From Carcharhinus longimanus (lineage: Eukaryota), in NCBI GenBank assembly GCA_030264375.1, contig JASCQW010000130.1, positions 17,588,696 to 17,652,695 on the forward strand: DNA of 64,000 bases. The letters are read 5' to 3'. Positions 1 to 64,000 of the stretch are shown here, piece by piece. The notes beneath the pieces are model-generated. The model ran no database searches, was not told the origin of the DNA, and was given only the letters and a program-made list of their open reading frames with translations. Both the position numbers and the translations under genes were made by a program. Each line of letters starts with the position of its first letter. The stretch's first letter is position 1.

Positions 1-326
1 ACAAACAGGGCATATAAAGACACAAACTCAATTTACAAAATAATGATTGGAATGCGAGTCTTTACAGCTAATCAAGTTTTAAAGGTACAGACAATGTGCT
101 TAACATTCTCTCCACTCACATTGTCTGTACCTTTAAAACTTGATTAGCTGTGAAGACTCACATTCCAATCATTATTTTGTAAATTGAGTTTGTGTCTTTA
201 TATGCCCTGTTTGTGAATAGAGCTCCCACTCACTTGACGGAGGGGTAACAAACGCTCCGAAAGCTAGTGGCTTTTGCGACAAAATAAATCTGTTGGACTT
301 TAACCTGGTGTTGTGAGACTACTTAC
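1..326. mobile_element. Penelope family A pseudo-LTR pair forming a fold-back
   Basis: 1-98 is the near-perfect reverse complement of about 117-214. The sequence is homologous to 5391-5612. Confidence 0.85.
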
Positions 327-711
327 CATGGTTTACAAAGGCAGTTCACCACCACCTTCTCGAACACGATCAGGGTTGGGGAATAAATGCTGGCCCAGCC
401 AATAATGCTGTAAAAAAGACAAATTTCAAATTCTCAGACCAGGACCATTTCCAGGTCCCCTGCACCGCGATTCTGAGTGTGCGCCCGCTGGCGTGATCCT
501 GTCAGAGAGAACCTCCTAATTGTCTGCTTCTGCCGTCAAATTAAGGATGGTGGCCAGGTTCCTGAGACTGTCAGCCCGTTCAGAGGAAGCTTTGAAAGCA
601 GTTAGACTAAGCTGAGTGCTGTTGCTACAAGTTTTGGGACTGTGGAGGCAGCTCCATCTTGAGGCCCGTCTGAAGAACTGGTTGCCCCCCTCCCCCCCCA
701 ATGCCGACACT

Positions 712-1222
712 ATAGTTAAGAAAGCCCACAACGCCTCTTCTTTCTCAGGAGACTAAGCAAATTTGGTTGTCCACTACAACTGTCATCAACTCCTACAGAA
801 GCACCATAGAAAGCATTCTTTCTGTTGTATCACAGTTTGGTTCCTGTTCTGCCCAAGACCACAAGAAACCACAAAGGGCTGTGAACGAAACCCAATCCAT
901 CACTCAAACCCACCTCCCATCCATTCACAATGTCTACACTTCCCACTGCCTCGGCAAAGCATCCAGCATATTCAAGGACATTCTCTCTTCCACTTTTTTC
1001 CATTGGGAAAAGAACAAATGTCTGAGGTCACATACCAACCGACTCAAGAACAGCTTCTTCTTTGCTGCCAGCAGACTTTTGGATGGATCTATCTTGCATT
1101 AAGTTGATTTTTCTCTACACCCTAGCTATGACTGTACACTACATTCTGCAGTCTCTCCTACTCGACATACAGTACGCTTTGTATAGCGTGCAAGAAACAA
1201 TACTTTTCACTGTATACTTGTA
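712..1222 (+). mobile_element. Rex1/Babar-type LINE 3' fragment
   Basis: KKAH..FLRRLSKFG / YRSTIESILS...HTNRLKNSFFFAASRLLD C-terminal motifs. Confidence 0.8.
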
Positions 1223-1439
1223 CATGTGACAAATCAGATCAAGGAACTCTGGATTTTTTTAAAACTGTGTCAGTCCTTCCAGGCCCAGTTTGATGCACTG
1301 TTCGCAATTTGGAGCCAACGTTAATCTTACATTCTTAATTCCAAATGCCGATTGGATTTAAATTGAAGGTTAGCAGGGTTGCTTATTCATAAAGTATGAG
1401 GATATTTTTCTTTAAATAATGAATGTTTATCTTTTACAG

Positions 1440-1593
1440 GGGGACGTATGATATATTTGTCACTTTGGATGGATTGCAAAGGTGCGTTGGGGCCTATGAT
1501 AATCGTGGTAGCTTTGGTGAGCTGGCGTTGATGTACAATACTCCCAGAGCAGCTACCATTGTTGCGACCTCTAATGGAGCACTGTGGGGTCTG
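1440..1593 (+). CDS. PRKAR2B: PRKAR2B coding exon (human exon 6 equivalent), cAMP-binding domain A
   Basis: ttttacAG acceptor, CTG|GTAAGT donor. Encodes (R)[51 protein letters not shown], including the phosphate-binding cassette [14 protein letters not shown]. Confidence 0.97.
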
Positions 1594-1769
1594 GTAAGTG
1601 TTGGGGGAACTTGGATATTATAAATGAATACGTTATATGTTGTCCAGTCAGTGCAGTTGAAATGAGAAACTAATGCATGAGACATTGAAAATCCCAAATG
1701 GTTTTTAATAGTCACTTATCTGAAAACACTTATCTGAAATTTGTGGAATTGAAATTTAGGCCCAACTGT

Positions 1770-2660
1770 CTTCAGCTGCTTCAATTTCCCTCCACCATAA
1801 GGTCAGAAGTAGGGAGGTTCACTGATGACTACATGATATTCACAACGACTCAGATACTGAAGCAGTTCATGTCCCAATGCAGCAAGACCTGGACAACATT
1901 CAGGCTTGGACTGGTAAATGACAAGTAACATTCATGCTACAGAAGTGCCATGCAATGACTATCTCCATCAAGGGAGACCCTAACCATCACCCCATGACTT
2001 TCAATGGTATTAGTCCAATTATCAACATCATGGGGTTTATCATTGACCAGAAACTGAACAGGACCAGCCATATAAATACTGTGGCTACAAGAACAAGTTG
2101 GAGGCTGGGAATCCTGCAGAGAGTAACTCACCCCTGACTCCCCAAAGCCTGTCCGCCATCTAGAAGGCACAAGTCAGGAGTGTGATGGAATACTCATCTG
2201 GATGAGTGCAGCTTCAACACTCAAAAATCTTGACACCATGCTGAATAAAGCAGCCCACTTGATTGGCACAGCATCCACAAATATTCACTCCCTACACCAC
2301 TGTGTCTCAGTGGCAGCAATGTATACCATCTACAAGATGCACTGCAGCAACTCACCAAAGCGCCTTCAACATCACCTTCCAAACCCTTCTAGGTGACCTT
2401 TGCCACCTAGAAGAAGAGAAGCAGATGCATGGGAACACCTGGAGGTTCCTCTCCAAACCACACACCATCCTAACATGGAACTATGTTGCCTTTCCTCCAC
2501 TGTTGCTGGGTCAAAATTCTGGAACTACCTTCATATCAGCATTCAGAGTGTATCTGTATATAGTTCAAGGAGATTGCTCAATTTCTCTTGGGCAATTAGG
2601 GATGAACAATATATATTGACCTAGCCAACTATGCCCACATCACAAAAATGAATATTAAAA
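1770..2660 (+). mobile_element. Decayed CR1-like LINE 3' end
   Basis: FPSTIRSEVGRFTDD (RT FADD-like), IDQKLNRTSHINTVATR, NIHSLHH; tail gggcaattagggatg...atgaat. Confidence 0.8.
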
Positions 2661-3138
2661 AAAAAGCCCAGTGGAATAGGATGACTATTGAAAGATTTTG
2701 CAGAAATATTCTCATAATGACTTTACTGGCCCTAAAATGCTCAATATATTTTACAACACTCTCCCATGCATCTTACATCCTGAACACTGAAACTCTGACT
2801 AAACTGTAACTTGGTGTAAGGTGAGTAATCTGACAGTTTTGATGTAGCTATAGAATAGTGTTACTTCTCCCCCCGTGAATATGGTTAACCTTAGAAAGTC
2901 ACATGTTTTGACCATCTCTGGTGGACTTTCTCCTATAACCACTTAACTATTTCGCCTAATGTTGCTTCCAGAATGATGTTCGGTTGGGACGTAACAATTT
3001 TGAGCCAGTGACAATGACAATATGTCCCGTCAAAGAGGTGTGTGACTTCCAGACCAAGCTAGAGGCGATAATGAAGTGGATAGATGGTCAAACATGAAAA
3101 AGATTATGCATATGATAATATCTCCATGAGCAGCAACG

Positions 3139-3446
3139 TAGAATCTCTACAATACAGAAGGCGGCCATTCAGCCCATCAATTCTGCACCAATCACAGTCC
3201 CACTAGACCCTATTCCTGTAAAGCACACATTTTACCCTGCAAAACCCCCACACGCTAGGGTCAATGTACCATAGCCAATCAACCTAATCTGCACGTCTAT
3301 GGAGTATCGGAGGAAACCGGAGCACCCGGCAGAAACCCCATAGACGTTGGGAAGAACATGCAAACTCCAGACAGACAGCGATCAAGGCTGGAATTGACCT
3401 GGGTCCCTGGTGCTGTGAGGCAGCAGAGCTAATCACTGTGCCGCCC
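3139..3446 (-). mobile_element. HE1/V-type tRNA-derived SINE
   Basis: Conserved core ggaggaaaccggagcacccgg.agaaaccca..catgcaaactcca and LINE-derived tail. Confidence 0.85.
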
Positions 3447-3805
3447 AACATGTTAAATGAACCAAACGTCAGGGCCGTAGGCCTCAGTGAGTGTGACTGG
3501 GTTGGAGGGGAAACCATTTTTAGAGATATGCTACTGTCACTGGACGTAAACCAAACTTAGCCAGGCCCTCGAAGTGAGAATGTGGAGTATGAGGGAATGG
3601 GCAGTTGTGACAACAAAAAGCCAAGACATTCAGGACAAGGAAAGATAACGACTATAGTTACAGTTAATTTTCATAGAAACTTCAACTAATATCATCTTGC
3701 TGCTATGAGCGCTTGGTGCTCATGTTACAGGGCTTAAAAGATCAAATTTTGAGGTGGCTACCTTTGTGGCAATGATATCTATTCAATATTGCATTTACTT
3801 TCAGC

Positions 3806-5612
3806 CATGATGTGGAGATGCCAGCATTGGACTGGGGTAAGCACAGTATCACAAGACCAGGTTAAAGTCCAACAGGTTTATTTGGTAGCACAAGCCGCAA
3901 GCACTGCCCCTTCATCAGGTGAATAGGAATTGTGTTCACAAACAGGGCATGTACAGACACAAACTCAATTTACAAGATAATGGTTGGAATTTGAGTCTTT
4001 ACAGGTAATCAAGTCTTAAGGCTGCAGACAATGTGAGTGGAGAGAGGGCCAAGCACAGGTTAAAGATGTGTCTGTTGTCTCCAGCCAGGACAGGTAGCGA
4101 GATTTTGCAAGCCCAGACAAGTTGGGGGGGTTACAGATAGTGTGACATGACACAAGATCCCGGTTGAGGTCATCCTCACGTGTGCGGGATTTGGCTATCA
4201 GTCTCTGCTCAGTGATTCTGTGCTGTCGTGTGTCGTGAAGGCTGCCTTGGAGAATTCTTACCCGAAGATCAGAAGTTGAATGCCCATGACTGCTGAAGTC
4301 TTCCCCAACAGGAAGAGAACACTCCTGCCTGGTGGTTGTTGAGCAGTGTTCGTTCATCCGTTGTTGTAGCATCTGCATGGTCTCCCCACCGTACCATGCC
4401 TCATGTCATCCTTTCCTGCATCAAGGACGGTCATCTCAATGTACCGCAAACCCATGGATAACCTCTCCATGCTCCACCTCTCCAGCTTCTACCCTAAACA
4501 TATTAAAGGAGCCATCCCCTACAGACAAGCCGTCCATATACACAGGATCTGCTCAGATGAGGAGAATCGCAACAGACACTTCCAAATGCTTAAAGATGCC
4601 CTCATGAGAACAGGGTATGGCACTCGACTCATCAATTGATATTTCCAATGCGCCACAGTGAAAAACCACACCAACCTCCTCAGAAGACAAAAACGGGACA
4701 CAGTGGACAAAGTACCCTTCGTCGTCCAGTACTTCCCTGGAGCGGAGAAGCTACGACATCTTCTCCCAGAGCCTTCAACATGTCATTGATGAAGACGAAC
4801 ATCTCGCCAAGGCCATCCCCACACCCCCACTTCTTGCCTTCAAACNNNNNNNNNNNNNNNNNNNNNNNNNNNNNNNNNNNNNNNNNNNNNNNNNNNNNNN
4901 NNNNNNNNNNNNNNNNNNNNNNNNNNNNNNNNNNNNNNNNNNNNNNNNNNNNNNNNNNNNNNNNNNNNNNNNNNNNNNNNNNNNNNNNNNNNNNNNNNNN
5001 NNNNNNNNNNNNNNNNNNNNNNNNNNNNNNNNNNNNNNNNNNNNNNNNNNNNNNNNNNNNNNNNNNNNNNNNNNNNNNNNNNNNNNNNNNNNNNNNNNNN
5101 NNNNNNNNNNNNNNNNNNNNNNNNNNNNNNNNNNNNNNNNNNNNNNNNNNNNNNNNNNNNNNNNNNNNNNNNNNNNNNNNNNNNNNNNNNNNNNNNNNNN
5201 NNNNNNNNNNNNNNNNNNNNNNNNNNNNNNNNNNNNNNNNNNNNNNNNNNNNNNNNNNNNNNNNNNNNNNNNNNNNNNNNNNNNNNNNNNNNNNNNNNNN
5301 NNNNNNNNNNNNNNNNNNNNNNNNNNNNNNNNNNNNNNNNNNNNNNNNNNNNNNNNNNNNNNNNNNNNNNNNNNNNNNNNNNNNNNNNNNAACCCTCTCT
5401 CCACTCACATTGTCTGTACCTTTAAGACTTGATGACCTGTAAAGATTCGCATTCCAACTAGTATCTTGTAAATTGAGTTTGTGCCTTTTATATGGCCTGT
5501 TTGTGAACACAACTCGCACTTACCTGATGAAGGGGCAGTGCTTCGAAAGCTTGTGGCTTATGCTACCAAATAAACCTGGTGGACTTTAACTTGGTGTTGT
5601 GAGACTTCTTAC
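3806..5612. mobile_element. Penelope-like element with inverted 5' copy (family A)
   Basis: - strand 4016-4402: GIY-YIG C-terminal region (EAWYGGETMQMLQQRMNEH...LPVGEDFSSHGH...LNRD). + strand 4418-4845: RT C-terminal region (YRKPMDN..LHLSSFYPKHIKGAIPYRQA..HRICSDE). Pseudo-LTRs in opposite orientation at 3806-4050 and 5391-5612. Confidence 0.88.
5521..5555 (+). ncRNA. Minimal type I hammerhead ribozyme motif in a Penelope pseudo-LTR
   Basis: tac-CTGATGA-a-ggggc(agt)gcttc-GAAA-gc-TT-gtg: intact catalytic boxes, stem II and a short palindromic stem III. Confidence 0.7.
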
Positions 5613-5935
5613 TTTACTCTCAGCAACAGGGACTTTGACTCTGTTTGACTTGGACGGACAAGAGCAGTAGGCTACTGTTGTGCACCATCTTGTGGCTAAA
5701 CTTAGGCATTGCTGACAGATGTTTGGGAAGACCTGGGAAAGGGGATTGAATAGGGTAAAGGTATTAATCCATCGTTGTATCACTGACCGGTGCGTTAGTA
5801 CATTGCAAGAATATACTTTCTAGTGAAATTGATCAAAGCATTACAAGCAGTCAAATATACAAATTAATAAAACTGAAAAAATAATTCTGCAATTTAACTT
5901 GATTCTATGAATTAACTAGCTCCCTATTTTTCTAG

Positions 5936-6037
5936 GACAGGGCAACTTTTCGTAGAATTATTGTCAAAAACAACGCCAAAAAGAGGAAATTGTATGAAGA
6001 ATTTGTCAAGTCGCTGCCACTTCTAAAGTCACTCGAA
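5936..6037 (+). CDS. PRKAR2B: PRKAR2B coding exon (exon 7 equivalent)
   Basis: tttttctAG / GAA|GTAAGT, 102 nt. Encodes [34 protein letters not shown], in frame with its neighbours. Confidence 0.97.
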
Positions 6038-6074
6038 GTAAGTAGGGTTTCCGTGATTCTGTGTTGCCTGGGCT

Positions 6075-6500
6075 TGAAAATGCAGCTATGAGGAGAGATT
6101 GGACACACTGGTGGCTTTTTTTCTTTAAAACAGCGGAAGCTGAGAGGTGAACTAATTAAAGTGCAAAAATATGAGGAGCCTTGATAAGATAGACAGGCAA
6201 GACCTGTTTCCCTGCCCGGAAGGTCACTTACCAGGGGGCATAGATTTAAGATAATGGAAGAAGGATCAGAGGGGACGTAAGGGAAATCTTTTTCATCCTA
6301 GGGCGATGGACATCTGGAATTCCCTGCCAGAATTGGTGTTTGAGGCTGAAAAGATACCAGGATCTGAAGTATTGTCATCTCCAAGGTTACGAACCAGGTG
6401 TTGAAAAGTGGCATTGAAATGAGTGGCTACTTTCCTTTTTAGGCCAGCGCAGACGCAATGGGCTGAATGGCCTCTCTAAGCTGTAATTTTACCATTGTCG
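6075..6500 (+). mobile_element. CR1 LINE 3' end
   Basis: agctatgaggagagattgga...gggcatagatttaag...gggctgaatggcct tail. Confidence 0.75.
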
Positions 6501-6827
6501 TTGGATGCTACATTGAACCTACAATTCTGCCCTTGCAAGCTTAAAATTGTGTTAAGGGTGTAAATATATTATTTAATAATGTGTACAAATTGATAGAGCT
6601 AAGAAATTTGGAATTCCCATAAATTTTAATGTGAATAAATGATTAACAGCAAATCACAGCAATAATTAGACAATCTGACACATTCTATCCATTATTTTTG
6701 TTTCCATTATGTAACTAAGTACTTCGAGCCGATTTTCGGAATAAATGCTTTGGACATTTACCCACAAACTCGATGGATATTACAACTTGCAAATCTATTG
6801 AGAATTTAGGCCAAGCCTTTTCGTAAG

Positions 6828-7046
6828 CAAAAAGAGAAAACACTGGAAGTACTCATCAGGTTTGGCAGTGTTTGGAGACACAAACAGAATTAACATTTCA
6901 GGCCTGTGATTTTTTTTCCCCCCCAGTTGTGATGAAGGGTCACAAGCCCGAAATGTTAAATGTTTCTGATGCTGCCGTAACCAGCTGATTTATTTTCAGC
7001 CTCTTCCCTTTTCAGATTCCCAGCATCCGCAAGACTCTGCTTTTCA
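6828..7046. mobile_element. Inverted pair of short Penelope-derived repeats (family C) with degenerate hammerhead
   Basis: gttGTGATGAagggtcacaagcccGAAAtgttaa..gatgctgcc..ttcagattcccagcatccgca, preceded by its own reverse complement. Related copies near 18090-18250, 37340-37395, 38975-39060 and 42420-42510. Confidence 0.6.
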
Positions 7047-7109
7047 GACTAGCTGTATGTTTGTGTGAAACATTGCTACCAATAACAGGAAATTCTTTCA
7101 AATCTCAAG

Positions 7110-7184
7110 CTAGGGGAACGGATGAAGGTCGTTGATGTGTTTGGAACTAAAACGTACAAAGATGAAGAACAAATCATTGCTCAG
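7110..7184 (+). CDS. PRKAR2B: PRKAR2B coding exon (exon 8 equivalent)
   Basis: ctcaAG acceptor, CAG|GTACAG donor, 75 nt. Encodes LGERMKVVDVFGTKTYKDEEQIIAQ. Confidence 0.93.
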
Positions 7185-7413
7185 GTACAGCATTTTTTCT
7201 TCTTCTGTTGCATAGGGTACGATTCCAAAAGCTGTTCACAGTGGGTTCAAAACACGGAAAAACTCAAACCATTGGCATAATAAAGCTTTTTTTTAAAACA
7301 TGGCATTGACTTAAATAATTGTCGTTCTTGGTTTTGAATTTTGAGAAGTTGAAGTATTTTGACCAAGGATTAAGATTTTTGAATGGTTGTGAAGAATGAA
7401 TACTAGTATAACA

Positions 7414-7648
7414 GTCACCGCCTGTGTGGAGTTTGCATGTTCTCCCTCTATCTGCGTGGGTTTTCTCCGGGTGCTCCGGTTTACTCCCACAGTCCAAAAA
7501 TGTGTGGGTAAGGTGGATTGGCTGTGCTTAACTGACCCGAGTGTCGGGGGTTAGCAAGGGTAATTGTGTGGGGTTGCAGGGTGGGATTGTGGTCAGTGGA
7601 GATTTGATGGGCTGAATGGCCTCCTTCTGCACTGTTGGGATTCTATGA
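7414..7648 (+). mobile_element. HE1/V-type SINE, 5' truncated
   Basis: tgtgtggagtttgcatgttctccc...gggtgctccggttt...ggattctatga. Confidence 0.85.
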
Positions 7649-7744
7649 CAAATTAAATTTATCTCCGTGAAGTGATGGATTTTGCTAATAAGGAAAGGTT
7701 TAATGAAATAAACAGTACAGTTTTCTTTTAAAGTGGATATATAT

Positions 7745-8635
7745 ATCCCCAAGTCATTGAAAGTGACAGAATAAATCGAGAAGACTGGAAGAAATCAAAT
7801 CTAAAGGATCCTTGGTTTTATTACTGGAGGAATAGAGTACAAAAGCGAGAATGTTATACAAAACCTTTATAAAAGATGGGTTAGGCCTCTGCTGGAGCAA
7901 GATGCTTTAGGGAGGATGTCAAGGCCTTAAAGAGGGACTAGAAGACATTTATTAGCATGGTACCAGGAATGAGGATTTAAAAAAAAAACATTCATAGGAT
8001 TTGAGTATCACTGGCTAGGTTTGTATTTATTGCCATTCCTTAATTTCAGTTGAGAAGGGCAGTCAGTTATGTAGCTAAACCGGAGCTGAGAAGGTTAAAA
8101 GCAGATTTGATTAAGTTGTTCAATGTCATAAATGGTTCTGGTAAAATAAATACCAAGAAATTGTTTGCAGATGGAGCAGTAACGAGAGGGCACAGAGTTA
8201 AGGTGATTGGCAAAAGAGCCAGAGGTGACATTTGTAAAACATGCAAATGTGAATTTTTTTTTTACACAGCAAGTCATTGTGTTCTAAAATTAAAATGCAC
8301 TGTCTGAATGGGCACTGGAAACAGATTTAATATTAGCTTTTAGAAAGTGAATTGGAAAACCAATTAAAGGAAAAAAAATCACAAGGCTATGAAGAACAAG
8401 CAGGAGAGTGGAATTAATTGGGTAAGATGGTATAGAGGGATATGGGCCAAATGCGGGCAATTTGGACTAGCTTAGTGGTTTTAAAAAAAGGGGGGTTGGC
8501 ATGGACATGTTGGGCCAAAGGGCCTGTTTCCATGCTATAAACCTCTATGACTCTGACTCTATAACTGTATCAAAGAGTTAGCATAGGAATGATAGGCCAT
8601 ATGGCAGCCTTCTATTTGTACAATTCTGTGATTTT
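7745..8635 (+). mobile_element. CR1 LINE 3' end containing a second nested LINE tail (about 8424-8560)
   Basis: LRRLKADLIKLFNVING..TRGHRVKVIGKR; inner tail gggccaaagggcctgtttccatgct...ctatgactct. Confidence 0.7.
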
Positions 8636-10244
8636 AAACAATATGGTGAATGCAATAAATTTGTGGCCCATGGTTAAAATGACCAGTCAAGCTTTGCAGG
8701 CTCAATTTCAGAGAAATTTAGTTTATTCATGTTGGGTCCTGTGTGATTGAAGCTATCAATATACATGACTACAGTTAGTACAGAGTTGGACAATGCTCTC
8801 ACTCTGCCACCTCAGAATTCTCCTTTCCCTCCTTCCATTGCTTTTTTCTTTCTTTCCCCCTGTCATTGTTCGATGTTGTTTTCCTCTTCTGTTTGATTCG
8901 AATGGGGAACAGAAAGAGGCAACACAACTGGAACTCAGGCAGGTGTCTGTGCGACAGTCAGCAGCATCAAGGCTCAGATGGCTAATCCACAGTCTAGCAT
9001 CAGAGTTGAGTAAATGGATAGGTTAGAAGCAGCCACATTATGGGAGTCCGCTCGGTAAGTGGTGTTGTGACTCAGCTGATGGGCGAGATACAAGAAACAA
9101 CATTGATATTAGTATGGTGTATCTGGAAGCTGGAGACACTCATGTACGTTCGGAACAGAGACAGTGTTTCCTGGTTAAGTAGCTGTCACTGGGTCTGTTT
9201 GGAGGATGGTGACTCAACCTTTCTGACTCCAGGTCAGTCTGTTGTTCCAGTGTGAAGTATTCCCCTTTCCTGTTGCAGGACAGAGCTGCAGATTGGAGTA
9301 GTAAGTGCCGTTAATGATGAATCAATTCTGCAAAAACTCTGCCAGTGGGGCAGAACTGTACAAAAATCAGAGCAGTTGACCACCTATTGTCTTAACGTCA
9401 GATCGGCGTGCAAGTGTTGCTCCTTCCGACTCGGGTCTTGTCCAGGGGATCCACAATTCTGTGGGTCTCAACCGATGGAGGAGAGTGGTGTTGCTGGAAT
9501 GGATGGGGAAGGGATGCATCATCTCTGTGGACTTAATGCTGAGAAACCTGTCAGCATTGTTGTGTCAGCTTTTCAGGATTGTGAGAGTGGAAGATCAGTT
9601 ACTCCTCTCAGCAGGAGACCTGAAGGCTGATCTTTGAGTCGGGCAGTATTGCTAGATGAGCGGGAAGTTGGACATGCTGTGTTTCATCTGTGCCACAATA
9701 CAGCATTGGATTTCATTCATTCTCTCGACTGCCTCCTCCTGTGGCTCCATATATCAGTGTCCTCTTGTATCTTTATTCATTCCACAGCCAACGCTTTGTC
9801 ATCACAGGGAACCACTTCTTCCCACGAACCCTTGATCTTCTATTCCAGCTGTTTACATAGCCACATCAAATACGATTTAAAATAGAGGAACGGCCGTTTA
9901 AGAGCTGCTAATCTCTTGACTCCTCAGCCCCTTCCATTCTTAGTAAGCAATCTGCGGGTTTCTGAAAATGTGAAGTGAGCACATGATTACTATTTAAACA
10001 AGTTGACCTTGTAGAATCCAGTGGAGTTGGATTTGACTTTCCCATGAACAAGTCAGGCTGATGCAACCTAACCTGGCTGATTTATTCCCCAGAATGGTAT
10101 AATCAGCTCGGTAGTGCTTTATCATTCTGAAATCTTGCACAACTTGACACCACAAATCCACCTTCTCAGCTGACTGAAGGTAGCACAACCATATAGTGAC
10201 AGCAATAACAGTGTATTTATATAGTACCTTTAATGTAATGGAAC

Positions 10245-10560
10245 ATCATAGAATAGAAGCCCTACAGAGCAGGTGGAGGCCATTCAGTCCACCAAGCCTA
10301 ACAGCACCAACAACAATCCCATTCAGGGCATATCCCTGTGACCCAACATATTTACCCAGCTAATCTCCCTGACACTATGGGGCAATTCAGCATAGCCAAT
10401 CAACTTAACCTGCACATTTTTGGACTGTGGGAGGAACCTGGAGAACCCAGAGGAAACACATGCAAACACAGAAAGCACATGCAAACTCCGTGCACACACA
10501 GTCACCCAAGGCCAGAATTGAACCCATGTCCCTGGTGCTGTCAGGCAGCAGTGCTGTGCC
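10245..10560 (-). mobile_element. HE1/V-type SINE
   Basis: Same core and tail as 3139-3446. Confidence 0.85.
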
Positions 10561-10689
10561 CCTAAATGCTAAGCTGCTTCATAGCAACATTATAAAATGA
10601 AGTACGGCTTCAAGTAAAGAGATATTAGGTCAGATGATCAAAAGCTTGGTCAAAAAGGTAGTTTTAAGGAGTGTCTTCAAGGTAGGCTA

Positions 10690-11120
10690 AAAGGTTAACG
10701 AGGGAAAAGACTAAAAGTCTGAGAAAAAGCTAGCTGGAAACAAAAGGACAGATAGTAAATGTTTCTGTATCTTTTTTAAAAAAAGAGTTAACAACGTGAG
10801 TGGTGATTCTATAGAAATTGAGTCTGGGGAATTAATAATGGAAAATAAGGAAATGGCAGATGAATTGATCAGGTATTTTGCATCAGAATACAAGTAACAT
10901 CCCAGAAGTAGCTGTGAATCAGGAATTGGGAGACAAGAACTCCGGAAAATAGCAATCAGCAGGGAAGTGATACTGAACAAGTTCTTGGAGCTGCAGGCTG
11001 ACAATCCCCATGTCCTGGTAGATGTCATCCTAGGGTCTGAAAAGAAGTAGCTAGTGAGATAGTGAATGTGTTGGTTTTAATTTTCCAAAATTCCCTAGAT
11101 CCGGAGAAAGTTCCGTTTGC
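10690..11120 (+). mobile_element. CR1 ORF2 internal fragment
   Basis: gggaattaataatggaaaataaggaaatggcagatgaattg...ttttccaaaattccctagat. Confidence 0.7.
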
Positions 11121-11270
11121 CTGGATTTGCCGGGTATGCCAATGGCAATATGGGTACAACATCCCCTGCTTACGTATATGGGACGTCCCTTCCAAATGGA
11201 GCTCTCTAGTGGGCTCCTCCAGCACTGCTGTTGGACCAGCGAGGGGGAAGTGGGAGAGACCCTAATGTGA

Positions 11271-11604
11271 GGGAACATATGGTAACACAGTGATTAACAC
11301 TGCTGCCTCACAGCGCCAGGGTCCCAAGGTGGATTCCAGCTTTGAGTGACCAACTCTGGAATTTGCATGTTCTCCTCGTGTCTGCATGGTTTCCTCGGGT
11401 GCTCTGATTCCTTCCCACAGTCTAACACGTGTGGGCAAGGTACACACTGGCCACGCAAATTTGTCCCTTAGTGTCCCAGGATGCCTAGGTTAGACACATT
11501 AATGGGGTAAATCTGTGATGTTACGGGGATAGGCCCTGGGTGGGATTGTGGTTTCGTTCGAATGGGCCGAATGTCCGCCTCCTACACTGTAGGGATTCTA
11601 TGAT
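11271..11604 (+). mobile_element. HE1/V-type SINE
   Basis: ggtaacacagtgattaacactgctgcctcacagcgccaggg head, core and tail. Confidence 0.85.
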
Positions 11605-11645
11605 CCCGTGAAAGTCAGAAAGTGAGAATCTCGCTGGCAAGATCT

Positions 11646-11791
11646 TGGGTGGAATTTTCCTTTCCCAACTGCCACGGGAATCGTAGGGGGAAGGACATAC
11701 GGCAGGGAAAATTTGGCAGATGACTTAAAGGTCTGTTGAACTTGGGTGTAAATTTCCAGTCTTGGGCTCGTGCAGCTGGAAAATACCACCA
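11646..11791. mobile_element. MITE-like element with short terminal inverted repeats
   Basis: tgggtggaattttcc ... ggaaaataccacca. Related copy at about 20240-20375; similar termini at 13758-14525. Confidence 0.55.
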
Positions 11792-14649
11792 ATAGTTTTC
11801 AGATTTTCCCCATACCTGCCTGCCAGTGACAAAACAACTTCATTTAAATAAATTATAATGTTATTAAAGGGCTTCCCTGCCATATGTTCCCCCTACATTG
11901 GGGCCTCCCCCCTCCTGCTGACCCGACAGCAGTGCCTTCTGGGGAGCTGTATTGGGGAGGGGCATCCCATGTATGTGAGTGGGAGCTTGCTTGTGTACAC
12001 GGGTGGAGGGGGTTCGAATTTATTTGGATGTGTATGTGGAAAGTGCGATGGATGGGTGCCAAGAACTATAATCAACCTCAACTCTGTCAACCTCCTTTTC
12101 AGGGGCAAGTTTATATTGTGCAATGCAGCTGTTGGTAAATAATAAATGATGCATCGCGCAATATAACCTTCCTTCTGAGCTGCTGTGTTAGATAACCTTC
12201 CTAACTGCAGCAGTGTCTACTGAAGAGTAAAGCATGTTCCTGGATACTGTGTCAATATTCATGTACAGCAGTCTGTGCTTTACCACCCATCTTTTCTTGG
12301 TTTGCTGTTGGAATCTGAATTTCAGGATTGTCGTGAAGAAATGGCCAAGTGTAAAGGAAATTTAATAATCTGTTCACACGTGCGTATGTTCCTTTGAGAA
12401 GATGAAGGGAACCTTGTGCTTTGGAGAGAGCAGCAAACTCAGAAACAGAGTTGCAGCTGCAAGTTTGGAGGAGATCACTTTGGAACCTTTTAAAAATGGC
12501 TGCCAACTGTGCCGCCCATGCCGATTAATGTGATAGCAGCTCCATTATCAGGAAACTCCAATTGTTATGAGAGAGGTTAGTGTGCAGTTTAACTGGGGTG
12601 ATGTCATTAGCCCCAGTGGTATTTCATGACAAGGTGGCAACCAGCTCCGATCAAAACAATCTGCTGTCTCCTCACCAGGCTGTTGCTGGCCCTTTTTGAG
12701 GGAAAGAGAATATGTGTCACCTGGAAGAGTGGCACTATTAGAATTGTGCTTTATTCCGTGCTGTGTATTTGAAATTCTGCAGTCTTCTCTACCTTCCTTG
12801 CATTGCATTAGTTAGAGCAGTTAGCGGCAAATTCATAGTCACCTCTCTGCTTTCAGACTCACTTGAAGTCTTCATTCATTCCCCCTCCTTTTCTCTCGCC
12901 ATACCCAAACTCATATGGCACCACATCTAACATAACTCATTGCTCATTAATGGACCAGTCCCTTCTCTGATCTGGTATAACTACCACGATGTTGAAAGAA
13001 AGTGAGTGGTCCTTTCTGGCTAGCTTTGCTGGTGAGTAGGGTAGTGAGGNNNNNNNNNNNNNNNNNNNNNNNNNNNNNNNNNNNNNNNNNNNNNNNNNNN
13101 NNNNNNNNNNNNNNNNNNNNNNNNNNNNNNNNNNNNNNNNNNNNNNNNNNNNNNNNNNNNNNNNNNNNNNNNNNNNNNNNNNNNNNNNNNNNNNNNNNNN
13201 NNNNNNNNNNNNNNNNNNNNNNNNNNNNNNNNNNNNNNNNNNNNNNNNNNNNNNNNNNNNNNNNNNNNNNNNNNNNNNNNNNNNNNNNNNNNNNNNNNNN
13301 NNNNNNNNNNNNNNNNNNNNNNNNNNNNNNNNNNNNNNNNNNNNNNNNNNNNNNNNNNNNNNNNNNNNNNNNNNNNNNNNNNNNNNNNNNNNNNNNNNNN
13401 NNNNNNNNNNNNNNNNNNNNNNNNNNNNNNNNNNNNNNNNNNNTACCCACCCCCACCCCCATCACTGATCTGAGTCAGAGAGCCATTGCAAACACTGAAT
13501 GCGCTCTTCAGAGGCTGGAGCACCTGACTCAGACTTTTATTCAGCAAGTCCCTAAAAGCGCAGTTCTGGATTGGTAAAGGCAGTGGTAAAGGGAGAAATG
13601 CTGATAGAGTTAGGCGGGCAGTTCATTAATTCAATTTAAATGCATGCGGATCTTGGTAAAGTGACGATCTGCGCGGACACGGATGCAGATCACGATAAAG
13701 GCCTCACACCCGACTTTACCACGATTTCGCACCCGAAAATGGTAAAATCGGGCCCAATGGGTGGGATTCTCTCTCAAAAAAAATCCTGTGTCGAATTCAT
13801 GTAAAAACAGGAATAAATCACGCTGGTTTTTTCCAGCATGATTTTTCAAAATGAATCTCCCACACACTGTGCATCAGTTAGAACTGTAGCATAAATCAGT
13901 GAAAATCAGTGGGCAGGGCCTATTCCCACCAGAGAGGCTGGCAGCATAGTGCTAAGCAGACCACTGTGCATGCGCTGACCTGTCAACTGCAATAGCCCCG
14001 TTTTACCAGCCTCCTGATCACTGGCCTTCCAGACGTGTCTCAGCCAGCCCTGACCCTCCCTGCACCTCAATGGTTAGTGCCAATCGCTGGCCTCCCTCTG
14101 TCACCCCCCCTCNNNNNNNNNNNNNNNNNNNNNNNNNNNNNNNNNNNNNNNNNNNNNNNNNNNNNNNNNNNNNNNNNNNNNNNNNNNNNNNNNNNNNNNN
14201 NNNNNNNNNNNNNNNNNNNNNNNNNNNNNNNNNNNNNNNNNNNNNNNNNNNNNNNNNNNNNNNNNNNNNNNNNNNNNNNNNNNNNNNNNNNNNNNNNNNN
14301 NNNNNNNNNNNNNNNNNNNNNNNNNNNNNNNNNNGGGTCAGGCCATCAGTTGCCCACTAATGAGGTTTAAATGCTCATTATAATAATTTATTCAGTTCTG
14401 TGCTGATTTCTGTCATTAAGCTGATCCCACCTGAAATCTGGCAGCCGCAGCACCCAGCGGGAAGCCTGCCACGCTGCCTCTGCTTAGGTCTCCCGGCCCG
14501 CTGTGCTGCTGGGAGAATCGCCCCCAGTTTCTTTTGGAGTTAAACTCCAAATGTCTTTTTGTGTGAATAGTCCAAAGATCGTTAGACTAACACTAACTCC
14601 ATGTCAGGATAACATTCCTGTGGACAAGTTACTTGCACCATATAATTTA

Positions 14650-15075
14650 CCAGAAAAATTCCAGGGAATTTAATTACAAGGGTAGACTGGAGAAACTAGG
14701 ATTGTTTTTCTTGGAGCAAAGAGATTTGAGGAGAGATCTGATCAACGTGTGCAAGATTATTGTATTTAATAAGGTAGGCAAAGCAAAGCTGTGCTGCTTA
14801 GCAATGGCAGAAGATCCAGGGGCCAGAGTCAAAGTTTTGGATAAGTGATACTGAGGGAATGTGAGGAAGAATATCTTAATGCAGCAACTGGTAATGACCT
14901 GAAACTGGCTGCCCATCAGGGTAATGGGAATGGAGATGATCAATGATTATTGAAAGAAATTGGACAGTTTCCTGAGAGAAGTTAACTTGCAGGACTAAGG
15001 GGACAGAATTGGGGAAGAGTTCCAGCGTGAATTTGATAGATCAAATGACCACCACCTGTGCTGTAAGGATTCCAT
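14650..15075 (+). mobile_element. CR1 LINE 3' end
   Basis: YKGRLEKLGLFFLEQRDLRRDLINVCKI motif. Confidence 0.78.
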
Positions 15076-15175
15076 GCGGTAATGATTCTAACACTCCAAT
15101 TTCCAACTCTTTTTCAACGTAAATAAAACTTACCTTCGTTGTTCATAAATTTAACTAGCTGTTTTTATTCCTCAG

Positions 15176-15241
15176 GGAGAGAAAGCTGATTGTTTTTATA
15201 TTGTAGAATCTGGAGAGGTTCGGATAACAATGAAACACAAG
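15176..15241 (+). CDS. PRKAR2B: PRKAR2B coding exon (exon 9 equivalent)
   Basis: ttcctcAG / AAG|GTAAGC, 66 nt. Encodes GEKADCFYIVESGEVRITMKHK. Confidence 0.96.
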
Positions 15242-15345
15242 GTAAGCACAACCACTCAGTCTTTTCGAAAGATGAGTTAAATTACTAATTGTATTTGTAA
15301 ATTACACAGATTGTGTAATGCCTCATTGAAAATCTTTGCATCTTT

Positions 15346-15672
15346 GTGGCGGCACATTGGCACAGTGGTTAGCACTGCAGACTCGCAGTGCCAGAGACCC
15401 AGATTCGACTCCTAGCTTGGGAGACTGTCCATGTGGAGTCGGCACATTCTCCCCCTGTCTGTGTGGGTTTCCTCCAAGTGCTCCAGTTTCCTCCCACAAT
15501 CCAAAAATGTGTGGGTTAGGTTGATTGGCCATGCTAAATTGCTCCATAGTGTTAGGGAGATTATTAGTGTAAATATTTGGGGTTATGGGGCTAGGGCCTG
15601 ATTGGAATTGTTGTTGATGATGGCTCAATGGGCCAAATGGCCTCCTTCTGCACTGTAGGTAGTCTATGATTC
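15346..15672 (+). mobile_element. HE1/V-type SINE
   Basis: ggcacagtggttagcactgc head, core and tail. Confidence 0.85.
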
Positions 15673-16314
15673 CACAATGTTCCATTGTTAATCCTATCCG
15701 GGTATAAAATGAGAAACTGGATGATAGGACAAATTAAACAGAGGACCGCTTTCTGCATCCATGTTCTTGTTTTTCCCACTTCACACTTATTCAGTCAATG
15801 ATTTCTGTTTGGTCATGAGCTGGTTGACATTCCCACTTGAAAGTCTGCATTTCTTCAACTTTCTCCCCTTTCCTACAGCCTCCCTGCCCTCAAGAAAAGA
15901 AAGGCTATTTTAAGAATTTTACAGATTTTACTGATATTTAATATTTATGAATGTATATGAGTAAGAGGCATCTATTGGACAGAAGAGTTCACTTGAGCAA
16001 GCTGACCTTAAGACATTTTCATATTTATAATTTAATACAACACTCTAATATTTTGCATGGAGCTGCCTTCATTATCCCATTGCAAAATACCCTGTTTTAA
16101 CTCTGACAATTGCAGCTGAGATGTTCATTCCAGATGCTTGTAAAGCAACTGACTAGATGACTCTAGTTGGCCAGCTTGAATTCCATCCATTTTTGAATTG
16201 AATTTAGGTGGTGACAAGACATTCATTTTAACTTTTCTATATTAAGCTGCACACTTACATAAGATAATATAAAATGGGATATTATTTTTATTTTGTGGTA
16301 ATTTTCATTAGCAT

Positions 16315-16576
16315 CACAAGTAGGCTTACATTAACAACGCAATGAAATTACTGTCACCACACTTCAGAGCCTGTTCAGGTACACTGAAGGAGAACTTAGC
16401 ACGGTCAATGCAAACAACCAACAAGTCTTTTGGACTGAGAGGAAACCGCCGTGCATGGAGGAAACCCACGCAGACATGGGCAGACTCCGTATAGACAGTG
16501 ACCCAAGTCGGAAATCGAACCCAGGTCCCTGGTGCTGTGAGGCAGCAGTGCTAACCGCTGTACCATCATACTGCCC
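16315..16576 (-). mobile_element. V-type SINE, alternative-tail subfamily
   Basis: Core as above, but tail acaagtaggcttacattaac (also at 24795-25421 and 26566-26715). Confidence 0.8.
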
Positions 16577-17419
16577 ATTAAGATCTGATCAAGTACAGCA
16601 CATAAAACTTACATATATATAAGATTTATTTATTGGGGATGATTTATTTGTAAGAATTTGTCTGTACTGATTATGTAATCTGGGGATGAGTTTCCCGTCT
16701 GCAAATTCTTCCCTCCTCGTATCATGTAAAAGGAGTTCCAAAAATCAACACTGTAAATTCAGCACACTTCTGTGAAAACAGAGGGGGCATGACAACCTCA
16801 AAATACTTTCAAACTTGATCAATTGAAACACCAAAATAACAACCTGTGGATTTTAAAATTTAATTTCTAATCATAGGCAAAATTATATTGAGGTTTTTAA
16901 TTCTACAATTACTATTTTTAACAAGGTGCTTTTAAAACCCATGATAATTCCAAAGTTGCAACTGCTCTAATCTGCTGCTCAATAAGCATGCAGTGCAAAA
17001 CAAGAACTGGATCAATTAGACTGAACAATAGTGGAATGTAGCTACACTTCAGAAAGTCTCTTGGATTACTATACTGGCGTAAGCACTACATTTCAATTCA
17101 ACAGAATTGAGAGCTTCAGGATTAGCACTTAAAATGGATGGAAGAAATTATTTACAACAGCAAAGAATGATTTAGGACTGTTCCTGATCTTAGCGAACAA
17201 ATATTTAAAGCATGGCTATGATAGTTTTTGTCTGCTGTTTTAATAAGAGGTAGCTATAATAAACTGCTTTAATGCCTGTATTAAAATAGCAGGCATAAGA
17301 TTATTATGCCCAGGTTTTAGGTAATAAGGCTGTAATGCAACAAGATTTTTTTTAGCTGCACTATTCTGTTCTGAACCAGATTAATTGCTCTTCAGAAGTA
17401 TAAAATACAGATGTTGAAG

Positions 17420-18085
17420 AACTGGACATTATACTTGTATAATGCCTTTAGTGTAAGAAAATGTCCCACGGAGCATTATGAAATGAAATGTGACAACATG
17501 CCACATAAGATGTTGGGTCAGACAGCCAAAAGCTTAATAAGTGGTAGATCTTAAACACTATCTTAAAAGGAGGGAAACAATGTGGGAGGTGCAATTCCAA
17601 AGCCTAGGGGCCTAGTCAGCTGTAAACACGGTCATCTGTGGTGACGCAATTAAAATCAGGGATGCTGAAGAGGCCAGAATTAGATGAGTGCAGATATTGC
17701 AGATGGTTCTGGGACTGGAGGGGATTACAGAGATGGGGAATGACAAGGCCACGGAAGGATTTGAAAAGGATGATAAGAATATTAAAATCAAAATGTCCCT
17801 TGACTGGGAGCCCATGTAGGTTAGTGAGCACAGAGGTGATAGATGAATAGAACTTGAGAGTTAAGGCATGGGCAGTAGAGTTCTGGATGCCCTCCAGTTT
17901 ATAGAGGATAGAATGTGGGAGGCTAGCTAGAGTGCAATGGAATAATATAGTCTAGCAGTAATAAAAGTATGAATGAGAGTTTCAGCAGCAGTTGAGTTGT
18001 AGTAGGTAAAGCTGGGTAATGTTCTGGTGGTGGGAATAGGTGGTCTTAGTGATGGTGTGAATCTGTGATTGGAAGCTCATCTCCA
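17420..18085 (-). mobile_element. L2-like LINE 3' fragment
   Basis: LTNLHGLPVKGHFDFNILIILFKSFRGL motif. Confidence 0.7.
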
Positions 18086-18319
18086 AAATAAAAAGTTAGG
18101 CAGTGTCTGTGGAGAGAACAGAATGGAGCCATTTAAGTTTGGGCATGAACGCTTTGTCAGAATTCAACTCTTATTCTATGTCCTCTGTTCTCTCCGCAGC
18201 TGCTTCCTGATCTGCTGAGTGTTGCCACCGTTTTCTATTTCTGTTTCTTCAAACTTTATTTACACACGGGACCAATGCATTGAAAGATCATTTTCTTTTT
18301 TTGGTTTATTTTAATATAG

Positions 18320-18452
18320 ACCAAATCTGATGCAGATGGTGGAGTGGAAATAGCTCGCTGTTCAAGAGGGCAGTATTTTGGAGAACTTGCTTTGGTTGCG
18401 AATCAGCCCCGTGCAGCTTCTGCATTTGCTGTAGGAAATGTGAAATGTTTAG
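18320..18452 (+). CDS. PRKAR2B: PRKAR2B coding exon (exon 10 equivalent), cAMP-binding domain B
   Basis: aatatAG / TAG|GTAAAT, 133 nt. Encodes [44 protein letters not shown]. Confidence 0.96.
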
Positions 18453-18739
18453 GTAAATCTTCTACAATTCGTGGGTCATTTTAAAAAAAAAAAAATAGCC
18501 AGGAAGGTGGAGGGGTGGGGGGGGCAAAATCTCATTAATAGTTTCCAGGTAATTTCTTTAAGATTTTTTTTCTATTCAATTGCTTCAAAACAAGTGAATG
18601 TTGTTCACAGAATTTTCAGAGGCTAGAAATTTCATGGACTAAATGTAACCCAGATGTATTGCTTTAGAAGAATAAAACTTCAAGCAAAGCTGGGGAGCCA
18701 GAAAGTGCCACCACCAGGAACAGCTGGAAAATGCTGCTC

Positions 18740-19460
18740 ATGGTTAAACATATATTGGTTAGACCAGACTTGGAATGATGCGTCTAACTCTGGCTTCTGT
18801 GTTACAGAATGGATATAGACATACTGAAGAAAATGAAAAAATTCATAAAGATGAAACGAGAACTGGGTAGCTATAGTGATCTGGAAAGGCTAAGCAGACT
18901 GGGGCTATTTTCTCCAGAAAACAGCAGGCTGAGGAATGATATAATTAGAGGTCTTGAAAATGGATGCAGATGCATTCACTTGTGGGAGTTCAAAACTGTG
19001 GGCAATAAATATAAGATGGTCACTAATAAAGTGAATGAAGAATTCAGGAGAGTTTTGATCGCCCAGAGTATGGTTGGAATGTGAAACTTGCTGTCAAATG
19101 GAGTAGTTGAGATGAATAGCATAAATGTATTCAGGACCAAGTTAGATATGTGAATGAGGGAAAAGGAAATAGAATGACGTGCATGTTGGGTTAGACAAGC
19201 AGGGCGGGAGGAGGTTTGGATGATGGGACCAAATTTGTAGCAGCTGAATTTGCTGATGACACAAAGATAGAAAGAAAGTTGTCAAGAGGACATAACCTAC
19301 CTAAGTCCCTTTGTAGATAGCTTAAGTGATTGGGCAGCTGTTTGACAGATGGCAGATAATGTGGGAATTGTGAAGTTGTCCAATTTGGCACAAAGAATAA
19401 AAAAAAGTATACTATTAAAATAGAGAGAAACGGTTAGAACTCTAGGGCACAGAGTGTGTC
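18740..19460 (+). mobile_element. CR1 LINE fragments
   Basis: ERLSRLGLFSPENSRLRND; tttgctgatgacacaaag (FADDTK). Confidence 0.7.
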
Positions 19461-19611
19461 CTGCTATACTAATTTACTGTATACTATTTTTCCTGACGAA
19501 ACCAGATGAGAGAGTTATATCTCAGTAGATGTGGTAACTAATCTTGATGCCACCGATTCTAAAATTGTGAATTAGGTTTACTTCTGTGTGCTCCTTAGAA
19601 AATACGATACA

Positions 19612-19850
19612 CACGTTGAAAAAAAGACATTTCTGTTTTGCACTCATCAGAACACTTTGCAAGAATACCGGCATTAAGGGAAAAACAACAATTTATACTG
19701 AATGAGAGGAGAATGGCGAGTGGACTCTGGTTAGAGCCATTGGAGAATGCACCAGTTGGTGGTGCTTGACAGATAACTGCCCAGCTTTGTTATACACCAT
19801 AGCTTAACCCTGACTGGTCAAGGCATTGCGTAATATGAAATGGACCATGT
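19612..19850 (-). mobile_element. Degenerate Penelope family B terminal repeat
   Basis: Aligns with 27910-28125 (ttgcactcatcag...ggagaatgcaccagttg...ctggtcaaggcatt). Confidence 0.7.
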
Positions 19851-21414
19851 GGACCAGGAAATTTACAGTTTAATTTTTGGTCTTTGCAGAGTTCGCTGTT
19901 CATCTAATAATGGTTGAGGCATTACAAATGCATTATTGCAAATTGATGCAGATAGCAGTACCTGACAACCTCTTAAGTGTGACCCCACACCAATAAAGCT
20001 GACATGTACGATCTCCGATATTTAAGTCAAGCGATAGGGTAGTTCAATATAGGTTCCTGTCATGTTCAAGAGCAGGCATTATTTCTGACATTTTAATGGT
20101 TTATGTAATCTGTCTTCCAAATCAAAAATAAATCCTGCCAGGGTCAAGTATATTTCAATTATGAAAATTAAGTAGTTATAAAGATTGCAATACAGTTTTA
20201 CAGGTCCTAGCTCCTTTCATTGGAAATTGAAACTCCTTGGACAGAATTTTCCCATTCTGCCTGCCACCAGAATCATAGCAGGCAGGACAGAAAATTCGGC
20301 AGTCAGTGCAAACGTCCATTGACCTCAGTTGGGAGTTTCTGGTCTTGAGGCATGCGCAGCTGAAACATCCTGCCCATTATCCCAACTTTCCCTATCCTGG
20401 ATCCCATCGTAATGCAGAGAGAAGTGTAAGATTGGCAGGTTTGTGTGTTTGCTGATTTAGCCATCGTGAATTCATTTTGGAAGTGAAGACAGTTAGCAAA
20501 TAATATCAAAAGCAAAATCTTAAAACTGAGTTCTTAGGAAGGGCGATACTGAAACGTCATCCATCATTGGATGCACCTCTTCTTAAAACCTTAAAACACG
20601 TATTGCTCCCTTGTTCCTGCCAAAATATTTTTTTTAAATTGGAAATCAACTGTCACGTGAAAAGTGCATTAAGAAGTGGTGATTGAAAGGTCCATACGGG
20701 TATTTATGCATTTACCAACTTAGTTATATTTAGTTTGTAGATCACTTCTACAACTGCAATTGGCAAGCAATGCTAATTCAGTTAATAACTAATTTAATGC
20801 AAAATGGATGCATAATGTGGTGTCGCTTCCAGTTCCTAGTCGTAAGTCCCGAATTGATCTGATTAGTTATGAAATCATCCAATCGAAAGAAAATGATTTC
20901 CCATGTCCTCTCCATGAGGAGTGCTGAAAGTCACAATGAAAAGCTTACAGTTGGTGTGTATACCCAATGTTGCCGATTCTATGTTAGATGGGAAAATAAC
21001 CAGCCAGGCTTTCTGTTGTTGATTTATATGCAGTAGTCATGCTGCAAAGTACATGGCTACGTGGACGTCAGATGAGGAAAGGATGGGGTTCAATTGAGAT
21101 GCCTGCTGTTGCTAAACAGCCTGCCAATGCTCAACTGTCTGGGCTCACTTGGGAAATGAGCACCAGGCAGGACATTAGAGATCTACCAGAACCTATGGAA
21201 CCATACACAGTGGGAATTTGTACTTTGAGAAGGAGGAAACAATAAATGCAATCCTTCCTTCATCAGCGCAAGGTTCCTTGCTTTCTACAATCCATAAATT
21301 AAGTGTATATTTGGGTGTTATGGGGCCAGGACAGATAGTGAATGTCAGCAGCAAAGCCTTTTCAATTTAGAATAACGTCTTGTTTTTGCGTTTGGCTATT
21401 TATTTTTTTCACAG

Positions 21415-21548
21415 TTATGGATGTGCAAGCGTTTGAGCGACTGCTTGGTCCTTGTATGGACATTATGAAGAGAAACATTGCAAATTATGAGGAGCAACTA
21501 GTGGACCTTTTTGGAACAAATATGGATCTCACTGATCCAGGCATATGA
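21415..21548 (+). CDS. PRKAR2B: PRKAR2B last coding exon
   Basis: tttttttcacAG acceptor. Encodes (V)[43 protein letters not shown]-stop; the LFGTNMD end is typical of RII-beta, and the adjacent HBP1 supports orthology. Confidence 0.96.
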
Positions 21549-23043
21549 ACAAGCAATTCGAGGATACCATCATGATACATCACTGTGGAAAAAAGTGGAT
21601 TCCCCACTGAAAAGTGCATTTGAATTGTATAGAAGGGAAGCATTTTTGTAGCTATTCTGTTTACTTATTTTCTAACCAAAAAACAGAATTAACACCATTG
21701 CAGTATAGAGATAACCTAGAACCTAGCTTTTATGTATTGATTTTCTGAAACAAACCGGTAACTAAATAATAGATATTTGACTAAAAATGTTACATGTGAG
21801 TCAGTATCCGAAATTCAATAAAATATTTGCTCAGCAAATATCTGCAGTGACTAAGAAAGGATAAGAATTTTTGACTTTATAGATTGTTGATCCTGCACAT
21901 TTTAACTTGAATACAAGTTAGTTAACAAACCTTATTTGACTGTTTGTGACCTGGTTATGTTGAGATATCCCAGTAAATATACAGGAAATGTATAGCAGAT
22001 TTAAGAGAATTTCTGTGTTTGACATGGAATTCTGTATCTTTGTCATCCTATGAGTTTAATTTTCATGCTGAAGTATTTGAATATTTTGTGAATAAGATTT
22101 ATTTATAAATTTTGTTTTCATTTTGTCATGGATGAGCATAGAGTGAAAATTCAGAAATGACGACTATTGGAATGTGTTTCACCAAAGAAAAATGTGTATG
22201 GGGAGGTATAATTAAAAACAGTATTTATTTCAAAACTTAATTTCATAGAAAAGTCTGTTAACAGATTCACTTTTCCCCCCTACTTTGTGAAGATTCTCTT
22301 GCCTTTGCATGCTGGAACAATAACTAAATAGAGCAATGTGATGTGCTTTGAATCTGATTATGTGACTAAAAAGTACACTGAGGTAGGAAGTGATAATTGA
22401 ATAATTAATTTCTTTCTGGTGTTGCACATGAAAGTATTTACCATTACAGTAGGCCCAGTAGACCCATTTGATCTGTGGTCTTTGAGTTTTATAATCAGCC
22501 CTTGCCATTGCATGGAAAAGAATTTCTTAATTCTAAAGTCTTTCACCATCATGTTATGCACAATGTGACCCTCTCATTGTAGTCCAAAGTAGAAGCCAAA
22601 TTTAGTCCAATTAATTCAAGTCATGTTTTAGAAACATAGAAACCAGAAATTCAGCCCTTCGAGCCTGTTCCGGAGAATCTCTGTAGGGACCATCTACATG
22701 GGCCTTTACTTTTTACCTTTTTAGGTAAGTTGATCGCAAACTAGCCATTTTTCTAGAATATGTTTTGTCAGATTTAACACTGATCACAAAATCACACAGT
22801 TAAAAGTAGCTAGGTGCTCGAGACTATTTACTGGGGCTAGCTATTTGATTGAGCTACATGTAAGAGTGTTGTACTGTACTGGATTATAGTCTGATTTTTA
22901 AAAGACCCTTTGGCACTCTGATTATGTTGAGTACAACTAGGCATTTTTAGACATTTATGCATCTAATAAAATATGGACTTATTTTAAAAAAACACTTGTG
23001 GATTTTTATTGAATGATAGTGGACAGCATCAGAATTAAATAAA
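21549..23043 (+). other. PRKAR2B: Probable PRKAR2B 3' UTR with candidate polyadenylation signals
   Basis: AT-rich, repeat-poor sequence after the stop. AATAAA at 21817-21822, 22965-22970 (followed by a GT/T-rich tract) and 23038-23043. The true end cannot be determined. Confidence 0.6.
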
Positions 23044-24794
23044 AGGGTTTATCTGTTGCAGATTTATCATTCTAAAGATATTACGATCTTTTCATAAACT
23101 TTAAATTATCTTCAATTATGTCATTGCTCATTATGAGCCTTATGAGAGATGTAGACATCAGTAAAATCATTGTATAGTTACTAAAAAAAAGTAAATTACC
23201 TAATTTAGAGTTACTATGAAGGAAAGAAAGTTTACAAGATACACAATAGATTCTTGTTGTGCTCATGTGTAGCCTTAGGTCAGAACTGCCAATTTAGGCA
23301 GACACCACTCATGAATAAACCACTCAGCTTTTTCACTCACTATGAGGGACTGGGACCCCTGAATTGCTGGGCCATTCTGGCAGGCTCCTGTTCTAACTCC
23401 AGCACCGGACTTTTGGAACAGATACAATTTCAGTCAAAACCTTGACACACCTGCTCCCAGACTCATAATGGAGCTGTTGCCTTGTATATCAGTGGACTCT
23501 CCACCCACCCCAAAAAGGCCACTTCTGTGGAGGGGCTTAACACATGAACATCCTACTTTGAGCTCTTGCTTCCCTGTAACCTAGTGTAAGTTTGAAGGCT
23601 AGTATGTTCAGTGAGATGTGGTACTCTGGCCTCCTTCTTAAGAGAGGTAGGGCATCCAAATTTAGATCATGCAAGATTGGTGGAAGTCAGGAGACTTATA
23701 AAAATATACATTGTTAATACAGGACCAGTAAGGCAACTAATCTTGGGTGAGGTTTCTGCAGATATTTCCTTCAGGATATTAAAACCTCACTCCTGGAAGT
23801 TTCTCTCCTGAGTTTCAGCAGGGTCAGAACCAATCCCAGGCCTGTGCATCCTATATTTCAGGAGATAGGATTTAATAGCACTGGCTACATAAGGTGAGAT
23901 TTTTACACAATACCAAGTTGAATTGTTTGTATCTTTGGGTGTGTTTCCATTATAATGCTGGCAATGTTATAATGCCAAAGATGTACTGTAAATGGGGGGA
24001 GCATTATGAGATTCCTTAAAGAAAAGGTCTTCCAGTGCTTCTGTTTGTCCCATGTTTGATGTAGCTACTTGCATTATCCAAACATGTATCTTCTGGAAGA
24101 GGAATTCTGCAAATGTATGTAGACCTTTGTAAATAACAGAATTGTACTTTTCAGTGCAAGAGGGGTGCTGCTTGGTAGGTGCAGGAACTCAGACTGTTGG
24201 CTGCAATCTGTATGTACTCCATCCTTCTTCAGTCAATATTTCTGTAATGGTGCTTGATGTGACTTGGTGATTTAAGATGTTTAAAACAAAACTGTTTGTC
24301 ACCACCTCACTCCAAATCTGGATAATGGTTACACCTTCCAGAATTTGCTAATATTTTATCCCCTTCTTGATTAATTAAGAACGGGAAGAAAATAAATGGT
24401 GTAATCAATAGTTTACAGTACAAAACGTACCTCCTCTGAATCATTGCAATTTCCCTGCTCAGTGACTTTACTCCTTGGGATTTAAGTTCCTGTGTTTGCA
24501 GAAGATCATCCAGTGATACAGTTTTTGCTTTTAGCAATTGTTGCTTTACATGTTCTTTTTATTTTATACAAGATTTTACACAACACAACCAAATTTATAA
24601 AAAACTTTCCCCTTTAGCTCAGAGTCCTAAGTTCTGTGTACAGCTGAGAATGTTACTTACAGTCTGCTATGGCACTCTGCATTTTTATACAATTCAAAAT
24701 AAGGCAATGCTGGAAATTGTACCTGACATCCTTGATTTTTTTTCAGTTAGCTGGACAAGCAATGTTCAGGCTTCTCACGCTGCAAAGGCCTCCT

Positions 24795-25421
24795 GCACAA
24801 GGTGGCACAGCAGTTAACACTGCTGTCTCACAGCACCAGAGACTTGGGTTCAATTCCTGACTTGGATCACCGTTTGTGCAGAGTTTGCACATCCTCCCCT
24901 TGTCTGCGTAGGTTTCCTTCAGATGCTCCTGTTTTCTCCCACAGTCCAAGAGACGTGCTGGTTAGATGCACTGGCCAGGCTAAATTCTCTCCGTGTACCT
25001 AGACAGGTGCTGGAGTGTGGCAATTAGGGGATTTTCATAGTAACTTCATTGCAGTGTTCCAACTTAGAATCATAGAACCCTACAGTGCAGAAAGAGGCCC
25101 TTCGGTCCATCGAGTCTGCACTGAACACAATCCCACCCAGGCCCTAACCCCATATCCCTGCATATTATACTCACTAATCCCTCTAATCTCCACGATCCTG
25201 GACACTAAGGGGCAATTTCTTAGTGTGGCCAATCAACCTAACCGACACATTTTTGGACTGTGGGAGGAAACCGGAGGAAGCCCACGCAGACACGAGGCGA
25301 ATGTGCAAACTCCACACAGTGACCCGAGCTGAGAATCGAACCCAGGACCCTGGTGCTGTGAAGCAGCAGTGCTACCATGCCGCCCATGTTGATGTAAGCT
25401 TGTAACATTAATAAAATAAAT
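24795..25421. mobile_element. SINE-in-SINE: + strand host interrupted by a - strand SINE (25059-25386)
   Basis: Host tail cttcattgcagTGTT ... TGTTgatgtaagc resumes after the insert; 4-bp duplication at 25055-25058 and 25387-25390. Confidence 0.82.
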
Positions 25422-26547
25422 AAATTCCATTGTGAGAAAGATACCTTGAGTGCAACATGCTATTATGCACAAGAAACCTTCACCTTTTGTATTAAGTTCT
25501 CAGCTTAGACTTTAAGCAAAATTAAGACTGAAAGGGTCTTCATTACAAGGTGTGGACCAGTTTAATTTGTTTGCAACATTTTATTGCCAGATTGTGCTAA
25601 TTGTTCATTGGTTGTTAGTATAGATTCTTTGTAATTTACCACTTGGACATTGTGTATTCACTTGACCATCGTGTCATCGTTACTGGCTTCATGCTAAGGC
25701 TGCTGACTGGTCCAATTTTCCTGCTTTCTCCCTAAAGCGTTTTTAATACCTTTCTTTCCATCTCTCATAAACATTGGCTACATTCTTGTTTCTGGTCTGA
25801 ATTAGCACTGGATAGTTATGACTTTATTGGGAGGGGAGGAAGAACATAGAACATTACAGCGCAGAACAGGCCCTTCGGCCCACGATGTTGCGCCGACCAG
25901 TTAAAAAACAATGACCNNNNNNNNNNNNNNNNNNNNNNNNNNNNNNNNNNNNNNNNNNNNNNNNNNNNNNNNNNNNNNNNNNNNNNNNNNNNNNNNNNNN
26001 NNNNNNNNNNNNNNNNNNNNNNNNNNNNNNNNNNNNNNNNNNNNNNNNNNNNNNNNNNNNNNNNNNNNNNNNNNNNNNNNNNNNNNNNNNNNNNNNNNNN
26101 NNNNNNNNNNNNNNNNNNNNNNNNNNNNNNNNNNNNNNNNNNNNNNNNNNNNNNNNNNNNNNNNNNNNNNNNNNNNNNNNNNNNNNNNNNNNNNNNNNNN
26201 NNNNNNNNNNNNNNNNNNNNNNNNNNNNNNNNNNNNNNNNNNNNNNNNNNNNNNNNNNNNNNNNNNNNNNNNNNNNNNNNNNNNNNNNNNNNNNNNNNNN
26301 NNNNNNNNNNNNNNNNNNNNNNNNNNNNNNNNNNNNNNNNNNNNNNNNNNNNNNNNNNNNNNNNNNNNNNNNNNNNNNNNNNNNNNNNNNNNNNNNNNNN
26401 NNNNNNNNNNNNNNNNNNNNNNNNNNNNNNNNNNNNNNNNNNNNNNNNNNNNNNNNNNNNNNNNNNNNNNNNNNNNNNNNNNNNNNNNNNNNNNNNNNNN
26501 NNNNNNNNNNNNNNNNNNNNNNNNNNNNNNNNNNNNNNNNNNNNNNN

Positions 26548-26566
26548 CCGGCATCTCCACATCATT
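26548..26566 (+). mobile_element. Terminus of another Penelope family A copy hidden in the gap
   Basis: ccggcatctccacatcat is the reverse complement of the family A end at 3807 (atgatgtggagatgcc). Confidence 0.6.
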
Positions 26567-27894
26567 CCTCCCGCAGTCCAAAGATGTGCAGGTTAGGTGC
26601 ATTGGCCATGCTAAATTCTCCCTCGTGTACTCGAATGGGTGCCAGGATGTGGCGACTAGGGGATAACTTCACTGCAGTGTTAATGTAGGCCTACTTGTGA
26701 CAATAATAAATAAATTTGCTCATTTATTTCATTGCCATTTGTGGGACCTTGTGAGCAAAATAGCTGTCATATGTACCACACTTAAAATACTTAGTTGCCT
26801 GTAAAGCACTCTGGCGTGTCTGAGGCACTGTATAATGTCAAATTAATTTGCTACTACAGATGTCACAAGCTGCACTGATCTTGAAATGCTACAAATCGGT
26901 AACTGGCATGTTTCGATTTGCCCATCCAACAAAACCTGAGTATGTGATGTAAAAACTGTTACAAACGCATCTATTATATTTCACCAAGGCCCTAGGCTGC
27001 TATTTGTTTCTTGCCTTTACAGCTATCCGGATCCCGACTAAACACTGCACTTCTGGCCATCGGACACGGTTTGCCACACTCCTGGGCTACGAATATCTCA
27101 GATTGGACTACCCCACCTTCAGACATTGCACATCACAATGGTATGACAGCTCTGACTTGCCATATACAATGCAATGGAACAGCTGCTGGAAATAGAAATA
27201 TTTCGTTGTACTTCCAGTATTGCATGAAAGTTTCATGAGCAGGTCAAATTTCTATTGTCCATGTGGTATAGGTACACCCCGGTACTATAAGGAAGATAGT
27301 TCCAGCATTTTAACCTTATGATAGTGAAGGAGCAGCAATATATTGAATGGTGAGTAACTTGGAGGGGAATTTGCAGGTGGTAGTGTTCCTATGCATCTGC
27401 TGCCCTTGTCCTAGCTGGTGAAGGGTGTGGGTTTGGAAGGTGCTGTTGAAGGACCCTTAATGAGTTGCTGCATTGCATCTTGTAGATGCCTCATTTTGGA
27501 GGGGCCTACCCCTCTCCTTGACACTCCTGTTGGCTAACCTTCTCTCTTGCCACCTCTGCAGTTTCTGGCTTATTTCTGCAAGCTGAAGTTTTTTCACTCC
27601 AAAGCTGCTCTTCCTGCCACTTGTGAGTTACCTCCTGAGCGCACAGCCCAGCGTAGGTTTGGGTGATGGAAATGAAGTTCAGCCAGCAGGAAGGTCCAAA
27701 CGCACAATGTGAGCAGGAGGTTTAATGAGCATGATCGATGGTGACGGGCAGGGATGAAGAACAGAAAAGCAATGAGGAAGAAAATTGGCAAGTGGGAGTG
27801 GCAGCAAAAGGGAGGTAAGTAGAAAGAGTTAGCATGTTTCTTTTTTTTTGGTTTATTTTACATAGTTATTTGGTAGTACAGATATGAGTATTGC

Positions 27895-28470
27895 TTAAAA
27901 AAATTGTCAAAGCTTTTCATCTTGCACCCATCAGGACAATTCACAAGAATGTCAATGTAAGGGAAAACATCATATACTGTATAAGAAGAAAGTACTGGTT
28001 GGCAAGTGAACTGTGGTAGACATGTTGTCATGGAGAATGTACCAGTTGATGATGACAGACAGTAACCTGCCAAGTATTGTTTGAAATTTAAACTAAGTAG
28101 CTTGACTCTGGTCAAGGCATTTGTCTGAGAAATGAACTAGCAAACACTTATCTAGCTGAAATAGGTGCATTGTGTTCTGTCTGCCTGCAAAGAACAGGGC
28201 TCCGAGTGTTAATATATGTAGCTTCCAGCACGTGTAAATGCACCACACTGCAAGTCCATCTGGGCTATCTTAAATTGGTGGTTAGCATAATTCTTAGCAT
28301 ACTGGGGATTACTTTGCAAATGTTATCCAATCGCAGAATCACATCTGATGTTGGATGCTGTGCTTTGGGTTTTGCGAGCAGTCTGGTTAAATATGGTCTG
28401 TACCTTTCCCATTGTGAACAGCCAAAGAGACATGCTGCTTGATATGATCTGCCTGTCTTTGGGACATACA
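27895..28470 (-). mobile_element. Penelope-like element 3' end (family B) with hammerhead motif
   Basis: - strand remnants CDSAIG*HLQSNPQYAKNYANHQFKI and HLHVLEATYINTRSPVLCRQ (GIY-YIG C-terminus). Hammerhead at 27940-27902: attgtc-CTGATGG-gtgcaagat-GAAA-agct-TT-gacaat. Confidence 0.78.
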
Positions 28471-29282
28471 GCCTACTTACCTAGCATCACAGTGACGCTG
28501 AAATTCATATACCACTACTGATTAGTGCAATGGGCAGAATGTCTTTTTGGCTTGATGGCAGCATCCTGTTAGTGGGCAATACAGCTCACATTGATTACTA
28601 TGGAGTAGAGTAGCAATGTGAAATGACAAGCTTCATCTATTGCTCAATTGTTTGAGATACCTAACTTGAGATAGATAGATAGATTTTTCAGCTGCAAAGG
28701 GCTTTAGGCCTGTTCATGACTTTGCACAAAATGATCTGTTCAGGGTAGCCATTATCCCATAGGATGGTTTTGATGCACCCTGTTTCAGCATCAAGCTTTC
28801 ATGGTGAGCAAGTGGCTCAGAGGTTGCTGATGTGGCTGATCTTACACCACATGACGAATCCCAATGTGTATATAGTATAAAGTTGAGTTTTGTCTGACAT
28901 TGGTATTCTTTTGATTGTCTTGATTAATGCAAAACAAAAAGCTCCTTTTTCACATTATTTTAAATGTAATTTCATTTCTGAATATAGAAATTTATCAACG
29001 TACATATTTCAACTTAGAAAAATTAATTAAAACATACTTTATAACAAAGGTCAAACAGAACTTAATGATTTGCTTAGTGCCATTTCACTTAAAGTTGCAC
29101 TTTTCAGGAAATAACTACAATATGCATGGGCTTGCATGTAACTAGCTTGTATTTAAGGTTACTAGTTTTGAATTCTCACAAGTGGAAACATTTCACATCT
29201 ATCCTGTCCAAGCCACTTGTAATTTTAAAGACCTCTATCAAGTCTTCTCCAAGTTTTTTTTCTCAGGGTCAAGAACGAAGCC

Positions 29283-29682
29283 CAGTCGTGAACAAAGCCC
29301 AGTCCATCACTCAAACCAGCCTCCCATCCATTGATTATGTCTACATTTCTTACTGCCTCAAAAAAGCAGCCAGCAAGGACTCCCCACACCCTGGACGTAC
29401 TCTCTTCCGCCTTCTTCCGTTGGGAAAAAGCTACAAAAGTCTGAGGTCACGTACCAACTGACTCAAGAACAGCTTCTTCCCTGCTGCCATCAGAGTTTTG
29501 AATGGACCTACCTCATAATGTTGATCTTTCTCTACACCCTATCTATGACTGTAACACCACATTCTGCACCCTCTCTTTTCCTTCTCTCTGTACAGTATGC
29601 TTTATCTGTATAGCATGCAAAAAACAATACTTTTTCACTGTGTTCCAATACAGGTGACCAGAATGAATAAAATCAAATCAAT
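29283..29682 (+). mobile_element. Rex1/Babar-type LINE 3' fragment
   Basis: VNKAQSITQTSLPSID...LLPLGKSYKSLRSRTN*LKNSFFPAAIR; same family as 712-1222. Confidence 0.8.
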
Positions 29683-29699
29683 CACCACCTATATGTGTC

Positions 29700-30530
29700 T
29701 GACATCCTTTTCATCTGGCATAACAGGCAACTTTCTTACATACTTTCCACCTATTATCATGCAGAACAACTTGACTCATAACAAGAGAGATCGATCCTAG
29801 ACAGATGGTGCAATGCCCAAACTTTAGGTCCTGACACACTTTGAAAGTAACACCATCCAGCTGGTTAGTAAGGACACAGACTGCTCCTGTGCTGACGGTG
29901 ACGACTGCAGTGCTGAATCAAATGAGCATCCCTCACTATAACATCCATCAGACAACCAAACTGTGGTGATGTTGTTAGCTTCGCAACCTCCTGCCATGCA
30001 GTAATGATCCCTCCTTCTTTTCACAGGCACATTGGGACAACATCAGAGGCCAATCCGTGAGCCAAGCTCCCAACTCGGCCTGAAGACACTTCGGAAGATT
30101 AACCTCACGTATAAAGACCAGTCACAGCACTCGCCCACAACGCAACCTGTACAGAGACACCCATTTTGGTGTGACCTAGTTCTAGAGTAGCCTCGGAGTC
30201 ACAATCTGATGAGCACAGCAAACTGTCTGATCCACTACAGGTTGAAGTGGGGATATTCCAGGTGCCGGACACCTGGAGGCCAGGAATCATCTGAGTTCGA
30301 GTCTGATAATGAGCTTTTGGATTTGGCTATACCTCAACTACTGGAATTACAAAGTCAAGCCTGGGAACATCAGAAAGGGTTGGTTGCTACATTCCTCAGA
30401 TTACAAGACACATTGGAGGAGTCCGTGAGCCTTCCAGTCTGAGGTGATCCCACTGACATGCCATTGCATTGAGGCCAACACTGGTAGGATCGTGGTCACG
30501 ATGGAGATGTGGGTCAAGGACATTGGCCCT
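29700..30530 (+). mobile_element. Decayed PIF/Harbinger-like Myb/SANT ORF remnant
   Basis: QNNLTHNKRDRS*TDGAMPKL*VLTHFE resembles the AHN..ER..TGGG motif of Harbinger DNA-binding ORFs. Recognition only. Confidence 0.45.
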
Positions 30531-32544
30531 GTAGGTTTTTCAGCTGTACTGGTTCACTGGCCACCTTCTGCAGGCCTAGTATAGCAAGTATGTCTTCAAA
30601 TAGGCAACTGGGGAAAATCTCACAAATTTGGCCATCAAAATATATTGGAACTTATTCTCAAGATACAAGATGTATGAGGTGGCAGATAGGTTTAAAATTT
30701 GTGCTGGTTTTATATTCTTAGAAAGAAATTTATTTAAATATCATAGGAAATAAACTGAACATTTATGGGCACAGAACAAATCCTAAAACAGTAGCTTGCT
30801 GATTCATTCATGGTTGCAGATATACTTAATTTCTTATTCCCATTTGTTATTTTGTACCATGTCCCATGCCTGCTTCATCTCTCTGTACAAATTTACAAAC
30901 TTTTCTCTCCTGGTCCCACTACCTTCTCTCTGAAAATTGCAAATATCCCTTACAAGTAACTCCTCTTGTGCCAGCAGAGCTAATGGTGAACGCGTCTCAT
31001 GCTCTACCCTTAGTCCCCCATTAATCATCTGTATCCTATTCCTTGGGATTATCATCAACAGAAGAAGCTTTTACATGAATGCTGTTTGAACCCAATGCTT
31101 GTGAACTGAGTCCATGATTAATTCACACCATGTCAATATTTCCTCTATGTCGCCAGCAAGGCTGAGTCCCTTCTTTCAGCATTTGCATGCTACTGAGATT
31201 GCACTATCCCATCATTGGAAATTTGGAAGCATAGTTTTTTTTTAACTGGACTATTAAGCCAGAGGTCTGAAGTAGTGATCCGGTGACAGTAGTTCAAATC
31301 CAATCACAAGCTGGGGCATATAAATTGAATTAATTAAGAAAAGGCTGTCTTTGCTGCCAACACGGTACAATGCACAGTTGTAATGTTTACTCCGTGAAAC
31401 TATTGACAGTGATGGAATAACCAACAGCAGGACAGAAATAAAGGGGAATAGGGACGGAGTGGGTAGGAAGGAAGTGGAGGAGTGGATCAACCTAATGAGG
31501 GCTTCCATGCAATCAACAAAGGGCAGCCCCCAAAGAGCAAGAATTCCCCCGCCACCCCCACATTCCTTGTCGCCCTCTAAACATTTAAGTTTAAAAATCG
31601 GGTTTCCCACTCCCACCCTGTTGGTCATGCCAAACATTTTATGACATGGCAGTGTTATTATGTGGGTCAACAAGTTAGGTAACAAGTTAATCAACCCTTA
31701 ACTCAATTAAATAGGGTGGGCAAGCTGTAGTGTTGGTTTTGGTGCCCATCTGCTTCCTTGTGTTATGAGGGTTAGCAGGGAAGATGGGAACTGCATTCAT
31801 CCCATTTTACATGCCCCTTCCCACCCTGCTTGCAGGAAACATGCCTGCGGGGAAGTGGGGGGGTGACCTAAAATTCAGCCCACAGTGTTAAATAAATCTG
31901 GAATAAAAACAGCAATTATGTTGACTGTGAAAAGTACCAGACAGCTACTAACAAGTCGTCTAGTTTACTAATGTCCTTTGATGGATGAGCATTACATGGA
32001 CTGGCTTCAGAACCACTTAACAATGTGGCTGACTCATAACCAAACTCAGGAATGTTTGAGCAAGCCACTCAATTATCTTCAAGATGGCAGCTGGCCACCA
32101 CCTTGGCTGTAATTGGCATTGAGCAGTGACGGCCACATCCAAATAAATTAACAAACAAAAAAAATCCTCCGAAGATGCCTGCTATGAGTAGACTACCATC
32201 AATGTCTGCATGATTTTGATAATGTGCATCTCCTGCATCCATACCTCCAATGTCACACCCTCTCCACCCTTTACAGACGCAAATTAATCAAATTCTGGAT
32301 ACAAACAGCCTCAGGTATTAAATTTTGAATGTCTATTAATCCTATTCTTATCAAGCTCGCCCAATTTCAAGTCTTCCAGTCCATTAATTTCCAATTTATA
32401 CCTTTGCCCAATCCTAATAACATCTTCCAACTACTTTGACAAAGATGTCAGAATTTCTGTTTCCTGTCAATACAAAACTGCATGAGATGATGGTTTCTAC
32501 CCTCTAAGGAAGGGCACTTAACGATCCAGACCTTGACTTTATAC

Positions 32545-33025
32545 CTTTATCTGAGGAAGGATGGCCTTGCCAAAGCAGGAATGTAGCAAAAGTTTGCCAA
32601 CTAATTCTTGGGTTGGCAGGTATGTCATATAAGTCGGTTAGGATTATATTCATTGGCGTTTGGAAGAGTGAATGGTGATCTCAGAGACATATAAGATTCT
32701 AATGGGTTTAGATAGGGTGATTTTGGAAAGAAATTTCATGATGGTGGTGAAGTCCAGAACTAGGGGGGGTCATAGTTTGAGGATAAGGGGTAAACCTTTT
32801 GGGAGTGAGGTGAAGAGAAACTTCTTAACCCAGAGAATGTTGAATTTGTAGTTGAGGCGAAAATGTTGTGTGATTTCAAGAGATTAAATATAGCTCTTGG
32901 GGCTAGAGGGATCAAGGGATATGGAAGGAAGGCATATTGAATTTGATGATCAGTCATGATCAAAATGAAGGCCGGAACGGGCTTGAAGGACTGAGTGGCC
33001 TACTCCTGTTTCTATTTTCTATGTT
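32545..33025 (+). mobile_element. CR1 LINE 3' end
   Basis: Tail ggactgagtggcctactcctgtttctattttctatgttt; same family as 41590-41935 and 50327-50819. Confidence 0.75.
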
Positions 33026-33724
33026 TTAATTCTGTCTGAGCACATATTCCCTTCTGGATTGATCTTCACTTCTCCTGTTCCACCACCAGTGGGCAATCCT
33101 TTGATCACCACAATCTCCCTAATCTATATTTCACTTCCTGCAAAAACATCTTTTTTTAAAAAAAAACTCACCTGGCTACATTTTTGGTGTATCTTTTATT
33201 TACCTCCTTCCTGTGTGTCCTCCTTCCCTTCTTTGTTAAGCATTTTGATTTTCTGACATGGTATTAAACAAGTAAACAATTTTTATTGCCAAAAGCATGA
33301 TGGAAAAATGCCTGGTCCAGAAAACTGAATGAAAAAAAACAGGAGAAATTCTCAAGTCTGAATCCCTGTCTTGGGTCACAGCCAGTGCATCTGCATAACT
33401 GCAATACCTTTGGAGGAGATGGTGGTGTAGGGGTAACGTAGAAGTGGATTATAATTCTAGCCTCAAATACAGACAATCCTAGATCAGGAACATTCCTCAA
33501 CAAATACCCTCACCTGAATTCAAGGCAGCAATTTCACATAGACACTCACTTTGGATCTGAGAAAGTGAATCACATCTCACCCAAAAAAAGCAAGTATTAA
33601 GAGATATTACTTTTTCTTGGAAATCCTGATAAACAATTTGTCGGCCATGTTATAATTAGCCAGGTATTATAAGAATCCAGGAGTCTCTCTTCAAAAATTC
33701 TATCCACTTTCAAAAAAGGGAAGG

Positions 33725-34072
33725 AAGGTGATGGCCTTGTGGTATTATCACTAGACTATTAATCCAGAAACTCAGCTAATGGTCTGGGGACCTGGGTTTG
33801 AATCCCACCACATCAGCTGGTGGAATCTGAATTCAATAAAAGTTGTCTGGAATTAAGAATCTACTGATGACCGTAAAACCATTGTCGATTGCCAGAAAAA
33901 CCCATCTGGTTCACTAATGTCGATCAGGGAAGGCAATCTGCCATCCTTACCTGGTTTAGACTACATGTGACTCCAGATCCACATCAATGTGGTTGACTCC
34001 CAAATGCTTTTGGGCAACTAGGGATGAGCAATAAATGCTGGCCAGGCAGCAACACCCATGTCCCATGAATCA
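33725..34072 (+). mobile_element. tRNA-derived SINE with CR1-derived tail
   Basis: A-box-like tggccttgtggta, B-box-like gggtttgaatccc; tail gggcaactagggatgagcaataaatgctggcc shared with the LINE at 1770-2660. Split copies at about 31250-32150 and 35840-36650. Confidence 0.75.
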
Positions 34073-36059
34073 ATTTTTTAAAAATTGTCAAGAGAGGTGG
34101 GTTCTTTCACTGCATTTGAAGACTACAATAGACAGCAGCAGGGCATGAACAGCCACTAAATTCCAGCCTATATTTTACCAACTTACAAATTTATTACAGA
34201 ATTATTTAACATGTAATACACTTTAAAGTGGATAAGGGGNNNNNNNNNNNNNNNNNNNNNNNNNNNNNNNNNNNNNNNNNNNNNNNNNNNNNNNNNNNNN
34301 NNNNNNNNNNNNNNNNNNNNNNNNNNNNNNNNNNNNNNNNNNNNNNNNNNNNNNNNNNNNNNNNNNNNNNNNNNNNNNNNNNNNNNNNNNNNNNNNNNNN
34401 NNNNNNNNNNNNNNNNNNNNNNNNNNNNNNNNNNNNNNNNNNNNNNNNNNNNNNNNNNNNNNNNNNNNNNNNNNNNNNNNNNNNNNNNNNNNNNNNNNNN
34501 NNNNNNNNNNNNNNNNNNNNNNNNNNNNNNNNNNNNNNNNNNNNNNNNNNNNNNNNNNNNNNNNNNNNNNNNNNNNNNNNNNNNNNNNNNNNNNNNNNNN
34601 NNNNNNNNNNNNNNNNNNNNNNNNNNNNNNNNNNNNNNNNNNNNNNNNNNNNNNNNNNNNNNNNNNNNNNNNNNNNNNNNNNNNNNNNNNNNNNNNNNNN
34701 NNNNNNNNNNNNNNNNNNNNNNNNNNNNNNNNNNNNNNNNNNNNNNNNNNNNNNNNNNNNNNNNNNNNNGATTCATGCCGATGTGCTGTCTCGTCAGGAG
34801 GGTGGGAAGCAGCAAGAGGGGGAAGGATGCAGCCGTGCTAGACACACTAATGACATGGAGATCCAGGCACTCCGGCGCGAGTGAGCTTTGCACTCTTTCT
34901 GGGCACAAAGCCATTCGAGCTTGTAAAACAGGGCCAGATTTTTGGCCCCTCATGCTGTGTTCCCAGCTCGCCACTCTAACCAACAGGAGCGGCGAGCTAG
35001 TGAGATTGCACCCAAAGTTTTAGTTCTAATACAGAATCTAATAAAACCTTAAAAATGTACAATGTCACAACTCATATCAATTTAAGAATACTGATTAGTA
35101 TTGAAAGTAATGTTTCAGCTAAATCCCTGAGTAAATCAGTTGTTGGGGCAACTGGATAAAGATGCTGTCTGCTTTACAACAACTTCTTGCTGAACATTGA
35201 GGGGATGCTCCCTTCAATAGTATTCCTGATCTTCTGAAAGGAAACTGGAACAGTTATACCTACTAAACCAGACTGCATCATTCCTTAGCAGCAACACCTC
35301 TTGATAAACTCCTCCTCTTCAATGTGTCCTTATTATTCACTCTGATTTAATTGTTAAAATAGTTTTTATTATCCATGATGTGAGCCCATAAAGGTTGTCA
35401 TGTTCTTAAATATATCCTTAATATCTTTCCTGTTTACCTTCAATTGTTGCTATTTTGTATAGAAGTGATTTTAAACTTTTAATATTGGAATAGATTTTTC
35501 AAAGCCTATTTTTTCTAATTTGTTGAGGTGACACTGAAAAATGCCTTCTGAATACAAAAAGAGAGACTATCATCAAAAGAGCATTTACTGTTCCTTTGAA
35601 GCTTTTTCTTATCTTTCCAAAGAGTGTAGGGAATTTGAAAGGCCCTGGTGTGCGAGGTACAGACGGTGTCTGTTTAACACATGTTGAAATCAAAGCTGTC
35701 AGTTAGAGCTGCCCATGTATATGCTTTAAGGCATCTTGATAAGAATGGTTACACATGAATATGTGTCCATGTTCTCAAAGTATAATATCCTAAATATAAA
35801 TGAATTCTATTTTTTCATATTTCCTTCACAATGTCACTTGACTAGTAAGCCCGAGGCATAGGCAAAGGCTCTGACAACACAGGTTCAAATCTCACCTTGG
35901 CAGTTTGTGGACTTTGAATTCAATTGAAAATTGATAATGGTGACCATAAAACTATTACTGTCATAAACCCATCTGATTCACTCATGTCAGGTTCACTAAA
36001 GATGAATGTTCCTTTCAGGAAAGTAATCTACCATCCTTATTTGGTCTGGTGGGGGCGGG

Positions 36060-36548
36060 GCAGGGGGGTTCTTTCGGGTCAAACCAAGTAAACTGAAATT
36101 ACGTTGGGACAAAGAAAAAGGGGCGGCTCCCCAAAAGAAGGGGGAACAGCCTGAACAGAAACAAAAAGTACAAAGGAAACTTAAGATACATCAAATCAAA
36201 ATGTGATTGTCGGGGTCTATAACGCACCTCAGCCCCTGCCATGCCCAGCGGGCACAGAAGGCGTCAACTGTGCCTGTGGACACCGCATGCTCCTTCTCCA
36301 GGGACACCTGGCTGTGAATGTAGCCGCGGTACAGGGGCAGACAGTCAGGATGGACAGCCCCCTCGATCGCCCACTGCCTGGACCTGTAAATGGCGCGTTT
36401 CGCCAGGCCCAGGAGCAGGTTCACAAGGAGGTTGGCATCCCAACCCTCCCCTCTCTGCACCAGGTGTCCGTAGATTAGGAGCGTGGGACTGAAGTGCAAA
36501 CAAAACATTAATAAAAGGTGTTTGAGAAAATCAAAAAGGGTGTGCATT
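36060..36548 (-). mobile_element. Tx1-type (L1 clade) LINE 3' end inserted into a SINE
   Basis: Open C-terminal frame LHFSPTLLIYGH...LLVNLLLGLAKRAIYRSR...DCLPLYRGY..VSLEKEHAVS..RWA. Flanked by halves of the SINE family seen at 33725. Confidence 0.75.
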
Positions 36549-36924
36549 TTAAACTCAAAGAATGTATATGATTCCTAACTGCCCTTTAAAATGGCTAGCA
36601 AACCATTCAGTTCAAAGGCAATTAGTGTTGTGACATCCACATCCCATGAAAGAAAACGTAAAATCTGCTGCAACCTGGTAAAGCTAGAATAGAGGATACA
36701 TGTACACAAACCAACAGAAGTAGCATTGGTTCCACAACCACTGTATCAGGTCAAAGCTTTGCATCTCTGCCACATTTAGTTATGAATGGTGGTCGATAAT
36801 TAAGTGACAAATAGGAAGAGGAACATCTCCATTCTCAGCTGATGGTACAACTCAAAGTGCAAAAGACCAGACTGAAAACTTCACAGCCATCTTTAGTTAA
36901 AGCGCAATGTGCATAATCCTTATT

Positions 36925-37086
36925 AGCCAATCTACTAACCTACACATCTTTAGACTGGGAGGAAACTGGAGCACCCAGAGGAAACCCACACAGACACAGG
37001 GAGAATGTGCACACAGACATTACCCCGAGGCCAGAATTGAACCCGGGTCCCTGGCTTTGTGAGGCATAGTGCTAACCATTGTGCCA
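36925..37086 (-). mobile_element. V-type SINE, partial
   Basis: gccaatctactaacctacacatcttt..ggaggaaactggagcacccagaggaaaccca core. Confidence 0.8.
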
Positions 37087-37419
37087 ATCCACAGCCCTTC
37101 ATGTGAGAGACCTCTACAAGATCCTAGCTCTGCATTGAAGGCCTGTGCCCAGAACTAACTGTACTCTTAGCCAAAGGGTTTCAAAGCATATACAACATGG
37201 GCATCAGTCCAACAATGTGGAGAATTTTCCAGGTATGACGTCCGCAAAAAGCAGGACAAACCCAATCAAGCTAACTGCTGCCCTATCAAGCTAGTCTCAG
37301 TTAGACTATTGAAACAGACTGTTAAATTTAACTTACCAGTAATCAGCATTTTCTGTTTTTGCTTCAGATTCCTGCCTCCATAGTGTTATACTTTAATCCC
37401 TGTGTTCTTCACCACACTA

Positions 37420-38462
37420 TCCTCCTCCAACACCTGTCCTTCATTGTCCAGCTGGGTGGAAATGTTCTCCCTTGGTTCTGTTCTTAGCTATCCAGTTGGA
37501 GCGAGAGAACCTCTAATGGTTTATCTACTATCGGGAAGATGCTGCACTGCACTGTTACCTTTGGAATTCCCTGTTGGATCTATTGTTGGCCCACACCACC
37601 TTCTCATTTGCATGCTACCCATTGGCACATAATCCAGAAAAGCATCAGCTTCAACATGTATGCTAATAACTTTGCTCTACCTTTCAAACATATCTTTCCA
37701 TTGTCTCTGTGTTGTCAAACTGTAGTATCCACGATTGGATGAGCCAAAATGTCCATCAATTAAGTATTGAGATCACTGAAGCCATTTGTCTTTGGTACTG
37801 CCCTAACTACCAATTTCATGCCCCCTCCCTGCCCACTGATGCAAGCTGATCCTATTTGACCTTGAACACCTTCTGACACCATATTCTCTCTAACAAAAAG
37901 ACCACCTAGTTCTACCTTTGTCATTGCTGCCTCAATCCAAATGCTCCTGAAACCAATATCCTTTTTTTTTGCCTCTAGACTTGATTTTTCCAGTTCTTTT
38001 CCTGCCAATCACCCATTTTATAAACATTTCTTAAGGTTAAGTTTATCACAGATCTGCTGCCTGCATCAAGTCGCATCAAATCTCATGCACCTACCACCAC
38101 TCTGCTCACTGACCTACATTGGCTCACTTGATCTACATCGCAGCCATGCCTTGATTTTAAAATTCTTATGCCCATGTGCAAAACCCTCTGGCTTAAATCC
38201 TTTCCATCTCTCACCTTTTTGAAGCTATAACGTATTGGGAACTAGGCTAACACTGGCCCCTTGTGCACTCTCACTTCCTTCAATCCCTCATTGAAAGGCC
38301 TTAAACTTGAAAATGTCCTCCTGAAACCTGCCTCTCCCTCGGGATGGACCAATAAAACTGGCCTCTAGTCAACATCGGCGTCATTGTTTTCTGCATGTTT
38401 TGGTGCAGCATTTTGGAATGTTTCAATACATTAAAGACACTATAAATTGAAGTTGTTATTGC
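37420..38462 (+). mobile_element. Decayed L2-like LINE RT/3' region
   Basis: P.GSIVGP, ISFNMYANN, FFASRLDFSSS, LTYIGSL..LILKFL remnants. Confidence 0.65.
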
Positions 38463-39120
38463 TGTTGCCTCATTCACTAATATATATGCATTGTACAGTG
38501 TGCCAGCTGTGCATTATATGTAATCACATATTTCAATGTGCAATTGTGCCTTTTGCTGTTCCATTTGCAGTGGACAATTCAAATGGTTCACAAGTGAAAA
38601 AAGATGAGACGTGATCAAGGTCTACACAGATGCCTTCTTCTAAGGTATCTTGGCCTATGACATAATCTCACAAAGAAAGCAATACACCTTTGAGTTTAAG
38701 CACCCAATATTCCACCATGTTTCAAAATGAAATATTCTGCTACATTTCCTTAGTTTGTGCTAATCAAACATTAATTAGTGCTAGTTACAAGAGTTACCCA
38801 CCTTGCAATTGGCAATGCCCTAATCCCATAATTGGAATTATTGTGAAAGTGTCCCATTGTTCACTTATGGGGCTGAAATGTGAGTGGTACTGATGAGACC
38901 TGTATTTGTTGCCCATCCTAATTGCTGTTGAGAAAGTGCTGGTGAGCTGCTGAATATAATCTCTCACGAAAGGCCATCCAGACTTGAAATGTTAGCTCTA
39001 TTCTCTCTCCAGATTCTGTCAGTCTTGCTGAGATTTTCCAGCATTTTTTGCTCTTGCTTGCCTGTACCTGAATGTAAATGCGCCTGGGATAAAAAGTGCA
39101 CAATTAATTCAAGACTGAGT

Positions 39121-39628
39121 ACCATCCACCTGTCCATTCATCCACCCACCTCTGCATTCACCACCCATCCAATCCATTCACCCACTCATTCCATCCATTC
39201 ACCTATTCACCAACTCATCCCATCTATTCACTCACCCACACATCCCATCCATTCATCCACCCACCCACTCATCCCATCCATTCATCCACCCACCCACACA
39301 TCCCATCCAATCCTTCACCCAACCCCCCCCNNNNNNNNNNNNNNNNNNNNNNNNNNNNNNNNNNNNNNNCCATTCATCCACCCACACACCCACTCATTCA
39401 ATCCATTCATCCACCCACCCACACACTCATTCCATCCATTCATCCACCCAACCACTCATCCCATCCATTCATCCACCCACCCACTCATCCCATCCATCCA
39501 TTCATCCACCCACCCACTCATTCCCATCCATTCAGCCACCCACTCATCCCATCCATTCACCCACTCATCCCACCTATCCCATTCATTCATTCACTCAACC
39601 ACTCATCCAACCCATTCATCCAGCCATC
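39121..39628. repeat. Degenerate (CCAT/CCAC/CATT)n microsatellite
   Basis: About 500 nt of ATCC/ACCC/ATTC units with a small gap, ending about 100 nt before the first HBP1 CCAAT box. Confidence 0.95.
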
Positions 39629-39639
39629 TGGTGGTGGCC

Positions 39640-40520
39640 TTCAGTGTGGGGGAGGGGCTGGGATGGAACCCCTCCCGGCGTGCTCCGCGCGCGCACTATT
39701 GTTTATCTGGTGCGGTCGTGTTCCTCCAATGGGTGGGGCGCCGCGGGGTGATTGACGGGGGCGGTCGGTCCAATGGGCGAGCTGGGTGGCGGAGCTGGGG
39801 CGCCGCCTCCGCCGTCACTCGGGGGGAGCTCGGTAATGGCGGCGGAGCTGGTGAGTGAGTGAAGTGAATGGAGCCCGGGCTGTGTGAAGCCCCTCGGGGG
39901 GGTGGGTGTGGGGTGGCTGATGGCGATTTAAACTGGGGGGAAAGGAAAAGGTTGGGGATGAGGATGAAAAGCAGCAGCCGTGAGTTAGAGTGTGGATTGA
40001 GGAGGGTTTTTTAGAGACACAGAGATTGTGACGTGTCCCAGCTTTATTGTTGTGAAGTTTTCGCTGTTGTTTTTAATGGTGGCCGTTCCTCCCATTCATT
40101 TCATGATAGCCCTCCCCAACCCGCGGCCGCCAGTCCCATTAGCTGACCCCTCCCCTCCAACAGTCAACCCCGCTTGTGTTTCCCTTTCGATTTGAGGTTC
40201 GGGGTGCTTGTTGTGGCCTCTTGTTTTCTAAAGGGAGGAGATTGAGACCAAATTGTTTTTGTTTATTCTACTTCCCTTTCTTCCCCACTCCCCGAAAAAA
40301 AATCCGTAAAAAAAAATTCCAACCGATTTTAATCCTCGATTGGGTGACTAATTGTTTATTTTATGGTTTGGGGCGCAATCATTTTGTTTTTGTCCCCCTG
40401 GTTTGCTGACACAGTTTACTCGGCGTCGACGGTGTGCGGGGTAATTGGGGGCCATCCCTCTCATACGTGTAGATCCAAACGTGTGCGGCTGGGGGAGATT
40501 TTTAACGCCATCCGAAAATT
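39640..40520 (+). promoter_or_regulatory. HBP1: CpG-island promoter / first-exon region of HBP1
   Basis: Sharp CpG and GC enrichment against a CpG-depleted background. CCAAT at 39726 and 39770, GGGCGG/GGCGGAG GC boxes, forkhead-type TGTTTAT near 39700, YY1-like AATGGCGGC at 39835. Confidence 0.88.
39836..39850 (+). CDS. HBP1: HBP1 exon 1 coding part (MAAEL)
   Basis: ATG GCG GCG GAG CTG followed by a perfect GTGAGT donor. Phase 0 joins in frame to exon 2 (STEVQWHNMVW...). Confidence 0.75.
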
Positions 40521-41589
40521 TTAAACTCGATCCCTAGATAGTTTGTTGTTAAACTGCCCTGCTACGCAGTTGTGAATGAATGAGCTGAGGCACAGGCTCA
40601 CTGCCATAGACTTAGGGTGTGTGAGTCACATGATGGTGTANNNNNAGTTTCTGCGTGTTTGTCAGAAGGATCCAGACGTTTGTTTACTGTATGTACCACC
40701 CCCACCCCCACCCCCTTTCCCAATAAAGGCTGATCTTTCGGGAAAGGGGATCAAAAGCTACTTTCTTTTAAAAGAAAGCTTGTTCCTTTTTACCTCTCCT
40801 TCCACCCTCCTCCTCCTCCCCCAGCATTAAAGTGGCTGGCATCAGGGAGATGTTAAGGAAGGGAAGCTTGACATCTACGAATGACGCAGATTCGTATAGG
40901 CGAAGACATCCAGTCCTGAAGCAAAATGTTGGGGGATGGGGAGTGTACGAGAGAAGGGGTTAGTTATACTTGACAGAACGGAAAACTTCACAATAAACTG
41001 AACTCTGTTGTTGCAAATTGTCTGCGTTGTCCACGATTGAATGAACAGTGGACTATGTTAGAAAAAAGCAGAATTTCTAACTCAGTGGCTGGAAAAGGTA
41101 TTGCATTGAGCCCAAAAATTAAAATGAATGGAGGTGATAATAATTAATTAATACAAATTTAAGAATAACTCGAAGATGATGCATGTTTATATCTTGCAAT
41201 AACTTGGCCAGCCAGATCATTATTAGTTTTTTTGGTTTGCTTATTTTTTTCTCCCATGAGCTACGTTTCAATAAACGGTAGCAAGTAAATCAAATGCTTG
41301 CCTTTTACTTGTTCTCTCCTCATGAATTTGTTCAATTATATGAAGCAATACAGTATTTTTTAAGCAATTACACATGTCACTGCACATCCCAAGAAGTAGC
41401 ATGCACAGAACCTTTCACTTCTAATTTTATGGAGAGTGAAATAATGATTGAGACATACACATGGGAAAAATATGCAAGATGAAACATTTGTTTTTAATTT
41501 TTTATCATAAGGGAGGCATTTCCACAAAACTAAAATTACTTTATGGGGACAGTGAAGCTGTTCAGTATATTTGAGAGCTCAATTACACA

Positions 41590-41935
41590 CAGAAACAAAG
41601 AATAGGAGCAGGAGGAGGCTATTTGGCCCTTTGAGCCTACTCCACCATTTATTATGATTATGGCTGATCATCTAACTCAATTGCCTAATCCTGTTCCCCC
41701 TCCCCATATCCTTTGATTCCCTTCACTTCAAGTGCTATATCTAACTGCTTCTTGAAAATGTTCAATGTTTTGGCCTCAACAACTTTTTTGTGGTAGTCAC
41801 CACTCTCTGAGTAAATAATTTTCTCCTCATTTCTGTCCTAAACAGTCCACACTGGATCCTTAGATTATGACTCCTGGTTTTGGACTCTTCCATCATCAGG
41901 AACATCCTTCAATTATCCTGTCTAGTCCTGTTAGA
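41590..41935 (-). mobile_element. CR1 LINE 3' end
   Basis: agaaacaaagaataggagcaggaggaggctatttggccctttgagcct (reverse-complement tail). Confidence 0.75.
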
Positions 41936-44900
41936 CTATGCATAAATTTTTTCAAGTGTTGTTCTCCACATAGTGCCCTTGATTATTTGAGGATTGCTGA
42001 ACCGTGGCTAATGTCATGATTTTATTACAGGATAGGATGGGGAGGCAGGCCCAAGTCTACCTCAGCCAGAATGGGAATTGAATCCTGTACTGTTGACATT
42101 CTGAAACCCACGTTTTTGGTGTTATTCTGAGCCAGTTGAGCTACTCCAAAGGCTCTTACAGTAACAAAAAGGGCAACTTCTCATCAGTTCAATGATTTCT
42201 ACTTGATTGCAGTCTGGGCGAACTTCAACATTGTTCTCCATGTGGAATTGTAGGATCACTGATAGTAATTTAGGAATTTCTGCATTTAACTGCACGTGTG
42301 TGGACCCCAAAAGTTGCTACCACTTTAAGGAACAATGACTACAATTACTATTGCAAAATCTGGGTCAATTCGAGAATTGAACTATATGATAATATCAATA
42401 AAATTAATGCAAGGCCCAGAAAAGGAAAATCCTAGAAATATTTAGCCAACCTGACTAAAACAAATCTGAAAAAAGAGTAGTTTCATGTTTCAGCTGCTGA
42501 CCTTTGTTGAAAGTAGAAGAAAAACAAACTCCTAAAATATCACTGAGTAAGTTGAAGAAGAATGGACAGCAAATGTAAGTGAAGTGTTTGGTTTGGTTGC
42601 TGCTGTTATTAAAAAGTAGCTCATAGGATAAATGATAAGCAAATTAAAAAAATATATATTTTACTATAGTGTTAAACTGATTTGGCTGGCCATTTTATTA
42701 TAAATGAGTGGTCCCCTTGGACCTTAAATAGGCATGTAAAATTGGAAATGCATATATATATATCTGACTTGTTGAAAGATCACAACCCAGAGGGCCTTTA
42801 TGATGCTGTTGTGGATTATTTGTGAAACTTTTCTGATCTATGTAACTAAATACAGTGAAATAAAGCAATGTACTGTGCATTTATATAGACATAACTAATT
42901 GAGGTTTGTATTTGGAATCACCTCTGTTGATTGACTTCCAGACAAAACCAAATGATTAATTTAGCAGCTTTTTGAAAATTCAGACACAAAGCAACCTTTG
43001 TGATGTAGCAAAAAAGGGTACAAGTCTGAACAACCCAATAGAATTTGATTACTGGCAATTAATGCCTATGATTTGTAGAGCTTGTATACGGTCATCAAAC
43101 TAGCCATTTGATTTTTTATACTACATGTTACAAATTCCATGCAGCTAATGAATTATTTTCAAATACAAATAAGGGTATTTGGTCACTTCTGTGTTTGACT
43201 AATGAGAGCTGAGTGAGTCATTAGTAATGTTAGAGAAAAAGAACCTCAGGGGTACTGAACAGTTAATGAGGTGTTGTAGCGTGTAAGTGAACCCCTGTAA
43301 TTATCAAACTTATTACTGTCAGTGTCTATTAATGCCCCATTTGCTTTGGCAATTACTGCATTGTGACATAGGTGGCAACATTTGCTGTAAAGATGTGATT
43401 TATTGCATTTTTATTTTCCTTTAAACTGTTTTGTGCCAGGTGGTTTCTGTAGTGGACAGTGCAGACAACATTTAGGACTCCAGAATTAAGCTGCATGTAT
43501 AACTAACAGTAATACAGGAAATACTTCAAGCAACAATTTTGAGAAGCTTGATGGTGCATACTCTGTGAGTATGCTAGGCAGGGGAATAAAGCAATATATT
43601 GTGCATGGCACTTTGGGCTGGCAAACCATTAAAATCAAAGCAATTCAGCTCAATTTGAACTGCTTTTTAAATTCACAATTCATTTAATTTGATTATTTTG
43701 GGCCTGGTGGTTTTGAAAGTGCTGCTCTTAACACTGTCACCTTAATGGTGAATAAAATCAGAATCATAGCACTTTGGATTTTATTGACATGCTTCACTGT
43801 TTAGTGCCATAAACTGAATGAAGAGNNNNNNNNNNNCAATAACTTGGGAAACTCCCAACTTAGTTCTATACTTACAGTATGTATGAGGAGGCCTTGGTAA
43901 GAAATGGTAAAGAAGGAAACTCAAGAATTAAAAAAAATGCAGCATTTAATAAATATACATATGTAATCTGTGCATGAAATGTGGTACTTCTGACCATCGC
44001 AAATTATGCAGCGTTTCTGTTTTATAATTTTAAGAATGCACTAATCAAGATTTGGAAATTATTACTGAATAACATCACTATTACATTAAACAGATTTAGG
44101 AATCAAAAGCTAAATTGGGATTTTGTGAATAATTAGATTGAAGCAGAATGGTTAGATGGTGGAGCTATATTGTATATTTGCATATTCCCAAAGTTCACCA
44201 GCTGCTTGGTACGATGTAAGGGAATGTTTGTCAAAGCATAGGATTGGGTTGGCCATGCTTGTTTTTTAGTGTTTTGCAACTGAATTCCCCGTTCTCTTCA
44301 CTATCACCCGATGATATATAGACATCTTGCTTCTGCAGCATTTGGTAACTAAGTTAGAAGTCAGTTTGTGTTTATTTTAGATTTCACTTTTGGGGTGAAG
44401 GTTGTTCTATTGCATGCCATTATTGGGGGGAACATCAGCAATGAATGTACAGGCCGCAACTGGCTAGAGCTTTCAGATTCATGGTGCTGAATGCTGCATG
44501 TCATTTGTTAACGCAGGCATTGCCTTGTGGGAACTGGGGAATAGCTGCTCTGTTAATGGTAATTTTGAATGAATAATTTGTTGACCCTACCTCAACCCAC
44601 TACTTGAATGAAAGGTTGCAATACTTGTGAGTTGGCTTAATTAACTTGTTAATTTTGTTGTTTAGCTTGTGGTGGGATGATATTAAATGTTGTATTCCAT
44701 CTCTTACTGCCATCAAAGTTACGCTGAGAAAATAAGTCTGCTGACATAAGAGATGTACTGTTTCTGAAATTTCCAAATTTAACCCCCCCTCCCAACTGCT
44801 TTTGTAGACCTTTTAGGAACAATGCCATTCAAATTTTGATAACAGAAAGACACTTAAAATCCAAAGACATAATTTCCCACTATTTTAAACATGTGTCCAT

Positions 44901-46539
44901 CAATATTTATTGGAAAAAAAACACAAAATACTGCAGCAAATGAGCTGAATTATAACATAAGTAGCAAACAAGCTTGTCAAACTGATTCAACTATGACCTG
45001 GAACAACAGCCATCTCCAAAAGCAAAACAGCTGTGCTACATTTTTATAAGTTTGGTAAAGTTTAGTCATTTATACTGAAATTTTTGTAAATGTATTTCAG
45101 CTGTTGGCACGGCTGTGGAAAGTGGAATTATCAGACTTGAAATGCCTTATAATTGGTTTCCAAAGCATGTTGTGAAATACCCACTGCTCATTTATTTGTG
45201 ATGCCTATCTGAAGACCCTTGTACTATTAAAACAGACTATACATATTAACATTTATAATTTTATCAAAATAAATACTTACTGTTTTAATGTTTGTTTGAT
45301 TTTTTAAAAAAAATTATTAATTAATCATCTGAGTCTAATATGCAGTTAGACTCAACATATGATCCAAAACTTCATTTTTCTGTGCAGCTCTGACAAGATC
45401 AATATTTTGTTTGATGCAGAAAATATTAAGATAGAACTGTGTTAGAAAATGATTATAAACTGGCATTTTGACCTTGAAAAATAGCACTTTCCATTAATTC
45501 AGATAATTTGCCATTGATGCAGACGGAAGAGACATTACAATTATTAAATTGTTATAGATATTTAGATGTGGTGCATCTGTGACGACCCTCAGTGCTGCAT
45601 GTTGCAAACAAGTTGTTGCATATGTGCCCCAGCAATCTCTGAGAGCTGTGGGCAGGATTAGTCGTGTACTGCATCATATCTTGGAAGGTATCCTTTGTTT
45701 TGGGTGGGGTGGGGTGGGGGGGCGGGGGGGGCAGAGGCGGAGGATTGGGAGGGTTGGTGGTAGTGGTTTTGACGTAATGTTAGAATCTTTTGCAGTCTCC
45801 CGTGTTTCTTCTCAGTTTTTGAATCAGTATTGTCTTTGTAAGACCACTAGTCACTTTATATATACAATTGAAAGGAACTCAAAAAAGGGATTTGACAGCA
45901 TGTTCTGGTACAGCGTCAGTCAAGTTTAGCTCAAATGTAACTTTGAATATACCATAATTCTGAAATGTGGAGGAAAATAAATTTGATTTTAGAATGGGAA
46001 GCAAGTAGCAGGAAATCTTTGGTAAGATGATATTGTGTTCCTTAAACCCAGAACACACTTCCAACCTTTTCAATATTTTCTTTAAAAGATCATGGCTATC
46101 TTGATGATTGGTTTGGTTCCTGAAATAGTTACTGTGGGAACTTTGGCTATAGCAATTACACAGGCTACAGTGTGTTTAGTGCAAATTTTAAACATTTAAA
46201 TTTAAGAATGTATCTTGGTCAAAATATTTTATTGCTTGCTGGTGCAGTTACTGTAATGTTCCATTTTTTTAAGATGGTAAATTGTTAAGGAAATGGATAA
46301 TAAGAAATTTGAAACTCTCTTTTCGAGAAATGTTCTTGCAGAAGTCTTGAATTTGAGGTGTGTCTTTCCTTTTCCATGAGTAAACTACCATTAAAATAAC
46401 CCACTCTGGCTGAAACAAACCAAGCTGAAACTGTGTAGCTGACCCTAAGTTTATGAAATGCAGATCCACATAATGGGTTTGTACTTTGTTAGGTAGGCAA
46501 TTTGATTCATAGAAACAAAACGTTTAAAGGAGTGTGAAG

Positions 46540-46920
46540 TGTTTCCGAAACATTCATCTCTATTGTGTATCCTTTCCAACATCCTTGAAGACATTGTTGT
46601 CTCAAAAATCCATTTCCAACTTTCCCAAACTCCATGTTTGAATCCCTCCAATTGGATTTCCGTCCTAACACAGTATCAAAACAGCTCTTATCAAAGTCAC
46701 AAATTACATTGTGTGATGGTGACAGAAGCGAACTTTGCCTCCTTCTCAACCTGTTTGCAGCCTTTGACACAATTGACTCATCATCCTCCTCCAATCTTCT
46801 TTATCCAGCTGTGTGGGACTTCCTTCATGTGATTTAATTCTTATCTAACTTGTTATAGCCAGAGAATCACTTGCACTGACCTAGTATCACCTCCTGTGAC
46901 TCGATGTCTTACCTTATTTC
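46540..46920 (+). mobile_element. L2-like RT fragment
   Basis: LSNILEDIV, FESLQLDFRP, LLLNLFAAFDTID. Confidence 0.7.
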
Positions 46921-48117
46921 ATGGTTGCTCCTGTTATCAAGTGAAATTTATACTGCATTTAAACAGTAAGGCTTTTTCACTAATGAGGAAAAACAAAGAG
47001 GATACATAATAGTGCAACTGCCAATATATTACCTAGCATCTCCATCAGTTGTTTTAATGGGTCTTGTATTTTATGCTGTGCTTTGTGAAATGGCTTCAAA
47101 AATGAGTGAAGAGAAATTTTTGCGTAGGAGAGTGTAATACTACCTGCTGAGCAAAGATCCATCCTATTTCCCATTCTTTGTACGTGCCTTCGGTTTGTTA
47201 TAACAGAATCAGTGTGATCTAACTGAAATATGTACATTTTATTCTTTTGTCCATTTATTGCCTTCATTTTCTTTTGCTTTCCAATGTTTATGCATGATGT
47301 AACTTTTGGCTACAAATTCCATTTTACAATTCCATTACTAATTAGCTTTTCAAAACTCCCACAACTTGCTCTGAAATTTATTTCTTAGCTATTCTGCAGT
47401 TTGTTGTAATCCATGTGCATTTTCTCATCCAATGAAGCAGACTGCACATCATTTAGTTCTGTTTCTTACAGAGATAAATACTGAATTTTGAATTGTAATC
47501 AATTGCATAAACCTTAAATGAAGTTCAAATAATGTTTTCCATATTAAGGGTATCTGCGAAGGACAAAGTAATAAAACAATGCATAACTGTTATCTTTTAT
47601 ATCAGTAAAATGTCTGTGTTTCCACACTTCCTGTCCATGTTAATGAAGGAAACTATTTGCAATGGGGTGTAACTGCAGTGACTTTTACGTGAGCAATTTC
47701 CATTGTTCAATGCGGACGTAGAAATTTATACTTGAGAAAGAAAAACAAGGACATATGTATCACTTTAAAATAGGACTGAATTGTGATGCCTTGCCTTGCC
47801 TGGAGCAATTATCTTCTGTCTGTAATGTTGCGTCTATTTTTGACTTGCTGTGTGCAGGTGACAGGTGATCAACTAGTGAATCGCAAAAATTCACTGAAAA
47901 TCTCTGATATAGTTAAGTTGTCATCAATTATTGTCTAAAAGTTGGTTTCTGAATGTTTACTTTCTTTGGATGGAGAAAACGGTAATAGCAATCATATCTA
48001 AGCAAAATCCAATCCTCAAACTTAATTTATGAGTTTTACAAATTTGAGCCACTAGTATAGAATCTCCAGATATTTCATATGTTATTCATTACTTTTTTAA
48101 TGTTTTCTTTGTTCAAG

Positions 48118-48310
48118 TCAACTGAGGTCCAATGGCATAACATGGTGTGGGACATGAAAACAAAATGTACGCCTAACAGAGTGCAGAAAGTTCAGTTTGT
48201 GGTTGATAAAAGAATTTCTGGGATGGATGATTCCTTTGAGTTATTAAAGTGTAATGAAGATTTACCTTCATCACCTGGAAATGCGAATAATGAGCAGTGT
48301 ATGGAATATG
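48118..48310 (+). CDS. HBP1: HBP1 exon 2
   Basis: ttcaAG acceptor, TAT G|GTGAGC donor. Encodes STEVQWHN-MVWDMKTK...SFELLKCNEDLPSSPG...MEY, matching human MVWEVKT...LLQCNENLPSSPG with the LxCxE motif. Canonical ATG at 48142. Confidence 0.94.
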
Positions 48311-51089
48311 GTGAGCTATTTTTAAAAATTATATATGTTGATCCAATGTTTTGTAAGGTAAACTATCAGAAGATGAAACCTTGTCCTTAGCTAATGAGAA
48401 ATTGCTGTATTTATGTATAATTGGTAGCTTTATGATCTTGTGCACTGAATTTTCTATTGAATTATATTGATTTAAATTTCATAGTTATGTATGATTCTGA
48501 CATGCAGTACTCCCTATGTCTTCGTACTGTAAAGGAAGCTAGTTGAGTTTCTCTTTCATTTCTATAACAATTTCCTTTTCGCTCAATTCTCCTACAAAAA
48601 AACTAATGGATTCAGAAAAAGAACAAAATATTGGAAACAGTAGAAAAGATTACATTAGTACAGTGGAGGTGGTTCTCCTGAGGGACATTATTGGATTGAA
48701 ACTGAAGTTGGTTGCAGTGTTTTCATTTATGAAAGCTGTACCTGTTGTGAGATTTAAAAAATGTAACTAAATGGTATTGAAGGACAATTAAACACAGGAA
48801 GATGAAAAATATCAAAATATATAGAGAAAGAGCAGGGAAATCTTTTTGGAACTGATCGTGAAAAAGCTCGCACAAGCATAATGTCCCAAATGTTGCACCA
48901 GTCCAGTAATATGTATTATCTATTGCTGCTGTAGCCCCAGCAGATTTAATATTGGGAACATAAGAATAGAATGCATTAAGTAACTGATTATCTTTTTGAC
49001 AGTTGTATTTTTAAATTTATAGAAGGCATTGTTGTTTAAATATGCCCAGTTCAATGTCTTTAAATGGAGATTACATGGATTATATTGAACTTGTAGCATA
49101 GAAGCAGAAGATTTGCCCCAACTGGTCTATGTCACTGTTTAAGCAGCAAATAGGTCACCTCACAATCCTACTTCATCTCCTCCATCAACATATTGTTGAA
49201 TTTCTCACTTTCATGTTCTTGCCCATCTGTCCCTTAAATGCACTTATTCTATTTGTTTCTGAATTTGGATTCTGAATTTTCTGGAACTTTTTTTAAAAAA
49301 AGATGGAGGATCTTTGACCTTTGAATGTGCAACATACTTATTAGACTTTGCTTTCATTGCCACAGTTTGGCTAAATCATCAGATCACTGATAATTCCTGA
49401 AATCACTGCCCTCTTATTGGATGCAGAATTTCAGGCATGTAGTGTAATCAAATATCACTCAATTATTGTACAACCAAATACAGAGTGAAACTCCTTCAGT
49501 TCTCCTGAGGGACATTATTGTCCCTCAGGAGAACCACCTCCACTGTACCAATGTGATCTTTTCAACTGTTTCCAATATTTTGTTCTTTTTTCTGGATGAG
49601 ATTACCATTTAGGGCGAATTTTCTGTTTCTAAACCCTTGCCCAGTCAGGACTGGATAGGTCCTACCCCAAATCATTTTGATCACATCTTCCTTACAGGGC
49701 CAGGGAGATAAATCATAAGTCCTGATGCTTTTCCTCTTTCCAGCCCCTTCATGCATGATAGCTTCCCCCTTTCAAGGTTCACCAGTCAATACACTAATCT
49801 CCAAAAGCTATGAGTAAAATGATAACATCCATTGTTGGCATCTATTTTCAAAAATTGCCCAATACCTATGCAGCATAGGTCATTATATCACTGCTGCTCT
49901 TAATATTAATGTAGTGATAGTTTGTGTACATCCCATTCATGACTATTAAACAAACCAGAAAACACAAATTTTACTTTATCAGCATTTTGCAATATTGTTA
50001 ATTTGACAGGAAAATACCCCATTAGTTACTTATTGCAATGTGTCCAGATGGTAATTCTGATTTTGGCGTTTGCCTCATCCCTCATTATCCTGTTTTGCCT
50101 GCACATTGCATCTTTTGAATGTGGTGACAGTAAATTCATATTTGGGGGAACAGAAAAACTGCACAGAAATAGAAGACTTTCTCGTGCATGGGTGCCTGAT
50201 ATTATTCAATATAATTATTTCATAGGATGTAATTGAATTTTATTTTGTCAGTAATATCATAGGGTAGAAAGATCGTAACTCAAGAACTGGATTACTTTCC
50301 CCTTCCCCAAGAAACTGTCGTGCAAATCATAGAAACCTAGAAACTAGAAGCAGGAGTAGGTCGTTCGGTCCTTCAAGCCTGCTCCGCCATTCGTTTTGAT
50401 CATGGTTGATCATCGAATTCAATATCCTGATCCTTCCTTACCCCCATATTCCTTACCCCCACATTTCTTGTCCCCTTTAGCCCCAAGAGTTATATCTCAT
50501 TTCTTCTTGAAATCAGACAACACTTTGGCCTCAATTACATTCTGTGGCAGTGAATTCCACACATTCACCACCCTCTGGGTGAAGGAATTTCTCCTCACCT
50601 CAGTTCTATAAGGTTTACCCCTTATCCTTAAACTATGACCCCCTAGTTCTGAACTCCCCCAGCATTGGAAATATTCTTTCTGAATCTATTCTGTTTAACC
50701 CCGTTAAAATTTTATACGTTTCTATAAGTCTCACTCTTCTAAACTCCAATAAGTATAATCCTAACTGACCTACCATCCAGAAATCAGGCTGGTAAACCTT
50801 TGCTGTACTCCCTGTATGAACAAAGAACAAAAACAGCCCGGGAAACAGGCCCTTCGACCCAACGAGCCCACGCCGCTATCTTAACACCACCAGTCCCCCC
50901 TCCACCCATGACCCTTATCTAATGTTTTATGGCCGTCCACATTGAGGGAAACTAATTTAGGGACAATTTTTACAGCCAATCAGCCAAATNNNNNNNNNNN
51001 NNNNNNNNNNNNNNNNNNNNNNNNNNNNNNNNNNNNNNNNNNNNNNNNNNNNNNNNNNNNNNNNNNNNNNNNNNNNNNNNNNNNNNNNN

Positions 51090-51676
51090 ACCTTCCAATC
51101 CACCCCAGGGAGATTAAAATCTCCCACTACAACAACCCTGTTCTTCCTACACTTATCCAAAATGTCCCTACATATACCCTCTTCCACTGCCCGCGGGCTA
51201 TCGGGCGGCCTATAGTACACTCCTAGCATAGTAATGGCCCCCTTCCTATTCCTCAACTCCACCCACAGAGACTCAATTTCCAACCCCTCCATGTTATCCT
51301 CCCTCTGCACCGCTGTGATCTGCTCCCTAACTAAGAGCGCCACTCCCCCTCCTCTTTTCAACCCTCCCCTATCACGCCTAAAACACTTATACCCTGGAAT
51401 ATTTAGCTGCCAGTCCTGCCCCTCCTTTAACCACGTCTCTGTCACTGCCACCACATCTAAATTCCTCGCGAACATCAAGGCCCTAAGTTCATCCGACTTT
51501 CCCGTCACACTCCTCGCATTAAAACAGATGCACCTAAGACCCTCAGGCCCTCTCGGATCCTCCTTCTCCTGGGGGATTTTCCTATCATCTAGACTTACCC
51601 TGACCTCCAACTCACTCCCAGTGCCTGAGCTGTCTCTCTCCTCCCCACCCCCCCTCCATACTAGTTTAAACCCTGC
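51090..51676 (-). CDS. LINE ORF2 N-terminus, APE-type endonuclease (no initiator ATG; truncated by gap)
   Basis: Motifs CFNARS, VAVTETWL, GGGVALLV, GVYYRPP and VVGDFN. The frame is open from 51676 (stop at 51679-51677) to the gap. Confidence 0.9.
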
Positions 51677-52560
51677 CTAAACACTCCAGCCAACCTCCCA
51701 GCTAAAATATGTGTCCCCTTCCCATTTAAGTGTTCCCTATCCCTCTTATACAAGTGCCCTTCCTTTGCAAAGACTTCCCAATGGTCAACAAAACTAAAAC
51801 CCTCTGTCCTGCACCAATCCCTCAGCCACGCATTCAGCTGCAGGATCTCATTATTCTTATCCCTGCTATTGCTGGGCACTGGCAGCAGCCCAGAGATCGC
51901 CACCCTGGAGGCCCTACACTTCAGCCTGGCTCCCAACTCCCTGAACTGCGTACGTATTTCCCCCCTACTCTTCCTTCCTATGTCCTTCTCTCCTACATGT
52001 ATAATTACATCCGCCTGGGTCCCTTGGCCCTTCAAGATTCCCTCTACCCTCTCCGACACATCCTGTACCCCAGCTCCAGGGAGGCAGACCACCATCCTGG
52101 AGTCCCGCTTTTGCCCACAGAACCGCCTATCAATTCCTCTAACCATCCCATCCCCCAGCACTATCTCACATCCCGCCCCTTTCCTTCCCTCTGAGGCATT
52201 TTCCTCTTCTCCTCGTGCCCTTTCCACCTCAGTTGGTGCCTTACCCCTGATATCTTGAGAGACTGCCCCTGGGGTAGCCTTTACTCCTCTTCTTTTTCCC
52301 CTTCCTAACTGTAACCCACCCATCCCCCTCCTAGGATCTGGGATCCCCTCTTGAACGTGGTTCCTATTCATTAGCGCCTCATTTTCCCTGACTAAAAATA
52401 AATCCTCCAGCCTCAGCTCCAGTTGCCTAACCCGGGCCCTCAAACGCTGCAACTCCAGATATTTGGTGCAGATGTGGACTCGCCGGAGATGCTGTGTCTC
52501 CAGGAACTCCCACATATTGCACCTTACACAGCTGACACGTCTCCCCATGGACTCTGCCAT
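51661..52560 (-). CDS. LINE ORF1p: Zn-finger/leucine zipper plus SGNH-esterase-like domain (299 aa)
   Basis: N-terminal CxxC..CTKY and heptad leucines (LELQRLRARVRQLELRLEDL). VLGDGMVRG, CLPGA, HVGEKD and DREHLN blocks match the CR1 ORF1 esterase fold. Confidence 0.9.
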   Translation of the reverse strand: MAESMGRRVSCVRCNMWEFLETQHLRRVHICTKYLELQRLRARVRQLELRLEDLFLVRENEALMNRNHVQEGIPDPRRGMGGLQLGRGKRRGVKATPGAVSQDIRGKAPTEVERARGEEENASEGRKGAGCEIVLGDGMVRGIDRRFCGQKRDSRMVVCLPGAGVQDVSERVEGILKGQGTQADVIIHVGEKDIGRKSRGEIRTQFRELGARLKCRASRVAISGLLPVPSNSRDKNNEILQLNAWLRDWCRTEGFSFVDHWEVFAKEGHLYKRDREHLNGKGTHILAGRLAGVFRQGLN

Positions 52561-52718
52561 TTATTTGACCACCCTTAAACTTATGGACACAGTTGGAAAA
52601 ATTTGACCAGTATCTCACCTTGCCTAAGCCTGCCTCGCCTAAGCCTTGTGAGCCAAAGCCCTCGCAGCACTCACTCAGCACCTGCCTCACTCCGCTGCCC
52701 GCTGTCTACTGTGGCCTT

Positions 52719-53104
52719 GTTTTTGTACTCCTGCGCTCCCTTCCCAACTGCCCTTGCACCTAGGACCCGCTACGGAAAGCGCAAAATGCAAAAAAACCCG
52801 CGAACCAGCAATGCAATTGAGAAAAAAATCAGTACACTCGCAGTTTAGACTCACCAGCCACCAGTACACTGCTCCGGAGAACAATGAGACTGATCCTCGG
52901 GTGAGTACCTGTTTTGTACTCCCGCGCTCCCTTCCCGACTGCCCTTGCGCCTAGGTCCCACTACGGAAAGCACAAACTACAAAAAAACTCCACGAACCGG
53001 CAATGCAATTGAAAATAATAGCACACTCGCAGTTCAGACTCACCAGCCACCAGTACACTGCTCCGGACAACAATGAGGTACGCTGCTCTGGAGAACAATG
53101 AGAC
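52719..53104 (-). repeat. Tandem repeat of about 191-nt period in the LINE 5' UTR (two units plus a partial 26-nt sub-repeat)
   Basis: 52719-52888 and 52911-53077 align directly (gtactcc.gcgctcccttccc...ctacggaaagc...gactcaccagccaccagtacactgctccgga.aacaatgag). Confidence 0.92.
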
Positions 53105-54459
53105 AATATGACAAGAACATCCTTCCTCTGGTCAGGACATGAAACTGCAAACAGTACCCCAGATGTGGCCTCATCAATGCCCTATACAATTGCAGCAAAG
53201 CATCCCTATCCCTATGCTCAAATCCTCTTGCTATGAAGCCGACATACCATTTACTTCTTTACTGCCTGCTGTACCTGCGTGCTTACTTTCAACGACTGAT
53301 GCACGAGGACTCCAAGATGGCGTTGAGTATCCACCTCTCTCAATTTGCATCCATTCAAATAATTATCTGTCATTATTGCTACCAAAATGGATAACCTTAC
53401 ATGATAATTACATAATATTGTGTTTGCCAGTTAGATTCACAGAAACATTATTAAACCAAGTTTGAACCTGAACCACAAGGAAATATGAGGTCAAGTGGTC
53501 AGAGGGCAGATTTTGAGGAGTGTATTGAAAAGAGGATGATACGGTAGGGAGGCTCAGAGAGGAAATTCCAGAGCTTCAGACCGAGGCAGTTGATGGTACA
53601 GCTGCAAATGGTGGACTGATTAAAATCCAGGATGTGAAGTGACAAGACCATGCAGGGTTTTGAAAACACGGGTGGGAAAATTAAAATTGAGACATTGCCT
53701 GTACTGTATGTTACTACAGTATGATATTTCAAATGCTAAGATTTGGGTTTATTGCACTTAATTTATGGAATTTGTTATAACATACGAATTAGGAGTAGGC
53801 CAATTGGTCCCTGTAGCCTGCTTTGCGTTCAAAATCACAGCTGATCTGAGCTCAACCCCACATTCCTACCTACCCTAAATATAAACATAAACCTATGATA
53901 TTATGGAACCATGTATGGAAATCAAGACTGTGAAGAAATTCTAGATTTTCTGACAATCCTCTGCATACATTAACTGCAAAATATTCACTTCTTTCTTGGC
54001 ACAGTATTATTATGCTGTTGCTTTTGAAAGCCTGCTTGGGAACAGGTTGTTCAACAAACCAAGCTGTTTCAACATTTGCCAGGTTGAGCAGATGATGAGT
54101 GTGATTCCATGATCAATTATCTCAACAGGTGACCATGCTTACAGGAGACATCGATAATATGCAGCCTTATTTAGAACATAGAAAACCACAGCACAAACAA
54201 GAGGTTATTGCTGACCTCTTTTCTGTGAGCACAAGATCTTGGCATTGCATCTACTGTTTTAAGCATCTTTAAGATTGTTTGAGGCATCTTTGCCTGCCAG
54301 ATAATGCACCGCTCTGATGTGTAACAATGAATTCAAAATTCTTTTACAACTCTAGTTTCCTAACAATACATATAATCTAGAAATGCAATTTCTTTTGCAA
54401 ATCATCTGATCATGAACAAAATAATATTTTGAGTTTTGTGGATTTTTTTTGTTTTCTAG

Positions 54460-54700
54460 ATGATCTTCCAGAATTGAAAGCTGTAGAGACTGATAGAGCC
54501 ATACCTGCAGCTTTCCAACTTAGCAGCGGAGTGTCTCATCAAGAATGCCTAAGGTCTACTCGAACCACGTGTACATCTAGATCATCTGATAGTGCCTTGC
54601 CGCCTTTCACTAGTGAATCTGGTGTGAATTGGCTCACTGAACTGGCTAATATAGCCACAAGTCCACAAAGTCCTCTCATGCAGTGCACGTTTTACAACAG
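54460..54700 (+). CDS. HBP1: HBP1 exon 3
   Basis: ttttctAG / AG|GTATAT, 241 nt. Encodes DDLPELKAV...VNWLTELANIATSPQSPLMQCTFYNR. Confidence 0.96.
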
Positions 54701-55219
54701 GTATATGTATATAGCATTTCAGTCAGTCATTGGGATTGAAGATACAAGAATATTGCTATTGAACATAATTGTCAGCACTAAATGTCAGTGTGCACAATGC
54801 ATACTTGGCATGTTATTTCTCCACTATTTCTCACCTTTGAGCATTTTGCTTTTTTTTGTTAATTTCTGACCATTCTTCCAAATTGTTTNNNNNNNNNNTG
54901 TTATTTGTAGCAAAATGTGAATGTTATAAGTACCAATATTGTATATGGAGTACAAATCAAGAACTAATGGGGGCTTTTCAGAAAGTACTGCAATAATCGT
55001 GAGAGCTTTTAATTCTCATAAAGAATAGACAAACCTAATTGGCAAAGGTAATCTGGAGGTTGAGGTTATCATGTTTTCAACACAGTTTGTTAGAACATTA
55101 TGTTCTGGAGCCAATTACAATAGGATATATTATAATGAGACAGGATTAAATAGTGACCTCAGTAAAGGAGCCACTAAGAGTGATGATTGTACGACAGAAT
55201 TTCATATTTCATTTGAGGG

Positions 55220-56675
55220 TGAGAAATTTGGGTATGAAACAGTTATCAAACTTTAAGCAATTATAAATGTATGGAGTCAGAGTTGGCTGAAGTGGGCTGC
55301 AGAATAGGTTAAAAGGTAAGATGTAGAAAAACGATGGAAGATGGTTGCATAGATATTTCATACCTCTCAAAGAGATGTATTCCATTGAGAAAGAAAGACC
55401 ATGAGAAGAATCCACCATCCGTGACTACAAAGGAAGTTAAGGATGATATGAAATTAAAAGAAAATTTGTACAGTGCTGTAAAGATTAATGGTAGGTCAGA
55501 AGATTGGGAAAGTTTCAGAAATCAACAAAGAATGACTAAAAAAAGAGTAATAATGAGGGAGAAATTTGAGCCTGGGGGAAAACTTGCAAGAAATATAACA
55601 AACAGTAAAAACTTCTACAAGGATTAAAAAAAGGAAAATCATGGCTAAAGGGAACATTGGTATTTTGTAGGTAAGGCTGGGGATTATTAATGGGAAGCAG
55701 GGAAATAGCAGAGACTTTGATTAATATTTTGCATCTGTCTTCACAGTAGAAAATACAAAATGCATCCCCAGAAAAGTAGAAATACAGGAAGGAAAAGGGA
55801 GGAAGGAATGTAAAACTTTCAGGACCGGTAGAGGAAAAGTACTAGGAAAACTAAAGATTGACATGTCCTCTGGATCTGATGGCCTACACCCTAGTATCCT
55901 AGAGATAGTGGATGTACTATCTCTCAACTATTAACAATATATATTAATGACTTGGATAAAGACTGTATTGTGGCCAATGTAAAGATAGGTAGGAGAGCAA
56001 ATTATGATGAGGATAGAAAGAGCCTGCAAGGGGATATAGATAGGATAAGTCAGTTAGCAGAAGTTTGACAGATGGAGTGTAATATGGGAAAATGTGAAGT
56101 GGTCAACTTTGACAGGAAGAATTGGAAAGCAGAGAATTATTTAGATGGAGAGAAACTGCCAAATGCTCTGATACAGAGGGATCCAAATAATCTTGTACAT
56201 AAATCATAACAAGTTAGCATGCAGATACAGCAAGTAATAAGGCATCTGGACTATTAGCCTTTGATTGCAAGGGGGGGGGGGCGTGGAGTATAAATTAGGG
56301 AAGTTTTGCTACAACTGTTCTACATCTTACCTAGAGTCCCATACCTGGAGTTCCATGAACAGTCCTGGTTTCCTTACTTAAGGAGGGATTGGAAGCAGTT
56401 CAAAGAAAGTTCACCAGGCTGATTCCTGGGATGAAGGGTCTCGTTTGGAAGAACGATATGTGATCTTTTTGAAACATCAAGATTCTGAGGGGGGTTTAGA
56501 GGGGTAAATGCTGAGGGGATGTTTTGCCTTGTGGAAATCTAGAACTAGAGGTTTCCCTTGAAGATGGAGATGAGGAGGATTTTTTTTTCTTGCGAGTTGT
56601 TGCTGGATCACTGAATATATTCAAGTCTGAATTAGCCAGATTTTGGATTGACAAGGGGGTCAAGGGTTATGGGAT
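55220..56675 (+). mobile_element. Decayed CR1 LINE ORF2/3' fragments
   Basis: EDWESFRNQQRMTKK..KLARNITNSKNFYK; typical CR1 3' region. Confidence 0.75.
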
Positions 56676-56714
56676 GTTAATGTGGCATTTCAGCGATGGT
56701 AATATGATTGGATG

Positions 56715-58700
56715 TCGAGAGGAGATCATTGGATTCTCTAGTTGGAGGTGGTCATTGCCTGGCACCTCTAGTGTGAATGGTATTTGTCACTTATCAGTGT
56801 AAGCTTAAATGTTGTCCAGGTCTTGCTCCATCTGGCAATGACTGCTTCAATATCTGAGGAATTGAGACTAGTACTGAGCATTGTACAATTATCAGCAAAC
56901 GTCACTACTGAAGGGAAGGTCATTGATGAAGCAGTTGAAGCTGGCTTGGCCCAAGACACTACCTTGAAAAACTCCTGCAGTGATGTGCTGGATTTGAGAT
57001 GATTGACCTTCAACAACCATAATCATCTTCCTTTGTACTAGGAATGACTCCAACCAATGGCAAGTTTTCCTTCTTATTCCCATTGATTCCAGTTTTGTGG
57101 GCTCCTTGATACCACACACAGTCAATTGCAGCTCTGACTCAAGGATAGTCACAGTCTCGTGAATTCTGCTCTTTTGTCCATATTTGCTGAGTGGAGCTGA
57201 ATAGCCTTGGTGGAACCCGAACTGAATGACAGCAGGTTATTGCTAAACAAGTTCTGCTTGATAGTACTGGATGATCAGCTCACTAGAATAGATTAATGGG
57301 CAATAGTTGGCTGGGATGGATTAGTCCTGCTGTCTTTGGGCGGACGCACCAGGGCATCTTTCCACATTGGTGGGTAAATGCCAATTTTATAGCTGTACTC
57401 AAACAGCTTGGCTAAGGGCGCACCTAATTCTGGAGTACAAGTCTCCAGTACTATTGCTGGAACCCATGACCTTTGCAGTGTCCAGTTGCTTTGGCCATTT
57501 TTGATGTCATGTGGAGTGCATCACTTTGGCTGAAGACTGGCATCTGTGATGCTGTGGACCTTGGGAGAAGACTGAGATGGATCATCCCCACCATGTTTCT
57601 GGCTGAGGATTGTTGCAAATGTTTCCACCTTGCCTTTTGCCTGTGCTGTGCTCTCCCATCCTCTTGTAGTCTTATTGTCCACCACCATTCATGACTGGAT
57701 GTGGCAGGACTACAGAGCTTAGGCCTGAACCATCCATTGTGGAACTGCTTAACTCTGTCATACTCTACTTCCCCTATTTGGCATACAGGTAGTTAGTCCT
57801 GTGCTGTAGCTTCAGTAGGTTGATGCCTCATTTTTAGCTATACCTGGTGCAGCTCCTGACATGTCCTACTGATTCTTCATTGAGCCAGAGTTAACTTGTT
57901 GACTTGCGTAGAGTAGGCTATGCTAGGCCATGAGGTTACAGATTGTAGTTGTATACAATAATTGTTGCTACTGATGACCTGCAGTGCTTTGTCCAGTTTT
58001 GAGTTCCGCCAGCTGTTCAAAATTTGTCACATTTGGCATTTTAATAGTGCCATACGACACAATGGAGGGGTGAAGCTGGGACTTCCTCTCTTCAAGGACT
58101 GTGCAGTGGTCACTTGTTATGGACAGATGCGCCAGATAGAATGGTGAACCCAATGGTCAAGGGACAAGGGTATTCTTTCTTGGTTACCTCACTATCTCAT
58201 ACCTGCCACAGTCTAGCAGCTATGCCTTTTACTGACCTAGCTGGCCAAGTCTCAGTTGTGCTACTGAGCCACTCATGCTGATGCACATTCCTGCCCAGAG
58301 TACATTCTGTGTCCTTGCCCTCCTCGGTACTTCCTCCAAGCCATGTTTAACATGGAAGCATCCTAATTTATCAGCTAAGGCTGGAGAGGCAGTACATGGG
58401 AACCAGTAGGTTTCCCTGTCCATGTTTGATCTGATGCCGTGATTTCATGGGGTCCAGAATCAATGTTGAGAAATCCCTGGACCGCTCCCAACTGTATACT
58501 ACTATGTCGCCACTTCTGCTGGGTCTGTCCTGTCAGTGGGGCAGGACGTACCAAAGAATGGTAATGGTGGTGTCTGTGGCATCGTCTGCAAGGTATGATT
58601 CCATCAGTATGACTATGTTTGATTGTTGCTTGACTAGTTGTGGGACAGCTCTCAAGATTTTGACACAAGCTTCCAGATGTTGTTAAGGAGGACCTTGCCA
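56715..58700 (-). mobile_element. Decayed CR1-like LINE ORF2 fragment (same family as 1770-2660)
   Basis: KLESMGIRRKTCHWLESFL...GVFQGSVLG..SFNCFINDLP, TFADNCT; many frameshifts. Confidence 0.8.
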
Positions 58701-58749
58701 TTGTCGTTCCCAGTGCTAGGTCCGTGTTGGCTTGGTTTTTGCAGTTGTT

Positions 58750-60197
58750 GGTTGAAATCTTTTGTAACTCACTAGATTCTGGGAAGATATCAGAGGATTA
58801 GAAATAGTGACTCCCTTGTTCAAAAAGGGACAAAGGCAGAGAATTATAGGCCAATTAGTTTAACATCTACTATTGGCAAGGTGCTAGTGTCAATAATCAA
58901 AGAGGAAATAACTAATCATTTAGAAAAGCTGAATATAATCAAACCTAGTCAATATGATTCTATGAAAGGTAAATCATGTTTGACAGATTTGCTCAACTTC
59001 TTTGAGGATGTAGTGTATTTAAATTTCCAAAACGCATCTGATAAGGTGCCGCATAAGAGGCTGGTTCATCAAGTAAAAGCCCATGGAATTGGAAGAAGTG
59101 CGTTGGCATGGATTGAAAACTGGCTGACACATACAAAAGAGAGAGTTTGGAATCAGTGGGTTCTTTTCAGAGTGGAACGATGTAATTAGTGGAGTACTGC
59201 AGGGATCAGTTCTTGGGCCCAATTGTTCACTATTTACATAATAACCTGGAGGAAGGAACAGAATGTAAGTTTTCCAAATTTGCCGATGGTACGAAGATAG
59301 GTGGAAGGGCATATTGTGATGAGGATATTGTGATTTTGCAATAGGATATAGATAGATTGGGTGACTAGGTGAAAACTTGGCAAATGGAGTTTAATTTGGG
59401 AAGTGTGAAGTCATGCACTTCAGTAGGAGGAATCAAAAGGCAGACTATTATCTAAATGGAGAGAGACTACAGATGAGCAAAGTACAGAGGGATCTAGGTG
59501 TTCTAGTGCATAAATCACAAAAAGCAATCAGGCAAGTCCAACAAGTAGTTTAGAATGCAAGTTGCATTTTGGCCTAGATTGCAAAGGGATTGGAGTTTAA
59601 AAATAGGAATATTTTGTTGCAGTTGTACATGTTGGTGAGGTCTCACCTGGAATACTGAGTACAGTTTGGTCCCCTCACCTGAAAAAAAGGATGTACTAAC
59701 ATTGGACAAAGGAGATTTGTCAGGCTAATTCCTGGGATGAGGGGGTTATTCAATCAAACAAGATTAAATAGTCTGGATCTGTATTTCTTGGAGATTAGAA
59801 GAGTGAGGGGTGACCTTATTCAAACATATAAGATCCTTAGGGGGTAGATGGTAAGATGTTTATCGTTAGTAGGAGAGTCTCGAAGAAGGGGACATAGCTT
59901 CAAGATAAAGGCTGGTATTTAAAACGGAAGTGCGTAGAAATTTCTTCTTGCAGAAGGTGGTGAATCTCTGGAATTCTGTACCCCGNNNNNNNNNNCGAAG
60001 GCTAGTAGAGACTGGATCATTACAAACGTTTAAAGTGGCGGTGGATAAATATTTGATAATTTGAGGAATTGAGAGTAATGGGGAAATGGCACAGAAAAGG
60101 AGTTGAGGCCGGCATAGATCAGCCATGATTGTATTGAATGGTGGGGCAGGTTTGAAAGGTCTGTTAGCCTACTCCTGCTTCTATTTCTTGTGTTCTT
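58750..60197 (+). mobile_element. CR1 LINE RT region and 3' tail
   Basis: SMKGKSCLTDLLNFFED..VYLNFQNASDKVPHKRL..WIENWL; tail cctactcctgcttctatttcttgtgttctt. Confidence 0.85.
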
Positions 60198-60773
60198 GTG
60201 TTTAGTTCTAGGTCAGCTCTTAAGCTAGTTTTAAACTGTGGGTCTGAGAATCCAGTCGAGAAACTCTGGAATATATCTTGCCTCTCTTTTATACCCCTCC
60301 TGCACTTCTCCCCCATCAAGTTTCCAATGGAGTCACCTGAGACTGTAGGGGTGTTTTTCCATAATATCATGCAGCTTAGCACAGAGAAGACCTAAACTGA
60401 TCTTGCATTTCTCCCTGAAATAAGAAAGTAGATTTTGTTTTTTTGGAAAAAAAAGCCAGCTGAAATTTATTTTATTATAAAATTGGAAAATACTTTGAAT
60501 AAAAGCATTTATCCCCAATATTTCCAAATAAAAATTGTATAATTTTTAAAAATGTAAGGATCACAATTTTCTGATTAAAGCTACAGTTTCACTTTTTCCA
60601 AATGCCCCACTCTGGCCCACCTCACCTAGTAGCTTCACACTGTCCTAGTGTAGCTGTATTCATTTTAATGAAATTGTAAGTTTAGACCAATAAAATCTGG
60701 ATTATGTTTGTTCAAGAAAGTGTGCATGTTGTACGTTAATTTTCAACATATTGTTACATATATGTTTTTCCAG

Positions 60774-60906
60774 ATCTCCAATGCATATAGTGGCCACAAG
60801 TAAAAGTTTACATTCCTACGCTCGTCCTCCTCCAGATGTCTCAGAAAATGAAACTAACCTCTCCACAAGTCATTGGGAAGGACAGACCACTATAAAGCGA
60901 GAAAGG
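60774..60906 (+). CDS. HBP1: HBP1 exon 4
   Basis: tttttccAG / AGG|GTATGT, 133 nt. Encodes SPMHIVATSKSLHSYARPPP...IKRER. Confidence 0.96.
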
Positions 60907-61225
60907 GTATGTTTGTTTAACATTGTCAGACTTGATTTGTAAATATACGTGATTGTCTTGCCTGTATAGAAGAGAGACATGATAATGTTGTTAATATAAG
61001 TTTTTAATATTCATATTAGTTATAGCTCTACATATTATAATTCATCTGCATTATGCTGTCTGTGAAAGCTTTCTAATTTGAACTGAGAATTGATTTTATC
61101 CAGGAGCCAAAATACCTGGCAAATCAGTTGGAAGGGAAAGTACATAATATATACTTTCTCCATTTAATTAGTTTCAATTGTGGAGTTGGTGAAAGGATAA
61201 TATTTTTTGCCTTATTTTGCAACAG

Positions 61226-61337
61226 GCAAGCAGTGAATCAGAGTCAGACATCTTCTGTTTATCATCTCTGTCAGATGATGATGAACTTGGCTGGTCGCAT
61301 TCATGGCCACAAACGGCATGGAACTGCTTCATGAAAG
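61226..61337 (+). CDS. HBP1: HBP1 exon 5
   Basis: caacAG / AAG|GTAAGG, 112 nt. Encodes ASSESESDIFCLSSLSDDDELGWSHSWPQTAWNCFMK (start of the AXH domain). Confidence 0.96.
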
Positions 61338-61519
61338 GTAAGGCTTTATTTACAGTGATTCATTAAAGTTAAGAAGTTATGCATCAGAATGCTTGTATGA
61401 ATGGTATTGGACATGAAAATAGGTTATAATTTTAGCAACCACGGCATTTTTTTAATATTATACACAGTGTTCACTCCAGAGTTTCTACTTGTGTAATCTA
61501 GTTTTACTTGCTGTTCCAG

Positions 61520-61635
61520 GGACACGATTGCGCTTCCAGAAGGGTGAGGTTAGAGACTGGCAAGATGTTGAAGAATTTGCAAAACTGGAAATGAAGACTG
61601 AGGATGAAAAAGCTTTGAAAAACCACACACAAAAG
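61520..61635 (+). CDS. HBP1: HBP1 exon 6 (AXH domain)
   Basis: gttccAG / AAG|GTGATC, 116 nt. Encodes GTRLRFQKGEVRDWQDVEEFAK...HTQK. Confidence 0.95.
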
Positions 61636-63078
61636 GTGATCGTTTTGTTCTACTTGTTTTGTCTTAAATTTTAGAATCATTTATGGATTTTTGCAGCATC
61701 ACAATGTAAAACTACTTGTGAAAAATGTTTAAATAATTTATTAATGTTCTGGAGAATTAATCCAGCATTGATATTTTAGTTTAAAAAAACATGTCAGCAT
61801 CCCAGAACAAGTGTTTGTCAAGGTATTTATCTTAGTGTGGCATATAGTGGTTCACTTCTATGTTAGGAAACTAGTAACTCTCAGTTGCTGTTAAACTATT
61901 CCTACTTCTGGTTCTTTAATCAAGGAAATAAATCATGTGTACTGCACTGAGATGCATACTGTTGTCTGTTTTACATTGATGGAAAAAGACAATATGTGCT
62001 TGATGTAGTAGTAACATCACTGCTCTGGCAGGAGTCCAAACTTTGTATGAGTTCTGCATGTGTTTTTACTTTTAGTTAAAAAGCTGATCAGTGCAATCTA
62101 CACAACACCTCGTGTTTAACGCCATTTTACATACACTCAAACTTCACCGAGAACCAAATCTCAGAATTTTAAATTACTTTTAAAGGCAATAAATTTAAGT
62201 ATGATTATTATACATGCCCAAACATGTAATACTTTAAGTGAAAATATAATTAACAAATCATTATAGTTTAATTTCTGATTACTAGTCTTCGACATGAGTG
62301 TGTCTTTGATGTGGTTTGGGATCCGATGGGCTAAAGTTAGTAGCTCGTACAGAAAGTTTCCTTTGGCCTTAGGAATGAGATTTTTGAGAGTGAAATGCAT
62401 TGCTTAACGGGTTTTCCATTACATTGCATTTTTTGTTTTAGGGGTTGAATGCTAGGTTTTTTAGTGTATTCATGAGAAGTCTTTCTCTCTTACTATGGAA
62501 GCAAACTTGTTACTCCTGACTTAAAAAAGAACTAAAGCTGATATATAAGGAATGAACATTGTCTAATTTTTCCCACATGTTGGAAGGTTAATCTCTAACA
62601 ACCAGTGGTTATGGTGAGAAATAATTGATTGTGCCTTTAAGATGTCTCTGAGGTTAATTCAGTAAAACATTGCATTGTTAGGTGCATACACTTTTATTCA
62701 GGGAAGGTATTAGTAATAATAAATATTGAGTATAAATTTGAAGTCATGACTTCCAGGACTCAAATGAGGTTCTTTAATTTTTACCTCTGAAGTTCTCCCT
62801 GATGTGGGTGTTTTGAAAGGCTCTTTGGAGAGGGAAGGAGAAATGCTTAACTGTAAAAGGAGAACAGAAAGTATATTTTTGGTGTAGTAAATCTTTTGCA
62901 AACATACAATCCCATCAACAAGATAATTTTTGGGGGCCTCTGCAGAAATTCATTCAGCACCAACACACAGGGAAGAGTATTCAGAAGTGGGAGATGTTTT
63001 GTTACTGAGCTGTAATAATATTTTCTCTCTGTTTCATGGGCTAAATGTGATGTTAAAAAAGTTTCTTTTGTTCCACAG

Positions 63079-63241
63079 AAATATCGATATGGATCCGATG
63101 GGCTAAAGTTAGTAGCTCATACAGAAACAGTTTCCTTTGGACGTTCAGTACTGAAATTAACCTTTGACCCTGGCAAGTCACAAGCTGGCAAATTGACCGT
63201 AGAGTGCAGATTGGATCACCCCTTCTATGTGAAAAACAAAG
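63079..63241 (+). CDS. HBP1: HBP1 exon 7 (AXH domain)
   Basis: ttccacAG / AAG|GTCAGA, 163 nt. Encodes KYRYGSDGLKLVAHTETVSFGRSVLKLTFDPG...LTVECRLDHPFYVKNK. Confidence 0.96.
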
Positions 63242-63368
63242 GTCAGATATATACCATCGGTATTATAATTATTTTATTTGCTAATTGCCAACAGTGTGGT
63301 ATAGCTAAAAACATTTTTCTGCCAAAATATGGAATACAGATTTTTTTTCTTTTTTTAAATAAATACAG

Positions 63369-63513
63369 GATGGTCTTCCTTTTACCCCAGCTTAACAGTG
63401 GTTCATCATGGAATTCCGTGTTGTGAAATGGAAGTTGGAGATGTTTGTCTACCTCCTGGGCATCCAGATGCCAACAATTTTGATGATTCTGGAGTTTTTG
63501 ACACGTTTAGGAG
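63369..63513 (+). CDS. HBP1: HBP1 exon 8 (AXH C-terminal part)
   Basis: aatacAG / GAG|GTGACA, 145 nt. Encodes GWSSFYPSLTVVHHGIPCCEMEVGDVCLPPGHPDANNFDDSGVFDTFR. The HMG box lies beyond the window. Confidence 0.96.
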
Positions 63514-64000
63514 GTGACAAAATATATTTGACTTGATGTTTTTATTTACAAAAGTTATGTTTTAGCTTTAATATAGTGGGCCGTGACATTTTCGAAATAG
63601 AATGACTTGCACTGGAGATAATTTGAGTTTAGCTGCTTTTTTAAATGTGTTGTAAATCTTATAAATATGTAAAATTATAGAATTTCATATTAAGGAGGTA
63701 TGAGAACTAATAAAACTAAAAACAGGGAAATTTCCTGAATGATCATCAATTCTAGGTTATTTGTTTCATTGGAGCCAGGTACAGCTAGAATTCCACTTTC
63801 ACTGTTGCTCGTAAGAACCAAAGACAGATTGGAAATTTAAATTCAGAAAGTTAAAATTTGTGTCTTGATCTTCACAGTTGTTCTCAAGTTGGTTTTATCT
63901 TCTAAAATATTACTTTATTGTAATTTCGAATAGTTATTGATGCTGTGATTTATTATTGCTGAGTAAATCTGGGAATCAAATTAAAAAGCAGAACCGACAA

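Follow-up and report, generated by a model that had tools for sequence, protein, structure and literature searches.

The window, by which we mean the whole stretch of 64,000 nucleotides of Carcharhinus longimanus DNA analysed here, contains on its minus strand a near-complete LINE. When the window is compared with itself, this proves to be the sole copy with ORF1 esterase and endonuclease domains. The element is a CR1-type LINE: an esterase ORF1 is followed by an endonuclease ORF2 in the -1 frame. ORF1 (52560-51661, minus strand) encodes 299 amino acids with a degenerate Cys motif, a predicted coiled-coil-like segment and a C-terminal SGNH/GDSL esterase fold, which matches PF13472 with an E value of 1.6e-8. 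The APE endonuclease domain of ORF2 covers 51090..51535 of the same strand (PF03372, E 4e-13). It borders on an assembly gap of 100 N (50990..51089), the expected site of the remaining ORF2 including the RT. The position of the window's own RT thus coincides with the gap; PF00078 is carried by P0177 and P0180, two close homologues of the window endonuclease.

The assignment to CR1 has several roots. Twelve homologues are 40-69% identical to the window ORF1, one of them being named from Stegostoma, and the nearest named homologues of both ORF1 and the endonuclease stem from cartilaginous fishes. A type IVB ORF1, i.e., a zinc finger/leucine zipper combined with an esterase, is described for vertebrate CR1 LINEs in the accessible passages of PMC4120745 and PMC13343379. 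With these elements the window copy has the ORF1 architecture, the APE domain and the junction sequence in common; its junction matches rows labelled CR1 in the accessible part of the supplement of PMC13343379. Checked for membership, the element has the Cys motif together with the C-terminal SGNH esterase in ORF1 and the APE endonuclease in ORF2. CR1-like tails are present beyond the gap.

The surroundings are crowded. Between 50960 and 50330 on the minus strand, a CR1-like 3′ tail after the gap is followed by a second CR1 ORF2 C-terminus with a tail of its own; these are probably two adjacent insertions. On the other side, 5′ of ORF1, self-BLAST reveals two tandem copies (52721..53077, minus strand; 169 aligned bases, 89% identical, period about 190), which probably represent, as we infer, a repeat of the 5′ UTR. 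An older CR1 RT fragment lies at 53142-53404, just past this tandem duplication of ~190 bp.

The window copy is probably decayed. At 52323-52280 of the minus strand the family motif GWVTVRK is found in another frame, family contigs carry insertions of 1 nt and 8 nt around this place, and the window ORF1 seems to run through two compensating indels. The catalytic motifs of the esterase are also changed (residues about 136-139, 188-193 and 274-277): GDS has become GDG, and DGxH is altered. P0001 and P0002 share these alterations. The residues of the catalytic site look lost in the subfamily of the window element, which suggests that its esterase fold is catalytically dead.

Anatomy of the ORF1/ORF2 junction

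On the minus strand, ORF1 ends with GGT TTA AAC TAG. The heptamer U_UUA_AAC (51664..51670) is in ORF1 phase and abuts the stop codon (51661..51663), exactly as a sequence-only reading of the window had placed it. The stop is TAG here and TAG, TAA or TGA in relatives, while the -1 frame always reads Leu. In the window sequence U_UUA_AAC is overlapped by another heptamer in phase, G_GGU_UUA (51667..51673), which, as judged by eye, recurs in the visible part of three published shark/ray consensus sequences and is missing from those of crocodilians and lizard. From 51676 to the gap at 51089 the -1 frame stays open; the earlier claim that it runs into the endonuclease without a stop is thereby confirmed. 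The element thus has an X_XXY_YYZ heptamer in zero-frame phase and a downstream ORF in the -1 frame which is open over the heptamer site.

Between the stop and the endonuclease extends a variable linker of about 42 codons (51536..51660, minus strand), which is open and devoid of Met in the -1 frame. The first ATG of this frame is found at 51475 and corresponds to residue 68; as the sequence-only reading had noticed, it lies past CFNARS, the first endonuclease motif. In an alignment with the L1 endonuclease, this Met corresponds to about residue 31. Another ATG, at 51659, has to be rejected as a start of ORF2: it belongs to the +1 frame, which is closed after 15 codons, and is not conserved in other families. 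A G-rich run begins at 51657, after the spacer of 6 nt that had been proposed.

A single site of this kind proves little, because TTTAAAC recurs by chance and two further in-phase heptamers lie off the junction inside the window ORF1, at 51802 and 52300. The 123,006 non-N bases of both strands of the window contain TTTAAAC 24 times (2e-4 per position), and any canonical heptamer is met at 0.6% per position. The argument is therefore carried by conservation.

A first view on conservation is provided by the contigs of three public runs, aligned on window positions 51100-52700, from which substitutions were read in 40 of 256 rows; of a run of raw reads (X21) only 2 reads aligned. The window copy has a TAG upstream of the heptamer (51677..51679, minus strand) that closes the ORF2 frame, from which the sequence-only reading had derived an overlap of merely 16 nt. 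The TAG is there, but it is a minority allele: T>G at 51678 of the plus strand, i.e., TAG to TCG on the minus strand, makes up 72%, 79% and 58% of the summed contig depth in the three contig runs. The short overlap is therefore particular to some copies and not a family feature, and the argument built on its minimal size is dropped. The substitution alone would extend the open -1 frame by 20 codons upstream, still without a Met.

The remainder of the junction is quiet in these contigs. In the G-run, no indel reaching 5% of depth is among those listed; the same reading had named as refutation a G-run length which puts the ATG at 51659 into the ORF2 frame, and this check leaves its proposal standing. 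The one indel listed for the linker is an in-frame insertion of 6 nt. Depth peaks locally at the junction bin in 3/3 contig runs, where it is about 3-30x that of the neighbours and comparable to conserved protein motifs; being a summed contig depth and not a copy number, this peak is only suggestive.

Of course, the junction could also be a signal at the level of RNA processing or of DNA: a splice acceptor at CTAG, a site of polymerase slippage in the G-run, or a DNA motif. The window junction indeed offers a YAG and a run of seven Gs, and TTTAAA is palindromic. The AG of the acceptor, however, is missing in families with TAA or TGA stops, as far as their published consensus sequences are visible, and a splice acceptor is thus rejected. 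Slippage is rejected as well: the G-run follows the stop, so that an inserted base cannot bypass the latter. The contig runs, which are not RNA runs, list no joint at this place. An explanation of this type is scarcely credible.

Conservation in vertebrate CR1 families

The supplement of PMC13343379 shows consensus sequences of the CR1 group, of each of which the first 400 bases are visible; the following counts cover visible junctions. TTTAAAC plus stop yields 23 matches, of which, by eye, 18 are at an ORF1/ORF2 junction of the CR1 group and 5 elsewhere. The 18 junction sequences represent 12 species among sharks, rays, chimaera, bowfin, halosaur, coelacanth, bullfrog, crocodilians and lizard. 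Such a search is biased toward its motif, and the downstream G-tract was therefore used as an independent anchor. In 8/8 CR1 rows with a whole junction, the heptamer was found 9-10 nt upstream of the tract, together with a stop; a ninth anchored row ends inside the heptamer. Two parts of the supplement that were read in their entirety have the heptamer in 3/3 visible junctions, which overlap with the set of 18. The ORF1 stop varies between TAG, TAA and TGA across these families, while the heptamer is constant. Continuity of the -1 frame was followed by eye in catshark CR1-1a only, the published consensus sequences being gappy.

Among the matches listed (17 of 45), the accessible part of the supplement shows no other codons for L-N-stop at a CR1 junction, and neither G_GGA_AAC nor U_UUU_UUA nor U_UUA_AAU junctions were found in it. 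Related elements are, however, non-independent observations. From these consensus sequences, U_UUA_AAC plus stop at the ORF1/ORF2 junction is a family-wide trait, from sharks to reptiles, and the conservation of phase, which the sequence-only reading had proposed to check, is seen in the 18 consensus junctions, in the 8/8 anchored ones and in 71/114 protein ends.

The latter figure comes from 160 collected ORF1 homologues, of which 114 reach the end of the profile and thus have a complete esterase end. LN is the C-terminus in 58/114 and GN in 10/114. The terminal tripeptide can be encoded by a canonical heptamer in 71/114, as compared with 2-13/114 at offsets 1-7 and a background of 3.7%; the other 43/114 end in a non-compatible tripeptide. 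By majority of clusters, compatible ends amount to 45/86, 27/59 and 6/18 at 70%, 60% and 50% identity, respectively. The homologues ending in LN are named from sharks, rays, eel, frog, turtles, lizards, a snake and a bird (swallow).

A further comparison concerns the residue ahead of the dipeptide. U_UUA_AAC and G_GGA_AAC demand different first bases, and a covariation between LN or GN and the preceding codon is hence predicted. Before LN, residues with pyrimidine-only codons are found 22 times and those with purine-only codons once; before GN the numbers are 0 and 9. Counted by cluster, the ratios are 13:1 for LN and 0:6 for GN (Fisher p=1.8e-4), in agreement with the prediction. A caution is due: xLN dipeptides inside the proteins lean toward pyrimidine-only residues too (52:17), mostly via a GLHLN motif. 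G_GGA_AAC is deduced from protein alone, with no DNA example found in the scans and in the supplement search.

Metagenomes and genomes, when scanned, yielded distant LINEs, prokaryotic GDSL genes and a single close CR1, L052; junctions of vertebrate CR1 were not among the matches, and viral contigs were uninformative. L052 is an intact CR1-like element. Its ORF1 has 352 amino acids and its ORF2 at least 832, the latter in the -1 frame and without Met before the first endonuclease motif. The heptamer is a different one, U_UUU_UUA GGG, one codon ahead of the ORF1 stop (L052:1384-1396). The site is of the HIV-1 type, and a G-rich tract plus a weak hairpin are seen downstream. Taken with the junctions above, both conservation beyond protein need and swaps among slippery heptamers are present in the family.

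Could the terminal L-N simply be required by the esterase fold, the heptamer being a by-product, and ORF2 have a start of its own? Ribosomes might then enter internally, or use a separate transcript, and begin at a Met or a near-cognate codon further downstream. The vertebrate alignments show no variation at L and N, some families have a Met in the linker, and the window linker offers a TTG (51610). Selection on the protein, however, does not fix synonymous positions, yet T-TTA-AAC is present in the 8/8 junctions of the unbiased, partly visible set; nor does it explain why the preceding residue is limited to codons able to end in T. LN, moreover, stays at the stop although the tail past DGxHL varies from 25 to 39 residues. 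A start at Met68 would delete about 30 residues of the endonuclease including its first motif, which is known from L1 work to be essential. We consider this explanation very unlikely.

Translation of ORF2

The best explanation of the junction is, in our view, that -1 programmed ribosomal frameshifting yields ORF2 of CR1 fused to ORF1. It is probably correct, as judged from the sequences compared. Most ribosomes would terminate after ORF1 and set ORF1p free. A smaller fraction would halt while tRNA-Leu and tRNA-Asn occupy UUA AAC, the delay being probably due to the adjacent stop and the G-rich tract; the tRNAs would then re-pair on UUU AAA, and translation would proceed via the flexible linker into endonuclease and RT. 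The expected product is a fusion protein of roughly 1,250 amino acids, made at a fixed low ratio. Since no protease is seen, the enzyme would stay tied to ORF1p and could co-assemble with ORF1p multimers on its own RNA. In standard tandem slippage the main trans-frame product would keep the terminal L-N of ORF1 and continue with L-V-W. This is one of the two peptides that the sequence-only reading had offered; the other, QGFK, is not expected under that model. Its retrovirus-style fusion is otherwise supported, with the frameshifting itself deduced from sequence comparison. According to the accessible part of PMC5009743, U_UUA_AAC and G_GGA_AAC are among the heptamers most prone to shift on mammalian ribosomes.

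The main rival is termination-reinitiation, because there are UAAUG families and because L1 can initiate without an AUG. It posits that ribosomes restart in the -1 frame at the ORF1 stop, on the AUG of UAAUG or independently of any AUG, and make a separate ORF2p as in SART1 and L1. UAAUG is used by SART1 (PMC3708506), and initiation at L1 ORF2 is AUG-independent (PMC5009743), both as stated in the accessible passages. TAATG is visible in three consensus sequences from sharks (catshark CR1-1a, dogfish CR1-17a and -6c), whose stop is overlapped by an AUG of the ORF2 frame. A SART1-type AUG at this place is absent in the window and in L052 and found in 3/18 visible consensus junctions. The codon over the stop is GTA in the window and, by eye, GTT, GTG, ATT, GGT, AGC, GCT, AGT, GAT or GAA in other families; it is thus mostly not start-like. 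The window copy has two UGGGA motifs 37 and 61 nt 5′ of the stop, which would suit reinitiation, but by eye they are not seen at matching places in the visible consensus rows. Reinitiation, finally, does not need an X_XXY_YYZ heptamer, and it leaves unexplained the covariation of LN and GN and the swap to U_UUU_UUA in L052. As the sole route it appears unlikely. Frameshifting and reinitiation could, however, coexist.

Whether the G-rich tract helps the shift is a separate matter. Its core, GGGGG-R-TGGG (51643..51653, minus strand), starts 10 nt past the heptamer and is a candidate for a stimulator or else for a G-D/G-G peptide motif in the ORF2 frame. The usual spacer between heptamer and stimulator is 5-9 nt, so that 10 nt are slightly beyond. 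The register of 9-10 nt is conserved in the visible consensus sequences of shark, chimaera, crocodilian and lizard, and only two G-runs are common to the families. A G-quadruplex, as brought up by the sequence-only reading, is putative. The tract is the top G4Hunter window of the element with 2.2, yet a coding G-run in the same element reaches 2.04. With 60 nt, ViennaRNA predicts a two-tier quadruplex only; with 104 nt it prefers a long-range G-C stem, which at z = -0.62 is not significant. Rfam has no family at threshold here and three sub-threshold matches. In the ORF2 frame the tract spells G-D-G and may therefore be a peptide motif; P0178 has GDG in frame with the endonuclease. A stimulator of the G-quadruplex type was then not known in nature, according to the accessible part of a review of 2016 (PMC5009743). 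The tract of CR1 could be a natural G-rich, possibly quadruplex, stimulator.

What emerges appears to be a known mechanism in a host where it is apparently undescribed, with a recoding signature that looks real, ancient and conserved. No statement of frameshifting for CR1 was found in the accessible parts of the literature, including PMC11835228, PMC2734521, PMC3905857 and PMC5006619; older CR1 papers may remark on the overlap. “Frameshift” and “overlap” yielded 0 matches in the main texts of PMC4120745 and PMC13343379, whose accessible passages do not address translation of ORF2. CR1 is not mentioned in the accessible part of PMC5009743, nor does that of PMC4837594 contain a passage on Asn14. 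The junction peptide is missing from the long ORF2 homologues. In P0179 and P0180 the annotation places a Met 23 and 15 residues, respectively, ahead of the NARS motif, which counts against frameshifting.

If frameshifting is indeed used, CR1 has a fusion protein as its replicase, ORF2 proteins in databases that start from the first Met are truncated, and retrotransposition assays of CR1 require an intact junction. According to an accessible passage of PMC13343379, most vertebrate species have the CR1 group as their dominant retrotransposon, and its junction would then rank among the most widespread frameshift signals of vertebrate genomes.

Related systems and distant esterase LINEs

How LINEs translate ORF2 has been called an open and important question (PMC3894237, accessible part), and several answers are around. 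With the -1 frameshifting of retroviruses and coronaviruses, as treated in the accessible part of PMC5009743, CR1 has in common the class of heptamer, a downstream polymerase ORF in the -1 frame and an expected fusion at low ratio. It differs in being a non-LTR element without a visible protease, and its candidate stimulator is a G-tract 10 nt downstream. Closer are two APE-type LINEs of Dictyostelium, TRE5-A and TRE3-A, whose ORF2 needs a -1 frameshift according to a figure legend in a review (PMC5911963). They would do what is proposed for CR1, yet are other elements in another host, and the accessible passages of that review show no slippery site or experiment. SART1 and mammalian L1 resemble CR1 in their bicistronic RNA and low-level ORF2, and UAAUG also occurs in the three shark CR1 families mentioned, as far as visible. 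They yield, however, a separate ORF2p, while most CR1 families lack a start codon at the stop. For LINEs of Paramecium, +1 frameshifting, reinitiation or stop readthrough has been suggested from consensus sequences (PMC5405496, accessible part); these belong to a separate clade and use the +1 or 0 frame, in contrast to the -1 frame of CR1.

The distant esterase LINEs may add a further solution. The distant set comprises 113 sequences (112 loci plus the window), 96 of them with a complete esterase end and 46/96 with a downstream endonuclease. A single in-frame TGA separates the ORFs in 26/46 loci, with C as the next base in 23; these 26 loci form 7 groups at 50% identity (5 with UGA-C) and have 48-126 open codons up to the endonuclease. 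Examples are L008, L011-L015, L017, L019, L034, L044, L050 and L067, where the TGA is often followed by CTA. The remaining 20/46 fall into -1 overlap (4), +1 overlap (2) and broken (14). A second set of 15 loci from three binned genomes contains 8 with a downstream endonuclease, of which 6/8 are in frame across a single TAG (G next in 5) and 2/8 have a -1 overlap, with Met available and no heptamer. Two loci with such a junction, L084 (recovered a second time as L113) and L116, count against the frameshift reading. UGA-C and UAG-G are leaky stop contexts; in a control, TGA-C terminates 2/25 prokaryotic GDSL genes. The TGA-joined distant elements probably use stop-codon readthrough, as their sequences suggest.

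In trees of the esterase and of the endonuclease (FastTree, short alignments), the heptamer-type elements group together (support 0.93 and 0.92, respectively), and the readthrough-type elements are outside; support for the deep nodes is weak, and we derive no direction of change from these trees. With little more than even confidence we propose that LINEs with an esterase ORF1, as a group, fuse ORF1 and ORF2 by interchangeable recoding: -1 shifting on U_UUA_AAC in CR1 of jawed vertebrates and on G_GGA_AAC or U_UUU_UUA in related lineages, and readthrough of UGA-C or UAG-G in distant ones. If so, they would have the same pair of solutions as retroviral Gag-Pol.

Two deposits deserve a remark. 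P0177, a shark-like CR1 ORF2 that is 64% identical to the window endonuclease, is deposited under Carnobacterium maltaromaticum and is likely a host contamination. Long ORF1s that contain an esterase and are joined by TAG (L114, L117, L118, L121, L124 and L127) come from contigs binned in Sedimenticola MAGs; these LINE-like contigs are probably eukaryotic contamination.
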